DNA from: a virus
Lineage: Duplodnaviria; Heunggongvirae; Uroviricota; Caudoviricetes
Direction: 5' to 3' (one strand)
Virus record (IMG/VR): IMGVR_UViG_3300027852_001421
Length of the DNA: 64,000 nucleotides
Below are positions 1 to 64,000 of the stretch, one piece after another. The translations under genes and the position numbers were made by a program. The notes below the pieces were generated by a model. It made no database searches and was not told the origin of the DNA. It saw nothing but the letters and a program-made list of their open reading frames with translations. Each line of letters starts with the position of its first letter. Position 1 is the first letter of the stretch.

Positions 1-1284
1 GGAGACATGCGCTTCCACAGCCTTGCGCTTTGGGCCTTCGACAACTGCAAAGTCGCCTCCCATGACGTTTGACCAATGCGCGCTCAACGCATCATGTGCG
101 GCAAGATACCCTTGGATGGCCTCTAGGTCTGAAGCGGATCGATGGGCCCGCGGATCCAGTGGCATACGAAATAGATCAACGGTTTCTTGAGGTCGTGCTG
201 TAGTGGCCCGCAAGAATACGGCATCGGGAAACATTGCCTTCAACACGCCAGCGTGACGGATGTTCGTTCCCAAACCATCCACAAAGCTCGTGGCGCCGGC
301 AATGCGGTCCCGGTTCACCTCCAGGTACCGTTGGCGAAGGCTACTCATGTCGTCCCTTGTGAGCCGCGATAGGGCTTCCCCATAGCCCTCTTCATGGCTG
401 GGGCCGCAGAGCCGGTGTAGATCGCGCTCAAACATGCGCGGCTCACCAACACGGCCCATGCTTTGGTCAGCTGTCGCAGCTGTGTAAAGCTCAGCAAGGC
501 CGGATGCGGGTGATCCGAGAATGAAGACCGGCCGCGGGCTACGGCCGATCTCAAGGCTGTTTTCCTTGATCCATTGTGCGGAAATATGGTCCTGGATGCT
601 CTGCGCCAGCCGGCCCTCTTCATCCCCTTCCGCCATCTCGACAGCGTGATGGATCTCATTGCCCTTCTTGAAGGCGTCCCAGGCCGCATCGAGGTCTCCT
701 AAGGCCTCGTGGATCAGGCCGGCTGCGAAACACATGTGACCTTGATCGATCCCATATTCGATCGGGCTTTCCCTGATCTCCTGGATAAGTCCACTCAAGA
801 CATTCCGTGTCTCCGGGATGGGATGCAGCCAGAGCAGCCGTGCAGTGACGATCCAGGCACCTGCATTAAACGGGTTCTGAGGCATGTATTGGTTCAAAAC
901 AGTGCCAGCCCATTCAAACTCATGGGCGCGCAGCAGGCTCTCTGCCCATAGGGCCCAAAGCCCCTGATTGCCGCTGCTATGCATAAAGGCCTCAGCAGCC
1001 TCGGCAGCGCCTCGAGCATCGCCTTCGCGCAACAGGGCTTTGACACAATGTTCATGGATCTCAGCATGTGCCGGGAACTGGGCCGCCCCGCGACGCGCAA
1101 GTTTGAGCAACCTGAGGTCATCGCCCCGTTCGCCGAGCAGATTCAGCACTGACATGTATCCTTCGGGCGTGTCGATCCCCAGCGCGTCGAACATCTGTAG
1201 GGCCTCATCCTCACGCTCTCTGGCAATCAGGGAAGTAATGATTTTCGCGGGGTTGATCTGCTGCATGGTGGCGGCTTTCGTCAT
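1..1284 (-). CDS. TPR-repeat protein with C-terminal sulfotransferase-like region; partial, runs off the left window edge
   Basis: Hand translation of the reverse strand gives an uninterrupted frame from ATG (1284-1282) down to position 1, at least 428 codons with no stop. The ORF track omits it, presumably because there is no in-window stop. N-terminal TPR-like helical repeats are followed by RPVFILGSPASG, resembling the PAPS-binding P-loop (5'-PSB) of sulfotransferases. Confidence 0.45.
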   Translation of the reverse strand, partial: MTKAATMQQINPAKIITSLIAREREDEALQMFDALGIDTPEGYMSVLNLLGERGDDLRLLKLARRGAAQFPAHAEIHEHCVKALLREGDARGAAEAAEAFMHSSGNQGLWALWAESLLRAHEFEWAGTVLNQYMPQNPFNAGAWIVTARLLWLHPIPETRNVLSGLIQEIRESPIEYGIDQGHMCFAAGLIHEALGDLDAAWDAFKKGNEIHHAVEMAEGDEEGRLAQSIQDHISAQWIKENSLEIGRSPRPVFILGSPASGLAELYTAATADQSMGRVGEPRMFERDLHRLCGPSHEEGYGEALSRLTRDDMSSLRQRYLEVNRDRIAGATSFVDGLGTNIRHAGVLKAMFPDAVFLRATTARPQETVDLFRMPLDPRAHRSASDLEAIQGYLAAHDALSAHWSNVMGGDFAVVEGPKRKAVEAHVS

Positions 1285-1479
1285 AGGAGTGCGGCTATTA
1301 GGTCCGAGGGCCTGTTGACGCCACTGTAACGCGTTGCGAAAACCAAGCGAAAGCTAGGGTCGGTCTCATTCTGGGGGTTATCCACAACTAAGCCTCTTGG
1401 GCTGCATGGAAGTGAAGCTTTCGAGCGGCTAGGTTTGCGAATAACGGCGCAAGAAGCGATACCTACAGATGGAGCACCC

Positions 1480-1914
1480 ATGTCGAAGCCACCTTTTGAA
1501 GATATGTTCGGCTGGAAGTCCGGTCGTCGAAACCGCAAGAGTTTTGCGCTTTTCATGCTCGCCCAGCTTGGCGTATCGCTGTCCCTCTTTGTGTTGATTG
1601 TCTCTCTGACTCAACTTGGAAATGCTAACGATGTTGTCATTGGGATTACCGGGCTTGGCACGTTCGTTGTTGGTGTGGGTCTTATAACGTCCCAATTCTG
1701 CGTTATGGCGCAGCGTTGCCGGGATATTGGCTACAGTGGATTCTTTGTGCTACTAAACTTTGTTCCCTTTATTGCGCTCCTGTTCCAGGTTCTCCTACTC
1801 ATCGTTCCAGGCAGTAAGGGGCCTAATAAATATGGACCTGATCCGCGTGACCCGAATGCGCGGGCCGATGGCCTCACCTCGGCCAACACCAATGCTTCTC
1901 TTCTGAACAAATGA
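1480..1914 (+). CDS. DUF805-family inner membrane protein (YhaH-like)
   Basis: GGAG 6 nt upstream of ATG 1480. Translation has GRRNRKSF, a multi-TM core, QRCRDIGYSGFF and C-terminal G-PNKYGPDP motifs typical of DUF805. Confidence 0.6.
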   Translation: MSKPPFEDMFGWKSGRRNRKSFALFMLAQLGVSLSLFVLIVSLTQLGNANDVVIGITGLGTFVVGVGLITSQFCVMAQRCRDIGYSGFFVLLNFVPFIALLFQVLLLIVPGSKGPNKYGPDPRDPNARADGLTSANTNASLLNK

Positions 1915-2249
1915 CGGCGCTCAGTGCAGCCACCGCAGAGGTCTTCGAGCGGTACAGCAAGCTCATTAAGGAGCAGCAAGCCTCCGGCATGGCAGATCCT
2001 CTCGCAGAGGATCGTTACCTCTCGCTCACAAACCTCCTTTGGATGTGTGACCAAGCAGTTGCGGAGCACGACAGCTTGCCGATCGACAAGATCTCGCGCT
2101 GGTTGGGATGTGTGCAGGGCTGCCTTGCATCACGCGGCCTCATCAGCATCGAGGCCGAACGTGATTTCACAAGGACCCTCTTCCACGGCGCCTATGCACA
2201 AGACGGTATCGAGATCCCTGGCCGGAGAGAGCGCGCGATCGAGCCCTGA
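1911..2249 (+). CDS. hypothetical protein
   Basis: 112-aa ORF with balanced composition. ATGA overlap with upstream DUF805 gene suggests translational coupling. Confidence 0.4.
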   Translation: MTALSAATAEVFERYSKLIKEQQASGMADPLAEDRYLSLTNLLWMCDQAVAEHDSLPIDKISRWLGCVQGCLASRGLISIEAERDFTRTLFHGAYAQDGIEIPGRRERAIEP

Positions 2250-2307
2250 TACAGGAGGGCTCAAATGCCATTTGCCAAAACCCCGGTCGAGGTCCATATT
2301 CACTGAC

Positions 2308-2724
2308 ATGGACAAACTTCGTATTCATCGTGGGCTGACGCGATATTCCTCCCCCGGCTGGGAGGTGCGATTGTTTCGATTTGCTCCAAACGTAACACCA
2401 ACACGCGAGGCCGCGCCCGAGCTCCGTCATGCCGGTCTTTTCCTTGCCTTTGGTGTTGGATTGAACAGGCCGGTTGTGCTTCCGCGGCAAATCCCCCTCT
2501 TCGGTGAAGTCGCGTCCTTTCCACAAGGTGGATGCTCTGGAGCGATATTCCTCACAACCGCTCATGATACCTTGCAGATCGATGATCTGAACGGACTCTC
2601 TGAATGTCTTTTTGGACTGGGACGCAGCAAAACAAAGATTGCTCTTAGCGCAAATGCTCAGAAGCTCGAAGAGATGTTTCGCCAGGTATTGGCGGACGCC
2701 TATCACGTACCAGCCGCGGCTTAG
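2308..2724 (+). CDS. hypothetical protein (139 aa)
   Basis: Internal ATG of the 1924..2724 track ORF. Only the part downstream of 2308 has protein-like composition and does not overlap the 1911..2249 ORF. Confidence 0.35.
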   Translation: MDKLRIHRGLTRYSSPGWEVRLFRFAPNVTPTREAAPELRHAGLFLAFGVGLNRPVVLPRQIPLFGEVASFPQGGCSGAIFLTTAHDTLQIDDLNGLSECLFGLGRSKTKIALSANAQKLEEMFRQVLADAYHVPAAA

Positions 2725-2727
2725 ACC

Positions 2728-3273
2728 TCAGGGCCCATCCTGCCCGTCCAGATCGCTATCGGTATTGGCTGGCGAAGTCTGGAAGGCGATCCTATTTCTT
2801 GCTTCGAGAAGGTGATCGGCACAATAGATAGCAAAGATACAGCCAGCCCTCAGGGTCTTCTCCGACAGGAATGCTTTAAAATGCTTCTGCGCATGGGCGT
2901 CCATTGCGACATTCATGTGATCAGATACCTGGATGCAGACATCCCGCACAGGCACGTCCCCATCGGAAATGTCATTCAGTGAGATATGGAGGTTCAAATC
3001 GTCAGGCAGGCTGCTCAGATTTGCAAGAGCGTCAAATCTGATCCGGCGCAGCTTGTCGACCGGGCTGATCTGATAGATATGCCCATCGTTGTGGTAGGCC
3101 CACTTCTTGAAGATGACTGAATGCCAGCCATCTTTGACCCCGACATCCTGCGCAACCCTATCAAGCGCCCTGTGGAGGGGGATGGCCTCACGACGGCTCA
3201 GATTCTTGGCATCTTCTTTAAGCTTGGGAATATGGTGAACCACACCCTCGATGCATGCGAACTCAAGCGGCAA
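2728..3273 (-). CDS. hypothetical protein with acidic C-terminus ending DGP
   Basis: 181-aa ORF with globular-looking composition. C-terminal tail ...SDLDGQDGP. Confidence 0.5.
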   Translation of the reverse strand: MPLEFACIEGVVHHIPKLKEDAKNLSRREAIPLHRALDRVAQDVGVKDGWHSVIFKKWAYHNDGHIYQISPVDKLRRIRFDALANLSSLPDDLNLHISLNDISDGDVPVRDVCIQVSDHMNVAMDAHAQKHFKAFLSEKTLRAGCIFAIYCADHLLEARNRIAFQTSPANTDSDLDGQDGP

Positions 3274-3487
3274 TTCTTGACCTCCCCAATAACATTTCCA
3301 AAATCAGAAACCCGAGGGTCTCATCAGAAAATGCGTCAGCGCCAGGCCTTTACTTAGTGAGGGGTCCGCCGACCCTATCGTTCTCGCATCATCTAGTACG
3401 AAATATTTGTTTCAGCAACACCCAGTGACCCCGGGTGGGGTCTGGCAGGGTGCAGCCATGAAATCCACAGCTGCACCTTCATAGCAC

Positions 3488-4357
3488 CTACTTCAAAGAG
3501 CGTGTGCTTTTTTGGAGCTTCTTCATCTTGAGGACAGCGAAGGCTTCCTGCTCACGCAACCTCCGGATCTGTGTCTTATACTCATCCTGAGTGATCTCAC
3601 CGCGCAGACGACGAAGCTTCAGAATGGACTCGGCATCACGATGATCTGCGATTTTGCTGCGCATGCCGTCCAATTTCTCACGGCTCTCCTGAACCTTATT
3701 GTCAAGATCGACAGTGAGGGGCGGGACAGCTACCGGCGGCAATGCGACAGGAGGGAGTGGAAGCGGTGGGACGGTTACGTCAGGCGTGTCGGAGGTGCTC
3801 TCATCGCTTGATCCGCTATTCGACTCTTTAGCTGTGTCGCCATCTTCAGTGGATCCTGTGGGGTCGCTTGTGTCAGGTGCTGTCCCATTCTGATCGGTCG
3901 AGCCGTCAGAATCATCTTCCGGTCCCATTTCGCGGTCATCATCTTCCTCGGCGGCCTCTTCTTCCGCCTCTTCGGCTTCTTTAGCCGCTTCCTCGGCGGC
4001 CTCTTCTTCCGCCTCTTCGGCTTCTTTAGCCGCTTCCTCGGCGGCTTTCTCAGCCTCTTTAGCAGCCTTCTCGGCTTCCTTCGCCGCCTTCTCGGCTTCC
4101 TTCGCCGCCTCTTTAGCGGCCTTCTCGGCTTCCTTCTCAGCTTTTTCGGCGTCCTTAGCAGCCTTCTCGGCTTCTTTTTCAGCTTCCTTCGCAGCCTTTT
4201 TGTCCTTCTTGCCTTCTTTGCCAGACTTGGAAGCAGCAAGGGTAACGAATGAAGGCAGAGTGGTGAAACTATGTGCTGAGGTGATATTGGCGGCGAAGCT
4301 GGGTGTCGTCACCAAGCAGAATGTCATAGCAATTGCGATACGTGATACCGAGTTCAT
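3488..4357 (-). CDS. secreted low-complexity repeat protein with SHOCT-like C-terminal motif
   Basis: AAGGAG 5 nt before ATG at 4357. Signal peptide MNSVSRIAIAMTFCLVTTPSFA, then (KEAEKAA)n repeats, an acidic block, a Pro-rich PPLPLPPVALPPVAVPP segment, and C-terminal LRRLRGEITQDEYKTQIRRL matching the SHOCT pattern L..G.IT.EEY. Confidence 0.65.
   Translation of the reverse strand: MNSVSRIAIAMTFCLVTTPSFAANITSAHSFTTLPSFVTLAASKSGKEGKKDKKAAKEAEKEAEKAAKDAEKAEKEAEKAAKEAAKEAEKAAKEAEKAAKEAEKAAEEAAKEAEEAEEEAAEEAAKEAEEAEEEAAEEDDDREMGPEDDSDGSTDQNGTAPDTSDPTGSTEDGDTAKESNSGSSDESTSDTPDVTVPPLPLPPVALPPVAVPPLTVDLDNKVQESREKLDGMRSKIADHRDAESILKLRRLRGEITQDEYKTQIRRLREQEAFAVLKMKKLQKSTRSLK
3948..4037. repeat. perfect 45-nt tandem duplication inside the repeat-protein gene, followed by degenerate 12-24-nt periodic repeats up to about 4200
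   Basis: cggcggcctcttcttccgcctcttcggcttctttagccgcttcct occurs twice back to back. It encodes the AEEAAKEAEEAEEEA repeats on the minus strand. Confidence 0.7.
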
Positions 4358-4599
4358 GTGGGATCTCCTTACGAGAAGATGCATCTTTAAGGTATAACTA
4401 GAATTTTCGCAAACGGTTCTATCTCATTTGCGTGAGAATCGACGTAACGCGAGGTTGCGGCTGCAAACCGGGCGGCGACGTGGTGGTTTGACCATATAAA
4501 TAATGAAAGATTGAGCCTATTAGCGGTTTTGCGAAAAATCGGCTTGCTAGTCTGTTTCCAGTATGTCAGAAAGTTTATGAAAGCCAAAAGGAGATGTTT

Positions 4600-5814
4600 A
4601 TGGTTTCGCCTGTTTTAAGAGGCATCAGTTGTTCGGACTACCGCGCAACTTTAGCAGATCTCGAAGAGGATGGATGGTCGATCAGCAAAACCAATGGAGG
4701 CCATCTAAAGCTAGAGCACCCAAAGGCCAGCAAAGCTATTTTCGGTCCATGCTCCCCATCGGATTATCGCTCCAGGCACAATGTAGTTAGGAAATGCAAT
4801 ATCGCGATCGGCGAAGCAGCACGAGAAGAGAAAGTCTTCGGTCCAGCTCCCAAACAAAAGGAACTATCCGACCGCGAGTTCACCAGCATCCTGAAGAGCA
4901 GTAAGAAAATGCGAAAAACAAACCGTCACAAGCATGTGCCGACACCGAGCCACTTCCTTACAGATGCTGCCTCACCCGCGGATCCAGCTACGCCGAAGCG
5001 CAAGCTCGGCACACTTGCCCTGCCCGCATCCAAACAGGCCGTAAAGGCCAGTGCAGAAATCGCATCATCGCCCATGCAGGCGGTTGCGAAAAAGCTGAAT
5101 ATTACCAGCGCGACAAATCAGAAAGCGCCACCTCAGAAGAATAAGTCGGCGCCTACCCTCTCCAACGACAAAGACAAGGACACCAATACCATGCTCGCTT
5201 CCGTTTCCCCTACACCAGCCCCCGCGCAGCCTCAGGCCCCGGCTCACACATCCACACCCGCACCGCAGCCTGTCTCCAGGAAGCCCGATCCTCGTCAGGC
5301 AGGTTCCACCGCCATTCCGTCGATCTCCGCCGACGTTCTTGCGCTTGCAATGAAAATCACATCCGGCGAGATGATGCAGGTCGAAGTGACGGCTGATATG
5401 GTTGGCCAGACGCTCTACTACGATGGTCAGATCGTCCTGTCGGGCGCGGTGACCTCGAAGCCTGCGAAGTCTCTGTCGGTGGTGCCTTCTGCGACAGCAG
5501 CAGCGCCTGCGGCGACCCCCGCTCCTATGCCTGCCGCGGCAAGCGATACGTCGCACTCCTCTGCCGTTGCGACCAGGGGTCTCTCTCAGAATGAAGCGAT
5601 CACGTCGACCATCCTCGAAGCGCTGAAGGTTCTCGGCCCCGAACTGGTGACATTCAAGGAATTGACCCATGCGACCCTGCCGGATCTGCCCTATAAAAGC
5701 TTTAATTCGGCGCGCTCCTCCCTGCCTCTTCACGTCAACCGCATGATCGCAAGCGGCATGATCGAGGAAGGGACCAAGGACAACCAGAAGGCCTACCGCG
5801 TTAAGGCGTCCTAA
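4600..5814 (+). CDS. multi-domain ORFan: HicA-like N-terminal domain, Pro/Ala/Thr-rich linker, C-terminal globular domain
   Basis: AAAGGAG precedes ATG 4600 (alternative ATG at 4594). N-terminus LADLEEDGWSISKTNGGHLKLEHPKASKAIFGP resembles the HicA/YcfA fold (GW...GSH...HP...P). Residues about 150-300 are a low-complexity PAPAQPQAP linker. Confidence 0.5.
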   Translation: MVSPVLRGISCSDYRATLADLEEDGWSISKTNGGHLKLEHPKASKAIFGPCSPSDYRSRHNVVRKCNIAIGEAAREEKVFGPAPKQKELSDREFTSILKSSKKMRKTNRHKHVPTPSHFLTDAASPADPATPKRKLGTLALPASKQAVKASAEIASSPMQAVAKKLNITSATNQKAPPQKNKSAPTLSNDKDKDTNTMLASVSPTPAPAQPQAPAHTSTPAPQPVSRKPDPRQAGSTAIPSISADVLALAMKITSGEMMQVEVTADMVGQTLYYDGQIVLSGAVTSKPAKSLSVVPSATAAAPAATPAPMPAAASDTSHSSAVATRGLSQNEAITSTILEALKVLGPELVTFKELTHATLPDLPYKSFNSARSSLPLHVNRMIASGMIEEGTKDNQKAYRVKAS

Positions 5815-5835
5815 ACTCTCAAGATATGTGGATAA

Positions 5836-5866
5836 GGGGAGGGTGCGTGTCGCCCTCCCCTTTTTA
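5836..5866 (+). terminator. Rho-independent terminator
   Basis: ggggagggt-gcgtgtc-gccctcccc hairpin followed by ttttta, directly after the stop of the 4600..5814 gene. Confidence 0.6.
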
Positions 5867-5876
5867 TTGTGCGAAA

Positions 5877-6485
5877 ATGAAAAACCAACATATTTACGCA
5901 AAGGGCGCGTCTGTGGGCAACTACAAGAGCAACAAATTCGACGGGAGCCTCGCTCTTCGTGTGACCATCGCCAGCCTTATCTGTCCATTCCCCATCGTTC
6001 TGCTGGTTCTCTTAGGGCCAACGCTCATGGCGCTTTTAGGGGGTCTGCCGGGGATGATCCTAACGATGATCCTTTGTTGCCTTGTTATTGCGCTGGTTGC
6101 AGAACTGCTCAAGTTGGTGCCCTTCCCCCTAGTGACAGTTATGAAGGACGACACGCCGCCTTCGGATTTGGAAATCGCGCGCACACGCCTGTGGCACACT
6201 TTCAGCGCACTGCCGCTGTCATTCGCTGCAGCTTTGCTCTGGACAGTCTCTGCCGCCTTGTCATTGGAGTATTATGCAGCGCCAATCATGCTGATCATTG
6301 TCAGCCCCATGACGATCGCATTTCTGATCCTGCACCTCGACAGCGAAACAGCCGCTGAGGCCCTGCGAAAATCACTGCGCACATTCATCCTGATGTTGCT
6401 GGTCTCATTTATGTTTTCCCCAGAGCCCGCTGAGTTGGACAGCGTGGGGGCAGCGGATAACGCATCTGATAGCTTTCCGCGGTAG
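5877..6485 (+). CDS. polytopic membrane protein (ORFan)
   Basis: Start MKNQHIY. Four or more hydrophobic helices. The TGCGAAAA motif overlaps the ATG (tgtgcgaaaATG). Confidence 0.55.
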   Translation: MKNQHIYAKGASVGNYKSNKFDGSLALRVTIASLICPFPIVLLVLLGPTLMALLGGLPGMILTMILCCLVIALVAELLKLVPFPLVTVMKDDTPPSDLEIARTRLWHTFSALPLSFAAALLWTVSAALSLEYYAAPIMLIIVSPMTIAFLILHLDSETAAEALRKSLRTFILMLLVSFMFSPEPAELDSVGAADNASDSFPR

Positions 6486-6491
6486 TGCTGT

Positions 6492-7385
6492 TCAGGCGCG
6501 TTCACGGTCACGGAACAAACGACACTGGCGCGCCGCGGCTTTGAGATCTGAGGGATTGGCCGGCAGAGGCCGTCCCGCAGCCCGCGCCGCATCCAGAGCA
6601 TCGGGATCTTTTGAGATCTGCGCCGCGTATTTCTGCACCCGATCTAGGGCATCGCTGACAGGATTGCTCAGCCGCGCTGCGCGCCCTGTTAGGCGCATTA
6701 CCGATGTGATCTCATCCACACCGGCCGAGCCTAATCGATCAAACCCGGAAAGCAGCCGCATCAGAGCATAGTCAATCGCAAGCTTGCGCAGTTCCTTGGC
6801 CTCGAATGAAGCCTGTGAGCCACAAAGCAGTGCCGCCTCCTCAAGAAGGATCAGCGTATTGATGTGCCGCAGGAAAGCTTTGCGATCGAGATCCAGTACA
6901 GCATCTTTGAGCATGAGATCGACGATCTCTGTGCCGCATTTGCGGATGCGCGCCTTTACAGAGGCGCTCTCATCCTCTTCGCCCTTCGGACCAGGCTCAG
7001 GTTTCAGCGACAAGCGCCGACGCATCCCCTCATTATAGCCATAGCGCATCTCATCGACCATGACGTCGGGGTCAGGTGAGGCTTCCAAACGCTGCATGGC
7101 GGCCTCGAGCGGCGTACCCTCCGCACCAAGGCCAAGGCACATGGCCATTCGCAATCGGATCGCCTTATCCTGATGGGACAGGATGGAGCGCAGCCAGACA
7201 TCATCAGCGGCATTCAGGAGATTGGGGTTCGGGCGACCTCGCCCCTCGAATTCTTTGAAGACCTGCGCTTCACGTGCTTCGATCAAACCTGCGAGACCGA
7301 TTTTGGAGAAACTGCTCTCGATGCTGTCCGCTCGTTGGACATCGATCATCAGGTCCTCAATCAAGGCAGTGTAATGTTCTGGCAT
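6492..7385 (-). CDS. hypothetical protein (297 aa)
   Basis: Long ORF with protein-like composition. No recognisable motif. Confidence 0.55.
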   Translation of the reverse strand: MPEHYTALIEDLMIDVQRADSIESSFSKIGLAGLIEAREAQVFKEFEGRGRPNPNLLNAADDVWLRSILSHQDKAIRLRMAMCLGLGAEGTPLEAAMQRLEASPDPDVMVDEMRYGYNEGMRRRLSLKPEPGPKGEEDESASVKARIRKCGTEIVDLMLKDAVLDLDRKAFLRHINTLILLEEAALLCGSQASFEAKELRKLAIDYALMRLLSGFDRLGSAGVDEITSVMRLTGRAARLSNPVSDALDRVQKYAAQISKDPDALDAARAAGRPLPANPSDLKAAARQCRLFRDRERA

Positions 7386-7771
7386 GCCGCATCCCTAGCT
7401 CTGATGCCATATAAAGCACATAGCACCGGGATTCTGAAAGCGCATACTGATAGACGCGAGGGTCGTCTCAAGTCTGTGGTTTAGGGGCGCTCGCCGCGCA
7501 CCGGCCACTTCAGCTTTGCTTTCAGCGACCCAACCATCTTGCCGACGCTGAAGCTCGAAAATGCGACGATACATACGAAGAGAATGAGGAAGGTCAGAAT
7601 AAGAAGGATCTGCACGATATGGCTCCTTGCCGGGTTTCCTCCATATTTATGCAGTTTGCGATTTTTCGCAAGACTACAAGCTGCGGTATTTGCCACCGAT
7701 CCCTCAGTATCCCCTTGCCGAGACCGCGCTCATCCTCCAAAAAGTTATCGCCACATACTTATGGGGGTTCA

Positions 7772-8419
7772 GTGGAGCGTCAGATTCCCAACAAGGAAAA
7801 GCAGTTCAGCCTGGCGCGTGAAGCTGCAATTCTAATTCCCAGATACCCCGAGCAAGACGACCTTCCTGATGGGTCTGCGATACTGGCTCCATTGGACTCC
7901 CAAGGGCGCATGTATCCTCAAGGCGACCACATCATCTATTGCGTGGAAGATGGGAGCGGTTATGGGATCCGTCTGTGGGACTTCCTGGACATGACGACGA
8001 ACGCCGCTTTGGGGATCAGGTACTCCGGCCGATATGGCCGGCTGGGCACCTGCCCCGGACGAGACGTTCTTATGGCCGCGATATACGATCTTGATCGCCT
8101 GGTTATCAGTCAGTTTCTGCAGCCGTCCCTTCTCGAAGATTGGGCCGAGGAAGACCGGGATGACCTCAAGCCCCCCTGCGCGCCCAGCGGAACCCGCGAT
8201 GTCGGGGCGACCCGGCGCCTTATCGGCAGCGGGCGCGCTCTTCTGCATAAAAAACCGGGTATCATCCAGTTCAGGAACGGACAGGTGCTTGTACAGACCA
8301 AGAATCACACGCAACCGGTGATCTTTGATCACGACGATGCTGCCTTGGCCGCGGAGTTAAGCGACGTTGATCTCCCCGGAGAAGTTAGGCGTAGGATATT
8401 CGGTCGGGAAGACGGGTAA
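7772..8419 (+). CDS. hypothetical protein (GTG start proposed)
   Basis: The track ORF 7619..8419 has no good ATG. GTG at 7772 is preceded by GGGGG. An antisense 166-aa ORF (7832..8332) overlaps it and strand choice is uncertain. Confidence 0.4.
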   Translation: MERQIPNKEKQFSLAREAAILIPRYPEQDDLPDGSAILAPLDSQGRMYPQGDHIIYCVEDGSGYGIRLWDFLDMTTNAALGIRYSGRYGRLGTCPGRDVLMAAIYDLDRLVISQFLQPSLLEDWAEEDRDDLKPPCAPSGTRDVGATRRLIGSGRALLHKKPGIIQFRNGQVLVQTKNHTQPVIFDHDDAALAAELSDVDLPGEVRRRIFGREDG

Positions 8420-8611
8420 GCCCTTGGCCCTTGCAGTCATGACACAGTGCAGAAGATAAGTCCGGAAACCCAGATTAAATCTCGGTACGCCACTTGCGAA
8501 AAACACCGAAAGACATATTTTATTACCAGAGAAACGAAACAGATTTTCAGCGTTATGAACTTTCACAAGGTCGACGCAAGATACCACGAAGTCAGATATT
8601 AGGAGCAAGAC

Positions 8612-9874
8612 ATGCCGACGATTAATGAAGCATTCAAAACCCATGGCATCCGTGCCGAATTCGAAGGCATGCCCGCGATGGTCGTGCCGGTAACGCCGGA
8701 GCTTGCAGAAACGCTCGACCAGGAAAAGGTGAAAAAGCCTGCTATTTCTGGCAATATGCTCTTGAGCTGGAACAACGGCGATGAGCGCAAAGGTTTGGTT
8801 ATCAACAGCCTCGCAGCCAAAGATATCAATCTCCTGATCAAACGCCAGGACGGCAGCGACAAGAAGGTCAATGCCACCAGCATGACAGATGCAGCGCTTC
8901 AGGCGCTCCGTCTGCGCAATGCGCACCGCGAAGATGTGGCTCAGGTCGAAGCAGCAAATGCCAAGGCGCAGGAAGAATATCAGGAAGCCGTCGAACGCGG
9001 CGAAAATCCCGCCGAGCCTGAAGAGCGCAAAACCGAATTCACTGATGCATCCTTCAAGGGCATCGACGGTCTGGCGACATGTCTCCGCAGCGTGATGATT
9101 GGGATCAAGGAAGATGTGCTTTCCGATATCAAGGTCAAAGGCAAAGCAGACTCGTTCCTTGGCGAAATGCGTGAACTGACGCGCGACGAGCTGACCAGCT
9201 CTGATAAGGCCAAAGCACTTGAGGCGCGCCGCCTGAAAGCTGAAATCGCGATGCTTGCTCCTGAACATGAGAAAGCATCCGCCGCTATTATGCCGGCCGC
9301 TTATGAAGGTGACGGTGAGGCCGCTCGCGATCTTATGGATGCTATGCCTCATGATCCGGAAGGTCTGAGTGCCGCACAGCAGTCCGTTATGGTGCAGGCA
9401 GGCAACATTGCTCTGGTTAACCGCCTCTTCTCGGTTGCGACAACCACGCCGGTCATGGCTGTCGAAAAGCGCGCCTTGTCGCATACTGGCTTTGCAACCT
9501 TCGCACAGAATCTCGCCAAACACGAGAATAAGGATGCGGGCGAAATGGTTCTTCCCCGCATGGCAGCCGTGACCGGCGATGCCATGGAAGCCTATAAATG
9601 GCAGGGTAAGATCTATACCAAAGATGGTGCAGATATCCTTCTGATGCGCGATGAATATGCCGCCTTCGCCTACGCATGGGACTCTGAGAGCCGCGTCGGT
9701 GATATCAACATCGAAGCGTCGGTTTTGACAAACCTGACCCAGGCTGATGTGCCGACTGAAGATGAGCTGGTAGATCTGAAGGAAATCCATGAAGCCCTGA
9801 AGTTCGACAACGGTGCTGAAGTGAACTTCGATTGGGACGATGAGCCCGAAGAGGAAGACGTCTTCGAAGCCTGA
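8612..9874 (+). CDS. hypothetical protein with acidic E-rich C-terminal tail
   Basis: AGGAG before ATG. 420 aa. C-terminus ...NFDWDDEPEEEDVFEA. Confidence 0.65.
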   Translation: MPTINEAFKTHGIRAEFEGMPAMVVPVTPELAETLDQEKVKKPAISGNMLLSWNNGDERKGLVINSLAAKDINLLIKRQDGSDKKVNATSMTDAALQALRLRNAHREDVAQVEAANAKAQEEYQEAVERGENPAEPEERKTEFTDASFKGIDGLATCLRSVMIGIKEDVLSDIKVKGKADSFLGEMRELTRDELTSSDKAKALEARRLKAEIAMLAPEHEKASAAIMPAAYEGDGEAARDLMDAMPHDPEGLSAAQQSVMVQAGNIALVNRLFSVATTTPVMAVEKRALSHTGFATFAQNLAKHENKDAGEMVLPRMAAVTGDAMEAYKWQGKIYTKDGADILLMRDEYAAFAYAWDSESRVGDINIEASVLTNLTQADVPTEDELVDLKEIHEALKFDNGAEVNFDWDDEPEEEDVFEA

Positions 9875-9899
9875 TCGCCAAGTCGATTTGCGAATAAAT

Positions 9900-9926
9900 A
9901 AAGGGGCGGTCTTTACCGCCCCTTTA
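9900..9926 (+). terminator. Rho-independent terminator
   Basis: aaggggcggt-cttt-accgcccctt perfect hairpin plus T-rich tail, 25 nt after the 9874 stop. Confidence 0.7.
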
Positions 9927-9953
9927 TGATCAGACCCGAGAGAGGACCCAGCC

Positions 9954-10691
9954 ATGAATGATACGCGTTTTCTAAAAATTCAGAAGGGCTACCACGATGC
10001 CGGTGGTCTGGTAACGGCCTATGCCATTCAGACAAAACAGCCGATGAGGAACGCCATCAATGAACTGCGCGACGCGGGCATGGTCTATGATTTCGACAAT
10101 GTCCTGAACGAAGGCCTCGCCTTCTCGAAGGTCATGATTGGCAAAGATGGCACCTTCACCGGTGTCCCTTCCGACATCGCCACCCGCGGCGGCACCGAAC
10201 ATGTCATGGCCCAGCCCAGCGAGGTCCGAAAGGTGCTCGCGGATCGCGTGGTCGCTCAACAGCGCATTGATCAGAGTCCATCTGCCAAACGTATCTTCGA
10301 ACAGGCCGCCGACCGCGTGGAGCGCAATGGTAGGCCCCTCCCGATGGGACTTCTAGGGCCCGTCTATGAGCGCGCGGCACGCGTCCTCGAGAAGGAATGG
10401 GAGGCCAGCGGCCGACAAGACAAAGCGGCCTTCCGGTCCGCGAAAGTTCTGATGACACTCGCGGTGACCCATGCGGCAAGCTATGCTCAAGTCGAGAGCT
10501 ACCATGCGGCAAAAAAGATGATGCCCTCGGCATTGCTCAAAAACGCGGCCCGGAAACTGACTGGCCGTGCGGATCCCGAACAAAAGCGTCAGATCTTGGA
10601 TCTGTCGATCTGGTCTGAACCGGATGATCCTTTCAAACCTGAAAAGCTAACCCCTCAAAGCCCAGAGCAGAGCTTGGGTGAGCCTGTCTGA
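9954..10691 (+). CDS. hypothetical protein (245 aa)
   Basis: ORF with good composition immediately downstream of the terminator. Confidence 0.6.
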   Translation: MNDTRFLKIQKGYHDAGGLVTAYAIQTKQPMRNAINELRDAGMVYDFDNVLNEGLAFSKVMIGKDGTFTGVPSDIATRGGTEHVMAQPSEVRKVLADRVVAQQRIDQSPSAKRIFEQAADRVERNGRPLPMGLLGPVYERAARVLEKEWEASGRQDKAAFRSAKVLMTLAVTHAASYAQVESYHAAKKMMPSALLKNAARKLTGRADPEQKRQILDLSIWSEPDDPFKPEKLTPQSPEQSLGEPV

Positions 10692-10710
10692 TCAACATTA
10701 GATCTGGGTT

Positions 10711-10778
10711 ATCTGTACGCGAATCCGGTCTAACAGACGTGGTTTGTGTACAGATAGACAACAATCACCAACCCAGAT
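10711..10778. promoter_or_regulatory. long imperfect inverted repeat between convergent genes (possible bidirectional terminator or operator)
   Basis: atctgggttatctgtac ... gtacagat...aacccagat. The 3' arm overlaps the last codons of the SDR gene. Confidence 0.3.
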
Positions 10779-11517
10779 GCTGCCCTGCATCCGCGCAGAT
10801 GAGCTGCCCCGTGACGCCAGGTGCATCGAGGAAATAGCCCAGCGCGCCGGTGATATCCTCAAGGTTTGACCCGCGTCCCAAAATCGTGCCCGCGCGCTGA
10901 TCTGCATACTCCTGATCTGTCAGGTCATCGCTTTTCAGCGTGGGGCCGGGCCCAATCCCATTGACGCGAATGGTGGGTCCAAGGGCCTGGGCGGTCGTCT
11001 TCGCCATGCCCCAAAGCGCCATCTTGGCCATCGTATAGGTCATGAACTCAGGTGTGAGATTGCGGACCCGCTGATCGATCATATTGACGATCAGCCCTGT
11101 CGCGCGCATTTCTCCACTCTCATCCTTGAGCTGTTCTAGACCTTGGTTTGCCATGGCCTGTGTCAGCACAAAGGGCGCGCGCAGGTTGCTGCCCATGGAC
11201 CGATCCCAGCTCTCACGCGTGGCTGTGGTGATCTGGTCGGCCTCGAAGATCGAGGCGTTGTTGACCAGACAGGTAATGGGCCCGCCCAGCGCCTCAGCCG
11301 CGCGCGGCAGAAGGGCCTGGGTTTGTTCTTCATCGAGAAGATCTGCCTGAACGGCAATAGCCTGGCGGCCCATTCCCTTGATCTCATCAACGACCAACTG
11401 CGCGTCTATTTCCGAGCTGCGATAATGCACAGCAACGTCAAATCCGCGGCCGGCAAGATAAAGGGCCATCGCACGGCCGAGGCGCACGCCGGCTCCGGTT
11501 ACCAGGGCATTTTTCAT
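10765..11517 (-). CDS. SDR-family oxidoreductase, pteridine-reductase/FolM-like
   Basis: N-terminal TGAGVRLGRAMA (variant of the TGxxxRIG cofactor motif of PTR1/FolM-type SDRs), central NNAS, and YxxxK-equivalent region. Start chosen at MKNALVTGAG. Confidence 0.75.
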   Translation of the reverse strand: MKNALVTGAGVRLGRAMALYLAGRGFDVAVHYRSSEIDAQLVVDEIKGMGRQAIAVQADLLDEEQTQALLPRAAEALGGPITCLVNNASIFEADQITTATRESWDRSMGSNLRAPFVLTQAMANQGLEQLKDESGEMRATGLIVNMIDQRVRNLTPEFMTYTMAKMALWGMAKTTAQALGPTIRVNGIGPGPTLKSDDLTDQEYADQRAGTILGRGSNLEDITGALGYFLDAPGVTGQLICADAGQHLGW

Positions 11518-11625
11518 TAATCTCGCGCCTTTCAATAGTTTGTCATATTCAGGGCCGCATGTAGAGCAGCGGCGCGGGGCAGACAAGCAACGCCGCGGAG
11601 TTCCGCCGCCCTTGGCCCTGCTGGA

Positions 11626-13131
11626 TCAAATGATGAAATTGGCCTCATCAGCCAGATCGCTTTCTTGATCGTCGCCCATCTCTACGAGGAAGCGCTCACC
11701 TGTTTCTTTCAGGCTCACGGAGAACAGCAGCTCGTCATCGATACTCACTTCGCTGATATCAAGATCCGCAAAACTGTCTACGCTCACCCCATTTCCAAAT
11801 TGGATAACGTCTTCTCCAGCTGTGAAATCCTTGATGATATCGAGTTGCGCGTATTTTTCTGTCTCTGTTCCTTCGAGGGAGTCCCAGACCTGCAGGTCGC
11901 CGGCGTCAAAGCGGTAGGTGTCCTTCCCTGCCCCGCCATATAGCGTGTCTGTGCCCGAGCCGCCCGTCAGTGTGTCATTGCCGGTGCCGCCGCGGAGAAG
12001 GTCATCACCGGATCCACCCACGAGATGATCATCTTCAGAGCCCCCGTAGAGCGTGTCATCCCCGGCGCCGCCACGGACTTCGTCCATATCCATACCCCCG
12101 GCCAGGTGGTCGTCGCCATTGCCACCATAGATCGTGTCATTGCCCTTACCTGCATCGACAACATCATCCCCATCACCGGCGCGGAACAAGCCATCTGCAT
12201 CGGGTGTCTTCTGAACATCCCAGATCCAATCATCACCATCGGTGCCAGCAATCGAGTCCTCCGTGTTCTTCATCATGTTCAGGTCTTCATCAAATGAGCC
12301 CTTGGGGACGTAGTTTTGCTGGTCGATGTAATCGACCACTGGCAGTGCAGACAGATCCTCGGGCATTTCAGAGAAATGCGTTTCAGCTCCGGCATGGCGC
12401 GCGCCTTCGAGCGCATAGAGCCCTTTGTCTCCGAGGCGCAGCCATTGCTGGTCGAGATACTCGACCACATCGACGCCTTCAGGAAGATCATGCAGAACCA
12501 GTTCTTGCCCCTCAAGGACGATCACATCGCGGGTGATATCGAAGTCCTCGATGCGACCCAAAATGGGGCTGTTGAGCTGACCGATATTGTCAAACTCGAT
12601 CGTGTCGTTGCCGGTGCCTGTGTAGACATGATGGCCGTCGTAGTTGCTTTCATTGGTCAGATCGAGAACGATGCGATCGTCGCCCTCCCCGCCGCCGACA
12701 TGAACCTGACCGAAACCTGGGATCGAGGAGATAAGCGTATCATCGCCATGGCCGCCCCAAAGCTCGCTGTATCCTTCTGATCCGTCTAGGATGATGATGT
12801 CGTCACCGCCCAAACCGCTGAACCGGTCTTCACCGCCATTGCCGGACATGATGTCTTTTGCGCCAGTGCCCGAGAGACGCTCATCTGCCGAGGTGCCTTG
12901 GATGCGATCACCTGGGATATCACTCTCCAGATCAAGCGTATCGATGACCGCCACACCATCATCGTAGGACCTGATGTCAAAGCCACCCTCTTCCGGGTCT
13001 GGCTGGGTCGGCTCCACTGGGTCCACGGGATCCGGGCGGGAGGGATCCAAGGGTTCAGAGGATTTACTGCTGGATCCGCCACTCATTCCGAAGGCGGCGC
13101 CGAGGCCAAGTAGGATCAATAGGAATTGCAT
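11626..13131 (-). CDS. RTX (hemolysin-type calcium-binding repeat) secreted protein
   Basis: Multiple GGxGxDxL/I nonapeptide repeats (GGNGDDHLAGG..GGAGDDTLYGG..GGSGDDLLRGGTGNDTLTGGSGTDTLYGGAGKDTY). Leaderless acidic C-terminus is consistent with a T1SS substrate. Confidence 0.75.
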   Translation of the reverse strand: MQFLLILLGLGAAFGMSGGSSSKSSEPLDPSRPDPVDPVEPTQPDPEEGGFDIRSYDDGVAVIDTLDLESDIPGDRIQGTSADERLSGTGAKDIMSGNGGEDRFSGLGGDDIIILDGSEGYSELWGGHGDDTLISSIPGFGQVHVGGGEGDDRIVLDLTNESNYDGHHVYTGTGNDTIEFDNIGQLNSPILGRIEDFDITRDVIVLEGQELVLHDLPEGVDVVEYLDQQWLRLGDKGLYALEGARHAGAETHFSEMPEDLSALPVVDYIDQQNYVPKGSFDEDLNMMKNTEDSIAGTDGDDWIWDVQKTPDADGLFRAGDGDDVVDAGKGNDTIYGGNGDDHLAGGMDMDEVRGGAGDDTLYGGSEDDHLVGGSGDDLLRGGTGNDTLTGGSGTDTLYGGAGKDTYRFDAGDLQVWDSLEGTETEKYAQLDIIKDFTAGEDVIQFGNGVSVDSFADLDISEVSIDDELLFSVSLKETGERFLVEMGDDQESDLADEANFII

Positions 13132-13135
13132 TCTG

Positions 13136-13360
13136 TCATTCCGCTATAGAAGGGAGTCTCTGTGTGATTGTCCGGAACCAGCGGGTCATGAGGCCCCAGA
13201 TCACCTGAGCTGCGCTCTGAGGGCGGCAGAGCGCCTCCAAGCGCGACATGCGCTCCTCATGGGTGATCTCGCCACGCTGATAGGCCAGGCGCGCCTCACG
13301 GGCGCCCAGCGTCACTGCATGCAGTCTTTGCGGCTGAGGAAGAGTCCCGTGATCCGCCAT
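13136..13360 (-). CDS. small SHOCT-like protein; its stop lies 4 nt before the RTX gene start
   Basis: LAYQRGEITHEERMSRLEAL matches the same SHOCT-like pattern as the 3488..4357 protein. Confidence 0.35.
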   Translation of the reverse strand: MADHGTLPQPQRLHAVTLGAREARLAYQRGEITHEERMSRLEALCRPQSAAQVIWGLMTRWFRTITQRLPSIAE

Positions 13361-13522
13361 TCCTGGATCAGCGGCTGTGAGGCGGATTGGCGTGGATGAT
13401 CCAAGCGATAATTGCTAGGAGCATGCCGCAGATCATTAGCCCCGTGCCCTGGCCGGTGTCGGCATTGTAAAGCCCACCCCCAACAGAGATCATCGAGATG
13501 GAAGCACCTGCAAGGAGATTGC

Positions 13523-14140
13523 TCATGCCACCACTTTCAGTGTCTGATGATGCGTGTAGCGCATCTTGCGCGCCATGATCTCTTCATGGGCGTCGGGCAC
13601 ATCCTCGAAGAAGTCATCCGGCAGGAAGTGAACCGCGATCCAGAAATCGAAGAGGTCCAATGTCAGAAGCTGCCTGTTGTTCTGCTCCGGACGATCGGGA
13701 TGGAAGCTGTCGTAGCCGTGGCGCAGAATCTTGCCCACGGTTTGCACGACCTTGGCGGCCCTGGTTGACAGGATGTGGAGCTGCTCCATTTCGGCAAGGT
13801 CCACGCCATTGACAACGATCGTATTGCCCAGAGCGGACATGTCGATCAAGGCTTCAGAGTACGGGCTTTCATAAGCAGCCTCGTTTTTCGCAAAGTAGTT
13901 CCCAAATGCCTCGATGCTGAGGTCATTCTGCATGAAATGAGCCACAGCCAGGAGCTCAGCGACTTCGCGCCCGAGATGGCCGATGTTGTCGTCGAGTACC
14001 CCCTCAAAGTTCTCGTCGTAGGGTCCATGTTTCAAGACCTGGGTTGCGGCCTGGACCACTTCGCCGGCTTCTTCGGAAAGCATAGCCAGACGTTCAGTTT
14101 CTGCAGCTGTCAGTTTGTTGAAGTTCTCATGTTTGCTCAT
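13523..14140 (-). CDS. tandem MazG-like nucleoside triphosphate pyrophosphohydrolase domain protein
   Basis: Two internal repeats each with the MazG/EE-x-GE helix signature (LAMLSEEAGEVVQAATQVLKHG and LHILSTRAAKVVQTVGKILRHG). Confidence 0.5.
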   Translation of the reverse strand: MSKHENFNKLTAAETERLAMLSEEAGEVVQAATQVLKHGPYDENFEGVLDDNIGHLGREVAELLAVAHFMQNDLSIEAFGNYFAKNEAAYESPYSEALIDMSALGNTIVVNGVDLAEMEQLHILSTRAAKVVQTVGKILRHGYDSFHPDRPEQNNRQLLTLDLFDFWIAVHFLPDDFFEDVPDAHEEIMARKMRYTHHQTLKVVA

Positions 14141-14178
14141 GGGGTTCGTCCTAAGATTTTGTGAAACTTGTTCGATAC

Positions 14179-14454
14179 TCAGTTCTGCAGCATATGCATC
14201 AGGGCACGCATAAGAAGCTTGCCGATCAAAATGGCGGAAAGAGTGACAGAGAGGGTGAGAACCACACTCTGGAGATTAGCCTGAAAGAGCAGATCCCCGT
14301 TGGGGAGCATCGCCCGACCATAGTCTTGCAGGATGGCGGCCAGGCTTTCAGCCCCCTGCCCGCCCGCGGCTTTGAGGAACATCACGACGATGGCGACATT
14401 CGCCACCAGCAATGCTGCTGGCGCTTTGAATACGGTATCGATCGGTGCGTTCAT
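14179..14454 (-). CDS. small membrane protein (about 91 aa)
   Basis: Internal ATG (MNAPIDTVF...) of the track ORF. Two hydrophobic helices. Confidence 0.4.
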   Translation of the reverse strand: MNAPIDTVFKAPAALLVANVAIVVMFLKAAGGQGAESLAAILQDYGRAMLPNGDLLFQANLQSVVLTLSVTLSAILIGKLLMRALMHMLQN

Positions 14455-14667
14455 GGTCAGTCTTTCCAACCTCTCTGCTTTGCGAAAACTATATGAACAC
14501 TGGTTATCCGACTCAAGTAAGGAGATGCAAGCGATTTGCGAAAAACGCGGAAAATTTATTGTAAGTATGACTGAATGCCAATGAGATGTGGACAACGAGC
14601 CCATAGGCCTTGTTGGTCGGTGTTGCGAAAAATAGATGTTACGAAGACATCAAAAGAGGCTGAGCTC

Positions 14668-15141
14668 ATGAAATCGACCGGATTTACCCTGGCCTGCGTT
14701 GCAGTCCTTTCAGCATGTACCGCTGCATCCGTGCCGCAATTTAAGAATGACGTGCCACATAGCATTCCATTGAACGGCCATGTCCGTCTTCTTGAGGAAG
14801 TCAGTGAAATCCGCCGCGCAGAAGGTCTCTCCATTGTAGCATCAAGCCCACAAGCTGATCAGGCCGCTCACCGCGCCGCCGCAGACATGGCGCGCCATGG
14901 TACTTTCAGCCATACCGGTACGGATGGATCCTCAGCCGCAGGCCGTCTGCGCGATGCGGGCTGTTCTTACGGTTTGGCCGAAAATATCGCCAAGGGTAAA
15001 GCGCTGAACACCAGTAACATCATTCAGACTTGGATGGACTCGCCTGGGCACCGCGAGAACATCCTGCGGCCGAACATGCTTTGGATGGGGATTGCGAAGG
15101 TCGACGACATCTGGGTCATGACCCTCGCAGAGCGGTGCTGA
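14668..15141 (+). CDS. CAP/SCP/PR-1-like domain lipoprotein (YkwD-like)
   Basis: AGAGG before ATG. Lipobox VLSAC. CAP signatures HTGTDGS and GHRENIL. Confidence 0.7.
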   Translation: MKSTGFTLACVAVLSACTAASVPQFKNDVPHSIPLNGHVRLLEEVSEIRRAEGLSIVASSPQADQAAHRAAADMARHGTFSHTGTDGSSAAGRLRDAGCSYGLAENIAKGKALNTSNIIQTWMDSPGHRENILRPNMLWMGIAKVDDIWVMTLAERC

Positions 15142-15147
15142 TTAAGT

Positions 15148-16044
15148 TCAGTTAGGCTGGTCAGGGTTGTTGTTGGACAGTTCCTGTTCGGCAACCACTC
15201 CCGCAGTAAAGGGATCCTCCACATGCTGATCCAGTGGAGCGAGAACAACCGCGACCCTATGAGGGCTGGGATATACGGGAATCTTTTCGCGGTCGATCTT
15301 AACCGCAACCCTCTCGGTAGGATTGACCGCCATGCGCTCGACAGGCTTTTGCGCGTCGATTACATCCGTCTGGCTGTAAGCGACGGTGGCATTGGGTTCA
15401 TTGGGGCCACTGGTCATGAAGCCCATAACCTGGGCTGCCTGATACACCGGTGGCTGCATTTCACCTATGGTCCGCTCCTGACTGTAAGGCTCATTTGCAA
15501 AGGCAATTTCAACTGAAGCAACGGTCGTATGGATGATGCCTTCGAGACCTTCGCGGAAGTGCTTGCCAACATCATCCCACCGCGCGCCATAATCAGCTTC
15601 GATCTTGGCATTCAGTGCTTCAGGATTGATGTTCTCATCCCCCTCGAGCGTGGACTTGTTGAAATGATAAATATGCCGACCGGGCATCTCGACGACTTCG
15701 AGATATCCATCCAAGGCTGCCTCATCCCACTCGCCGTTGATACCTTGGCTGTAGGCTTTCTCATAGATGCCGGTCATGTGACGACGAAGCGGTTCATGGG
15801 TCGCCGCCTTGACGGCCGACAGGCGTTCTTCAATGCCAAAATTCGACCAGCCATTCGCCTTCATCCCATCCGAGGCGCCAAGAAGGACTTCAGCCGCATA
15901 GTGCTTGGCTGGAAGATCCAGCATGCCGTTCAGGCTGTTTTCCGCCGCGGACCTGTCGGACATAGAGAGAACGGCGGTGGCGGCATAAAGGGTGGCGAGC
16001 GCGCCCCATGCGATGGTTGCTGTAGGGAGGTTTTTTCTGGCCAT
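15148..16044 (-). CDS. secreted hypothetical protein
   Basis: Start MARKNLPTATIAWGALATLYAATAVLS (signal peptide). AGGAAT before ATG. Confidence 0.55.
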   Translation of the reverse strand: MARKNLPTATIAWGALATLYAATAVLSMSDRSAAENSLNGMLDLPAKHYAAEVLLGASDGMKANGWSNFGIEERLSAVKAATHEPLRRHMTGIYEKAYSQGINGEWDEAALDGYLEVVEMPGRHIYHFNKSTLEGDENINPEALNAKIEADYGARWDDVGKHFREGLEGIIHTTVASVEIAFANEPYSQERTIGEMQPPVYQAAQVMGFMTSGPNEPNATVAYSQTDVIDAQKPVERMAVNPTERVAVKIDREKIPVYPSPHRVAVVLAPLDQHVEDPFTAGVVAEQELSNNNPDQPN

Positions 16045-16126
16045 GGGGAATTCCTGTTGGTTCTTGCTTTGGGACAAGTGTCAAACAGGATTGCGAAAAA
16101 GCCAAGGACAACTCTGCGGTGGTAAA

Positions 16127-16471
16127 TTATATCTCCGCAAAGGCAGGCTGTTTGAACAGATCGGCCACTGTGATCTCATGGAAGTCGAACGTGGATCCGA
16201 CCTCATCCTTCACAACGACCTCGGGGTCTGCGCCGCTTTCATCAAAGATGATCTCAAACGAACGGCTACGCCCATTAAAAATCTTGAGCGGCAGCGTACC
16301 AACAGCTTTTAGGGCTTCGAAATCAGCTGCACCAAAGAGCGAGGCCAGGCTGTTGGTGTCAGAGACTGTGGCACCATAGCTGAGATCTCGGTACTTCGCT
16401 GGGCCCTGCCCCGCTGAGGCCATCATCTCCGCCTTCAGTAGGCAGATATCGCCCATATAGATCGTGTGCAT
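16127..16471 (-). CDS. hypothetical protein (114 aa)
   Basis: AAGGAG 7 nt before ATG. The TGCGAAAAC motif lies immediately upstream of the RBS. Confidence 0.55.
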   Translation of the reverse strand: MHTIYMGDICLLKAEMMASAGQGPAKYRDLSYGATVSDTNSLASLFGAADFEALKAVGTLPLKIFNGRSRSFEIIFDESGADPEVVVKDEVGSTFDFHEITVADLFKQPAFAEI

Positions 16472-16501
16472 TGCAGAACTCCTTTTGTTTTCGCATGAGT
16501 A

Positions 16502-19039
16502 TCACTGGGCTGCCCAGATGATATCATGTTCCGGTTCTTCATCTTCTGCGAAAGGGTCATCGACCTCACCCTCCTGCACCTCTTCAACCTCAAGTTCGGC
16601 GGCCTCTTCCTCTGCAAGGCGAACCCAGATATTCCGGGGATCACTGCCCTCGACGAACTTAAACTCCTCCCCTTTGATATCTGACCCGGCGATGAACTTA
16701 TCAAGGCCAGACTTGCGAATTTTGCGCGGCAGCAGAGAACTTAGCTCATCCCAGGCATCTTGAAGGTGCTCTCTGTCCCAGGGATTGTAGCCGGCCGAGC
16801 GCACCGACAACGGCAGCAGCCTCATCATGTCCTGTTCGTGCCGGGTCTCCGCAAGCCCATCCGCATAGCGCTCAAGATCATGGATCTCTAGGCTTTGGAT
16901 ATGCTTGGCGAGCCGTTTCGCGGCTTCCTCAGCAGCTTCACAGGGCTCCGCATTGTCATAGGCATAGTTCTGGCGGACCTTGCACTGTAGGCTGGACACT
17001 TCACGTTCACTGCCATCTTCGTTCTTTACGGTACGGGATTTGACCGCCACATCCAGTTCCACTGTGCTCGAAATACCCTCTTCGGTTTCGAGCGAGAAGA
17101 TGAGCCGCGCTTCTTTGTTGCGTCCTTTGAGCACCGTATTGAGGTAGCCACCCACAGAGTGGTTTTCCTCTCGCCCCTGTTTGGTCAGTGCTTTGGCGCT
17201 GTTCAACTCTCGTGCGCGCATGCCATTCCCAAGATCGACTTCGCCGACGAGCGGCTCCCATACTTCTTCCGTGCTGATCTTCTGGATCTTATCGGCATAG
17301 CGATGGATGTTGCGGTGATACCGGGTTGATAGCTCCAGCAATTCAGAGATTTTGAAGTCTTCCAGTACAGCTTCAAGGGCCTTCCTGCTTGGCGAAACAT
17401 AGTCATTGTTGTTCGAAGCATATCCGCGTTCGGAATTCGTCTCGTTCCACTCAAGGCCGCGCTCCTCGGCAACTTCACGGATCTTGTTCATGGTCGCGGG
17501 CACATAGAGCGTGTTGGCCAAATAGTTCACCGCATCCTTTACCTGCTCGGCCGGGGTGGCGAGGATTTTGTCCATCATCTTATAAGGATCGCCGTCCCGC
17601 GCTACGCGCTGCATCGTTTCAGGCAGGGACGTCATGAAGATACCTTTGCCGAACTTTTCCAGCTCTTTCAGGAAGCGATGCTCCTTGCGACTGGTCGGTA
17701 ATTTGTCATGGGGAAGCTTCAGGAGCGTCTTGATCTCTTCCATTGGATCGCGAGGACTCGCGCCGGCACGCTGCCAGGTTAGCCCCTGTAGACGTTTCAC
17801 ATCCTTCACATCACAGCGCAGGAATTTTGCGATCACTGGTGCAAGGGGCGCGCGTGCGTCGATTGCCTCCCGAAGCGCGGGCTCTTCGTGCATTGACCTT
17901 GCGAGGATCGGATAGGCTTTCACCGCTTGCTGGCGCGCGATGGCTGCTTCGGTGTTGATTGTATCTGGATCGAGCAAAGTGCTGCTGCCATGGATCCCAC
18001 AGAGCCACTGTGCATGACCCAGTTGGGTAAGACCGGTACCACGCATGATGCGCAAGACTTCGGGGTCCATAGCGTCTGCGATGGCCCAGCGCATCAGATT
18101 GAGGCGGCTGTCGGCTTTGTTTTTCAGCATATGTTTGACTTGGTGCCGAAGCTTGTCATCAATCACGCGTCGGCTCGTTCTGTCGACGCCCAGCATGCTG
18201 TAGAGACCGTCGGATTTAAGGAATTCCAGCCCCTCAAGCGCCATAGCGCGGGCGCTGTTTGAATGGCGGTTCAACTCGATATCGCCCCGGCCGTGGGAGA
18301 TTTGCCAGTCTGGATGCCCCTTGTAAATTACTTCGAGCGCCTCGGCGACTGTCCTGAGGGGGGCAACGTCTCGATTGTTGGGCACCAGCGTCCTGCTGAT
18401 GAGAGCTCCGTCGGCGTTCACCGCAATAACCGAAAGCGCTTTGTTGTGACGCGACGAGTCATCCCTTGCGATGATCAGCCGGCGGAAGCCGGGGAACTGA
18501 TCCTTGTAGGAGACAAAGATACGCGCAGCCTCAATGTACTCGGCGTATCCTTTTTCCCAATCCTCCATGAGCTCCTTAAGCTTTGGCTTTTCCAGTTCGA
18601 GTTTGTGCTTCTTAGCCAGGGTTCTGAAAAGCGTATACTCCTCGGGGCGTTTCGCCACAGGTTCCATTTTCAGGAAGGGATTGAGGTCCTTCATCAGTGG
18701 GTCGTTTGCGATGAAATCGGAAACCGGGATGCGCTTGAAGCGCACGCCTTTCTCACTCTCGACGATCTCGGGCTCTGGATCAGTCTGAGGTGCCCTGCGG
18801 AATAGCGAAGCGGCCATGGATGGTACTGCTGCAGCAGGCGGTACCGTTTCCTGCGGCGCGGTCTCATCTGCCTCAGGCACCCATGGGGCGCCCTCTTCTT
18901 CGGCAGGTTCAACTTCGTTCGAGCCCCCATAGCGATAAAATTCGAAGAGCTCGACCAATGTTTCACCGCCGGGATGCGCTTCTTCAACCTCTTTGATAGG
19001 CGCCTTCGACGGGAGGAGGGACGATAGGAATCTGAACAT
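16502..19039 (-). CDS. large ORFan protein (845 aa) with acidic E-block C-terminus
   Basis: Uninterrupted 2.5-kb frame with high coding-like GC3. C-terminus EVQEGEVDDPFAEDEEPEHDIIWAAQ. No recognisable catalytic motif. Confidence 0.65.
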   Translation of the reverse strand: MFRFLSSLLPSKAPIKEVEEAHPGGETLVELFEFYRYGGSNEVEPAEEEGAPWVPEADETAPQETVPPAAAVPSMAASLFRRAPQTDPEPEIVESEKGVRFKRIPVSDFIANDPLMKDLNPFLKMEPVAKRPEEYTLFRTLAKKHKLELEKPKLKELMEDWEKGYAEYIEAARIFVSYKDQFPGFRRLIIARDDSSRHNKALSVIAVNADGALISRTLVPNNRDVAPLRTVAEALEVIYKGHPDWQISHGRGDIELNRHSNSARAMALEGLEFLKSDGLYSMLGVDRTSRRVIDDKLRHQVKHMLKNKADSRLNLMRWAIADAMDPEVLRIMRGTGLTQLGHAQWLCGIHGSSTLLDPDTINTEAAIARQQAVKAYPILARSMHEEPALREAIDARAPLAPVIAKFLRCDVKDVKRLQGLTWQRAGASPRDPMEEIKTLLKLPHDKLPTSRKEHRFLKELEKFGKGIFMTSLPETMQRVARDGDPYKMMDKILATPAEQVKDAVNYLANTLYVPATMNKIREVAEERGLEWNETNSERGYASNNNDYVSPSRKALEAVLEDFKISELLELSTRYHRNIHRYADKIQKISTEEVWEPLVGEVDLGNGMRARELNSAKALTKQGREENHSVGGYLNTVLKGRNKEARLIFSLETEEGISSTVELDVAVKSRTVKNEDGSEREVSSLQCKVRQNYAYDNAEPCEAAEEAAKRLAKHIQSLEIHDLERYADGLAETRHEQDMMRLLPLSVRSAGYNPWDREHLQDAWDELSSLLPRKIRKSGLDKFIAGSDIKGEEFKFVEGSDPRNIWVRLAEEEAAELEVEEVQEGEVDDPFAEDEEPEHDIIWAAQ

Positions 19040-19116
19040 CTTGATCTCGCATATTTGTTTGACGCCAGTGTCGTCGGGTCATGCGAAAAGAAGAAGGCAT
19101 TCCTACCGTCAGAGGG

Positions 19117-19971
19117 TCAGACGGACCGCTTCATATGCTTGTACTTCCGATCAAAGCTCGCGAGCTTCGGCAAGTCCATGGCGGCTGGCGACGCGCGCAT
19201 CTTGCCATGATCCAGGAACAGGCTGACAGCACGATCCCGATTGATGATCTTCATCGATTTGTCGTCCTGACGTGGCCCCCAGCCGACCCGCAGCAGATAG
19301 TTCAGCATGGCATCCGGATCGACACCGTCATCGCGGTAGCCCAGAAGACTTGCCGCGGCATCGCGTTTGGACATCTTCTTGCCGTCCATGGTAATCAAGC
19401 CGACATGAGCGAAGTCCGGCATAGGTGCCCCTAAGGCGCTGTAGAGCCCAGCATGGCGGAAGGTATTTGTCAGATGATCCATGCCGCGGATCACGAGGTT
19501 CACTCCAAGATCGATGTCATCGACCACGGAGGCGAAATGATAGACCGGCATGCCGTCGGCTTTGATCAGAACCTGATCACGCGCCAGATCATGCGCCTTG
19601 GCGCTGGGCAGCTGATCGCCGGAAATCAGATCGCTCCATGGCGCTGCCGCCCCACCCTTCATCAACACGGCGCCATTGTCGGCACGCATGGCGAGCCCGG
19701 CATCGAGGAGCTTGGCGGCAGCGGCATCATAGATGTCGCGCCGGTGCGACTGACGGTAGACGGCATCGGGCGCAAGCCCCAACCAATCGAGGCAGTCATG
19801 AATGACGTCGATCGAGGCGTGGTTGTTGCGCGAAAGATCCGTGTCATCGATGCGCAGGATGAAGCGACCGCCACTGGCGCGTGCAGACAACCAGTTGAAA
19901 TAGGCGGTGCGGGCGGTGCCGATGTGAAAGTCGCCTGTTGGCGATGGGGCAACGCGGGTCGTATAGGTCAC
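19117..19971 (-). CDS. gluQ: glutamyl-Q tRNA(Asp) synthetase (truncated GluRS paralog)
   Basis: Class I HIGH region PSPTGDFHIGTARTA and KMSKR motif. About 284 aa, lacking the anticodon-binding domain. GTG start with AAAGGA 9 nt upstream gives an N-terminus colinear with E. coli GluQRS. Confidence 0.8.
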   Translation of the reverse strand: MTYTTRVAPSPTGDFHIGTARTAYFNWLSARASGGRFILRIDDTDLSRNNHASIDVIHDCLDWLGLAPDAVYRQSHRRDIYDAAAAKLLDAGLAMRADNGAVLMKGGAAAPWSDLISGDQLPSAKAHDLARDQVLIKADGMPVYHFASVVDDIDLGVNLVIRGMDHLTNTFRHAGLYSALGAPMPDFAHVGLITMDGKKMSKRDAAASLLGYRDDGVDPDAMLNYLLRVGWGPRQDDKSMKIINRDRAVSLFLDHGKMRASPAAMDLPKLASFDRKYKHMKRSV

Positions 19972-19984
19972 TGTGAAAATCCTT

Positions 19985-20335
19985 TCAGACGCCAATTCGA
20001 TGTGCGTGAGCCTGCAGGTCTTCCGGGTCCGCGATGCGCGAGACGCAGAATGCCATTGGCTCATTGAGAGAAGCCGCAACCAGATCAGGAAACTCGGCTT
20101 TGAGGGTTCGGTATGAGGCCAGGGCTTCTTCATCGAAATACGATCCTGTGTGGACCGATGTGGGCAAGTAATCTCCGGATGTCGGATCAAAGAGGCGTTG
20201 TGCATCATGAGTTGATCTCTGTCGCGTTTGAAGAACCTTGCTACGCATCCATGCAGCTGCTTCACCCCGATCGGGGAAGCGGGGCAGCTCCGGATCTGGG
20301 GAACGTCGTTTGAAACGGCTCAACATGGACAACAT
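19985..20335 (-). CDS. hypothetical protein (116 aa)
   Basis: ORF directly upstream of gluQ on the same strand. Confidence 0.45.
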   Translation of the reverse strand: MLSMLSRFKRRSPDPELPRFPDRGEAAAWMRSKVLQTRQRSTHDAQRLFDPTSGDYLPTSVHTGSYFDEEALASYRTLKAEFPDLVAASLNEPMAFCVSRIADPEDLQAHAHRIGV

Positions 20336-20340
20336 CTTGG

Positions 20341-20416
20341 TCTCCTAAATTTGGCATCCGCAGCGAGGATCGAACTCGCGTCTTCGGGGTGAGGTCCCGG
20401 TATTCTGACCAATTGA
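20341..20416 (-). tRNA. tRNA, probable tRNA-Glu (anticodon CUC) with atypical features
   Basis: Cloverleaf drawn by hand. Acceptor GTCCGCA/TGCGGAT (G1-U72 wobble), D arm GTTC-AATTGGTCA-GAAT, anticodon arm CCGGG-ACCTCAC-CCCGA (C at position 33, one C-A mismatch), T arm GCGAG-TTCGATC-CTCGC, discriminator G, encoded CCA. Total 76 nt. Confidence 0.6.
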
Positions 20417-20429
20417 ACTATGCGGACGT

Positions 20430-20505
20430 GGTGGTGATTTTGGCATCTCCTACGAGTCTCGAACTCGTTTCTGCTGCTTGAAAGGCGACTGTTCTAACCG
20501 GGTGA
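20430..20505 (-). tRNA. tRNA-Glu (anticodon UUC)
   Basis: Acceptor GTCTCCT/AGGAGAT (again G1-U72), D arm GTTC-ACCCGGTTA-GAAC, anticodon arm GTCGC-CTTTCAA-GCAGC, T arm ACGAG-TTCGAGA-CTCGT, G73, CCA. Same architecture as the neighbouring tRNA, 13 nt apart. Confidence 0.6.
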
Positions 20506-20525
20506 ACTAAGGAGACGTAAGGGCA

Positions 20526-20551
20526 TAAAAAAACCCGCCTCAGGGGCGGGT
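20526..20551 (-). terminator. Rho-independent terminator (minus strand)
   Basis: acccgcc-tcagg-ggcgggt hairpin with an A-run on the plus strand, giving a T-run after the hairpin on the minus strand. It lies between the 20805..21227 gene and the tRNA pair. Confidence 0.55.
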
Positions 20552-20804
20552 GCATGGGTATCGGGCGCGAAACTGAACTCTGGCGTCAGCGCGTCTCTCG
20601 ATACCCGGATTGTTCTTCCTGAAAACGGAACATGGTCTTCTTCCTTTGATTACACAGAGTTTCTCGCACATGAGTTTGGACAGCGCAAGTATTATTTTCG
20701 CAAAATGCGGAATTGGCTTGCAAGCCCCGCTCAAGCAGGGTTCTTCACCCAATCCCCCTGGAAGCCCCGTCTGTTCACGGCGGGAATGGATAGGGTGAAA
20801 CACA

Positions 20805-21227
20805 TTATTTAATCTCCGCAAGGTTGCTGTTCTTCTCCAATTGCTGACCTGAGATGGCAAAAGCCTCCGGCACCCCTGCCAGCCCTGTAACTTCAAAAAG
20901 GACCTTCTCGCCTTTTTCATAGCAATACCCCACGTCATCGCTGACGCTGCTAAAGGCAAAGCTGCCGCCGCGCTCTATGCAGGTCGTTTCAATATCGAGC
21001 AAAGCCGCCTCGCGCTCCGCAAAGCGCTCGTTCTGAGCGTCGAGCTGGATGAAGTAGAACGAGGCTCCGAAAACGATTAGAGAGACTGCCTGTAACACAA
21101 ACCCAACCGGTCCACGGATGAGTTGATACTCGATTGCATCCCCTCTTTTCTTCCAGCGCCGCGTACGTTCCGCATCCTTTTCCCGCATCTGCGATGTGCC
21201 TTCGGCATACTCATGTTGTCTCGGCAT
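20805..21227 (-). CDS. membrane-anchored hypothetical protein
   Basis: 140 aa with one TM helix. A TTTTTCGCG motif abuts the ATG. Confidence 0.5.
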   Translation of the reverse strand: MPRQHEYAEGTSQMREKDAERTRRWKKRGDAIEYQLIRGPVGFVLQAVSLIVFGASFYFIQLDAQNERFAEREAALLDIETTCIERGGSFAFSSVSDDVGYCYEKGEKVLFEVTGLAGVPEAFAISGQQLEKNSNLAEIK

Positions 21228-21407
21228 CGCGAAAAACCCTCTCTATGTTAAAGTTTATATATTCGCACTTCTTGTTGGGGCAACCTGTCGCCGTAGGAAT
21301 AATTCTGCCCAGCGGGGCTTAAAACTTCTTTGAACCTCTGGATTATCGCAAGCCATCCCTATACTGGCGGCACCAATCGAGACGAGAAAAACGAGACCAC
21401 AGGCAGT

Positions 21408-21932
21408 ATGATCACAGCAACCCTCATCGGCTATCTCGCGATCGCCATCAGCATCACGAGTTATATGCTTCGTGATGACCACCGTCTGCGGGTGCTGAAC
21501 GTCATCTCATGCCTGTTCTGGACCAGCTATTTTGTGATGCTCGGTGAGTGGACCTCGGTCGCCAGCCTCTCTCTGGCCTGCGTGATGATCTGGGGTGCGC
21601 TCTATGGGTACAAACGTACTGCGAATGTCGCCTGGTACCTTTGCATTGCAGCGATCCCGGCCTCCTTTGTGGCTGTCGCCGCAGGACAGATCACAATGAT
21701 CGATACCCTCCCCTTCATCGGCGGTGCGGCCATCAATACCGGTGTCGCATTTCTAAGCCGCGGCAAGCTCACCCTCGCCTGCGCAGCAGGAGAATGTACC
21801 TGGGGTCTCTTTGCGGTGATGATTGGCGCCTGGCCAAGCGCCTTCATGGCCCTGTTCTCACTGGGCGCTTTGGCCTATCGGGAGTTCTCGCGCTTCAGCT
21901 ACGAACGCCAGATCGGGAACGCGCCCGCCTGA
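21408..21932 (+). CDS. YgjV-like inner membrane protein
   Basis: Start MITATLIGYLAIAISITSY. Five or six TM helices and about 175 aa, consistent with the Imp-YgjV family. Confidence 0.5.
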   Translation: MITATLIGYLAIAISITSYMLRDDHRLRVLNVISCLFWTSYFVMLGEWTSVASLSLACVMIWGALYGYKRTANVAWYLCIAAIPASFVAVAAGQITMIDTLPFIGGAAINTGVAFLSRGKLTLACAAGECTWGLFAVMIGAWPSAFMALFSLGALAYREFSRFSYERQIGNAPA

Positions 21933-21945
21933 GGCAGGCGCCCCG

Positions 21946-23223
21946 TCAAGGACAGGGGGCCTCCACGTCTAGGGCTGTCCGTAGGGTGATCTCAACATTC
22001 TCGCGGCAGGGCCCTTCTGATTTGATCTTGAGATCATGCCCGCAAAGACCTGCGATGACCTCGGCGAGGTTCTCGCTGCTAATCTCTGAGACAAAAGGCC
22101 CCTCCCCCATATCCATCACCGAGATCTCGATATTATCGCCCAGCTGATCAAGGCAAGTGACCCCCAGGCCATGATCAATGTCTACGCCCTGCCCTGCGCT
22201 GCGCGCGAGATCGGCCGAGATGATGCGGTCCAACTCTCTGAGATCCAAGGGCGCGTAGCGGATGGCGTCCTGCCATTCGTTTGGCCTGTTGGTGCGGTCG
22301 ATCACCTCGGTGCCAGGCAAGGGTGTCGTTCCGCGGTCGAGCGGGAACGGCCCTGCCCCGTGCCGCGTGGCATAGGCGCGGGTCATGTAGATGATCTCTA
22401 GATCCGTGATCCCGGCGTTTCGGGCGATTTCCACCATGTTCTTGGCGCCCGTATGAGACCGCGTCACATGAGGAAAGACCCCGAGATCCATATCGAGCTG
22501 CAAACCTTGAGCGCCTTCGAAAACCACCGCATCGCGATCGCACAAGGCATCATCCGACATGAGGGAGACAACAGCCCTATATCTGTGCAGATCTTTTGCA
22601 AACCGGCCAGTGAAGCCCGATACATCGCTCAGAACAGGCTTCAGGTGATCTGGGATATCTGTAAGCCCCAAGGCTGCCAGCCGCGCGGGCACCCAGACCG
22701 AGGCGATCTCTCTCAGGCGTGACATCAGGTCTGGCGAGGTAAGGTCCTGCATGGTGAGAGAAGGGCCATTCTCTTGGCGCTCGAGGGTTTCCCCAAACCC
22801 CAGGCCGCAAGAGCCATGTTTATCACCACCGCGGGCAATTTCAGCGGCTTGATTGATGGCCATGTCCCAAGGTGTGGTGATTGGCGAGCGTGGATCGGCT
22901 GTGATTTGCAGATCTCGAACGCCTTTGCGCGCGAGATCCTCCAGCTCCGAAAAGAAGACCATTGGATGGGAGACAAAGAAGCGCGACAGATGCGTGGCCG
23001 CGCCCCGGAAGGATCCGGAGCCGATATGGTGAAATACATGGTGGCGACCGTCGCCCATGGTGACCCCGTGGCCCGCCTGTGCGCCGCCATTGGAGCGCAC
23101 CACGGTCACTTGGCGCCCCTGCTCCACAAGCTGTGCTGTAAGTGCGTCTGTGCCCAGCCCCTTACCTTCATCACCCCAGCCGGCGCCGATGATCCCATAG
23201 ACTTTGCGGATGTCATTTCCCAT
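21946..23223 (-). CDS. adenylosuccinate synthetase (PurA)-family protein, divergent paralog
   Basis: IIGAGWGDEGKGLGTD (PurA P-loop GDEGKGK with the last K replaced by L), GGAQAGHGV (the GGNNAGHT region), VVFEGAQGLQLDMDLGVFPHVTRSHT (the FEGAQG..D.D.GTYP.VTSS region). Confidence 0.7.
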   Translation of the reverse strand: MGNDIRKVYGIIGAGWGDEGKGLGTDALTAQLVEQGRQVTVVRSNGGAQAGHGVTMGDGRHHVFHHIGSGSFRGAATHLSRFFVSHPMVFFSELEDLARKGVRDLQITADPRSPITTPWDMAINQAAEIARGGDKHGSCGLGFGETLERQENGPSLTMQDLTSPDLMSRLREIASVWVPARLAALGLTDIPDHLKPVLSDVSGFTGRFAKDLHRYRAVVSLMSDDALCDRDAVVFEGAQGLQLDMDLGVFPHVTRSHTGAKNMVEIARNAGITDLEIIYMTRAYATRHGAGPFPLDRGTTPLPGTEVIDRTNRPNEWQDAIRYAPLDLRELDRIISADLARSAGQGVDIDHGLGVTCLDQLGDNIEISVMDMGEGPFVSEISSENLAEVIAGLCGHDLKIKSEGPCRENVEITLRTALDVEAPCP

Positions 23224-23749
23224 TCAGGACCTCACTCTCTTGAGTGTCATGATGGACCGTATTTTCCTGCTCGGGAGACAGCCGTGCGCAGAGATCCGCG
23301 ATGTAGTCGGTAAACCAAGCGGCGGCCTCAGGTGTCGCATGCTCAGCGACCGCCATGGGCTTCACGCGACCATCAGGGAAAGTGAAATCGACATGGACAG
23401 CCACGCGCTCCCCACGCTCGGGAGAGGCGAAGCGTTTGTCGCTCCCTTCAGTGATCCGAACCGCAGCTGGATAGCCGGCCGTGATCCCATGCATCACCAT
23501 GCCCAGAGCCCCATCATCAAAATAACGCAACTTGTCGAAGTCCTTGTCGAAGAAAGCCCCATAGGGCTTTAGCGTGTTGGCCAGTTCCCCCAGGCCGTAC
23601 ATCCCAAGCTTCATTTCCATTTCGCGGAAGGTCTTACGCATGAGGGGGAAGTGGCGCTCGGGGATGCGCAGAACGATTTCGGCCTCGCTGTTTTGCGGAG
23701 TCTCGCTCAAGGCAGGAGATGCAGCACCGCAGGTAGGGCATTTTGTCAT
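23213..23749 (-). CDS. hypothetical protein with N-terminal CPxC zinc-ribbon-like motif
   Basis: MTKCPTCGAAS at the N-terminus. It overlaps the PurA-like gene start by 11 nt, suggesting an operon. Confidence 0.5.
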   Translation of the reverse strand: MTKCPTCGAASPALSETPQNSEAEIVLRIPERHFPLMRKTFREMEMKLGMYGLGELANTLKPYGAFFDKDFDKLRYFDDGALGMVMHGITAGYPAAVRITEGSDKRFASPERGERVAVHVDFTFPDGRVKPMAVAEHATPEAAAWFTDYIADLCARLSPEQENTVHHDTQESEVLNGK

Positions 23750-23803
23750 AGGTCTTCGCTCCGGGGGAATTGGGCCTGATAGGCTTTATTCAGGCTCTTC
23801 TGG

Positions 23804-24766
23804 TTAGGGCGTGGGCATCTCATCTTCCGTGGTCAGGTCACTGTCGGGAGATGTAGGAATACTGAGGCGTATATCTGTGGTTGAAATACGCCAGTCCGCT
23901 TTACCCGCTGCAATCCGAACCAGATGGTCCCCCTCAAAGCTTGCGGTGATGTCTTCAGGCGTCACACCAGTGAGCTCTTCCAAGGACCGCGCTTCAATCC
24001 AGCTATCTTCCATGGAAGCGATGAAGGTATCCGTTGCCTTGTTCTGGATTTTCTCATCTACAAAAAGAGACCAGGCTTCTTGGCCCCCAAACTCGAGAAT
24101 GAGATATTGGGTGCCGTCCTTGCGGACCTTCATTGAAGCTTCCTTGCAGAACAGACTATATACGAGCGCCGCGTTAGCCCCCTGTCTTGCCTTCCTCGGG
24201 CTAAGATCGAGATCGAGGAAGGCATCGAAAGACTTCTGGTAGTGCTGTGAAAATTTGGTTTCGAAATCCCGTAGGACGCGCGCGGCGGCCTCAATCTCGG
24301 GTGGGGTGATGTCGCCATTCCGGGCATCTTCCAGGCCGCGGTCGTAGAATGCGGCATAGCGCTCCATGGAGGACTGATTGCGCATTGTGGAGAGGTCATC
24401 CACAAGAGCCGCGCCCTCCGGTGGCATCTGGCTGCCCGCGGCAGCCCCCGTAAGATATTCTGCCTGGGCCGCTTGATATTCACCGAGGACTTGGCCCGGA
24501 TCATCAAGATGGTGAGGCATGATCGGAAGTAAGCTCATTGCATATTGCAGCCCTTGGACAACGGCGATGCCACCGATACCCCAGACGGAGTACATTCTGG
24601 ACCACTTCGCTTTTGCGGTGCCTTTAGCGGTTTCGAGAGCTAGGGTCCCGATCCTTTGATACAGCGGCGTATCAGTGCTGGTCAGGCGGTCCTTGAAAGA
24701 TCGAAGTTCTTCTTTCTTCTTCTCAATGCTGGCCCGTGTTGCCGTTTTGATGCGCTTCATCTGCAT
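23804..24766 (-). CDS. hypothetical protein with one internal TM segment; C-terminus DLTTEDEMPTP
   Basis: 320-aa ORF with a hydrophobic segment WGIGGIAVVQGLQYAMSLL. Confidence 0.5.
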   Translation of the reverse strand: MQMKRIKTATRASIEKKKEELRSFKDRLTSTDTPLYQRIGTLALETAKGTAKAKWSRMYSVWGIGGIAVVQGLQYAMSLLPIMPHHLDDPGQVLGEYQAAQAEYLTGAAAGSQMPPEGAALVDDLSTMRNQSSMERYAAFYDRGLEDARNGDITPPEIEAAARVLRDFETKFSQHYQKSFDAFLDLDLSPRKARQGANAALVYSLFCKEASMKVRKDGTQYLILEFGGQEAWSLFVDEKIQNKATDTFIASMEDSWIEARSLEELTGVTPEDITASFEGDHLVRIAAGKADWRISTTDIRLSIPTSPDSDLTTEDEMPTP

Positions 24767-24780
24767 GCCTTTCTGTCAGT

Positions 24781-25194
24781 TCAGTCGAGCTCGATCTCAT
24801 CTTCAGGCTCGTCTTCGGGCTCATATCTCTGGATCCAATCCTCGATCGTGAGGACATGGGCCTCACAGGCAGCGGCGCCCAGGGGTCCAAAGGCGCCATG
24901 ACAGCCGCTCGGGCGCTGCGCTGTTTTGTGGAACACGGCGGCCCCATATACCTGAAGTTCTTCATCGGCCATCTCAGAAACTGCAGGGTCAGGCTTGATG
25001 TCCTGAGCCTTGATTTTTCCCATGACCACGGACCAGAGCGCTTCGGTCATCGAAGGTGCAACCCATTCGTCGGTCAACTCCAGCGATCCATCGAGAAGGC
25101 CGCCGCCGCGCTGAGAAAGTTCCCGGAGAACCAGGGCTGGTACGGAGTTGAAATCCTCTTCTGTGAAGGCTTCAGGGTGTTTGGGATCAGGCAT
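24781..25194 (-). CDS. small acidic protein; C-terminus YEPEDEPEDEIELD
   Basis: 137-aa ORF, 14 nt upstream of the next gene. Confidence 0.5.
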   Translation of the reverse strand: MPDPKHPEAFTEEDFNSVPALVLRELSQRGGGLLDGSLELTDEWVAPSMTEALWSVVMGKIKAQDIKPDPAVSEMADEELQVYGAAVFHKTAQRPSGCHGAFGPLGAAACEAHVLTIEDWIQRYEPEDEPEDEIELD

Positions 25195-25305
25195 GATTGG
25201 CTCCGGTCTAGGTAAGATACAACCCTACAAGAGGGCTGTGAAAAATCTTACAGTGATGCTCTTTCAAGGACGTAATGTCCGGGCGTTTCCACCCGGACCA
25301 CTGAC

Positions 25306-26229
25306 TCACAGCCGCTGAACACCGCGGGACTGGCCAGTCTTGGCCGGCACGCCCTTCAGGGCATTGGCCACGGTCAGCGCAGTCGAGCCAGACCAGCTCG
25401 CAGCCACATCGGAGGCCAGGGCCCCTTCGGTTACCTGGATCAGCGACACAACTGTCTCGGCCAGGGCATTGACGTCCTCGAGCTGAATGGTGCGCTCGGG
25501 CAGGATCTGGCGCCAGGTAGTGAGGACGTGATCGCGCGACTGGCCCCAGTTGCAGTAGCCCTCGTTGACCAGTGCGATGTGGAAGACCTCCCAATCGCGT
25601 TGAACCATACGGATGATGTCGGCCGCCGAGAGATCCGCCTCGACCGAGATGCCCAAAACACGCTCAATCTCTGCTTTGGTCATGCCATCGTGGATCGGCT
25701 CGTCGCCAATGGTGAAGAGGTAGCCCTTGCGGCCGCGTTTCTCGATCGCATCGGCGCGGACCTTGGTTGCGGCGAAAAGATGGGCCGACGAGTAGGATTC
25801 ACCGCCGTTTCCGCCCCCTGCCCCTTCAAGCCAGAGCTTGCGGGCCTGTTCAGCGACGCGAATATCGGCTTCGAACTGGGTTACCTGCAATGGCGCCCGG
25901 TCGGTTTTCGCATCCCCCACGCCCATGATCATGATATGCGGATCAGTGACCGGCTTGCGGTCATAGATCTGGGTCGCCAGAGTGTTGAGCCCGTCGCGCA
26001 TCAGCTTCTCAGCAATCATGCCCATGGAGCCGGTCACATCCGAGGCGAGGATGATCGGGGTCGACAGCGGGTTGTCCGCGGAGTCCCGGCTTTCACGGAA
26101 TTCGATCTTTGCAGGGTTGAATTCGTCTTTCATGTTGCGCGAGGTGAAAATCTGGCTTTGCGATTTACCCGCGGTGTTCTGTGCTGTGTAGCCGGCCCAA
26201 GCCGAGCTGTCCCAACGTCCGTCTCCCAT
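25306..26229 (-). CDS. von Willebrand factor A (VWA) domain protein
   Basis: AAGGAG 7 nt before ATG. MIDAS-like ILASDVTGSMG (DxTxS), then the downstream hydrophobic beta-strand pattern of a VWA fold. Confidence 0.65.
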   Translation of the reverse strand: MGDGRWDSSAWAGYTAQNTAGKSQSQIFTSRNMKDEFNPAKIEFRESRDSADNPLSTPIILASDVTGSMGMIAEKLMRDGLNTLATQIYDRKPVTDPHIMIMGVGDAKTDRAPLQVTQFEADIRVAEQARKLWLEGAGGGNGGESYSSAHLFAATKVRADAIEKRGRKGYLFTIGDEPIHDGMTKAEIERVLGISVEADLSAADIIRMVQRDWEVFHIALVNEGYCNWGQSRDHVLTTWRQILPERTIQLEDVNALAETVVSLIQVTEGALASDVAASWSGSTALTVANALKGVPAKTGQSRGVQRL

Positions 26230-26284
26230 TTCGATACTCCTTCATATGGTGTTACCCATGGTATAAATGATTAAGTTGCATTGT

Positions 26285-26315
26285 ACAAGTTGTAATGTGC
26301 AACTTAATAATTACG
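26285..26315. promoter_or_regulatory. palindromic candidate operator AAGTTGCA-N-TGCAACTT (a related copy at 27362-27392 is not listed separately)
   Basis: aagttgcattgtacaagttgtaatgtgcaacttaat downstream of the J-domain gene, and taacttgtatcatgcaacttaatatt between the J-domain gene and the divergent NrtR-like gene. Confidence 0.35.
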
Positions 26316-27324
26316 CGTATACACCAACCCCCGCACCGCTATATTTTGCAAAGCGCCGGACACCCCAGGCATCGGTCAAAGCCTTCTGCCATTTGGCGTA
26401 ATCGGCAATGCCATCTTGGCCTGGCGGGAGCATCAGCCAGTTTCGGATGGGCTCCGGAAGATTTAAGCTGGCGAGCTTGCTCAAAGAAGGTGCCCCTAAG
26501 GCCTCGCAGGTGGTGCGCCGGATTAATTCAAGATCCAAAGATGGATCGACTGTCACGCCCGGAACCGCGAGCTGGGGTGAAAGCTGCAGCGTCCGGTTGG
26601 GCAGCATTGCAGGGCGCATGCCGGCTTCAGTGGCAAAGCCCCAGCCAGCGACCAGGCGCACAGCATGGGTTTCGGGGTCGACCATGACAGTGTCAGGGCT
26701 AATGGCGCCATGCACCAAGCCTGCCCAAGTCAACCAGGCTGCGATGTTCATTAGGCCAGAGCAGAGCCAGGCCGCGTGTTTTGGTGCCATCGGGCCGTCG
26801 CTTGCAATGAGGTCTGCCAGAAGCACGTCTCCCTGCCGGCGTTCATGGGTGATCAAGATCCCGCCGCCCTGCAGATCGATCCGCGATTTGTGGCGGGGTA
26901 GAAACATCCGCATCTGCTTTTCCATCTTTGCATCGGCAAATTTGAAACCGGCCAGGGTGCGCAGCTCGGCTTCGGCGATATCCGCGAGATCGGCCTCGAA
27001 GATCTGGCCGATACTGACTGGACCAACCATCAAAAGACCAATGTCTGTCTCATGGCGCGACAGGTACCGCATGGCCTGGCGCTTGCCGGTGGTGGTGGTG
27101 AAGATCTGCTGATCGATCGGCCGCCGCGGTGCGCCGCGGGCGGCGTCCCGTAGGGTGACGAGCTTGGCAAAGACCTCATGAGCCTTCGGGTCCGGGCAGT
27201 GGTCCGGGTGCCAGCGTGCGGCGAGTGTGCGAAAAGACTTTTTGTCAGCCTTCTCATCTCCAGAGAAAATCTTGGCTGCTTCACTGAGACCCATGTTGAG
27301 AATGCGTTCTGCTGAAAGGTTCAT
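26311..27324 (-). CDS. J-domain (DnaJ-like) protein with uncharacterised C-terminal domain
   Basis: N-terminal KKSFRTLAARWHPDHCPD (HPD tripeptide with flanking J-domain helices). TGGAG before ATG 27324. Confidence 0.65.
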   Translation of the reverse strand: MNLSAERILNMGLSEAAKIFSGDEKADKKSFRTLAARWHPDHCPDPKAHEVFAKLVTLRDAARGAPRRPIDQQIFTTTTGKRQAMRYLSRHETDIGLLMVGPVSIGQIFEADLADIAEAELRTLAGFKFADAKMEKQMRMFLPRHKSRIDLQGGGILITHERRQGDVLLADLIASDGPMAPKHAAWLCSGLMNIAAWLTWAGLVHGAISPDTVMVDPETHAVRLVAGWGFATEAGMRPAMLPNRTLQLSPQLAVPGVTVDPSLDLELIRRTTCEALGAPSLSKLASLNLPEPIRNWLMLPPGQDGIADYAKWQKALTDAWGVRRFAKYSGAGVGVYA

Positions 27325-27459
27325 AATGGGCTCCAATATCACTGTTGTAGTTAAACTAAGTAAATAACTTGTATCATGCAACTTAATATTCTATATCTGA
27401 TTAAACGATGTAATTTAGGGGGCTTGGATAGAACCGGCCGCCTCTCGGCAGGAGACAAC

Positions 27460-28155
27460 ATGACAGAGACGCCATTACCAAAGGATGCCGCCTATAACCC
27501 GATTTGTACCGTTGATGCTGTTCTTCTGACCATTGAGGGCGATTGCCTAAAGGTGCTTTTACACCGTCGGCCTAAGGCGCCTTTTGAGGGGTGTTGGGCG
27601 CTTGTTGGCGGCTACATTCACCGCGATGAGGATCAGGGCGTTCTGGAGGCTGTGCAGCGCATCCTACGTGACAAGGCAGGACTGCCTGCGCTGCACCTTG
27701 AACAGCTGCAGACCTACTCCGGTCCCAAGCGGGATCCACGCGGCTGGTCTGTCTCAGTAGCCCATCTCGGTTTAGTGCCGCGCGCGCAACTTGAGCTTCC
27801 TCAAGACCCTGATGTTTTGCTGACAGATGTGGAAGAACTGCCCGAACTGGCTTTCGACCACCGAACCATACTTGATGATGCGGTGGCACGCCTGCGCGGA
27901 AAGAGCGCCTATTCCACTCTGCCAGCGTCATTCCTCGATGCGCTCTTCACTCTGCCCGAACTGCACCGTGCCTATGAGATTGTCCTGGGGGTGAAGCTCG
28001 ATCCAAGTTCGTTCCGACGCAAAGCCCTCGACCGCGGCATGATTGAAGATAGCGGTGAGATGCGCACCGATGGGAGCCGGCGTCCAGCAAAACTATACCG
28101 TCTTTGCGCGCCAGCCCAGACATTCGATCAGACCTTCGCGCCGCAGCAGTGGTGA
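27460..28155 (+). CDS. NrtR-like regulator (degenerate Nudix domain plus C-terminal winged helix)
   Basis: AGGAGACAAC-ATG. Nudix-box remnant GGYIHRDEDQGVLEAVQRILRDKAGL with the catalytic RE/EE positions substituted (RI, DK), as in non-catalytic NrtR proteins. A C-terminal region of about 80 aa is consistent with a wHTH. Confidence 0.6.
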   Translation: MTETPLPKDAAYNPICTVDAVLLTIEGDCLKVLLHRRPKAPFEGCWALVGGYIHRDEDQGVLEAVQRILRDKAGLPALHLEQLQTYSGPKRDPRGWSVSVAHLGLVPRAQLELPQDPDVLLTDVEELPELAFDHRTILDDAVARLRGKSAYSTLPASFLDALFTLPELHRAYEIVLGVKLDPSSFRRKALDRGMIEDSGEMRTDGSRRPAKLYRLCAPAQTFDQTFAPQQW

Positions 28156-28157
28156 CC

Positions 28158-29507
28158 ATGCCGGGGATTGAGGGTTATAAGATCTATCCAACGCCGGGCG
28201 ACCTGTCGCCCGTGCTGCGCCAATATTGCATGGAGGCCGGGAACAGCGGCATCTTTATCTTCCACCACCGGTTCTGCGTCTGCCCCTTTCCTCTGGCATT
28301 CCCGCTGCCGCTCGAAGATCTGCTTCATGAGCGTGAAAAGGCTGCCATGGCAGCACTCGCGGCCGGAGACACGTGGTCCTACCTGCAGCGCAACGAAAAG
28401 CCTTACCGGCCTGAAGCCCTGATGGAGCTGGTCAATGAAGGCTATTTCTCCAGCAAGCCAGAGGATTACTGGCGGCTCGTGCGCAAGGTTTGGGTGGATA
28501 GCGATCTGCCCGAAGATGACCCCTACTGGGCGGAAATGCTCGACGTAGAGATTGGGGGTATTCAGGCCATGATGGGCAAAGAGGATAGCGCCGCCTTGGA
28601 AGCGATGCCCGCGATCATTCAAGTCTGGCGCGGTGTTGAGGGTTTGGATGCGGCAGCGGCGCAGGAGGCTGTGACATCTGGCCATAGCTGGAGCATTGAC
28701 CAGAAGATCGCAGAGCGCTTTGCGAAAAGCTTTGCACGGAGTACCGGTGGCGCCTGGGTCGCAAGCGCCCAGATCCCGAAAACTCAGGTCGTTGCTTATC
28801 TGACCAATCGCGGCGAGGCGGAGATCATCCTTCGGCCGCGCGATATTGCCGATCTGAAGTTTAACCTGACCTCTCTCGGGTCGAAGGTGCAGGGGTTTTC
28901 AGACCTTCGGGATAGACTGCCCAAGAAACAGCATAACGGAGAGACCATGACCTTCACTGACAAGATCAAAGCGCACCTTGAGAGCTTCAAGAACGACGAA
29001 GAGGGCCACAAGCTCTTCCCACTCGCGGATTGGCGCTATGAAGTCGATAACGATGACACCAGCCTGGGCTATGACGATTGGCTTTCGGACAAGATCGACT
29101 TCGAAGTCGATGATATTGTGGATACCGTCGACCGCTTTATCTATCGCGGCTGCAAAGCCACCGACGGCGAGATCTCCGAGATTGAGTTCAACCGCGATGT
29201 GGTCGACACCTTCTCGACCCTGCGGATCATCGATGACGAAGCTGTTGATCGCGCCAATGGGTTTTTGAACGAGAAGCCTGAAAAGCCCGTCTTCGGTGAA
29301 AGCTTCGGCGCTGTACCCTCTGATGTTGCCGCAGATCTTTCGCGGATCGCGCATCTTGGCATGGTCTTTTTTGAAGGCCGCTGTAGCGTAGAAAAGCTGA
29401 TCTCTGTTATGGCCGAGACAGCCACAAAATATGACATGGAGGGTGACGGCGCGGAGGCCGTCCGCGCGCGGGCCGGTCATACCCCGGACGAAACCCCGCA
29501 ACCTTGA
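28158..29507 (+). CDS. ORFan protein translationally coupled to the NrtR-like gene; weak R-S-E ADP-ribosyltransferase-like motif set
   Basis: ATG 3 nt after the NrtR stop. N-terminal half contains VWRGVEG, then SGHSWSIDQ (STS-like), then NRGEAEIIL (E-x-E). C-terminal half is very acidic. Confidence 0.45.
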   Translation: MPGIEGYKIYPTPGDLSPVLRQYCMEAGNSGIFIFHHRFCVCPFPLAFPLPLEDLLHEREKAAMAALAAGDTWSYLQRNEKPYRPEALMELVNEGYFSSKPEDYWRLVRKVWVDSDLPEDDPYWAEMLDVEIGGIQAMMGKEDSAALEAMPAIIQVWRGVEGLDAAAAQEAVTSGHSWSIDQKIAERFAKSFARSTGGAWVASAQIPKTQVVAYLTNRGEAEIILRPRDIADLKFNLTSLGSKVQGFSDLRDRLPKKQHNGETMTFTDKIKAHLESFKNDEEGHKLFPLADWRYEVDNDDTSLGYDDWLSDKIDFEVDDIVDTVDRFIYRGCKATDGEISEIEFNRDVVDTFSTLRIIDDEAVDRANGFLNEKPEKPVFGESFGAVPSDVAADLSRIAHLGMVFFEGRCSVEKLISVMAETATKYDMEGDGAEAVRARAGHTPDETPQP

Positions 29508-29552
29508 TGATGTGAGCTTCTGGGGCGCCCGTGGCGCCCCGAAATTGCTGCG

Positions 29553-30185
29553 TTACACGCCGGCTATAGGCGCGTAATAGTCGACGTGGCCCGGTACCTG
29601 GCTCGGATCAATGACCGCGCGCCAGATCCGATCATCGATCAAGTCTGACAGATCATTGGCGATATCGGCCTCATCACCGATCAGCGGTGCGGCATGGAAA
29701 TCAAAGAAGAGATCACGCTGAGCATCATCCCATTCCGAGACCGGGCCCCAGTCATCTGCATCCTTCGGGTACTTTGAGAACGGAACGAAGCCTGGACGCT
29801 CGGTAAGCTCTGCCTCGACCCGGTCACGCCATTCTTCTTTGCGCGCATCATCCATCGAGGCGAAAGCCTCCTCGAGATCGCGCAGGGGATAGGTCACGAT
29901 GATCTCATCATTGCCCATCGCGTAATCCCGTGGCGAAATGATCTTCTGGAAAGACATGTCGAGATCGGAGATCTCCGCAGCCTTCTGGGTGTAGGCTTGG
30001 ATATAGGCAAGGTGTACCTCAGCCCAACGCACATTCGAGCTGCAGATCTCTTGCTGCTCTGCCCCCTCATCATTTGTGTTGATCTGTTCCAGCGCGATAT
30101 CCATCATTTGATCATGAATGGTATTATAAAGCCCTGAAAAGGGCAGTTTGACAGTGACGCGGTCAGTCTCGGGGGCTTTTGACAT
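29553..30185 (-). CDS. hypothetical acidic protein (210 aa)
   Basis: AAGGAG 7 nt before ATG at 30185. Confidence 0.55.
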   Translation of the reverse strand: MSKAPETDRVTVKLPFSGLYNTIHDQMMDIALEQINTNDEGAEQQEICSSNVRWAEVHLAYIQAYTQKAAEISDLDMSFQKIISPRDYAMGNDEIIVTYPLRDLEEAFASMDDARKEEWRDRVEAELTERPGFVPFSKYPKDADDWGPVSEWDDAQRDLFFDFHAAPLIGDEADIANDLSDLIDDRIWRAVIDPSQVPGHVDYYAPIAGV

Positions 30186-30466
30186 GAGTTGGATCTCCTT
30201 GGTTGCCTCCAATATGGAGGCATCCCGCGAAAAAGAAGATTCCGTTCAGACTGTCAGGAAGGTCGAACCGAAGGTGACGAGCGTTCCTGCGACCCCCATG
30301 TCGAAGAGGTAGACGCAAAGGGCAGTCACGAAGAGCGAGATGAAAAACTTATGTCCAAACCTGTCCAAGTCGGTATTCCTCCAGTAGATAGATAATCTAT
30401 GCTTGCTTTGTTTTTCGCAACACCTTAGATAAGCCAGACCAAGATATTCAAAGAGGGACGAGAGAG

Positions 30467-31039
30467 ATGGAAGTTAATCTGCGCAAAGCGAATGCAATCC
30501 AGCACGAGATCAAGAATGCGATCCGCGCACTCGAAGCCCCTACCCGCGTCGATATCACCGAGTTTGAAAACGGTGAAGATGCTATTGCGAAAACAAAAGA
30601 GAAGGCGCTTGAAGCGCGTCGCTCCTGGGACGATCTGACCAAGACCCTCTACGACATCCGTCGTAAGGTCGGCGTGGCAAACACCACCTCCGGGATCGAC
30701 ACGGCCCTTTCCGAGGTTGCTGAGATCGACGATCGCGTTGCGATGCTGCGCCATCTCGTGGCACCCTCCGCTCAGCGTATGGAGCCTGAGGTCCTGGCCG
30801 GTCGTTTGAATAAGTTGAAAGACTCGCCGCGGGAAACGCATCATTATGCGATGCCCGACGAAAAGGTCACCACTGGCATCTACACGGCTGATGAGATCGA
30901 AGCCTTCAACGCCGAGATTGCAAATCTGCGCCGGCGCAAGCGCGCGTTGCAGGATGATCTGCTCGCTATGAACGTACAGAATACGATCGGGCTCACCGAT
31001 GAGAGCATTACATGCCTCCAGGGTGCCGGTATCGTTTAA
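30467..31039 (+). CDS. hypothetical coiled-coil protein (190 aa)
   Basis: GGGACGAGAGAG-ATG. TTTTTCGCA motif about 50 nt upstream. Heptad-rich sequence. The antisense 239-aa track ORF is judged a shadow. Confidence 0.55.
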   Translation: MEVNLRKANAIQHEIKNAIRALEAPTRVDITEFENGEDAIAKTKEKALEARRSWDDLTKTLYDIRRKVGVANTTSGIDTALSEVAEIDDRVAMLRHLVAPSAQRMEPEVLAGRLNKLKDSPRETHHYAMPDEKVTTGIYTADEIEAFNAEIANLRRRKRALQDDLLAMNVQNTIGLTDESITCLQGAGIV

Positions 31040-31373
31040 GTTTGATGGCACGTCGCCGCCCACGGGTGGCGATAACCATCCGGAAAGGGAGTTGAGAGAC
31101 AGGTTATTTATGCGGTCATTCACCGCATGATCCTCAAGCTTCACTGCTTGCTATGGCTCATAAAAAGGCGTGTTCCGGTGTCACCCAGGCCCTACCAGAA
31201 GCCAAGTGCATTTTGATCACCGGTTTAAGCCTCTTTTGCACAGTTGCTTCTTGCATCTTGCCATCCTCGCGGAGTGCTTATTGCTTTACCTGGCTATCGC
31301 CCCTTTCCGTCAAATACCCCTAAAGGCGCAAGATCAGCGGGCGCACGCACATGCGGTCGCCCTGCCCGACGGC

Positions 31374-31955
31374 TCACTTGTCTAGGTAGACCATGATGGT
31401 GCCCTCATCCGGGCAGGCAGCACCAAGATCCGCAGGTGTCGGTCGCCCATTGATGACGGTGGCATTACGACCTTCCGATACGGTCATGTTGCGGACGCTC
31501 AACCCTGAGGCTTCGGAAATTGACATCATCTGCTCGCCGACCCGCAGGCAGACGGATTTGGGGATGTTGACCAACTCCAGCCTCAATCCAGCAGGATCGG
31601 TTGGCATGTTGCTACCGATCCAAAATTCACCCCCCCAGGCATGCTCAAGAATTTCATTCGTCTCATCGAAATGGAAGGCGCTCCCCTCTGTCAGGAAACC
31701 CGCCTTGTGCAGGATGAGAGGGATGTTCGCGCCATCGAGGTCCGAGAGGTCCCCTTCCTGCGACAGGTTCAACGTTGCGGGGAGCATGGCCGCCATGCCG
31801 CGGGTGGTTGCATCAATCTTGGAACTCTCTTGAGCTTGTTGAAAAAAGACGATGCCGCCTACGATCACTGCCAAGGCGATGACGAGGTAGAGCACCCCTT
31901 CAATGAGGGAAATCCCGCGCCGGCGCGCAGAGGTGCGTAGGGAGATAAATTGCAT
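31374..31955 (-). CDS. prepilin-type N-terminal cleavage/methylation domain protein (type IV pilin or pseudopilin-like), orphan
   Basis: MQFISLRTSARRRG-ISLIEGVLYLVIALAVIVGGIVFF. Basic leader, G at -1 and E at +5, then a hydrophobic helix: a class III signal peptide. Confidence 0.6.
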   Translation of the reverse strand: MQFISLRTSARRRGISLIEGVLYLVIALAVIVGGIVFFQQAQESSKIDATTRGMAAMLPATLNLSQEGDLSDLDGANIPLILHKAGFLTEGSAFHFDETNEILEHAWGGEFWIGSNMPTDPAGLRLELVNIPKSVCLRVGEQMMSISEASGLSVRNMTVSEGRNATVINGRPTPADLGAACPDEGTIMVYLDK

Positions 31956-32161
31956 GTTGGATACCTTGAGCTGTTTCTGCTCATTAGGATGCCACAGTCA
32001 GTTTTTCGCATCATTCCCGGTACAGTGGAAACTTGTGGCCAAATGATCCCATGGGAGGCAATACAAGCTCCAGTTTCTCCATGAAATAGGGGGATAATGA
32101 GAGCAAAGCATTTGGATTTATAGCGAGGTTCTGAGAAACCCATTCCTACGCCAAATCATGC

Positions 32162-32716
32162 TCAACCGGCGTGCAGCTCATTATTTCCAAAGATATTTGG
32201 CGATAAATACAGCCCGCGGCGCCAGAACCAATGCGGGGGTTTATCATAGGTGAACGTGGGGATAGTCTCCCACGAGCCCCTGGCAACAACCTCCTTCATG
32301 ACATCCCGTGCAGCTGTCTCGAAGTGCTGACATCGCGTAATCTCCTCATCGATTCTGAAGGTAACGTCATAGGCCCAGACCTGAGACGCATAGCGCAATG
32401 TCACAGCAGTTTCCGAGTGGGCTTGAACGGAACCATCAGGGTAAAATTCGCATGACACCTTCATAGGTCGGAACGTGTCATGCTGAGTATGCTCAACCCA
32501 GGCCACCACTTTAATGTCGCCAACAGCCCTTACCTTGATGCGCTCTTCTGCCAAGAGCTTTTCGCCGGGTGTGGTCGCCGCCAGGAAGACGTCGGCTGCC
32601 CTATTCTTTGGGGATCGGACCTCGATCCCAGCGAACCACATGATGCCATAGACGACCGCGATATAGGCCATCACGCGCACGGTCACCTCCCAGATGTTCA
32701 AACGTTTTTCGCTCAT
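32162..32716 (-). CDS. membrane-anchored protein, paralog of 32768..33301
   Basis: N-terminal TM helix. Shared C-terminal blocks (KV.C.F..DG.V.A..E, RC.HFE.AA, W..IP.F.Y) with the upstream gene. Confidence 0.55.
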   Translation of the reverse strand: MSEKRLNIWEVTVRVMAYIAVVYGIMWFAGIEVRSPKNRAADVFLAATTPGEKLLAEERIKVRAVGDIKVVAWVEHTQHDTFRPMKVSCEFYPDGSVQAHSETAVTLRYASQVWAYDVTFRIDEEITRCQHFETAARDVMKEVVARGSWETIPTFTYDKPPHWFWRRGLYLSPNIFGNNELHAG

Positions 32717-32767
32717 GAAGGTGGTCCTATGCTTCCTGGAGGCCGATGGCGTGTTGGCCCCACAATA

Positions 32768-33301
32768 TCAGTGGTATTTGAATTCCGGGATGGATTTCCA
32801 AAACCCATCCTTCACCGCACTCTCCATTCCGCGTTGAGCGGCCATTTCAAAATGCGCACAGCGTGCGATCGCCTCGTCGATCTTGCCGGTCACTTTGTAG
32901 TTCGAGAGATTGGTGCTCCAACGCCCGCTCACAAGAACTTCGGCATAGGCATCGACTCCGCCATCCCGGCTGAAAACGCAGGTGACCTTGGTCCGACGTG
33001 TGTCGCGATATTTTCGGCCGCTCACCATAGCCACGATGGTCTTGTCCTCGCCGCGGCCGGTCAAGATCATCCCTTCCTCGAGCAAACCGCCGCTGTCTCG
33101 GGTGGCATTCAGGAAATTCTCAGCAGCTTTGGTCCGAGATGTGCGCACATCAGCCCCAATTGCCCATGCGAAACCGATCGTGATTGCAAAGACCGCACCC
33201 AGAACGAAGCAGGCGCCAATGATGCTGGTAATGAAGTCTTTCACAGGCGTGTTTTGCTCAGGGAGGCCCCGCTCGAGATCTTGTTTGTCTGTCGATGACA
33301 T
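32768..33301 (-). CDS. membrane-anchored protein, paralog of 32162..32716
   Basis: Start MSSTDKQ (alternative ATG 18 nt upstream at 33319). Same domain organisation as the downstream paralog. Confidence 0.55.
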   Translation of the reverse strand: MSSTDKQDLERGLPEQNTPVKDFITSIIGACFVLGAVFAITIGFAWAIGADVRTSRTKAAENFLNATRDSGGLLEEGMILTGRGEDKTIVAMVSGRKYRDTRRTKVTCVFSRDGGVDAYAEVLVSGRWSTNLSNYKVTGKIDEAIARCAHFEMAAQRGMESAVKDGFWKSIPEFKYH

Positions 33302-33403
33302 TGGCTTTTCTCTTCTCATGGATATTTGACAGCGCCCTGTGGTGCGGTCTTCTTGGCGATCAGCTATGCCAGGAAATCTGGCGCGCAATCCTAAAAGAGA
33401 AGG

Positions 33404-33527
33404 CTCTCCCAGAGATTTGCGGAGCAAACTCGTCGGAGCAACGCGCATCGCTGAAGCGATACGCTGGCTCGCACTTCCTTCGGAAATGCTGCCGCCTGTC
33501 ACTCCCTGACGGGAGTGACTATGCGAA
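33404..33527 (+). repeat. approximately 125-nt intergenic element, copy 1 of 2 (other copy 57469..57593), containing palindrome GCGCATCGC-N4-GCGAT(A/G)CGC and ending in hairpin plus TATGCGAAAA
   Basis: About 85% identity to 57469..57593 over the core ctctcccagagattt...cgctggctc(g/a)cac....ctgtcac. Confidence 0.55.
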
Positions 33528-33969
33528 AATAAAATATGATGATGTATTGTGTTTGCGAAAATCACTATCTATCTAGGTGGTATCAGAGAGGCCCCGGAGC
33601 TCGTAAGAAGAGTCCCGGTCTTTAAAACCGGTTGTCTGGGGGCGGAGCCCAGCGGGGTCACCATCTGAACCGTACTGCGAAAAATGTGGATTGACCTCTT
33701 TACAGTAGATCAAGCATCCCTATATTCAAATCACGATGAACAGAACCCCCCTGCCCCATGCAGGTCACTTGAAAGGACAGATCATGAGCAAGGATTAAAC
33801 CAGCGTCTCACTCCGCACCAAAGACGACACGGCGCCTCCTGGCGACGATGCATATCGTGGGTTTACCCGCGAGCTGAAGACCACCGCTTCACCGTCGAGC
33901 TCCGCTCAGCAGGTTGAAGGCCTCGGTGATGATCTTCGCCTCTATTCCATTCTCAGAACAGATATCACC

Positions 33970-34305
33970 ATGTCGCAAGGCAAGGCGAATGCCCAATGTG
34001 GTCACGCCTATGTCGCAGCTGCAATCGGTGCTCTGGGCACGCCTGAAGGCGATGCCTATGCCTCTCTGAGCCCTGGAACCAAGATCTGCCTCGATGGCGG
34101 ATCTCTTCAGAAGATGCAGCTCCTGATCGAGCAGATCTCCCTGCAGGGCATTCCCTGCTTTCCCATCATCGACCGCGATCATGTGGAGCTGCCTGACTTT
34201 GATGGCTCTCCGATCCTGACGGCCATTGGCCTCGGGCCCTTCACGCGTGCCGATACGCCACGCGCTCTGCGCAAACTAAAGCTTTTTAAAGGACTTCAAG
34301 CATGA
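33970..34305 (+). CDS. peptidyl-tRNA hydrolase, PTH2 (archaeal/eukaryotic-type) family; annotated from first ATG but homology continues upstream
   Basis: MSQGKANAQCGHA matches the PTH2 GKGK(I/V)AAQC(S/A)HA catalytic region. C-terminal GLGPFT...RKLKLF matches the GIGPGP...GHLKLY end of PTH2. The in-frame upstream codons LRLYSILRTDIT align with the first beta-strand of PTH2, yet no ATG/GTG/TTG precedes them before an in-frame TAA at 33796. Confidence 0.6.
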   Translation: MSQGKANAQCGHAYVAAAIGALGTPEGDAYASLSPGTKICLDGGSLQKMQLLIEQISLQGIPCFPIIDRDHVELPDFDGSPILTAIGLGPFTRADTPRALRKLKLFKGLQA

Positions 34306-34775
34306 CCGACTTTTCCAATTGTCCCGACTGTGGCGGCTACACCCCAGAGGGCACGCCACTTTGCACGACCTGCAACAGCACCGGCCGGCGCCAGCTGACC
34401 GAGGAGCATATCGATCTGGCGATCAGTGCCAAGGAATGGGCCGACGAAGAAGTTGATCGCTTCTTCTCCGAATGGTGCCGTATCAACAGTAAGCATCACG
34501 GTTACGGTGTGGCCAGCTGGGAGATCGGCTCGAAGCTCCACATCACCCAGGACACCTCCTGCATGGGCTGCGCCAGCAGTGAGGACCACAGCTTCCCTGC
34601 TGAGTGGTTCTACGCCACCGGTGATGTGCGGACTGCGCTGATCGAAAAAGACCTCAAAGATAAACAGGCAGCTGAGCTCCAGCTTCGCAACAGCTCTCGC
34701 GTGGCCCGCATCGAGCGGCTCAAGAAAGAAGCCGCGGAGCTGGAAGCTGACATCATGAAGGGGGCCCCGGCATGA
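34302..34775 (+). CDS. zinc-ribbon-containing hypothetical protein
   Basis: ATGA overlap with pth2. N-terminal CPDCGG...CTTCNSTG. Confidence 0.55.
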   Translation: MTDFSNCPDCGGYTPEGTPLCTTCNSTGRRQLTEEHIDLAISAKEWADEEVDRFFSEWCRINSKHHGYGVASWEIGSKLHITQDTSCMGCASSEDHSFPAEWFYATGDVRTALIEKDLKDKQAAELQLRNSSRVARIERLKKEAAELEADIMKGAPA

Positions 34776-35248
34776 GAAAAGCACCCTTCCAGAACAGCCA
34801 GCAGTGGAAGATCGAGCGCGAACATTCGCGGATGAAGAGCCACTACAATCAGAAGATCATTCAGATGCGCATCGAGGGCGGCCACGGTCTGACTTGGCTG
34901 CCGCACCTCGACCCCAAGATGAGCGACAGCGATTTGTCGATCGCCTTTTACTGGCTCCTGCGCCCTTGGGATGACAGCCCGGCCGCGCGCCTTGGTCTGC
35001 TCACGCGCGCCTGCCCGCCAGGCGATAAGGATGCCTATCTCCTTCACCGCTTCCTGCTCAAGGGCTGGATCAAGGAGTTCGAACACCGCCAGCGCCGTCT
35101 CAAAGCGCGCTGGAGCGCCCCCGGTGGCGACCCGGACGCGCGCAGCCTCTGCATGCGCAACCGGGCCATCATTACCCGCCTGATTTCGATCTTGCGGGCC
35201 TCGCGACGCTATGCCGGCCAGATGGCCGACCTGGCGCACACCCTGTGA
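34772..35248 (+). CDS. hypothetical protein (158 aa)
   Basis: ATGA overlap with the upstream gene, so third gene of the operon. Confidence 0.5.
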   Translation: MRKAPFQNSQQWKIEREHSRMKSHYNQKIIQMRIEGGHGLTWLPHLDPKMSDSDLSIAFYWLLRPWDDSPAARLGLLTRACPPGDKDAYLLHRFLLKGWIKEFEHRQRRLKARWSAPGGDPDARSLCMRNRAIITRLISILRASRRYAGQMADLAHTL

Positions 35249-35306
35249 CCCCAGCAGCCGGGTCGTAATGGTGCGGTCCCGGCGTCCAACAAAAAGGAAT
35301 TTGGAC

Positions 35307-35726
35307 ATGACGACGACAGTGACAAAAGCAACATTCCCTACAGTATCTGAAGAGATGAAGGCTGCGGCAGCACGCTACCCCGATTGCCTTACGGCGATGC
35401 TGGAGCTCCAGAAGGCGACCGCCTTCAAGGGTTGGTATACGGTCTCCAACGAGGCCGACCAGTCTGCCTACTTCGCTGACAAGCTCGAGTTGAAAACAAA
35501 GGAAGACTACATCGAGATGCGCGATGCTTTGAAAGCCTGGCTGCGTCTCATGGAGACCACGCAGCGCAGCCTGAAAGAGATGACATCTCGTCCGGGGGAT
35601 CAGTCAGCACCCCAGATGCACAAACACTTCGGGGCAGGTCTGGTGACCCAGCTCATCGAGATCCGCCGCGCGGGTAAGGTTTGGTCTGCGGCTCAGGCGA
35701 AGAGCAAACTCGAAGCTGCGGCATGA
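35307..35726 (+). CDS. hypothetical protein (139 aa)
   Basis: AAAGGAAT 6 nt before ATG 35307. Confidence 0.55.
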   Translation: MTTTVTKATFPTVSEEMKAAAARYPDCLTAMLELQKATAFKGWYTVSNEADQSAYFADKLELKTKEDYIEMRDALKAWLRLMETTQRSLKEMTSRPGDQSAPQMHKHFGAGLVTQLIEIRRAGKVWSAAQAKSKLEAAA

Positions 35727-35764
35727 ATAAGCTGGTGGCGGGCTCTGCCGCCGCCCTAGCGGTT

Positions 35765-36031
35765 TTATGGCTCAACAGGATCTTCGTTCTGATCGGGATG
35801 TGGACCTTCGGCGACATTGTCGCGGCGCTTGAAGTTCGCCGGCTCCAGGTCGGAAAGGATATCGAGGCTCTTGGGGTCGTAGTCCTGATTTCCATCATCC
35901 GGGTGCGGCCTTCCATGCTCAACGTGATCCGTAGAGTATGGCGGTGTATCATGCACTTTGATCAGGCTGGGGTCGTACCCCATCTCTGCATCGTCATCTA
36001 CCGAGGTTTCGGGCTCATCGGATTTGGGCAA
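35765..36031 (-). CDS. small acidic protein (TTG start); C-terminus QNEDPVEP
   Basis: Perfect GAAGGAGG 7 nt upstream of TTG. Acidic, Pro-terminated tail like other ORFans here. Antisense to a plus-strand ORF, so strand assignment is by RBS quality. Confidence 0.45.
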   Translation of the reverse strand: MPKSDEPETSVDDDAEMGYDPSLIKVHDTPPYSTDHVEHGRPHPDDGNQDYDPKSLDILSDLEPANFKRRDNVAEGPHPDQNEDPVEP

Positions 36032-36061
36032 TGTCGTCCTCCTTCGCAGTTCCCGCTGAAC

Positions 36062-36283
36062 TCATGCAACAGCAGGTTTGATCTCTCGTGTCGAATAGGT
36101 ATGCCCTGCCAGATCACGGTTGCGGAAGAACTGGTCCATTGCCCAATCCGGCCGATCCGTGGGGAAGCAGGCAACAATCCTGTTCTTGCCATCTAGGATC
36201 TCGAGCATCACCCGCGGTCCCTCGGCGCGCTCAGGCCCGCCTGCAGGCTCAGCTGTCATCACGGTTTTTCCACCCTTATTCAT
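36062..36283 (-). CDS. small hypothetical protein (73 aa)
   Basis: TAAGG before ATG. Immediately upstream (same strand) of the 35765..36031 gene. Confidence 0.4.
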   Translation of the reverse strand: MNKGGKTVMTAEPAGGPERAEGPRVMLEILDGKNRIVACFPTDRPDWAMDQFFRNRDLAGHTYSTREIKPAVA

Positions 36284-36426
36284 AGAACCTTACTCCTCGC
36301 TTCACAACTCAAGCCTATGCTGGACCCGATATCGCGAAAATGCATAGTTATTGGTTATCCACAGAAAGCCGCGCTGCGCTGGCTGTGGGATCTAGAAAGC
36401 CACCTCTTTGCGGATAGTCTGGTGGC

Positions 36427-36744
36427 ATGGATGATAAACACTCTCTCGAATGCCTAGACCCCATGTCCCAGGACTGGGATCCAACGCCGCGCTGGCTGCG
36501 CCGCCTGTTTCGAGGCGTCGTGGGTCTCTTTGGCCTGGCGATGCTTCTGGCGGCCTGGTCGGTTTTCACGTTGGAATCCACCATCAAATGCAAATATCAG
36601 GGTGTCTGTGAAACGCCATCGATCATTGGCCCTCATGCCTTCGGGACACTTTGGCCGCTGATTACCATTGGGCTCTTTTGCCTATGGCTAGCCTGGCGCA
36701 TGTCCGGCGGGACTTCAAAGAACGGGAAGATCCAAAAGCCGTAG
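36427..36744 (+). CDS. small membrane protein (2 TM)
   Basis: 105-aa ORF with two hydrophobic helices. Confidence 0.45.
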   Translation: MDDKHSLECLDPMSQDWDPTPRWLRRLFRGVVGLFGLAMLLAAWSVFTLESTIKCKYQGVCETPSIIGPHAFGTLWPLITIGLFCLWLAWRMSGGTSKNGKIQKP

Positions 36745-36921
36745 CGGCTTTTCTTTTTCGGTCCTGCGGTCTGCCTCATCAAAGAGCTTATCGGTGCTCG
36801 AGGGTACTGTCGGGAAAGCATAGGACCGATAGAGGGGCTCAACCTCGTCGGCCGGAGGTTTCCGTGCCTCTGTATTGCCGCTCAAAAGCGATATGAGGGT
36901 TGCGAGGGTTGTTCTGATCAT
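36715..36921 (-). CDS. small secreted protein (about 68 aa)
   Basis: GGAGAA 6 nt before ATG 36921. Signal-peptide-like MIRTTLATLISLLSGNTEA. Confidence 0.35.
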   Translation of the reverse strand: MIRTTLATLISLLSGNTEARKPPADEVEPLYRSYAFPTVPSSTDKLFDEADRRTEKEKPLRLLDLPVL

Positions 36922-37013
36922 CCGGTTTCTCCGATTACACAGAACAACCATATGCCGCCGTTTTTCGCATCCAACCCTAGCAGGTAATTTTACCCCTCCA
37001 GACACTGAAGGTT

Positions 37014-37460
37014 TTACAGGCCTGGTTCTTCTGACGGTGCCGCAAGGCGGAAGCGCTCCAGATCGGCATCACCGATCATAGACAAGAACTCCGTAGCGCG
37101 GCGCGCGGCGTCGCTGGGCAGCACATCTGCAAGATGGTCTCCCTCTTCCGCTTTGACCATGGCCGAGAGGGTTTGGATGTCGAAATCGAATGGGTCAGCC
37201 GATGCCAGGCAAAGACGCTCGCCCGCGCCGGGCGCCGGGAAGTCGCAATCGCCGCGATCATATCCCTTGTCGATCGTCCGTCCCGTCCCCGCATCTAGCA
37301 AGAACCAAAGGGCCCCTTGGCGAAAAGTTTCATCAAGCTCGATCATATCCGCACCAAGCTCCTCACCTGGCGGCCCCATAACGATCACGCCCTGGCGATC
37401 TGGATCGCGCAGGACGTAGAAATGCTCATCGAACTGTTTTTCGTCGAACATCGGCTTCAC
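37014..37460 (-). CDS. hypothetical acidic protein (148 aa)
   Basis: Adjacent to the upstream gene with no gap, suggesting an operon. Confidence 0.55.
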   Translation of the reverse strand: MKPMFDEKQFDEHFYVLRDPDRQGVIVMGPPGEELGADMIELDETFRQGALWFLLDAGTGRTIDKGYDRGDCDFPAPGAGERLCLASADPFDFDIQTLSAMVKAEEGDHLADVLPSDAARRATEFLSMIGDADLERFRLAAPSEEPGL

Positions 37461-38384
37461 TTATTCTGGCTCCTGATCGTCAAGATTCAACTCGAACTTC
37501 ACAGGCTCAGCAAAGGGGTTGACGGGTCTGGGGAGTGCCTCAGTTTTCCCGCTGAGGCGCATCATGACAGCTTCATCAATATCCGGGCCAGACTCAGGGA
37601 GATCAACAGTCACAGGCTCTCCCCGCTGGGGGTGGGTACGGCCCATCGACTGCTGGATGTTGCTTTCCGAAACTGGCTCGTACTTGGTTCGGTCCTTCTT
37701 GGCCGCGTAAGCGGGGAGCTCCTCTTCATAAAGCGCAGGGCTCTGTGGTTTGCGCGGAATGCGACCCAAGTCCTGCAACGGCGCGTGATCCCCGGTGTAA
37801 GAAAGCTGACGGCGCGATTTGAACATTGGGGAAACTCCCGCAGCAACGGGCTCGATCCCTTTCACCGTCTTGGCGAACTTAGCGGATACCTTCAGCGCGT
37901 GAAGCTTGTCGAAGTTATGAGCCTCACCAAGCATGACCACATCCACGGGCTTCTGCCCTTTGCGGTGGAGGCGGCTTTTCGACTGCTCGAGTTCAATCTC
38001 AGGCATCGGATGCATGCGTCGGTCGCCATGTCCCACTAAAAGCTTGCTGAGCTCTTCAGGGTCCATTTCCCGAACCGCTTTGATCATCTCTTCTTGAAAC
38101 GGGCGAAGTTTCACCATGCCCAGCTTGCTCCGATCACGGGCTTCGGCCTGAAGCCTTGCTTTTGTGCCCTTCTCGCAGTTCTCGGTGAATTCGATCGTGG
38201 CGTTCTCTGGCAGGCTGTACCCCATGTTGAACTTATGCATGGATACGACAGCCGTGCCGCCATCCCTAATGTGGGCGAGCATATCTCTGATGTCCTGGGG
38301 CCGAGCAAAGCCGCGGGCTTCGCGGCGCACGGCCTCAAGCATCATTTCTTGATCATCTGCTGTAAATACGAGTTTGCCGGACAT
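37461..38384 (-). CDS. hypothetical protein; C-terminus FELNLDDQEPE
   Basis: 307-aa ORF. Confidence 0.6.
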   Translation of the reverse strand: MSGKLVFTADDQEMMLEAVRREARGFARPQDIRDMLAHIRDGGTAVVSMHKFNMGYSLPENATIEFTENCEKGTKARLQAEARDRSKLGMVKLRPFQEEMIKAVREMDPEELSKLLVGHGDRRMHPMPEIELEQSKSRLHRKGQKPVDVVMLGEAHNFDKLHALKVSAKFAKTVKGIEPVAAGVSPMFKSRRQLSYTGDHAPLQDLGRIPRKPQSPALYEEELPAYAAKKDRTKYEPVSESNIQQSMGRTHPQRGEPVTVDLPESGPDIDEAVMMRLSGKTEALPRPVNPFAEPVKFELNLDDQEPE

Positions 38385-38522
38385 GGATCGATTTCCTGTG
38401 AATATTTGATGTTATCCTATTATGGGAGGAGGTAGCGAAAAATCCCAACTTATCTCTAACGGTGGGTTGCCCTCGGACCTTATTCAAGACAGTTTTAGAG
38501 TGATTAATATTGGGAGTTCCAA

Positions 38523-39146
38523 GTGAACCGTGATGCAGCCAAGACCTTCCTGTCCCAGTACACGCCTGCCACAGCCGTCCAGACCGTCTCTCAGTTGCGC
38601 TACCACAGATCATATCACGCCTTATTGGGCCTCGGCCGGCTTTCATGTGACGATGATCGCAGCTCTAGCCTGCTGGCACTCTCCTGCGCTGTCTATGGTT
38701 GGATGCCAACCATCCTCAGAGCGTTTGAGCCGGAAAGGTTTAACAAAAACGATCCGGTATCGGCGATCAGAGAGATCAAAACCGCGGCTGAGGCCGTCAC
38801 GTTTCTCACCGCCATGGAAAAACGTGCGCCGCTCAATGGCTCCTGGATCGGCACGAGCAAGCTGATGCATATGCTTAATCCTGGCATCTTTCCGATCTGG
38901 GACGGCCGGGTGGCTGCGCGGTTCGGCCCTATCAGTGATTACAGCACCAACCTGAAGCGGACCTACATCTCTTATCTAGGCTTCATGCACGAAGAGATCC
39001 CCCACCGCTTTGATCTTATCGGCGCTACGCGTGATCACATCAACAGCACGCAGGGCTACCAAGCGACAGACATGCGCTGCCTCGAGCTGCTTCTCTTCGC
39101 TTACGATCCACTGGATGGCTCCGCAGAGATCGCCATGGTCGCGTAG
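38523..39146 (+). CDS. hypothetical protein (GTG start)
   Basis: GGGAG 7 nt before GTG. AGCGAAAAA motif 80 nt upstream. Confidence 0.5.
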   Translation: MNRDAAKTFLSQYTPATAVQTVSQLRYHRSYHALLGLGRLSCDDDRSSSLLALSCAVYGWMPTILRAFEPERFNKNDPVSAIREIKTAAEAVTFLTAMEKRAPLNGSWIGTSKLMHMLNPGIFPIWDGRVAARFGPISDYSTNLKRTYISYLGFMHEEIPHRFDLIGATRDHINSTQGYQATDMRCLELLLFAYDPLDGSAEIAMVA

Positions 39147-39282
39147 CTTGCTGAGCGGAGCTTAAGCACGCCCTGGCGAACCGGCTGGGACTACATGACA
39201 GTCGTGTTTCTATTTTTCAGATGCCGCTATGGCCTTTCATGCACGGGACATATCCTGCTGGAAGAACAAAGTGAGGTTAGAT

Positions 39283-40245
39283 ATGTCCAAGAAATTAACT
39301 GCTGAGCAGGCGTCGGAACGTCTTCTGGGACTGGCGCGCGGTATCGCACATCAGACCGAAACCGAGCCTGGTCTGACCCGCGAGCAGAAATGCGAGAAGA
39401 CAGCCTATGGGTTGCTGGCGCTGCTCGATGGCAAGACACCGCATTTTCCGCGCTGCCTGCTTGCTCCGCAACAGCTTGAAGAAGTCATCGCCGAAGCGAA
39501 AGCTGAGGGCATGCCTTGGTACAATGAAGACATCTTCAGCAGCCCCGGCCTCTCGGATCACTTCATGGCCCGACTGAAAGATCCCTCCTGGCTTCCAGAT
39601 CGCACAGATGCTGCGCCCTACTCCGCCGATGAAATTCGCGATCAGATCGTCCGCTCTTTTATGGGCACTGCTGAATACTGGGCAAAGAATGACAAGACGG
39701 ATGAGTTGAAGCGCTGTGAAGGTGTGGCCTTCAGCTGTTTTGCCGCGCTCGACGGGGTGAGCTTGAGCGGGCAGATGATGGAGATCTCGCTTGATGCTGA
39801 AGATATTGCGGGCCGTGTCGAGATGGGCGCATTCCAGCCCGAGGTCCTGCAGCCTTATCTGCACGAGACCTATCACAGTATCGACCCCATCGAGATCGAG
39901 ATCCCGACGCCGGGAGCGCTGAACCTCTATACGGTCAGTGTTTCAAATTCTTTGGAGGACACGGAATATTATGTGGTCGCTCGCGACTGCACACATGCGG
40001 CAGAGATCTACGTACAAGCCGTTATCGATGACATTCTTTCCGCCGATCTGGAAGAGATGGAGCAAGAGGCCGCTCTTACTGTCGAGAGAGTTGGCAAGAA
40101 TGCGACGGGCGAGCCGCGTTGGATTGGGTGGGCTAGTGATGATGTAATCACACGGCGCATGAGGCCTTATGATGGGGAGGTCGTCGATCTTGCAAATCTC
40201 GAAAACTGGAAGGCTTACCAGAGTGACGAGGAGTTGGAGCCGTGA
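39283..40245 (+). CDS. ORFan protein; C-terminus KAYQSDEELEP
   Basis: GTGAGG before ATG 39283. 320 aa. Confidence 0.6.
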   Translation: MSKKLTAEQASERLLGLARGIAHQTETEPGLTREQKCEKTAYGLLALLDGKTPHFPRCLLAPQQLEEVIAEAKAEGMPWYNEDIFSSPGLSDHFMARLKDPSWLPDRTDAAPYSADEIRDQIVRSFMGTAEYWAKNDKTDELKRCEGVAFSCFAALDGVSLSGQMMEISLDAEDIAGRVEMGAFQPEVLQPYLHETYHSIDPIEIEIPTPGALNLYTVSVSNSLEDTEYYVVARDCTHAAEIYVQAVIDDILSADLEEMEQEAALTVERVGKNATGEPRWIGWASDDVITRRMRPYDGEVVDLANLENWKAYQSDEELEP

Positions 40246-40844
40246 GCCACGCCCCGATCGAGATCATCGCGCATAAGTCTTCGGGCTATGGCCCGCGGAC
40301 CTATGCCAACGCCCATGAGGGTGATCTGACGATCGCTGTGGCCGCCAACTACAAGACTGTCGGCGAGCGCCTGACCCACAAGGCGGCCGGGGACAAGTTC
40401 CTCGCCCTGCCCCTGGCTATGGATGCGCTCGAGGCTGCGCGTCTGATGTACCGCACGCTGCGGGATCGTGACCTGAAGAACCCGGTGATCAACGTCGCAG
40501 GCAACGGCATGCAGACGATGAACCGCAATGGCTTCACCCAGGAGTTCGTGAACATCCGGCTCCTGGAGATCCTGAGCCCGGTCCATAAGCATTGGCCGAT
40601 CGCAAAGGTGATCTCCGGCGGCCAGACCGGCGCCGATATGGCGGGCGGTATCGCGGCGCACGCGTTGGGCATCCCCGTGAAGCTGCATTTCCCCGCGGGG
40701 TTCAAGCAGCGCTATGCGGATGGTGTGGATCGGCCCTTCTCGAAAGACGAGATCCTCCAGCAGGTGACTGATGGTGTGGCTGCGCTGAAGCAAGAAGCCC
40801 AGAAGAGGCGTGAGCAGGCTCAGGAAGATGCGCCATCACCGTAG
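40242..40844 (+). CDS. SLOG-superfamily protein, molybdenum-cofactor-carrier-like, apparently circularly permuted
   Basis: GTGA overlap with the upstream gene. SGGQTGADMAGGIAAHALGIP (the GGQTG(V/A)D signature that is normally N-terminal) lies at residues about 120-140, while the N-terminal half (EGDLTIAV...GERLT...GDKFLAL) resembles the usual C-terminal half of that family. Confidence 0.5.
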   Translation: MSHAPIEIIAHKSSGYGPRTYANAHEGDLTIAVAANYKTVGERLTHKAAGDKFLALPLAMDALEAARLMYRTLRDRDLKNPVINVAGNGMQTMNRNGFTQEFVNIRLLEILSPVHKHWPIAKVISGGQTGADMAGGIAAHALGIPVKLHFPAGFKQRYADGVDRPFSKDEILQQVTDGVAALKQEAQKRREQAQEDAPSP

Positions 40845-40845
40845 G

Positions 40846-41151
40846 CTAAGAGAGATCCTTCATCGCTCTGTCGATCAGCTTCTGATCGTAAATCTCCCCT
40901 TCAGGTGTGGAAATGACGATAATGATTTTACCATTCCGATACTTGTAAGAGATATCCAGCGGTGGCACGTCGTGCTTGAATGCAGCCATTGGGCGCAAGA
41001 TCAGTTCCTGGACCACCTTATTGATGTTCGGACTGGCTTCCTGACGCAGGTGCTCCCATGCGGCCAAACCGACATATGCGTGACCACCTGCGCCTTCATA
41101 GGCCGAGATCATCTGGTCCAATGCAGCACAGGGGGTGCCATCCATAACCAT
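40846..41151 (-). CDS. small hypothetical protein (about 100 aa)
   Basis: Internal ATG of the track ORF. Overlaps the 3' end of the upstream nuclease-like gene by about 42 nt. Confidence 0.4.
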   Translation of the reverse strand: MVMDGTPCAALDQMISAYEGAGGHAYVGLAAWEHLRQEASPNINKVVQELILRPMAAFKHDVPPLDISYKYRNGKIIIVISTPEGEIYDQKLIDRAMKDLS

Positions 41152-41897
41152 GAGAACAGGCTTGTAGCCAGAGTCCCGGCAATCCAAAGGCAGCTGAGCT
41201 CATCCCGGCTCCTGCCGCGGCCGCTGGCTGCGCCCGTGATCCTCGTCTTCACCTCGTAGGCAAAATCTTCAACGATACAGTCGATTTGCCGACCAACTTC
41301 CCCCTCACCAAAACGCGTGATGGGGGAATCCTTATCTGAGTAAGACTGACCACAAAGACAGGAAGTAATAACCTTTTCTGTCAGATAGCCAGCTTCAGCC
41401 GCCGAGCGGTTGTCGATGGTGCCCCAGAACTTTCTCCATAGGATATTCGCAATGGTTGATTTGGCGTCCTTGAACCCGTTTTCCAATACCGCACGGTTCG
41501 CAAGTTGCTCAGAAACTGGCAGTTCTTGATTTTCTTCAATCCACTGGAAGCGCAGGCGACGCTTCACAACCTCATAAACCAGCTCGAAAACGGCAGGAAA
41601 ATCATCGATCTTCTGTTCTGCCTCAAGATAAAGGTCGACGAAATCCTCAACCTCGAGCGGTTCAACAAACCAATAAGCAGAAGTATCAAAGATATCATCC
41701 GTCAAACGCATTTCTGGCGTTACCGTCGTGAGCGTCTTTTCAGTTGCGCAGATCTGCTCGACAAGAGCGACGATTTTCGCAAGGGCGCCATCATGAAAAC
41801 GATAGGCCGACAACCCGTTCTTACCGACTTCACGGAGTTTGGAAATTTGCTTTTTCTGCGTACTTGAAAGCCGCTTGTCTCTGGATGTCTTCTGCAT
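41109..41897 (-). CDS. PD-(D/E)xK nuclease-fold protein (YraN/restriction-endonuclease-like C-terminal domain)
   Basis: C-terminal GRQIDCIVEDFAYEVKTR (hhhD ... EVK motif). The last about 30 residues are low-complexity and overlap the next ORF, so the true C-terminus is uncertain. Confidence 0.5.
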   Translation of the reverse strand: MQKTSRDKRLSSTQKKQISKLREVGKNGLSAYRFHDGALAKIVALVEQICATEKTLTTVTPEMRLTDDIFDTSAYWFVEPLEVEDFVDLYLEAEQKIDDFPAVFELVYEVVKRRLRFQWIEENQELPVSEQLANRAVLENGFKDAKSTIANILWRKFWGTIDNRSAAEAGYLTEKVITSCLCGQSYSDKDSPITRFGEGEVGRQIDCIVEDFAYEVKTRITGAASGRGRSRDELSCLWIAGTLATSLFSWLWMAPPVLHWTR

Positions 41898-42103
41898 GGC
41901 GGGACCTTCAAAATATTCACCCGCATATTAGGCCAGGTAGGCTTTCGGGCCTACCTTTGGAACTTCTTTATCCACATAATTAAGCGCTATCACTTCACCC
42001 TTCCCCGATGGGTTCGGTACACCGACGAAAGGGCGAAGTCAGCTCTCATCTATAAAACATCTGTCAATCGAACAACATCAACCAACCACGCCTCCTAGAG
42101 CTA

Positions 42104-42562
42104 TCAGTACCGGCAGTTCGTATAGAAGCCGCTGGAAACCGTGATGCAGTGGGCCACATTGTTGCTCCGACCCAGGGTCAGTGGTGCAACCTGCGGCGTG
42201 GGCATCGGCTGATAGCCATAATTTGTCCCGAAATCCATATTCATCATCCGGTCTGCCAATGCGCTCTTCTGAGCACTGACCTGGGCCTGACGCTGCATCG
42301 CGACCTGCTGGTTGTACTTCCACATCTCCAGCTGCTGGTTGGTTAATGCCGCGCGGCGCTCCCCTGTGGGTTGACCAGCATCCGTATGGCACATCGCCAC
42401 GGCCTGACCCGGGAAGGGCGCCGCCCGCGGGCAGGCTGCATCTCCGAACATGAAGTAGTGCCCTCCCAAGAAGGTCGGTTGTGCTACGCGCACTTGCGTG
42501 GTTGGGCCGCCGCATGCTGTGAGTGAAAAGGCCGCCACGGCCATTGCGATTACAGTTCTCAT
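42104..42562 (-). CDS. lipoprotein (hypothetical)
   Basis: GAGGTG before ATG. Lipobox SLTAC. Confidence 0.55.
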   Translation of the reverse strand: MRTVIAMAVAAFSLTACGGPTTQVRVAQPTFLGGHYFMFGDAACPRAAPFPGQAVAMCHTDAGQPTGERRAALTNQQLEMWKYNQQVAMQRQAQVSAQKSALADRMMNMDFGTNYGYQPMPTPQVAPLTLGRSNNVAHCITVSSGFYTNCRY

Positions 42563-42673
42563 CGAAAAACACCTCAATCAATTTGCCATCAAATACAGAC
42601 AGCACATGCATTCAGAGAGAGGCGGAATTGGGTCGACTTCAGGGCCTTTCAGCGAAGTTCCTTCATGGTGGAA

Positions 42674-44008
42674 TTACAGCTCCGGCAGCGCAGGACCCTT
42701 AAGCTCGCACACCGGAGCCCCAAAGGGGTCCGCCACTGCGCTGTGATCCAAACCCACAGACCTGCCAGCTTCCGAGAAACTTGTCTGAAGTGTTTCGAGG
42801 TCTGCCTCGCTTGCTCCACGGTCCGAGAGCACCCGGCGCCAGCTTTTGCCCACCATGTGGCTCATATCATTGGCAATCTCGATCGCGCGTACCTGAGAGA
42901 CACCAAGGCTGGCGGCACCCATCACAGCATTCTCCAATGTCGCCTCCCGGCCGCAACCCGCCTTACCGAGGTGCATGAAGAGGCTGCGGCTCGTCGAGAA
43001 GCCTGTAGAAGGTGTGACGTCATAGACCGGGCTCGGCTCATAGAGCCCCTGATCGTTCAGCAGAAAGGCATGGTTCCGGTAGTGGTCATCTGTATTGCCA
43101 CATAGGACATTCATGACCATCCGCTTATAGATGGTCTCGCCAGCATCCTCCGCAGCGCCATAGCGGCGCATCCCATCATAGAGGTCCGCATAGCCGGAGG
43201 CGGCCCGGTCCATCTCATGGGCCCCGAGCAGGGTAAGGCCCGAGATCATATGACGCCGGTGGAGCTTGCCGCTCTCATCAGGCTCGCGGTCAAAGCGTTT
43301 CAGAAGCAATGTCGGACGCCCGGCCACATCAATGATGTCGCGTTCGCAAACCGCGAGGCCCGCCATCTCACACAGATCGAGGCAGCCCGCCTCGGCCGCG
43401 GCCATGGTGATGCTGTCGCTCTCGATGCCGAACTTGGCCAACCAGGGATGATCATTGATCGTCACCGTGCCCTTGGGGCGCGCGCCACCCAGATCAGCAC
43501 CGGGTGAAACGTGGTCAAGCAGGTGATCCGGCACATGGCGGCCCGTCTTGAAGGTGTCGACCATCTCCTGAAAAGCCTCGAGCGTGCCGAGATCAGAGGA
43601 GACATCGGGCAGACCCACATCGAGGATTTGACCGGGCCCTTCCGTGGTGGGGCCGAACTGCACACCGCCGATCCGCGTGCCGCGCTGGGAGACCAGGAGA
43701 TACTCGGCCTCGGAGGCATTCCGGCCCTCGGTGCGCTTCATGTAGAGATCGATGAGCTTGCGCCCCCAGGCGTCCGGAGCGGCATCGCGGATCCCGTTAA
43801 ACAGGGTGAAGTCCTCATGGGTGCGCAGATGGTCTTTGCCCAAAGGCATCTGGACGGGGTCGATGGCCACTGCGTCGGGGCGCTCGAGGTACTTGCGGCC
43901 GTAGTCGAAATCTGAGCGCGAATAACGTCCGTCTTCTGTGATTACCAAACGTCCGACCGGTACAGTTTCGCCGTGCAGTTCAAGAAATACGATTGCCTTA
44001 TGTTCCAT
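42674..44008 (-). CDS. hipA: HipA-family serine/threonine kinase toxin
   Basis: HipA N-terminal coupling domain pattern, DLGGARPKGTV, and catalytic NTDDHYRNHAFLL (NxDDHxxN loop). 444 aa. Confidence 0.8.
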   Translation of the reverse strand: MEHKAIVFLELHGETVPVGRLVITEDGRYSRSDFDYGRKYLERPDAVAIDPVQMPLGKDHLRTHEDFTLFNGIRDAAPDAWGRKLIDLYMKRTEGRNASEAEYLLVSQRGTRIGGVQFGPTTEGPGQILDVGLPDVSSDLGTLEAFQEMVDTFKTGRHVPDHLLDHVSPGADLGGARPKGTVTINDHPWLAKFGIESDSITMAAAEAGCLDLCEMAGLAVCERDIIDVAGRPTLLLKRFDREPDESGKLHRRHMISGLTLLGAHEMDRAASGYADLYDGMRRYGAAEDAGETIYKRMVMNVLCGNTDDHYRNHAFLLNDQGLYEPSPVYDVTPSTGFSTSRSLFMHLGKAGCGREATLENAVMGAASLGVSQVRAIEIANDMSHMVGKSWRRVLSDRGASEADLETLQTSFSEAGRSVGLDHSAVADPFGAPVCELKGPALPEL

Positions 44009-44706
44009 CAGAAATCCAATTCATTGTCGCTGGCCGAGACCGGCTCGGGCGTTTCGTTATCGACCTGTGTTATGGGGCCGCGCCGGCCCGCAATGCGGTC
44101 ATGGAGATTGTCGTTGAGATTGGCTTGCTGCACAGGATCAGTCTTGCTGCAAAAAGCGGACAGAACCTGATCATCAAGCCCCATGACCCAAGCCGCTGTG
44201 GCAATTGCGCCAAAGCTGATCCGGTCATCCCCCTTCTCCATGCGGATGACAGTACGCCTTCCTACGTTCATCCTATCGGCAAGCTGCTCCTGGCTCATCA
44301 CTCGAGCACGACGTGCCGCACTGATGTCCTGTCCGAATTGCTCGATTTCAGAGATCGGTTCAGCAGGTGCTGCTTTGATCTCCGCAGCGCGATTTTGATG
44401 AATACGCCTCTTCAAATTCAGACGCGCCTCACGCTGTCGAACGGCGTCCTTTGCGCCCTCAAATGCAGACAGGATTTGTTGCTGCATTCCCATAACGCGT
44501 GCCCCGGCGACATAGGTGCCGAAGCTCACTCGGTCGTCCCCTTTTTCCATGCGGATAACCGTTTGTCGTGTAACGTCGATCTGATCTGCCAATTGCCCCT
44601 GACTCAGATTCCGCGCGCGACGCGCAGCGCTGAAATCACGGCCGAAATCAGCCAGCTTCTCAAGCAGCTTGTCTGGCATCGTCTCATAGATCTTCCGCTC
44701 TCTCAT
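44008..44706 (-). CDS. hipB: HipB-like antitoxin with two tandem XRE-type HTH domains
   Basis: Two copies of ARRARN/VLSQ.QLAD.....RQT.IRMEKGDDR.SFG. ATGA overlap with hipA. Start taken at ATG 44706 (GAGGG RBS); alternative GTG at 44724. Confidence 0.7.
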   Translation of the reverse strand: MRERKIYETMPDKLLEKLADFGRDFSAARRARNLSQGQLADQIDVTRQTVIRMEKGDDRVSFGTYVAGARVMGMQQQILSAFEGAKDAVRQREARLNLKRRIHQNRAAEIKAAPAEPISEIEQFGQDISAARRARVMSQEQLADRMNVGRRTVIRMEKGDDRISFGAIATAAWVMGLDDQVLSAFCSKTDPVQQANLNDNLHDRIAGRRGPITQVDNETPEPVSASDNELDF

Positions 44707-44856
44707 GCTGCCCTCATGTGTCACATGGATTACAATTTCCGCTTAATGTGCCAGATAAGTAACATATAAGATACCCATTTGTCTAAGAGAAGCAGAGCAT
44801 AACCCTCTCAGTCCATCATCACTCAAGACAAAGAAAATCCAAAATGGGGAAGGAAT

Positions 44857-45945
44857 TCAGTCTTCGATCAGGCTTTCATCATCGGGATCGTCCAAACTGG
44901 GTGGGCGTCCTTGCAGTTGCAGCTGACGGACCGACATCAGTTCTTCGTATGTGGGGATAGGTGAATACTCCAAGCAGTCAGTCGCTTTGTTAACCCCAGT
45001 TGGCAGGGTTCGACCGCGCTGCTTAAAGCATACCATTGGCGTGCTGCCGGAATTGCTGATCGCACCATAGCGGCATTGCAGGCAAGTCCTGGTAGGAATG
45101 CCCCTGTCGTAATGCGCGCGCCTAAGTATAGCATCATACCGCTCTATGATCCTGTAACGTGCGAACTCATGGGTCACGACTTCCCAATGAATGATGCTCC
45201 GCTTGGCCAAGACCTTCTTCAGAGCACGACAGCTCTGTGTGGTGAGCAGGACCTTACCACTTTTGAACACGACAAATACGCACTGCTCTATCGGGCAAAG
45301 CTTGCATTGGCCTACCTTTCTCTCCGCCAAAGGAGACAGATTGAAACCTCGGCCGCGGTCACTGTCGATGGTGATACCGGACTTGAGTCTGGCGATGTCC
45401 TTTTCGGATGAAACCTTCGTCTCCAGGATCGGCAGGCCACTGGCCAGCTTCTCCGGCGCGCAAGGGTGGGAGACCTCGATCTCTATAAGCAGCCGGGCCG
45501 CCTGCCCCGCCTTCGTTAGGAGCACATCCGCAATGAATCCCTCGACGCCAACTTCTTCTTTGGCTGTGTCGAGCCACTGGGTCAGGTCAAAGACCTCCGG
45601 CGTCTCTGATTTACTGCAACCCTCAGGAAAGAACTGCGCGGCCGACATGCACCGGACCTTACGGTTGCGGGTGAGCTTGTAAGGCCTCCCATCGCGGCAC
45701 GCCGTGGCGAACCCCGCCACCACAGCCATCTTTGCGGCGCGGTGGAGATAGGTTTCATGAGAGCAATCGATATCTGCGTCAGACATATGACGGAAGTGAT
45801 GGACACGAATCTTGCCGAGCACCGGCAGCATGCCATTGCCGCAACCCAGGCAGATATAGGGACCGCGCGCATCACGCTCCTCGGTCGACAGATCTTTGAC
45901 GTCGACAAGCTCGCCCAGGCCATTGGTGCAGAACCGCGCCTTCAT
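44857..45945 (-). CDS. CoiA-like (competence protein CoiA family) nuclease-related protein with Cys-rich C-terminal half
   Basis: N-terminal YICLGCGNGMLPVLGKIRVHHFRHMSD...CSHETYLHRAAK (CxxC...HFxH signature). ADVLL....LLIEIEVSH nuclease-like block. GAGGTGG RBS. C-terminus SLDDPDDESLIED. Confidence 0.55.
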   Translation of the reverse strand: MKARFCTNGLGELVDVKDLSTEERDARGPYICLGCGNGMLPVLGKIRVHHFRHMSDADIDCSHETYLHRAAKMAVVAGFATACRDGRPYKLTRNRKVRCMSAAQFFPEGCSKSETPEVFDLTQWLDTAKEEVGVEGFIADVLLTKAGQAARLLIEIEVSHPCAPEKLASGLPILETKVSSEKDIARLKSGITIDSDRGRGFNLSPLAERKVGQCKLCPIEQCVFVVFKSGKVLLTTQSCRALKKVLAKRSIIHWEVVTHEFARYRIIERYDAILRRAHYDRGIPTRTCLQCRYGAISNSGSTPMVCFKQRGRTLPTGVNKATDCLEYSPIPTYEELMSVRQLQLQGRPPSLDDPDDESLIED

Positions 45946-46028
45946 TTATGGTACCACCTCGCCTACCCTTGCCAAAACCATGGCAGATTACCAATCTGGC
46001 GGCAAATACGACGGTATGGGATCTGAAT

Positions 46029-46937
46029 ATGACTTCTAGCAGTGATCTAAATCGAGAGCCGCCATTCGATACCAATATGACCGATGCTCTGGGCCTCTAT
46101 GTCTATGCGCTCTTTGATCCAAGAGATGGCTGTCCGTTCTATGTCGGTAAAGGCGGCGGCAAACATGGGAATGATCGCGTCCTGCATCACTTCCTAGAGG
46201 CCAGAGAGAACATCAGGACTTCGACAGATCAGCCTCGCGCCGGCAAGGAACGTGCCAAGGTCAGAAGAATTCAACAGATTTGGCGCGACGGTCATGAAGT
46301 CGAATGGAAGATCATCAGACGTCACCTGCGTGATGAAGAAGAGGCCCTGAATGTAGAAGCTGCTTTGATGGATGCGTTTGCCGCCTGCGGTCACGAGCTC
46401 ACGAATATTCAAGGTGGCCACAGAAGCGCCCGCCAAGGGTTCGTCGAGCGAGATAGCCTGCGGGAGTTGGCGGCACCCCCGATCATGGGGCATGATTTTC
46501 CAGCCGAGCTGCGAAACCGACCGATCTTTATATTCAACATTGGCACCAAGGTCGGCAAGATGTGGAAGAAGATCGACCGGATCAAATACCCCAAGGAGAG
46601 ACCTGATTACGTTAAGGCAACACAATGCTGCTGGAAGCTGGGGCCATATTGGCCAAATCAGGATGACGCCCTTGCTGTGGGGGTCGTGGCAGGCATCAGC
46701 CGCTCCGCGATCGGTATTGCCAATTGGACACCTTGCTACAATGACCCGGATCGGTGGCAGATCACGCCTTTAGATTTGGCTTCGGAAACGCACCAAGCTG
46801 TGGTGAACAGAAAGTTCAGCGAGATATTGGAACCCGTAAAAGGGTACCTGCAGCTCGGGGGCTTTGCTGTCATCGAAATCTCCAATACCGGGGAATGCAT
46901 TTTCCGAAGAGGTTCTAAAAGCAGTATCGCCACCTGA
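46029..46937 (+). CDS. GIY-YIG nuclease domain protein with uncharacterised C-terminal domain
   Basis: GLYVYALFDPRDGCPFYVGKGGG...R...H, then RIQQIW.DGHEVEW.II, then EALNVEAALMDAF, the canonical GIY-YIG element order. Confidence 0.6.
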   Translation: MTSSSDLNREPPFDTNMTDALGLYVYALFDPRDGCPFYVGKGGGKHGNDRVLHHFLEARENIRTSTDQPRAGKERAKVRRIQQIWRDGHEVEWKIIRRHLRDEEEALNVEAALMDAFAACGHELTNIQGGHRSARQGFVERDSLRELAAPPIMGHDFPAELRNRPIFIFNIGTKVGKMWKKIDRIKYPKERPDYVKATQCCWKLGPYWPNQDDALAVGVVAGISRSAIGIANWTPCYNDPDRWQITPLDLASETHQAVVNRKFSEILEPVKGYLQLGGFAVIEISNTGECIFRRGSKSSIAT

Positions 46938-46950
46938 GCTGCGTTTCCTA

Positions 46951-48102
46951 TTACCTAAAAGCGTCTCGGGATGCCTTGAAGGACGCTACCAGGGCATCAT
47001 GAACCACAGGTTCTGGCGGTGCTTCCCCCTCCTCGCAGTCTCCCCCCAAGCTCACGAGCTCTGAGAGCGCCGCAGAGCGCCCAGGACGGCCCTCAAGACC
47101 AAAGGCGCGGCGCACATCTGCCAAGGTCTCCATGGTGATCACATGGGCGCGTTTGCGGCCCTCCTCGAGGATGTGGGCCACCAACCCTTCGTCAGCTGCG
47201 GCTTCAGCGCGACGCATCCGCATCGGCGCCAACATGTCCTGCAAGATCCCGTCCAAGCGACGCTTCAGAACCATATCGCCGAGCCCGCCGGCGCGGTACT
47301 GATCCTTAAGTTCGGCGACAGCATCGCTGTCCGGATCAAATGCATCGAGCATCGCAAAGACAACATTGCCCTCGACCTTGCCAGGATCAGAGACCTTCAG
47401 GTGACCGGGATCGGTGAACATCCGCAAGACCGCCGCGCGGATCTCCTCCGGGCTGTCGCGGAGCGCGATGGCATTTCCGGCGGACTTTGACATCTTGCCC
47501 GCCCCGTCGATGCCCGGTAGGCGCGGTGCGTTGCTCTGGATCAAGGTCGGGGTGACCAGCACGTTGCGCCCCGCCATGCGGTTTACCTTTCCCGCGATCT
47601 CACTGGTGATCTCCACAAGCGGCGCCTGGTCGGCGCCCGCGGGCACAATGTCCGCGCCAAAGGCTGTGATGTCGGCCGCCTGGCTCACGGGGTAGCAAAG
47701 AAAGCCCGCCGGGGTGCCATCGCCAAAGCCGCGCTGGGCGATCTCCTCACGGATTGTGGGGATGCGCATCAGCCGCGGCACGGTGACCAGGTTCATATAG
47801 AGCATGGTCAGCTCGTTGAGTGCCGGCAGATCGGATTGACGTACGATGGTCACCCGTTCCGGGTCGATGCCGGCCGCAATGTAATCGAGCACCACCTCGC
47901 GCACATTGGCCGCCACATCAGCGGCGCGCCCGGCGTTGTCTGTCAGCGCCTGCATGTCAGCCACCAGAATGGTCACATCGTTCTTGTCCTGCAGAGCGGC
48001 GCGCGCCTGAAGGGTGCCGGCCAGATGGCCGAGATGCAGCGGACCGGTGGGCCGGTCGCCGGTGAGAATGGTTTTGCCTTCGAGGGTCGAGAGATCTTGC
48101 AT
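46951..48102 (-). CDS. trpS: tryptophan--tRNA ligase
   Basis: HIGH-type TGPLHLGHLAG and KMSKS motifs. 383 aa with a C-terminal extension of about 40 aa. Confidence 0.85.
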   Translation of the reverse strand: MQDLSTLEGKTILTGDRPTGPLHLGHLAGTLQARAALQDKNDVTILVADMQALTDNAGRAADVAANVREVVLDYIAAGIDPERVTIVRQSDLPALNELTMLYMNLVTVPRLMRIPTIREEIAQRGFGDGTPAGFLCYPVSQAADITAFGADIVPAGADQAPLVEITSEIAGKVNRMAGRNVLVTPTLIQSNAPRLPGIDGAGKMSKSAGNAIALRDSPEEIRAAVLRMFTDPGHLKVSDPGKVEGNVVFAMLDAFDPDSDAVAELKDQYRAGGLGDMVLKRRLDGILQDMLAPMRMRRAEAAADEGLVAHILEEGRKRAHVITMETLADVRRAFGLEGRPGRSAALSELVSLGGDCEEGEAPPEPVVHDALVASFKASRDAFR

Positions 48103-48214
48103 GGTCTTGTCCTTTATGAAGAGAGGACAGCCACATGATGGGAAGGGTCTTTCAGGACATCACAAGCCGCATCACGCGGCCGGTCCTGGGGTTGGTCACA
48201 GGAATTGGGCCGCC

Positions 48215-48312
48215 TCAGAGAGGCAGCCACCAATTGATCGCGCAGATGGGTTTATCCTGTTTCATAAGCTGATCTTAGAAAGCGCGAGGCAGAAAGGCAA
48301 TGCGAAAAACAC
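48215..48312 (-). promoter_or_regulatory. trpS leader: TTTTTCGCA motif, sigma70-like promoter (TTGCCT-17-TAAGAT) and 16-codon leader ORF MKQDKPICAINWWLPL with tandem Trp codons
   Basis: Read on the minus strand. The leader ATG is 6 nt after the -10 hexamer (leaderless geometry); TGG TGG at plus coordinates 48228-48233. Confidence 0.45.
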
Positions 48313-48398
48313 GCCATTCGGCAGGAGGTCATGGAAAAAGCCCAGTGGGGTGATCCACTGGGCTTTGGCATTCTGGCGCCTAGCGCCCGGTGGGGACC

Positions 48399-48863
48399 TT
48401 AACCTGCATCCTTCGACGCTGGCGACGTGATCGTAGCCGCTCCTTCAGGGGTGGCGTCTTTCAGCATTTTCAGGCCACCGTAGAGCGCCAAGCCAGCCCC
48501 AATGAAGTAAACCGGCATGCCGATGCTGGCCAGTTGCAAGAGCTCACCCACACCGCTGATGGGCAGATCACCTGCAGCCGAGCTGAGGCGCATCATGGCA
48601 AGTACGGCCAACACAAAAGGGAGCGCACCGGCCGCCACGGCCATGCGTGCATCGAGGCGCCCCGTCGCGGCCATGCCGCAGGTAGCGGCTGCGAGAATGA
48701 AGCTGCCGAGGAATACGAGGACGCCAAATGACATCATGTCACCCCCGGCCCTCAGGAGGTAGCTTGGCGAAAAGCTCCCAAGCCAGGTGCTGACCCAGGG
48801 CAGGAAGAAACTGATGGCCGTAGCGGCCGTGCCGCCGATGATGAGTTTGGTGTTCTTATTCAT
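48399..48863 (-). CDS. polytopic membrane protein (154 aa)
   Basis: Four hydrophobic helices. Confidence 0.55.
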   Translation of the reverse strand: MNKNTKLIIGGTAATAISFFLPWVSTWLGSFSPSYLLRAGGDMMSFGVLVFLGSFILAAATCGMAATGRLDARMAVAAGALPFVLAVLAMMRLSSAAGDLPISGVGELLQLASIGMPVYFIGAGLALYGGLKMLKDATPEGAATITSPASKDAG

Positions 48864-48931
48864 TGGGTCGTATTCCTTATTTGTCTGGGAAAGTCAGTAT
48901 TGCCGAGGCGGGTTCGCCTCGGCATTTATGT

Positions 48932-49267
48932 TCAGCATTGCTTGTAGATACGCGCGACGCCGCGGCTGTAGACAATTAGGTCGTCAAAGCTAGAACCAAT
49001 GAACGCGCGCTCGGTCCATGTGCTCCCTTCCCCGCTACAGAACATGTCGTAGAGCTTTGCTTCCGGCATATCCCGAAGGCTGGTGATGCTGGTGAGCTCG
49101 CAGGTTGTCTCAATGAAACGGATCTTGTTGCCCGAAATCATGACCTGCGTCTCCGGGTAGGCGCCGCTGCAGTGCTGGGGGTCCATAGCCCAGGTTCCCT
49201 GAATGGAACCTGCGGCGGCCGGTAAGGCGAGAAGACCAAATACGGTTGAGAGAATGAGGTTGCGCAT
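48932..49267 (-). CDS. small secreted Cys-containing protein
   Basis: AAGGAG before ATG 49267. Signal peptide MRNLILSTVFGLLALPAAAG. Confidence 0.5.
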   Translation of the reverse strand: MRNLILSTVFGLLALPAAAGSIQGTWAMDPQHCSGAYPETQVMISGNKIRFIETTCELTSITSLRDMPEAKLYDMFCSGEGSTWTERAFIGSSFDDLIVYSRGVARIYKQC

Positions 49268-49435
49268 AAATACTCCTTGATTGCGTAATACCGATATCGC
49301 GGCAGCCGGGCGGCCATGACAGGCTCTCACCATTAAATTACATTTTTCGTTGTCAGAAAACCTCGGTTTGGGGTATTTCGCAGGCGATTTCAAGGTCAAT
49401 GCGGTTCACCCTGCCACATTTGGGTGGCCCCCCAG

Positions 49436-49792
49436 TCAATGCCGACTTTCAGGTCGAACGATCTCGAGGGAAGCTTGAACAGCAATAAGTCGGTCAGATT
49501 GCTTTCTGAGGTCCTGCGCGATTTCGCCGATGAGATCATAGTGGTGCTTATCGATGGTTTTACCATTGTGCCAATGTTGCGCCGGTTCTGTGCAGAGCCG
49601 CTCAAGGCTGAAGGTATTGCTGCCAAATTCCTCCTCATCAAGGAACACGGTTATGCTAATATCCTTGTTGTGCCAGCCGGTTAAGAAGTTCAACATATAC
49701 CCCTCAGAGCGCATTTTGAGCACCTCATCTTTGTACGATTGCGCTATCCGATCGAGCATCCATTCAGGGATATCAAATCTCTCTTCAGTCAT
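49436..49792 (-). CDS. hypothetical protein (118 aa)
   Basis: AAGGAG 8 nt before ATG. Confidence 0.55.
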   Translation of the reverse strand: MTEERFDIPEWMLDRIAQSYKDEVLKMRSEGYMLNFLTGWHNKDISITVFLDEEEFGSNTFSLERLCTEPAQHWHNGKTIDKHHYDLIGEIAQDLRKQSDRLIAVQASLEIVRPESRH

Positions 49793-50019
49793 AACCTTAC
49801 TCCTTTTTCAGTTCGATGGAGATCATGTCAGGCGGAGTTCTCAACTGACGCAAGCCGCAATTTTGCAATGATACGGTATGAGACGCTATGCGACTAAAAA
49901 AACTTCGACGGTGCCTTTCGTCCTGCGGGGAAATCGGTCCGTGAGCGTGACAGCCTGTGCGAAAACAAATATCTCTAGGCGAATCATCTAACTGTTCACG
50001 GCGTTACATCGGGGGAGTC

Positions 50020-50904
50020 ATGCTTAACTTGGATCATCTGTCCGATGGCGATCGTGCTCGTGTGTTTTTCGACCCGCCTCGGGTCGAGGACAGCATCGAA
50101 ATCAATTCCGCTGAAGGGCCTGTCCTCGCGGTCGCCGGCATGCGCTACATCCAAGACGAAACCCACCGCCGTGCCTGGGCCATGCCGACAATTCTCGATC
50201 TCAAGGGCGCGGACATCGTCAGCGTTGAGGTTATCGAGACGGCGGATGGAATTGTCCGGCGCCGGGCGGAAGTAGCGCGCGGTGAACTGGTCTTTCCTGA
50301 TCCTCCGGCTGATCCGGGTGAAATCGAGGACGCGCTTGACCACCTGGCCGCCCTGATTGCACGGGAACCTGACAAGCGGATCATCCGTGGCCGGCAGCGC
50401 CAGCTGCACGTGCAATTCGATGATATCGCCGATCAGATCTCACTGGCTGCATCAAAACGACAGTATGTACTGACCCGCGCCTTGACCGGGGGCGACTTCC
50501 ATCCTTGGGAGACCCGGGACCCCCATGTCTTCCGCAACGGCACAGTCCGTCCCCTCCCGGCTGATTTCGAGCCGGACCCAGCAGCCCGGCGCGACCGGCC
50601 GCGGCGTTTAGAAGAAGCGGTGCGCATCTTCGGTGAGGCTGAGCGTGAAGTGCGCTCCCTGCTGTCCGCTCTGCGTGCCCAGGGCTTCGACGTGCGGCGG
50701 CCGCATCCCAATGCTCAGGAGATCAGATCGCGGTACCGCCAAGGCCGCTCCGCTGTCGATCTCGGCATTACTGTAACCGGAAATGGCCTATGGCAGGTCA
50801 TGCGTGTCCCACCGGAGAACAAGACCAAGGGAAAGGTCTTGCGCCAGGTCATGGCCCGCGGGGAATGGGAACGCCTGGAGGCGGTCCTTATGGCTCTGGT
50901 GTAA
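50020..50904 (+). CDS. hypothetical protein (294 aa)
   Basis: GGGGGAG before ATG 50020. TGCGAAAAC motif about 55 nt upstream. Confidence 0.55.
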   Translation: MLNLDHLSDGDRARVFFDPPRVEDSIEINSAEGPVLAVAGMRYIQDETHRRAWAMPTILDLKGADIVSVEVIETADGIVRRRAEVARGELVFPDPPADPGEIEDALDHLAALIAREPDKRIIRGRQRQLHVQFDDIADQISLAASKRQYVLTRALTGGDFHPWETRDPHVFRNGTVRPLPADFEPDPAARRDRPRRLEEAVRIFGEAEREVRSLLSALRAQGFDVRRPHPNAQEIRSRYRQGRSAVDLGITVTGNGLWQVMRVPPENKTKGKVLRQVMARGEWERLEAVLMALV

Positions 50905-51337
50905 GTGCCTTTTCTGGCTGCGCTTGCGGTGACCGGCTCATGACCGGCCCTTCATCCATGAAAGATGCTTCCGCGGGGATAAAGCCCCTCCTGCTGTACC
51001 AGTTGGTGAGGTTCATTTCGTTGAGCGGGCCGGTAGGCACCACTTCCATACGCAGAGCAATTTCATGTTTGTCTGCCAAAGCGCAAAGAGCCTCAAGCAT
51101 ACGCGTGCCGTGCCCCTGCCCTAGCATCGGGCGCCGGACCTTGATCAGACTGACGCTGACCTCCTGATCTTCATGGATGTCATCGAGACAGAAGGCCCCG
51201 ATTTCCACGCCCTCATGCGCAAAACGATAAAAACCGTCGACATCCGGCCAAAGCGCATCTGCTTCAGCCAGGAAGGCTGCGGCCGGTGACAGGTCTTGAT
51301 CAGCGGGCGCCGCATCGTGCTGGTCGTAATGTGTCAT
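50888..51337 (-). CDS. GNAT-family N-acetyltransferase
   Basis: VRRPMLGQGHGTRMLEAL (motif A, R/Q-x-x-G-x-G/A) plus a downstream acidic/hydrophobic motif B region. 149 aa. Confidence 0.65.
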   Translation of the reverse strand: MTHYDQHDAAPADQDLSPAAAFLAEADALWPDVDGFYRFAHEGVEIGAFCLDDIHEDQEVSVSLIKVRRPMLGQGHGTRMLEALCALADKHEIALRMEVVPTGPLNEMNLTNWYSRRGFIPAEASFMDEGPVMSRSPQAQPEKALTPEP

Positions 51338-51553
51338 AAGAGCTCCGCAATCTTGTGTTCCGCTCAGCATAGCCCCTATCGCCGAAAACCGGGCATCCTG
51401 CCCGGGGAGGATAATTTCAGTTATTCTTGGTCTTTTCATACAGTCTCTCCAGAATCCCGATAAAGAAGTCTCGCTTTAAAATTCGCATATCTTGTCTTGA
51501 AGTGGATAAGGGCCCACATAATATTGATAGAAGGATCACAGGGGGCATGAACG

Positions 51554-51781
51554 ATGAGCTTTTCCAAAACCAAAGAGTTTCAGGAGATGAAGCGCAGCCT
51601 GCAAGAACGCAGCCAGGCGAGCCGCAAGGAGCATGCACAAGCCATGGCAGCCGCCGAGATCGACCAGGAAGCAGACCTCTCGGGCAGCACACTTCTGTCT
51701 CCCGCGGAGTTCAAATTCGCGATGGCCACCGGTGTGGATCCGCAAGGAGCCTACACCGATGAGCAAGAGGAAGATCACTAA
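51554..51781 (+). CDS. small acidic protein (possible antitoxin-like partner); C-terminus TDEQEEDH
   Basis: 75-aa ORF overlapping the start of the downstream RelE/ParE-like gene by 23 nt. Confidence 0.4.
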   Translation: MSFSKTKEFQEMKRSLQERSQASRKEHAQAMAAAEIDQEADLSGSTLLSPAEFKFAMATGVDPQGAYTDEQEEDH

Positions 51782-52433
51782 GGTCGAGATTTCCAAGCTC
51801 TTTTGGAAGGACCTCGCGAAAGCGCGCAACAACCCGGATTACTGGACGATCCGCAAACAGATCGGTGAGATGGTCAGCAAGACCGCCGCGGGAGAGCCAG
51901 GGGGCGACAACCCTTTCTCCGGCAAGCGCTTTGCTGGCATCCGGCATATGCATGTCGCCGCCAAGCTCATTGTCTTTACCACCTACCCCGACGATGACAC
52001 GATGCGCATCTGCGCGCTGAAGAAGCATGACTTCTATGGTTTCAAGCGTGAGCGCAAAGGTATGGCCGAAAAGGCTGCGCAAAAGATCTGGAACGCGTCG
52101 AACAGCCCGGCCGTGGGCTCTCCAGGCTGGGGCACGATCAAATGGTCAGACCCCGGCGAGATTCCGGGGCACCCGGAGCTGCCGGAGTGTTCTTCGGAGA
52201 CGCTCAACACGCTTTATCAGGAGGTTCTCGATGAGATCGACAGCCTCGAGAAGCTCGATGTGCAGATCGCAGGCATGTCGAACCGGACCGGTCAGCGTGT
52301 CGCGGAATCCTGGATTGAAAGCCTGATCGAGGCACAGGAGGCTGTGGAGATGCAGATCCTGAAGCAGGCGCGCCGCAAGCCAGATGCATTGCCTGTGGCG
52401 GAGTTTGAGCGTTGGACCCTATCACCTGAATAG
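51759..52433 (+). CDS. RelE/ParE-like toxin-fold N-terminal domain fused to an about 130-aa C-terminal extension
   Basis: GIRHMHVAAKLIVFTTYPDDDTMRICALKKHDFYG resembles the RelE/ParE/YafQ beta-sheet (R...YRIIY..DD....I..I.HR.D.Y), preceded by the usual two helices. Confidence 0.45.
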   Translation: MSKRKITKVEISKLFWKDLAKARNNPDYWTIRKQIGEMVSKTAAGEPGGDNPFSGKRFAGIRHMHVAAKLIVFTTYPDDDTMRICALKKHDFYGFKRERKGMAEKAAQKIWNASNSPAVGSPGWGTIKWSDPGEIPGHPELPECSSETLNTLYQEVLDEIDSLEKLDVQIAGMSNRTGQRVAESWIESLIEAQEAVEMQILKQARRKPDALPVAEFERWTLSPE

Positions 52434-52581
52434 GAAGCCGCGCCCGCGGTAGCGGACCGGAACCCTGCCAGTTTGACCTATTAAGAATTGTGCCCTACCG
52501 TTTCATCTGTGTTGCGCCACCAGCTGGGTGAACGTGACGATGCAATTTTCAGACTCCGCGAATTTTCAAGAAAGGTCATAT

Positions 52582-53574
52582 ATGCCCAAATTCCTTGATG
52601 GTGCTAAATTACTCCAGCGCATGAATACCGAACTAAGACACTCAAAAAGCGCCGATCTCGCAGTCGCATTCTGGGGTGCCGGCGCGGCAGATGCGCTTGG
52701 CATCCAAGATGGAGCCAAGTTGCGGATCGTCTGCAACCTGATGAGCGGCGGCACGAACCCCAAAGAGATCAGCAAGCTTCAGGCGGGCGGTGCTGAGGTA
52801 CGCCAGCTTAACGATCTTCACGCAAAGATTGGCGTGATCGGAAATATGTCCTTCGTGGGGTCATCGAACATGTCGGCCAATGGCCTCGGCGCGGAGGGAC
52901 GCGCTGCACATTGGAGAGAGGCAAATGCTGTTTATGCAAAGGCTCGACCCGAAATTGCAAAGATGTTCAAAGGTTACTGGAAAGCTTCAGAGCCCATTAC
53001 AGAGGATGACCTGACAGCAGCCGCAGCCGCTTGGGCCAACCGGCAGCGTGGCAATGCAGTGGTGGCTGCGCGCAAAGGCGATCGAGGCTTGATCGACGTC
53101 CTGCGCAGCGCGCCTGAAGAACTGGATGCGCTCAATGTAAGAATGGTGGTCTTCGACACGATGACCGACCCGGATGAACTGGAGGTTCTCGATACGGCGG
53201 ACCAACAAGCCCAGGAAATGTACGGCCCTACCTTCTCCGTGTATTGGGACTGGGAGAGCATGGCGAAAGCCGCCCAATCCGCCTATCTCGTCTCATTCGA
53301 CTGGCCTGCGCGCGGCGGTATAGCGCGGGGCACGGTCCTTCGGCGCAATGCAGATGAGTTCTCGGATTTCGAAAAGGATGGCAGCATCTTCCATCCTGCC
53401 TATGAGGTCGAAAGCATTGAAGGGATGACGGTCGATGCGGGCGACAAAGCCGCCCTGCGCAAGGCATTCTCAGCCTATGTCAAAGCCGGTGCGACTGGAG
53501 AAGAGGATGAAGATCGGGCCTACAACTTCCCCATTTCGGAGTTGGCGCCCTATCTTCCACCGGCCAACAGCTGA
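52582..53574 (+). CDS. PLD-like (HKD-motif) domain protein, degenerate motif
   Basis: HAKIGVIGNMSFVGSSNMSANG: H-x-K then G in place of D, then the G/S-S-x-N tail of the HKD signature. Acidic C-terminal region. Confidence 0.5.
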   Translation: MPKFLDGAKLLQRMNTELRHSKSADLAVAFWGAGAADALGIQDGAKLRIVCNLMSGGTNPKEISKLQAGGAEVRQLNDLHAKIGVIGNMSFVGSSNMSANGLGAEGRAAHWREANAVYAKARPEIAKMFKGYWKASEPITEDDLTAAAAAWANRQRGNAVVAARKGDRGLIDVLRSAPEELDALNVRMVVFDTMTDPDELEVLDTADQQAQEMYGPTFSVYWDWESMAKAAQSAYLVSFDWPARGGIARGTVLRRNADEFSDFEKDGSIFHPAYEVESIEGMTVDAGDKAALRKAFSAYVKAGATGEEDEDRAYNFPISELAPYLPPANS

Positions 53575-53575
53575 G

Positions 53576-54790
53576 TCAGATACAGTTGCGCCAGGCCAGA
53601 GCAATGGATTGGCGCGCTGCTTCATCCAAGGCGCTCTCCTCACGGAAATTCCCCATAACCCGAGGAGCATCCAAAGAAAACTCCACCTGAGTGGCAGATG
53701 AAAACCTGTCACTCAGACCGATCATCGAGGCCCGGATCAGGATCATATCCCCGTTGTAACGGACATCGAGGTTCCGCCTCGTGATTTTGTGAAGCTGGCC
53801 ATCGATAACGACCTCCACAGCATCGAGCGGCAAATCATCTGGGTTCGGATAGGATGGGGTCCGCAGATCCATTATTATCATCATCATGGGTTTGCGATCA
53901 TTTAAGCAATACATCGTAATTTGCTCCAGCATGGAGTCGGAGCGTCTCGGCTTTGCAGCTGTAACCAGTCCGGTGCTGTAAGGCTCCATAAACCACGCCG
54001 CGAGGCCACTGCCGGAAGCGATGTTGAGCTCATCAATCTCATCCGCTGTGGGGAAGTATAGATCGTTGCTCTGTGTTGAAGATGCAAAGGCGACAACCCG
54101 TGGATCAATACCCATTTCGACAGCATACATGAGGATTTGGCCTGTGATCGCCTGGGCTACTGAGAGCGTGCTGGACCTTATTTGGGCAGCTTGTTCAGCA
54201 GTCACCAGATCGCTGTTATCCTCGCCGCCGCCGTAAAACTGATGGAAGCCCAGGGAGGCGTCATTCGTGGGGTAGTAGGGAGATTCCACAAAGCGTACTT
54301 CCCCGCCTAGAAAAGCATAGGCGCAGGAGCTTGCGCATATGCCGGGCTCGACGCCATCGTACCAGCTATCGCAAGGCGTGTTGTAGCTCTCATGCGTTCT
54401 TTCGGTCCGGCCAATATGTGCGGTGAGCCCGGCCTTCCGAAACAAACGACCCAACTCCAAGCCGGCAGACAGGTTTCCTCCTGGAGAATGCAAAACCAGC
54501 TGGCTCCCGCCCCAACTGCCGCCATCGTCGTTCAGGAATTCCCGGAAGCGGGCTGGTGTGTCTGGCTGAATGACGCCCGTAGCGGCGATCCAAGCTGAGG
54601 TGTTCGAGTTCCCTTTGCTTGTCGCCCAGGAGAACGTCATGGGGGCATCGAAGGCGCCGGGTTCAAGTGCTGCGGGCACTGCGCAGGCATCAGCTTGTTG
54701 CTGTGCAGATGCGCTGGAAGCGGCAAGCGTAAAAAGAACGCCAGCACAGGCTGAAAATACCGTAGTCCCGAGTTTTTCGTATGCGGACAT
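53576..54790 (-). CDS. secreted protein with ClpP/crotonase-fold serine-peptidase-like region
   Basis: Signal peptide MSAYEKLGTTVFSACAGVLFTLAASSASA. LVLHSPGGNLSAGLELGRLF and GICASSCAYAFLGG resemble the ClpP/SppA INSPGG...G.AAS blocks. Confidence 0.45.
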   Translation of the reverse strand: MSAYEKLGTTVFSACAGVLFTLAASSASAQQQADACAVPAALEPGAFDAPMTFSWATSKGNSNTSAWIAATGVIQPDTPARFREFLNDDGGSWGGSQLVLHSPGGNLSAGLELGRLFRKAGLTAHIGRTERTHESYNTPCDSWYDGVEPGICASSCAYAFLGGEVRFVESPYYPTNDASLGFHQFYGGGEDNSDLVTAEQAAQIRSSTLSVAQAITGQILMYAVEMGIDPRVVAFASSTQSNDLYFPTADEIDELNIASGSGLAAWFMEPYSTGLVTAAKPRRSDSMLEQITMYCLNDRKPMMMIIMDLRTPSYPNPDDLPLDAVEVVIDGQLHKITRRNLDVRYNGDMILIRASMIGLSDRFSSATQVEFSLDAPRVMGNFREESALDEAARQSIALAWRNCI

Positions 54791-54944
54791 CACCACATGT
54801 GAAGCTCTACCCAATCTCATCCGGATACCATCCTTTGCAAACAGCCGACCACAGACCCTATAGGGATACAACTATGGCACGCGATGCGGATTATCGATGA
54901 GTTTCTTCGGTATTGCGAAATAATCCCCGTGGAACTTCAGGGAG

Positions 54945-55535
54945 CTATGGTCCCGCCATCTCGATATCGTCATCTTCATCGAGAGAGATGTCGGGCGCAT
55001 CGAAGATCTCTTGCAAGCGTTCCAGCTCGCTGCGCTCTGCAGAGGGTTCAGGTAGGTGGAATGGATCATGAACCTCGTGAGGTGATATCACAATGCCATC
55101 CAGGGCCGAAGCTTTGTCGATCGTCATCATAGCGCGGCGGGTGGCAGTACCGTACAAATCCTTTTCGTGAAAGCCGAACAGGCCCCTCAGACCACCTGCC
55201 TTTTGCACCTCCGATCGCAGTTTTCTCTCCATATCTGTACGTGCGCTTAGATATCTCTCTTGAGAATCCGCAGGGAAGGCGTGATCCTCGTGCCCAGCCA
55301 TTCGGCGCAGGGCACCCCAATGCAAATTCAAGACATCAACGACTTCGACTAGGGCTGGCATGTAAATCGCACCAGTAGCCGCGCGACTGTTAAGTTCCTT
55401 TCTCAACCCCTGAAGCCCAATCAGGCCATGGATTTGGCCACTACAGATATCGATCTCGGCAAGGACCTCATCGATCTGTTCTGTCTGACTAGCATCTGGT
55501 TGCGTCACGGTTTTCTCCGTTCGCAGCAAGGTCAT
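54945..55535 (-). CDS. operon gene A: small acidic protein; paralog of gene D in its body; C-terminal tail LERLQEIFDAPDISLDEDDDIEMAGP
   Basis: ATGA overlap with gene B. Shares about 25 C-terminal residues and about 84 nt of DNA with gene B. Confidence 0.55.
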   Translation of the reverse strand: MTLLRTEKTVTQPDASQTEQIDEVLAEIDICSGQIHGLIGLQGLRKELNSRAATGAIYMPALVEVVDVLNLHWGALRRMAGHEDHAFPADSQERYLSARTDMERKLRSEVQKAGGLRGLFGFHEKDLYGTATRRAMMTIDKASALDGIVISPHEVHDPFHLPEPSAERSELERLQEIFDAPDISLDEDDDIEMAGP

Positions 55536-56209
55536 GGTCCCGCCATCTCGATGTCGTCGCTATCCTCAATAGATACGTCGGGCGCATCGAAGATCTCTTG
55601 CAAACGTTCCAGCACGATGTCCCGAAGCTCGGTCTCGCTCCGCGGCCGCGGAATGTTCGGATGGTGGATCGATTGACCGATCTGCGGAAATTCATCCGCA
55701 AGCTCCACCATGATGGCATCGATGACACTCGCGCGATCATAGACGCCCTCTTCAATGCCCTTCTGGCCAGTGGCGACCAACAGTTTGAAGAAGAACTCCG
55801 CGTGGCGCGCGCCCTGGATGTTGTCCAGCCAGCTGCCGCCGAGTGGCCATTGGCCATAACTGTCGTGGCATTGCTTCATGACCTCATTGGGGTCCAGGCC
55901 CAGGATGACGAACTTCTCCTTCCGGTCCCAGTGGCGCATGAGGCGGTAGTGCAGATCGTACCCTTTCAGGCATCCGTAGCGGCTCTCGTCCAGTGCGGCT
56001 TCACGGATACGCGTTCCACAGTTCTTTGCTGAGGTTTCGAAGTCTTCACCGTAGCCACTGGGAGCAAAATCCGGGTCTGAAACTTGCTCGTAGAAACCAG
56101 TATCCAACACCGCCCCGCCGCGCGAAGTGGATCTGCAGATGATCGTATCTGCAAAGTCATCCAGTGTACGTTTGCCGGGCGAATAGTATTTCTTGGAAAG
56201 CTGCATCAT
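55532..56209 (-). CDS. operon gene B: unrelated body carrying the same C-terminal tail LERLQEIFDAPDVSIEDSDDIEMAGP
   Basis: DNA 55534..55617 is about 85% identical to 54947..55030. Confidence 0.55.
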   Translation of the reverse strand: MMQLSKKYYSPGKRTLDDFADTIICRSTSRGGAVLDTGFYEQVSDPDFAPSGYGEDFETSAKNCGTRIREAALDESRYGCLKGYDLHYRLMRHWDRKEKFVILGLDPNEVMKQCHDSYGQWPLGGSWLDNIQGARHAEFFFKLLVATGQKGIEEGVYDRASVIDAIMVELADEFPQIGQSIHHPNIPRPRSETELRDIVLERLQEIFDAPDVSIEDSDDIEMAGP

Positions 56210-56210
56210 T

Positions 56211-56825
56211 TCAGGGCTCCATTTCGCAGTCGTCGTCTTTGTCGCAGCTGTCCTCAGGAGAACCTCGGACAGGGCGCCAATCTTCGCGCAGGCCCTTCTC
56301 CATCAGTTCAATGCTGTCCCAGCCATCAAGCCTGACCAGGTAGCTAATCTCCCGATCATCGAAGTCGCCAAAGCTCGTGCCACGGGGAAGCATATGGTCT
56401 TTTTGGAACTGCTTTGGATGTTCCAGCCATTTCTCGACTTTGAGGGCAACGGCCGCGAGGGACTTGTGGAAACCTTCCTTGTCGTGGATCTCTTCGCCGT
56501 TGCGATTAGAGAACTTGCTGAAGGCCTCACCGACAATGGTGTCGACCTTATCAAGTAGGATTGCCGAGGTCAGATACATCTCGATCTTGCCCTTGGGATC
56601 GTGCCCCGCTGCCAGAGCATTCCAGGCCGCGCCCTCATCGAAGCGGCGGCCTTCCAGACCCTCAAATGTTCCGAGCTTCCCGGCATCCCGGGCGCGCTGC
56701 ATCGCTTTCACGACGAGCTCTTCACGCGCGCAGCGGTGCAGGTAGACTCCGAAGGTCCGATCATAGGCGTGCTCATGATCGAAGATCGGGTCGAAGAAGG
56801 CCTTGGTGATGAGTCTATCGGTCAT
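56211..56825 (-). CDS. operon gene C: hypothetical protein; C-terminus DSCDKDDDCEMEP
   Basis: 1-nt gap to gene B and 6-nt gap to gene D. Confidence 0.5.
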   Translation of the reverse strand: MTDRLITKAFFDPIFDHEHAYDRTFGVYLHRCAREELVVKAMQRARDAGKLGTFEGLEGRRFDEGAAWNALAAGHDPKGKIEMYLTSAILLDKVDTIVGEAFSKFSNRNGEEIHDKEGFHKSLAAVALKVEKWLEHPKQFQKDHMLPRGTSFGDFDDREISYLVRLDGWDSIELMEKGLREDWRPVRGSPEDSCDKDDDCEMEP

Positions 56826-56831
56826 ATCAGA

Positions 56832-57341
56832 TCACCAGGCCGGGCTGTCGTAGTCAGGTCGGGTATGCTCTGCAGAGATCTTTGGCCGACCAAAAGGATC
56901 GCTGACACTCAGCGGCGCGCACTTGATGTCCGTGTATCCGCAGGCTTTCTCAATGGCTAAGATGGCGCGCTCCGCGATGTCCTGTCCGGCGTTCTTCTTG
57001 TGCAGGCCGAGGACCCCACGAATTCCGCTGGTCTTTTGAATCTCTTCTTTCACTCCAGAGGCAATCTCATCCCGGGCCGCGAAGCGACGCTCAACCCCAG
57101 CCTGGGCCTCATCTGAGATCTCAGAGATGCCGCGCCTGTCTTGCATGCCGAGATAGGAATGCTGGGACTCAATCGCGGATTTGATTTCCGACAGGGTTTT
57201 GACATCGATCGGTCCAGTGACCTTTTCGACGCCGACAAGCAGGCTGACATCGAGAAGGCCCTCGATTTGGCCTTGGCAGACATCAAGCTCTGCCATTGTC
57301 TCTCGGATACGGGCGGTCTTGCTGCGGAACGGGTTTTTCAT
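56832..57341 (-). CDS. operon gene D: paralog of gene A body (no DIEMAGP tail)
   Basis: TAGGAG 8 nt before ATG 57341. ELDVCQGQIEGLL and IRGVLGLHKKN blocks align with EIDICSGQIHGLI and LRGLFGFHEKD of gene A. Confidence 0.55.
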   Translation of the reverse strand: MKNPFRSKTARIRETMAELDVCQGQIEGLLDVSLLVGVEKVTGPIDVKTLSEIKSAIESQHSYLGMQDRRGISEISDEAQAGVERRFAARDEIASGVKEEIQKTSGIRGVLGLHKKNAGQDIAERAILAIEKACGYTDIKCAPLSVSDPFGRPKISAEHTRPDYDSPAW

Positions 57342-57402
57342 GGTGGAACTCCTAATGCTTGAAGGAATTCTGCGCGGAGGGCACGAAAATTCAAACAACC
57401 AA

Positions 57403-57658
57403 GTGGCTCTCGCACATCCCAAGAGATGTGCTGCCACCCTCACTCCAGCTCCGCTGAAGTGAGTATGCCTCTCCCAGAGATTTCCGGAGGAAACTCGTCG
57501 GAGCGACGCGCATCGCTTATGCGATGCGCTGGCTCACACCTCCATCCGGAGGTGTTGCCGACTGTCACACTGACTTCGCCAGTATGACTAGGCTCTCGCA
57601 CATCTAAAGAGATGTGCTGCCGCCCTCACTTCAGCTGCGCTGGAGTGAGTATGCGAAA
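57403..57658 (+). repeat. two about 68-nt direct repeats (57403..57470 and 57590..57658), each with two hairpins, flanking copy 2 of the 125-nt element (57469..57593)
   Basis: ggctctcgcacatc(cc/ta)aagagatgtgctgcc(a/g)ccctcact(c/t)cagct(c/g)cgctg(a/g)agtgagtatgc, about 90% identical; the second copy ends in TATGCGAAAAA. Confidence 0.55.
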
Positions 57659-57822
57659 AATCGTTGACCGGATGTAATCTCTGGCTTACATAGGCCTCAT
57701 GATGAACATGATCGCCTCCACCACGACGACAACAACCACCCATCCCGGGCGGAGCGTTGTCGTGTGAGTTGATCGGATCAACATACCAGACTTTGAACCC
57801 CGCCACCGACGCGGGGTTTTTT
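57652..57822 (+). promoter_or_regulatory. thrS-paralog leader: TGCGAAAAA motif, sigma70-like promoter TTGACC-17-TACATA, leaderless 22-codon leader peptide with 7 consecutive Thr codons (57699..57767), intrinsic terminator (57798..57822)
   Basis: ATG ATG AAC ATG ATC GCC TCC ACC ACG ACG ACA ACA ACC ACC CAT ... TGA; ccccgc-caccgac-gcgggg followed by tttttt, 45 nt before the thrS-like ATG. Confidence 0.6.
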
Positions 57823-57866
57823 ATTGTCTCGCGTCCAATCTGACACCCCTCAAAAGGACCAAGACA

Positions 57867-59117
57867 ATGAATGAGAACAGCCCCCAAGACCTGAATATTC
57901 CACAAGAGCAAGGCATGGACCCGCTGGACCATCGCGTGCTCGCGCGCCGCCTCGATCTCTATCACATCGAGGAAGATGCCCCGGGCATGATCTACTGGCA
58001 CTCTGCCGGCTGGCAGATCTACCGCGAGCTCGAAGACTACATCCGCGGCCGCATGCGCAGCCTGGGCTACGGCGAGGTGCGTTCGCCGCAGCTGCTGCCC
58101 CAGTCCCTCTGGGAGGCGTCAGGTCACTGGGAGAAGTTCGGCGAGAACATGTTCGCAGTGCCGGCGCGCGAGGAAGGCGGCCGGGACATGGCACTGAAGC
58201 CTATGAGCTGCCCCTGCCACCTGCAGATCTTCAACTCCGACCTGCGTTCCTGGCGTGATCTGCCGATGCGCATTGCCGAGTTCGGCCAGTGCCACCGCGA
58301 TGAGGCTTCTGGATCGATGCACGGGTTGATGCGCACCAAGGCCTTCGAGCAGGACGATGCCCATGTGATATGCGATGCCGATCAGGTCCGCGGCGAGGTG
58401 GCGCGTTTCGTTGAGCTGCTGAAGGAAGTTTATGCCGCCTTGGGTTTTGCCGATTTTGAAGTGGCGCTGTCGCTGCGCCCCGAAAAGCGTGCCGGCAATG
58501 ATGCAGATTGGGATCACGCGGAAAAGGAACTGCTGGAAGCGGCCCTCTCCTGCGGGCTCGACCCGAGGCTGCAGCTCGGCGAAGGCGCCTTCTACGGGCC
58601 CAAACTGGAGTTCGCGCTGCGCGACAAGAAAGGCCGTTCCTGGCAGTGTGGCACCATCCAGCTCGATATGGTCCTGCCGGGCCGTCTGGACGCCTCCTAT
58701 GTTGGTAAAGACGGCGCTAAACATGTGCCGGTCATGCTGCACCACGCGGTGCTGGGATCCCTGGGGCGCTTTATCGGCATCCTTCTTGAGCATTGTGAAG
58801 GCCGCCTGCCCCTTTGGTTGGCACCGGTGCAGGTGGCGGTGCTGCCAATCGGGGACGACCAGCGCGACGCCGCAGTTGCGGTCATGGATCAGCTGCGCGC
58901 GGCGGGGCTGCGCCCTGCCCTTTTTGATCAGTCCGAAGGGCTCGGCCGCCGGATCGTCATGGTCCGCGATCAGTTGATCCCGGTACAGATCGTGATTGGC
59001 AAACGGGAGGTGGAGCGCGGCGAAGTGATGCTGCAGATCGGCGGAGGCAAAGAGGCGCTGTCGTCGGCCGCGGCCATCGCGCGGCTGGATGAGCTTGCCG
59101 GGGTGCCGAAGGGGTGA
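57867..59117 (+). CDS. thrS: threonine--tRNA ligase paralog lacking the N-terminal TGS and editing domains (catalytic core plus anticodon-binding domain only)
   Basis: Begins about 20 residues before DHRVLARRLDLYHIEEDAPGMIYWH, which aligns with E. coli ThrRS from about residue 243. Class II motifs FRELE..IR, PMSCPCHLQIF, AEFGQCHRDEASGSMHGLMRTKAFEQDDAHV, GEGAFYGPKLEF and HHAVLGSLGRFIGIL all present. 416 aa versus about 640 for the full enzyme. Confidence 0.8.
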   Translation: MNENSPQDLNIPQEQGMDPLDHRVLARRLDLYHIEEDAPGMIYWHSAGWQIYRELEDYIRGRMRSLGYGEVRSPQLLPQSLWEASGHWEKFGENMFAVPAREEGGRDMALKPMSCPCHLQIFNSDLRSWRDLPMRIAEFGQCHRDEASGSMHGLMRTKAFEQDDAHVICDADQVRGEVARFVELLKEVYAALGFADFEVALSLRPEKRAGNDADWDHAEKELLEAALSCGLDPRLQLGEGAFYGPKLEFALRDKKGRSWQCGTIQLDMVLPGRLDASYVGKDGAKHVPVMLHHAVLGSLGRFIGILLEHCEGRLPLWLAPVQVAVLPIGDDQRDAAVAVMDQLRAAGLRPALFDQSEGLGRRIVMVRDQLIPVQIVIGKREVERGEVMLQIGGGKEALSSAAAIARLDELAGVPKG

Positions 59118-59324
59118 TGCATATCAGGCCGCTGAGAGGCGGCCTGCACTCTTTGATAAATCCGATAAAATTCCCTGCCGGAATGTTGGGTGACGTTTCG
59201 GTGGCGACACATGGTCAACCATAAGTGTGGATAACCTATCGTATCTGCGAAAACCGAGATTGTAGGGGCGTATTTTGCCCATAGCTGAACCGCGAGTTAA
59301 ACGCCCAACGCAAAGGTTCAACTA

Positions 59325-60275
59325 ATGCTTATTTCCGCAACGGCGATCTATGTCGCCATCTTCACCGTCGTGTTTCTCCTGATGGCCGCGTCGACCGTCG
59401 TCATCACACAGCAACAACACGTCAAGATCATCTCCACGTTCGGCAGGTTCTCCTCCGTCAAAAAATCTGGCTTGTCGTTCAAAGCGCCCTGGCCGTTCCA
59501 GGCGGCATCCCCGAACTTCTCTTTGAAGATCCGTGAGATCTCTGAAGATGTTAATGTGAAGTCTTCGGATAATGCCTTCGTGTTGGTGCCAATCCGCGTT
59601 CAGTTCTGCGTAGATGAAGATACAGCGCAGGACGCCTTCTACAAGCTGAACAACCCTGAGGGCCAGATCCGGTCCTACGTCGTCAATCAGGTGCGCTCCA
59701 CGGCCTCCAGCCTGTCGTTCAATCAGCTCTTTCAGGCTCGTGACACTTTCGAAGATGGTGTCGAAGGCACTCTGACCGAGAAGATGTCCGGTTTCGGCTT
59801 CCGGATTGAGAACGTGCTCGTTGATGACCCGCAGCCCTCGGAAGAACTCCGCCAGGCCTTCGACCGCGTCATCGCATCTGAGCGTCTGAAAGAAGCTGCG
59901 ATCAATGAAGGTGAAGCTGCGAAAACGCTGTCGATTGCAAAATCGCGCGCCGAAGGCGAAGCAATGAACATCAAAGCCGAAGCCTATGCGTCCTTCCGCA
60001 AAAAGGTGGCCGAAGGCAACGCAGAAGCGCTGCAGGCCTTTGTGGGCAGCACCGGCCTTTCGGCCAGCGCCGGCCTCGACTTCTTCACGTCGATCAATGA
60101 GATGGAAGCGCTGCGTGACGCTGCATCCGCGGGTGGCAGTGTGGTCTTTGTGACGGCCGCGGCAAAGGAAACCAAAGACGCTGCGACCATGGGCATGATC
60201 GCCGCAGGTCAGCAGGTGAAAACCCCAGCCAAAGCGACACCGCGCAAGGCAGCACAGCCAGCCAAAGCCAAGTAA
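59325..60275 (+). CDS. SPFH/band-7 (stomatin/prohibitin/HflKC-like) membrane protein
   Basis: N-terminal TM helix then VVITQQQHVKIISTFGRFSSVKKSGLSFKAPWPFQ and the rest of the SPFH domain. Ala/Lys-rich C-terminal tail. Confidence 0.7.
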   Translation: MLISATAIYVAIFTVVFLLMAASTVVITQQQHVKIISTFGRFSSVKKSGLSFKAPWPFQAASPNFSLKIREISEDVNVKSSDNAFVLVPIRVQFCVDEDTAQDAFYKLNNPEGQIRSYVVNQVRSTASSLSFNQLFQARDTFEDGVEGTLTEKMSGFGFRIENVLVDDPQPSEELRQAFDRVIASERLKEAAINEGEAAKTLSIAKSRAEGEAMNIKAEAYASFRKKVAEGNAEALQAFVGSTGLSASAGLDFFTSINEMEALRDAASAGGSVVFVTAAAKETKDAATMGMIAAGQQVKTPAKATPRKAAQPAKAK

Positions 60276-60396
60276 CGGCAATTCCGTATTGCAAAGTCAT
60301 CGGGCGCCAGGAAACTGGCGCCCTTCCTATTTTTGATATGCGCATTTTTCGCACTGTGATAAGCTATTCTGAATACACCCGACAAAGGATACCAAA

Positions 60397-61041
60397 ATGA
60401 CCGTAAAGTCCTCCGGCCAGATGGCCTTCCCCACCTATACTGGCGCGCGCTGCTACATGATACCCTTCATCCAGGGGCGTGCTGAAAGCCTGCCTGAAGC
60501 CTATGCGGGCTATGGTGATGTGGTGGAACGCTTCGCCCTGCCCGGCCAGGAGGGCGAGTTGGGTCTCATCACCATCGACGAGAGCATGGTAGCCGCCGGC
60601 GCATCGCAGCGTGGCTACGGCGCCGGGGATCGCACGATCCATACGGAAGCCTGCCTGCGCGAAAGCCTTCTGACCTGGGGGCCGAGCTCTCCCACCTGGG
60701 GCGACGGGCCCGGCTTTGTCGAGCTGGAGCGCGAAACGCGTGTGCTGATCGCCAACTCAATTCCGGACACCTGCATGATCTGGGACCTTGATGTCGAAGA
60801 CACCACAGCGGACGGCGATCTCTCGGCGCGCGCGGCCGAGTTCCCGCGGACATCAGGGCGTATGATGGCGGCCGGTGAAGTGGTGGAAATCGGGATCTTC
60901 ACCCCGCATGAGCCAATCGCACAGGCGGAGGCTGGGCCGCGCCAGTTCTTCCGGATCGTTGGTAAAGGGGTCCACGGCCGTGAAGAATATTTCACCCGGA
61001 ATCCAGTTCTGGAGAAGCGGGTGGGTCTGGCACAGCTTTAA
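60397..61041 (+). CDS. hypothetical protein (214 aa)
   Basis: TTTTTCGCA motif 50 nt upstream. Globular composition. Confidence 0.5.
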   Translation: MTVKSSGQMAFPTYTGARCYMIPFIQGRAESLPEAYAGYGDVVERFALPGQEGELGLITIDESMVAAGASQRGYGAGDRTIHTEACLRESLLTWGPSSPTWGDGPGFVELERETRVLIANSIPDTCMIWDLDVEDTTADGDLSARAAEFPRTSGRMMAAGEVVEIGIFTPHEPIAQAEAGPRQFFRIVGKGVHGREEYFTRNPVLEKRVGLAQL

Positions 61042-61251
61042 GACATACCTCCCTCGCGGCCGTTGCGCAGGATCCGAACCTCGCGCTGATCGACTGACAT
61101 AATGAGAAGATGGCCGAGTTTGACGAAGAAGAACTCGATGCCGAGCCTTCGTAAACGAGAAAGGCCCCGACAGTGATGCCGGGGCCTATGTTTCGATCTT
61201 TGCCCAAACAGGGCGAGCCACTCTTGCCTAGTATTCAGGATTTCTCAGATT

Positions 61252-62559
61252 CTAGGTTCTGCGGTTTCTCTTTAGTTTCACTTTGGGTCTCACGTGAACA
61301 GCATCAGGGTCAACAGGACGCTCAATAGGGTCCTTAACCTTGATCGCCTTGACCTTCTGTTCGTACCCAGAGGACGGGAAAACATCTCGGATATAGGGGT
61401 TCGAATCCAGCACCTTGTTGATCGCCAGGTTCGACAGGAGCTCCAGCCGCTTTTCCTGTCGTGGGCTCACATCTCCGATCTGGAGATCGTTGGTAATGGC
61501 CTCATGAGCGTAGCGGTAAGGATTGACCTCATTCATTACGAAATCACAGTAGGCCCGCACCCATGAAATTGGTCGTGCCCCACTGTCAGTGTTGGCGCGC
61601 GCCAAGGGAAGGTAGTTCTCAAAGCGTTTCAACGCATCACCGGGGCTTTTTGCATCATGTCGCCAATAGAACTCGGAGAAGTCATCCGAATGATAATCTG
61701 CACTTCGATACGCTGCCGCTTCCAGCTTTACTGGAGACTTCTTTGAGTAGGTCAGCATAAGATTGACGGCATCCGCCACATGAACACGGGATGGAGCTTT
61801 CACATTGATCCGCTCCGCAAGTTGATGGGAGTGATGGCCTCCAATATCATTGCTGAACATACATGCTTCAGCAAAATCTTCGACCTGCTTGGATGTCAGT
61901 CCCAAGACGTCCTCTGCCGCCAGATCCTTTCGAAGCAGCTTCGGCAGTAGAGCGGCAATATCTGTGAGAGCACCGATTACCTTCTCACGGTAGGGTTCAG
62001 CCTTCTGATGCGTTTCATTGAGGAGGGCTCTGATCTCCGGAGATTCATTTTCCCCCTCCTCACGGGAGGCATTTTCGAGCTCCTCTTCGCCTTGATCGAA
62101 GATCTTATCCAGTTTTTCGATCTCTACGACATTCCGATAGATTTCCTGGACAAGCTCATAGGCCCGCGCGGCGAGTTCCGCTCGGGCGGCGATATCTCCG
62201 GAGTCGATATAGGTTTCACGCCAGGACTGAACATTTGCCATCTGGTTTTGAGCCACGGTCAGCTTTTCGACGCGATAAGCAAGCCAGATCGCGATCGCGG
62301 AACCTGCAAGACCGATGGAGACGCCGACCACGCCCGAAAACCAGTCCGACACCGATCCCCAACGCGCCTTGTCCCCGTCAAACTCATCTCCTTGCATGAA
62401 GTTCTGGCCAAACTGATGGCTCAACCAAGTGGTGCCGAGGGCCAGCCCGACAAAGAGAAACAAGATGCCGAACAGTGCGCCGGCTGATTTCAAGCCCGGT
62501 GAGGCTCGCTTTCTCAGTTTAGGTTTATGGTTTGCTGCTGCGAGGTCTGAAGAAGTCAC
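61252..62559 (-). CDS. membrane-anchored hypothetical protein (2 N-terminal TM helices, 435 aa)
   Basis: Long ORF with hydrophobic segments at residues about 25-45 and 65-90. Confidence 0.55.
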   Translation of the reverse strand: MTSSDLAAANHKPKLRKRASPGLKSAGALFGILFLFVGLALGTTWLSHQFGQNFMQGDEFDGDKARWGSVSDWFSGVVGVSIGLAGSAIAIWLAYRVEKLTVAQNQMANVQSWRETYIDSGDIAARAELAARAYELVQEIYRNVVEIEKLDKIFDQGEEELENASREEGENESPEIRALLNETHQKAEPYREKVIGALTDIAALLPKLLRKDLAAEDVLGLTSKQVEDFAEACMFSNDIGGHHSHQLAERINVKAPSRVHVADAVNLMLTYSKKSPVKLEAAAYRSADYHSDDFSEFYWRHDAKSPGDALKRFENYLPLARANTDSGARPISWVRAYCDFVMNEVNPYRYAHEAITNDLQIGDVSPRQEKRLELLSNLAINKVLDSNPYIRDVFPSSGYEQKVKAIKVKDPIERPVDPDAVHVRPKVKLKRNRRT

Positions 62560-62757
62560 TTTTATACCTGTATCAATTCTAATCTATGGTGCGCGAAAAA
62601 TACGCAACTACGTCAAATTCTGATCTGCGCACCGGGGCTGATCGTCTTTCGGTTGTAAAGGGATGTCAATCTCCCTCATACTGTTATATGCTTGCTTTGG
62701 CTTAGTTATTTTCATGAGCCCAACATAATGTCTCCTTAAATTCGAAAGGAACGACAG

Positions 62758-63252
62758 ATGAAAGTAGAGCTCCGCTTTAGAAATACAGATCAGGGAGACA
62801 CGATTGCCTATCTCCGCACGGCTGGTGCTGCACCGGACGGCGGCCAGGCAGTGCGGTCGGAAGATGACTACGAGCATCTCGTTAAAGGTGTCATGGGCGC
62901 CCGGAACCGGCGACGCGAGATCCTGATCACCTCCAGCATGGAAAACGCCCGCACGGTGGCGCTCCTGCGCCGCGGTGACAGTCTTGGCGAAGCCCTGATC
63001 ACCGAGCTGGCTGATAATGTCTATGCCGTGGGCCTCACAACGCGCGATGGTGCCTATGACGATGGCATGCCGCTGATCTATGACTTGCGAGAAGTGGGAC
63101 GACCTCTCGAACTCCTGGGGGACTTCCAGCCATTGAACGACATCCACGTCGAGGTTGCCAATGGCCCACTTGAGTTGATCACGGCAGACCCCTGTGAGCC
63201 TGGCATCGAAGTCACCCAGATCGATGAAGACGAACTCGACATGGCAATGTGA
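62758..63252 (+). CDS. hypothetical protein (164 aa); C-terminus IDEDELDMAM
   Basis: AAAGGAA 7 nt before ATG. Confidence 0.5.
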   Translation: MKVELRFRNTDQGDTIAYLRTAGAAPDGGQAVRSEDDYEHLVKGVMGARNRRREILITSSMENARTVALLRRGDSLGEALITELADNVYAVGLTTRDGAYDDGMPLIYDLREVGRPLELLGDFQPLNDIHVEVANGPLELITADPCEPGIEVTQIDEDELDMAM

Positions 63253-63280
63253 TCTGTTGGCCGGGCCCTGCCCGGCCGCT

Positions 63281-64000
63281 CTATTTATCCTCTGCGGTAT
63301 CTTCAGCGTTTCTTGTAGCCTCGAGAAGCTGCTCGTACAGGTCTTCTGAAGATGAATATAGGGCCTCCCATGCCTCCCATTCGAGCCTCTGGGCCTCAAG
63401 CCAGATTTCAACGTAATAATCCGCGGCATCCTCGAAGGACGGATCGCGAAGGACCTTGTCGAACGCCAGGGCCGCCAGCGCATAGCTATTGCCGACGTTG
63501 GCGTGGTTGCCGTAGCCACAGGTCTGATCAGCAAAGTTCATCATTTGCTCAATCTCAATGATCGTGAGAGGCAGAATGAAATCGCTGAGTGCTTCCGGCG
63601 TCTCTTTGATCTCGGCAAATATGTTGATCGTCTCGCGGGCGCCTTGGGTGAAGAGGGCCTTGATAGAAGCCTTGCTGAGGTTACCCACCTCTCTGCATTG
63701 ATCATCCCTGCAGAGCTCCAGATCGCCGCGAGCAATTATGGGTTCAAGACAATCATCGCAGATGGTGCATTTCGCGGGGATATCCTGAGGTGCCAGGGTC
63801 CATACATAGCGCCGTTTCTGTCCCTCGGTACCATAGAGCTGCGTGCCATCGTGCTCCCAGTAGCCCACTTTGCGGCGACAGAGCGCACATCCGGTGTCTT
63901 CGACCTGGCTGCTGCTGTAGTACCACCCGGGGGTGTAGATGTTATCCACCTCGGGCACACCTGGACCTGTGTCGCGGGAGAAATCGGGCTTCTCGGTCAT
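63281..64000 (-). CDS. hypothetical Cys-rich protein (239 aa); its start codon is the last three bases of the window
   Basis: ORF begins with ATG at 64000-63998. Several CxxC pairs. C-terminus NAEDTAEDK. Confidence 0.5.
   Translation of the reverse strand: MTEKPDFSRDTGPGVPEVDNIYTPGWYYSSSQVEDTGCALCRRKVGYWEHDGTQLYGTEGQKRRYVWTLAPQDIPAKCTICDDCLEPIIARGDLELCRDDQCREVGNLSKASIKALFTQGARETINIFAEIKETPEALSDFILPLTIIEIEQMMNFADQTCGYGNHANVGNSYALAALAFDKVLRDPSFEDAADYYVEIWLEAQRLEWEAWEALYSSSEDLYEQLLEATRNAEDTAEDK

Follow-up and report, generated by a model that had tools for sequence, protein, structure and literature searches.

The window, by which we mean the whole 64,000-nucleotide stretch of DNA that was analysed, carries a paralog-type thrS gene for a threonyl-tRNA synthetase (ThrRS) that consists of the class II catalytic core and the anticodon-binding domain, and upstream of it a promoter, a short open reading frame (ORF) with a run of Thr codons and an intrinsic terminator. 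The features of the locus are as follows.

57405-57468 (+), first copy of a 64-nt direct repeat, in the intergenic region 5' of thrS
57591-57654 (+), second copy of the 64-nt direct repeat, ending at the TGCGAAAAA box
57652-57660 (+), TGCGAAAAA box, one copy of an overrepresented motif, 3 nt 5' of the -35 hexamer
57664-57669 (+), -35 hexamer TTGACC
57687-57692 (+), -10 hexamer TACATA, separated from the -35 hexamer by a 17-nt spacer and ending 6 nt 5' of the leader ATG
57699-57767 (+), leader ORF of 22 codons, MMNMIASTTTTTTTHPGRSVVV
57720-57740 (+), run of seven Thr codons, ACC ACG ACG ACA ACA ACC ACC (segment 1, the proposed ribosome stall site)
57747-57764 (+), segment 2, comprising the GGGCGG box (57747-57752) and GUUGUCGUG (57756-57764)
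57795-57823 (+), intrinsic terminator, with a stem at 57795-57819 (9 pairs, 6 of them G-C) and a T-run to 57823
57795-57803 (+), terminator 5' arm GAACCCCGC (segment 3), with CCGCC at 57800-57804 as the partner of the G-rich box
57804-57810 (+), terminator loop
57811-57819 (+), terminator 3' arm GCGGGGTTT
57854-57858 (+), Shine-Dalgarno motif AAGGA of thrS, 8 nt 5' of the ATG
57867-59117 (+), thrS, 416 amino acids

Promoter and leader ORF

The preliminary description of this DNA had proposed a promoter TTGACC-17-TACATA accompanied by the TGCGAAAAA motif, an ATG placed 6 nt after the -10 hexamer as in a leaderless arrangement, and a 22-codon peptide with seven consecutive Thr codons, and all of these were recovered in the sequence at the positions listed above. 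Homologous leader ORFs were found in the related loci described below, and the promoter geometry is largely shared with them: 12 of 15 loci have kept TTGAC(N), the leader ATG follows the end of the best -35/-10 pair by 5-9 nt in 14 of 15, and a motif resembling a Shine-Dalgarno sequence is absent before the leader ORF, likewise in 14 of 15. Since the -10 hexamer of the window ends 6 nt before the leader ATG, transcription is expected to start at or beside the AUG, and the leader ORF is, judging from the sequence, probably translated from a leaderless transcript. The leader promoter was missing from the list of a generic promoter scan because that scan accepts only a -10 hexamer whose sixth base is T. 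The Thr run contains three different Thr codons, so that several isoacceptors should be needed to read it.

The truncated ThrRS

In the 416-aa protein only the Pfam domains tRNA-synt_2b (PF00587) and HGTP_anticodon (PF03129) were found. The TIGR00418 model for thrS was matched with 432.5 bits (cut-off 383.65) over positions 171-540 of 565, and residue D21 of the window protein was aligned with approximately residue 243 of Escherichia coli ThrRS; the protein therefore has neither the TGS nor the N2 editing domain, and the earlier account of a 416-aa ThrRS that starts at the catalytic core stands. The proteins of the relatives begin at the position of M17, relative to which the window ThrRS has a 16-residue N-terminal extension. 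The start of thrS at 57867 is supported because the AAGGA-N8-ATG spacing is conserved, the same spacing being found in L005, L165 and L167.

The protein had also been likened to archaeal ThrRS-cat and yeast mitochondrial MST1. This likeness was borne out for the architecture but not for the sequence, for which similarity to structures of the E. coli core (residues 242-642) reached E = 1e-122 as against 1e-68 for MST1 and 4e-48 for Aeropyrum ThrRS-1; by sequence the window ThrRS is of bacterial type. The Zn ligands C115, H166, and H292 (E. coli C334, H385, and H511) are invariant, and neither the anticodon-binding domain nor any catalytic or Zn residue has been lost. Ten positions are nearly fixed in the truncated clade and differ from near-invariant residues of full-length ThrRS, including two beside Zn ligands (N333S and R512H in E. 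coli numbering) as well as E519G and Y348W, and G244 and L270 (E. coli G463 and L489) are invariant in the clade. A detached editing domain was searched for in the window and 12 loci by tblastn with nine N-terminal regions, all of them bacterial, and none was found (best E = 0.009). We infer from these features that the truncated ThrRS is enzymatically active and does not edit Ser-tRNAThr.

Terminator and alternative RNA folds

The intrinsic terminator that had been reported 45 nt before thrS was confirmed as a stem followed by a T-run. Across 13 loci 94% of the cells of the terminator helix are paired, with compensatory changes at 3 pairs, and the distance from the leader stop to the terminator was 21-31 nt in each of 14 loci. 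The fold of the leader RNA had a z-score of -4.5 relative to shuffled sequences. In the predicted fold of the ribosome-free RNA GUUGUCGUG pairs with the Thr-codon run, and the GGGCGG box is predicted to be able to pair with the terminator 5' arm as an antiterminator.

For the antiterminator the folds were constrained by a ribosome on the Thr run and by ending the RNA at the terminator loop. Under these constraints the box that follows the Thr run was paired with the terminator 5' arm in 13 of 13 loci and also in L240, L241, and the phage contig L231, where box and arm have another sequence (GCUGGG:CCCAGC) and the same logic. The box-arm pairing was scored by duplex energies, since the MAFFT alignment set the leader subtypes off against each other by one column. 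The summed duplex energy was -203 kcal/mol compared with -158 kcal/mol (sd 10.5) for shuffled boxes (z = -4.3), a value that none of 1000 shuffles reached. The antiterminator core of the window itself consists of 5 G-C pairs only, with a duplex energy of -12.5 kcal/mol that is equalled by 10.8% of shuffled boxes. With a stalled ribosome the terminator was still the thermodynamic optimum in the constrained fold of the window RNA, and the attenuator model therefore rests on co-transcriptional kinetics. In the model, a ribosome halted at the last Thr codons would mask the G-rich box.

The alternative antiterminator pairing, on which the preliminary description had made its reading of the region as a ribosome-mediated attenuator depend, is thus predicted to be possible in the window and in all loci folded, and together with it all the sequence features of such an attenuator are present and conserved. 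A scan against Rfam at the gathering threshold found only the two tRNAs, and T-box leader RNA was matched neither at the gathering threshold nor at E <= 10. A permissive Rfam scan returned RF00506 (Thr_leader) over model positions 1-118 with 22.9 bits (E = 0.054); membership in this family was rejected since the gathering score is 55, and the leader is regarded as analogous only.

Related loci and genomic setting

Contig scans of genomes and metagenomes mostly returned full-length ThrRS because the search patterns sat in universally conserved motifs; seven loci of the truncated clade were recovered by them, six from the genomes and L085 from the metagenomes, and the full-length thrS loci were used as a negative control for the Thr leader. 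A run of at least four Thr codons in a small ORF no more than 400 nt upstream was found in none of 176 full-length thrS loci. All 15 further loci of the truncated clade had a leader ORF with 4-8 Thr codons, together with a G-rich box able to pair with the terminator 5' arm, and across the 16 loci the amino acid sequence of the leader varies while the Thr run, the box, and the terminator are kept. One further truncated copy (L100) had no clear leader. The truncated clade was monophyletic with respect to 38 full-length ThrRS, and its hosts belong to the Alpha- and Betaproteobacteria.

Copies of the clade were found on the conjugative Burkholderia plasmid pM7012 and on the replicon pSBC2-1, others adjoin integrase or toxin-antitoxin genes, and the gene neighbors change between loci. 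The clade is rare within named species, the copy of Cereibacter sphaeroides being present on 4 contigs only. The clade spreads on accessory DNA of Alpha- and Betaproteobacteria, and the plasmid-borne relatives, the mobile-element settings, and the patchy distribution indicate indirectly that the truncated ThrRS is an auxiliary second copy; the thrS of the window is, by extension, probably also a second copy in its host. The thrS genes carried by plasmids of Phaeobacter, Thioclava, and Acetobacter were considered as members of the clade and rejected, since they encode full-length enzymes and are located within zinc-starvation islands.

Proposed mechanism

We consider it quite probable that a ribosome-mediated attenuator of transcription lies upstream of thrS, where it would respond to the supply of Thr-tRNAThr and govern the expression of a catalytically complete ThrRS without an editing domain. 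From the sigma-70-type promoter a transcript would begin at or beside the AUG of the 22-codon leader ORF. When Thr-tRNAThr is plentiful the ribosome would translate the whole Thr run, continue as far as the UGA and mask segment 2, upon which the terminator hairpin (57795-57819) would form and transcription would end 45 nt before thrS. In RNA without a ribosome the Thr run would pair with GUUGUCGUG and the terminator would likewise form. When Thr-tRNAThr is scarce the ribosome would stall early in the Thr run and leave the GGCGG box (57748-57752) free; the box would then pair with the CCGCC of the terminator 5' arm before the 3' arm is synthesized, and RNA polymerase would enter thrS. Read-through into thrS would, on this model, depend on stalling. 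The product would be the counterpart of E. coli deltaN-ThrRS and should charge tRNAThr without hydrolyzing Ser-tRNAThr itself. Because the switch would be turned on when charged Thr tRNA is scarce, the module would act as a negative-feedback backup ThrRS.

Function of the module and alternative explanations

The most likely function of the gene is that of a charge-sensing backup ThrRS that is unable to edit Ser-tRNAThr. Another explanation, which is possible though on the unlikely side, is that of translation insurance or counter-defence at the level of the element, which would carry backup charging genes against an attack on the aminoacyl-tRNA synthetases (aaRS) or tRNAs of the host, or against high demand. 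HipA-type kinases and tRNA-targeting toxins are examples of such attackers. The following genes elsewhere in the window are consistent with this explanation.

46951-48102 (-), extra trpS, behind the leaderless-looking ORF MKQDKPICAINWWLPL (a Trp-Trp leader)
19117-20265 (-), gltX-like catalytic-domain gene, following a pair of tRNA-Glu genes and a short ORF that has a terminator
42674-44724, hipA/hipB-like pair

The insurance explanation also draws on the ORFan-rich character of the DNA, as Pfam and PHROG searches with about 40 window ORFs gave almost no matches, and on the neighbors of the relatives, among which are genes for a CCA-adding-enzyme homologue, NAMPT, CHAP, TROVE/Ro60, HepT, AbiEii, an integrase, and a Dam methylase. 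Truncated ThrRS genes are moreover common on viral contigs, including contigs of 435-578 kb, and the one on the phage contig L231 comes with a Thr leader and a terminator of its own. Two assemblies yielded contigs of 112,583 and 112,596 bp, which suggests a complete replicon. However, no phage structural gene and no gene for plasmid replication was identified in the window, megablast against phage and plasmid collections gave no match to the thrS locus, an exact 30-mer search in IMG/VR gave none for the window either, and no further aaRS gene was found within 5 kb of the other clade loci. ThrRS is also not known as a target of the HipA family.

The preliminary description had not linked the thrS module to the two other extra aaRS genes of the window that have leaders with cognate codons. 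A broader reading, which we put forward tentatively and hold to be improbable, is that of a mobile toolkit of charge-sensing backup aaRS (ThrRS, TrpRS, and GluRS-like, the last with two tRNA-Glu genes) on one ORFan-rich element of possibly about 112 kb, where each of the three would lie behind a short ORF with cognate codons and a HipA-type kinase pair would be their neighbor. If true, such elements, and huge phages with an equivalent combination of ThrRS and Thr leader, would restore or re-route charging when the host synthetases are starved, poisoned, or phosphorylated, and Ser-for-Thr mistranslation under stress would be a possible price or purpose in the case of ThrRS.

It is doubtful that the gene encodes instead a resistance-type ThrRS that is insensitive to a natural inhibitor (such as borrelidin, obafluorin or their like, or a toxin of protein nature) and is induced through the attenuator. 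The switch mechanism would be the same as in the backup reading, and the selective reason alone would differ. The logic of the switch fits resistance because inhibition of ThrRS leads to a build-up of uncharged tRNAThr, and the ten clade-specific residues, two of them beside Zn ligands, and the horizontal spread of the gene on plasmids fit it as well. The indolmycin-resistant trpRS1 of Streptomyces is reportedly a precedent, and horizontally acquired aaRS paralogs are a known route to resistance (PMC5388404). The only known ThrRS resistance markers speak otherwise: G463S and L489M, the changes behind resistance of ObaO or E. coli ThrRS, are absent, the corresponding G244 and L270 being unchanged, and the obafluorin immunity protein ObaO is full length (637 aa). 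Nor was a biosynthetic gene cluster found beside the loci with inspected flanks, and the loss of the editing domain would be left unexplained.

That the gene is the sole, essential ThrRS of its host, which would have lost its editing domain and come to control its only thrS by attenuation, is very improbable. No ORF for an editing domain was found in the window, as this explanation would have it, but the occurrence of the clade on a conjugative plasmid and beside integrase and toxin-antitoxin genes, its rarity within named species (the four contigs of C. sphaeroides), and the neighbors that vary by locus all argue against it, and the named carrier species are expected to possess a canonical thrS. 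Hardly credible is the explanation that the short ORF is no sensor and that thrS is under protein autoregulation or a small RNA, or that the protein is non-translational, for although E. coli ThrRS represses its own translation and aaRS-like proteins with other roles exist (PMC9437257), the Thr run, box, and terminator are kept in 16 loci and absent from the 176 full-length loci, the anticodon-binding domain and the catalytic and Zn residues are all retained, and no Rfam family was found at threshold in the region.

Comparison with known systems

The proposed backup module shares with the classical attenuators of E. coli (thrL-thrABC, trpL, and hisL) the ORF with cognate codons, the scheme of 1:2, 2:3, and 3:4 pairing, and the terminator, and with pheM-pheST the fact that the controlled gene is that of the synthetase, so that feedback on charging would be direct. 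It differs from the classical attenuators in that its leader is apparently leaderless and without a Shine-Dalgarno sequence, has Thr codons only and no Ile codons, and controls a single truncated thrS rather than biosynthetic genes. The indolmycin-resistant trpRS1 of Streptomyces is reportedly (Vecchione and Sello 2010) an attenuator-controlled auxiliary aaRS. Attenuators have also been predicted upstream of Streptomyces trpS2 and leuS (PMC1262725). As proposed for the window thrS, these three are auxiliary aaRS genes under a leader with cognate codons and induced on charging failure, whereas the window case concerns another amino acid, phylum, and enzyme class, and its enzyme lacks a whole domain and has no known antibiotic link. 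The trpL (rnTrpL) of Sinorhizobium meliloti is an alphaproteobacterial ribosome-dependent attenuator with a leaderless transcript (PMC6614838); it shares the leaderless character predicted for the window leader but uses Trp codons and controls trpE(G) biosynthesis, not an aaRS.

With regard to the enzyme, E. coli deltaN-ThrRS (residues 242-642; PDB 1EVK/1EVL) has the same domain content and N-terminal boundary, and the Zn ligands and the Thr/ATP site are kept. It is a laboratory construct, whereas the window ThrRS belongs to a natural, conserved family with its own promoter and putative sensor and with ten specific substitutions at otherwise conserved positions. Archaeal ThrRS-cat/ThrRS-ed and yeast MST1 are also natural ThrRS without an editing domain in cis; however, the archaeal system has a partner editing gene, of which none was found for the window ThrRS with bacterial-type queries, and archaeal ThrRS-cat and MST1 are the sole ThrRS of their compartment and not regulated extra copies.

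Bacillus subtilis thrZ, Anabaena T2, and ObaO are, as proposed for the window ThrRS, second ThrRS expressed only under a specific stress, but all three are full length. The control of thrZ is by a T-box RNA, which was not detected for the window thrS. Anabaena T2 is a second ThrRS with impaired editing (PMC4787780). Genes of the T2 type (Zur, low zinc) adjoin COG0523/Zur genes and are distinct from the window clade; T2-type thrS were observed on the plasmids of Phaeobacter, Thioclava, and Acetobacter, and the neighbors of the window thrS are without COG0523, Zur, or zinc-sparing paralog domains. For obafluorin immunity of the ObaO type the resistance criteria are Ser at E. coli position 463 and Met at 489 (PMC11252418), and ObaO carries both G463S and L489M, unlike the window ThrRS. 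In the literature, of which subscription journals were mostly uncovered so that an earlier description is possible, no natural bacterial deltaN-ThrRS and no Thr attenuator before thrS were found. Attenuators of aaRS genes and auxiliary aaRS are already known kinds, of which the present module is a variant.

Significance

ThrRS editing is treated as near-universal in bacteria. Enzymes without it are known in archaea and mitochondria, and a laboratory fragment that lacks it mischarges serine. To these is now added a natural clade of deltaN-type ThrRS in bacteria, from Alpha- and Betaproteobacteria, with truncated relatives on huge-phage contigs, and in every proteobacterial locus examined the gene is coupled to a putative sensor of the Thr-tRNAThr supply. 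This provides an experimental handle on whether starved or inhibited cells change over on purpose to a synthetase that does not proofread, on the fate of Ser-tRNAThr, which could be edited in trans by the host enzyme or through heterodimers as in Anabaena T1/T2, and on why mobile elements carry genes for editing-less ThrRS. The loci further add a well-conserved example of a putatively leaderless leader peptide, and with 16 natural variants they offer a useful model attenuator outside the enterobacteria.

Repeats and the motif at the promoter

The two copies of the 64-nt direct repeat are 91% identical and 186 nt apart, a third copy was not found in the window, and the repeat may lie outside the switch module. 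The TGCGAAAAA motif, by which the second copy ends, occurs 16 times in the whole window compared with 0.78 copies expected, and an 8-mer of the TGCGAAAAA type or its reverse complement is also present near the leader promoter in L165, L167, L169, and L170.

Organization of the thrS locus

The thrS gene and its upstream region comprised the following features.

57664-57669, + strand, -35 element TTGACC, read from the sequence
57687-57692, + strand, -10 element TACATA, with a 17-nt spacer from the -35
57699 (ATG), + strand, leader ORF of 22 codons encoding MMNMIASTTTTTTTHPGRSVVV and then a stop, 6 nt past the -10
57720-57740, + strand, seven Thr codons in a row (ACC, ACG and ACA)
57795-57819, + strand, G+C-rich hairpin, followed by a T-run, identified as a terminator by terminator scan
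57867-59117, + strand, thrS ORF of 416 codons, behind AAGGA-N8

The promoter, ATG, Thr-run ORF, terminator and thrS were confirmed by the sequence to be as the preliminary description had given them. The 138-nt leader RNA had a folding energy of -52.6 kcal/mol, lower than that of its dinucleotide-shuffled versions (z = -4.5). TTGACC-17-TACATA was absent from the output of a generic promoter scan because the scan demands T at the last -10 position, and taken alone the window promoter is a weak candidate. The 525-nt intergenic region 5' of this promoter contained a 64-nt direct repeat (57405-57468 and 57591-57654; 91% identity, 186 nt apart) with two small hairpins inside each copy; no third copy was found elsewhere within the 64-kb window.

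Domain content and phylogeny of the truncated ThrRS

The thrS product matched the Pfam models for the class II core (PF00587) and the anticodon-binding domain (PF03129) and no others. It scored 432.5 against the NCBIfam thrS equivalog (cut-off: 383.65), aligned only over model positions 171-540 of 565. The best solved-structure matches were constructs of E. coli ThrRS 242-642 (E about 1e-122), the laboratory fragment deltaN-ThrRS without the N-terminal domains, and in the alignment with solved structures D21 stood opposite E. coli residue ~243; the start of the natural protein therefore coincides with that of deltaN-ThrRS. The zinc ligands C115, H166, and H292 (E. coli C334, H385, and H511) were invariant across the family. 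By model score the window enzyme is a true ThrRS, yet its predicted architecture lies outside the canonical one, and the original claim of a ThrRS without TGS and N2 editing domains was upheld by Pfam, NCBIfam and the structure alignment. Neither the window nor the 3-5 kb around each of 12 related loci yielded a TGS/N2-like ORF. According to work attributed to Dock-Bregeon et al. in 2000, E. coli deltaN-ThrRS reportedly charges tRNAThr and cannot clear Ser-tRNAThr. By analogy with this E. coli work, a deltaN-type protein like the window ThrRS would charge tRNAThr without Ser-tRNAThr clearance. The function of the ThrRS editing domain is summarised in PMC4787780.

A large set of ThrRS of 390-410 aa with 55-77% identity, labelled by their sources merely as "threonine--tRNA ligase", was retrieved by protein search from Pseudosulfitobacter, Paracoccus, Cereibacter sphaeroides, Roseivivax, Epibacterium, and Mesobaculum. 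Further truncated copies were present in MAGs of Sneathiella, Acidocella, Ferrovibrionaceae, and unclassified proteobacteria, on one metagenome contig, on the 582-kb Burkholderia conjugative plasmid pM7012 (annotated thrS of 402 aa) and on a second betaproteobacterial replicon, Caballeronia pSBC2-1. In a neighbour-joining tree, which was without support values and is indicative only, 40 alphaproteobacterial truncated ThrRS formed one clade apart from 38 full-length ThrRS, with the two betaproteobacterial plasmid copies as the sister group and the truncated ThrRS of a 517-kb viral contig as the next branch. Ten sites set the clade apart from the full-length enzymes, which are nearly invariant there (E. 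coli numbering: D300P, N333S, Y348W, I386V, R512H, E519G, I526L, I578L, K581R, and R583V).

Conservation of the leader

A leader ORF of 22-28 codons with 4-8 Thr codons was located upstream of thrS in every readable locus of the clade, namely the window and the compared loci L005, L006, L007, L008, L014, L064, L085, L165, L167, L169, L170, L171, L172, L240, and L241. At the 14 loci measured, a G+C-rich hairpin and T-run followed 21-31 nt past the leader stop. Outside the Thr run the peptides diverged (...HPGRSVVV, ...GGSSPGCMR, ...RSRWLVRI), which argues for selection on codons and RNA rather than on the peptide. The controls were 176 full-length thrS loci whose upstream sequence was long enough, and 0 of them had a small ORF with at least four consecutive Thr codons within 400 nt upstream. 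Paired positions made up 94% of the terminator helix over 13 non-redundant leaders, and three of its pairs showed compensatory changes. The score of the window leader against the Rfam Thr_leader model was too low for membership.

In a search of the 60 nt 5' of the leader ATG, the distance from the end of the best -35/-10 pair to the ATG was 5-9 nt, mostly 6-7, at 14 of 15 loci; the -35 was of the form TTGAC(N) in 12 of 15, and an SD-like tetramer was absent from the last 15 nt before the ATG in 14 of 15. Since this spacing of -10 and ATG would have transcription begin at or beside the leader AUG, we infer a leaderless start of the leader transcript. The trpL attenuator transcript of S. meliloti has been called leaderless (PMC6614838), so that an alphaproteobacterial precedent exists.

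Predicted alternative pairing in the leader RNA

The preliminary description had named the lack of any possible antiterminator pairing as a refutation of its reading; constrained folds did allow an antiterminator. Folded without constraints, the leader paired its Thr run with a downstream segment (GUUGUCGUG, 57756-57764, in the window) and formed the terminator. A stalled ribosome was mimicked by blocking the RNA start for a ribosome at the second or fourth Thr codon and ending the RNA at the terminator loop. Under this mimic, the G-rich box after the window's Thr codons (GGCGG, 57748-57752) was predicted to pair with the terminator 5' arm (CCGCC, 57800-57804), and the corresponding pairing was predicted in 13 of 13 leaders as well as in L240 and L241. 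With the ribosome set at the leader stop codon, the box would be hidden and the terminator would fold.

Box-arm duplex energies summed to -203 kcal/mol; with shuffled boxes the sum was -158 (sd 10.5), giving z = -4.3, and none of 1000 shuffles was as low. Single loci were marginal, and 10.8% of shuffled boxes reached the duplex energy of the window. Both partners are G+C-rich. When the full-length RNA was folded with a stalled ribosome, the terminator was still the predicted thermodynamic optimum in 12 of 13 leaders (exception: L005), and the model therefore depends on co-transcriptional folding order; antitermination would be set by the order of folding during transcription, like in classical attenuators. 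As modelled, the window system is by mechanism a classical leader-peptide attenuator.

The strongest single argument for functional pairing is locus L231, where the same logic appears with another sequence. On this viral contig (IMG/VR UViG_3300031133_000383; 437 kb, 31% G+C; positions 4804-4940) a truncated ThrRS follows a Thr-x7 leader ORF (MHIVKNTTTTTTTQIEAGLVRYCR) and the terminator CCCAGC-uaaau-GCUGGG-U7, and a box GCUGGG, unlike the proteobacterial box, is predicted to pair with the terminator 5' arm. The L231 leader ORF has a normal SD, unlike the leaderless-type proteobacterial leaders. N-terminally truncated ThrRS occurred on many huge-phage contigs (435-578 kb), among them L173, L182, L183, L187, L219, L223, and L225 besides L231. 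L175, L182, and L100 had a weaker TT(E/Q)TTT ORF and no clear terminator.

Putative function as an auxiliary synthetase

Domain content, conserved leader and antiterminator fold support the initial interpretation of an attenuator controlling an editing-less ThrRS, and it is quite probable that a Thr-tRNAThr-sensing attenuator drives an auxiliary, editing-less enzyme here. Under this scheme the synthetase would be controlled directly by its own product, a feedback logic shared with E. coli pheST, which is attenuation-controlled, and B. subtilis thrS/thrZ, which are T-box-controlled. The same logic reportedly holds for the attenuator of the Streptomyces auxiliary trpRS1, and it matches the attenuators predicted for Streptomyces trpS2 and leuS (PMC1262725).

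Indirect evidence favours an extra copy over the less favoured reading that the truncated ThrRS is its host's only thrS. One clade copy is on a conjugative plasmid, the distribution is patchy within named species (the C. sphaeroides protein was on four contigs), and gene neighbours vary between loci, including phage-type integrase, AbiEii, HepT/MNT, TROVE/Ro60, a CCA-adding-enzyme homologue, NAMPT, CHAP, and Dam methylase. Also against a sole enzyme is an ORF near the window thrS.

60397-61041, + strand, ORF of 214 aa, 1.3 kb downstream of thrS, for which no family match was found

This ORF is 70% identical to L169:571-1209, a Paracoccus litorisediminis gene located 3.8 kb 5' of the truncated thrS there, and the similarity suggests shared mobile modules.

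A resistance-type ThrRS, insensitive to an inhibitor, is possible but unsupported. Resistance to obafluorin/borrelidin in ObaO or E. coli ThrRS involves G463S, and L489M was also examined (PMC11252418); however, the equivalent G244 and L270 are unchanged and invariant in the clade, ObaO is full length whereas the window ThrRS is truncated, and no biosynthetic cluster was seen near the genes. The zinc-sparing type (Anabaena T2-like) was rejected as a separate kind, as its plasmid thrS genes are full length with zinc-island neighbours. The auxiliary enzyme may serve as a backup in starvation, as a bypass of an inhibitor, or as translation insurance for a mobile element or phage.

A different kind of auxiliary ThrRS is found on alphaproteobacterial plasmids: full-length thrS genes of Phaeobacter inhibens (L237), Thioclava (L238), and Acetobacter (L239) plasmids neighboured genes for ZigA/COG0523 GTPase, Zur-like repressor, HisI/FolE/RibD paralogs, and DUF1826. 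These are apparent zinc-starvation islands resembling Anabaena T2 (PMC4787780). In the plasmid collection, thrS genes of about 48% identity to the query were found in 570 Klebsiella records and some E. coli; some of this reflects mislabelling, since several of the "plasmid" entries have the size of a chromosome.

Neither a natural bacterial deltaN-ThrRS clade nor a Thr attenuator before thrS was described in the literature searched, most subscription journals lying outside its reach, or in the reviews and surveys PMC9437257, PMC4787780, PMC5388404, and PMC2965389. The individual parts of the module are already familiar; what we rate as new is the combination of a conserved, horizontally spread, editing-less ThrRS with a leaderless Thr sensor and a huge-phage parallel.

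Other features of the window

46951-48102, - strand, extra trpS, 383 aa (TIGR00233: 226 bits, cut-off 176.75)
19117-20265, - strand, gltX-like gene, 382 aa, encoding just the catalytic domain and scoring under both the gltX and the GluQRS cut-off
42674-44724, - strand, hipA/hipB-like pair: HipA-like kinase (PF07804) and adjacent HipB/Y4mF-type HTH gene
21946-23223, divergent purA-like gene
11626-13131, RTX-repeat protein
52528-53574, PLD-like gene
4530, 7662, 8495, 14537, 30411, 57652, and 60345, examples of TGCGAAAAA sites

Upstream of trpS (region 46951-48270, - strand), TTGCCT-17-TAAGAT is followed after 6 nt by the ATG of MKQDKPICAINWWLPL, with tandem Trp codons, an arrangement that resembles another leaderless leader with cognate codons; the long hairpin behind it has no clean U-run and is not a clean terminator. 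Directly before the gltX-like gene, on the same strand (region 19117-20720), are tRNA-Glu(UUC) and tRNA-Glu(CUC), preceded in turn by MFRFQEEQSGYRETR, a short ORF that has an SD and a strong terminator, and by a TGCGAAAA box. A distance of 3 kb separates the hipA/hipB-like pair from the extra trpS. HipA-family toxins phosphorylate GltX and TrpS, which are the two other synthetases duplicated in the window.

TGCGAAAAA occurred in 16 copies in the window (0.78 expected), mostly upstream of ORFs and often in the form TTGCGAAAAA with a TAnnnT hexamer about 15-17 nt on; its probable role is that of an element-specific promoter or regulator box. The motif 8-mer was also enriched in the Rhodobacterales loci L165, L167, L169, and L170, where it adjoins the thrS-leader promoters.

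Most of about 40 window ORFs tested had no Pfam or PHROG match. An exact 30-mer search of IMG/VR and megablast against the phage and plasmid collections gave no match to the element. GC3 of the aaRS genes (0.70-0.77) was above that of most neighbours. Identical contigs of 112,583 and 112,596 bp were obtained from two assemblies of different samples, which hints at a complete replicon of ~112 kb.
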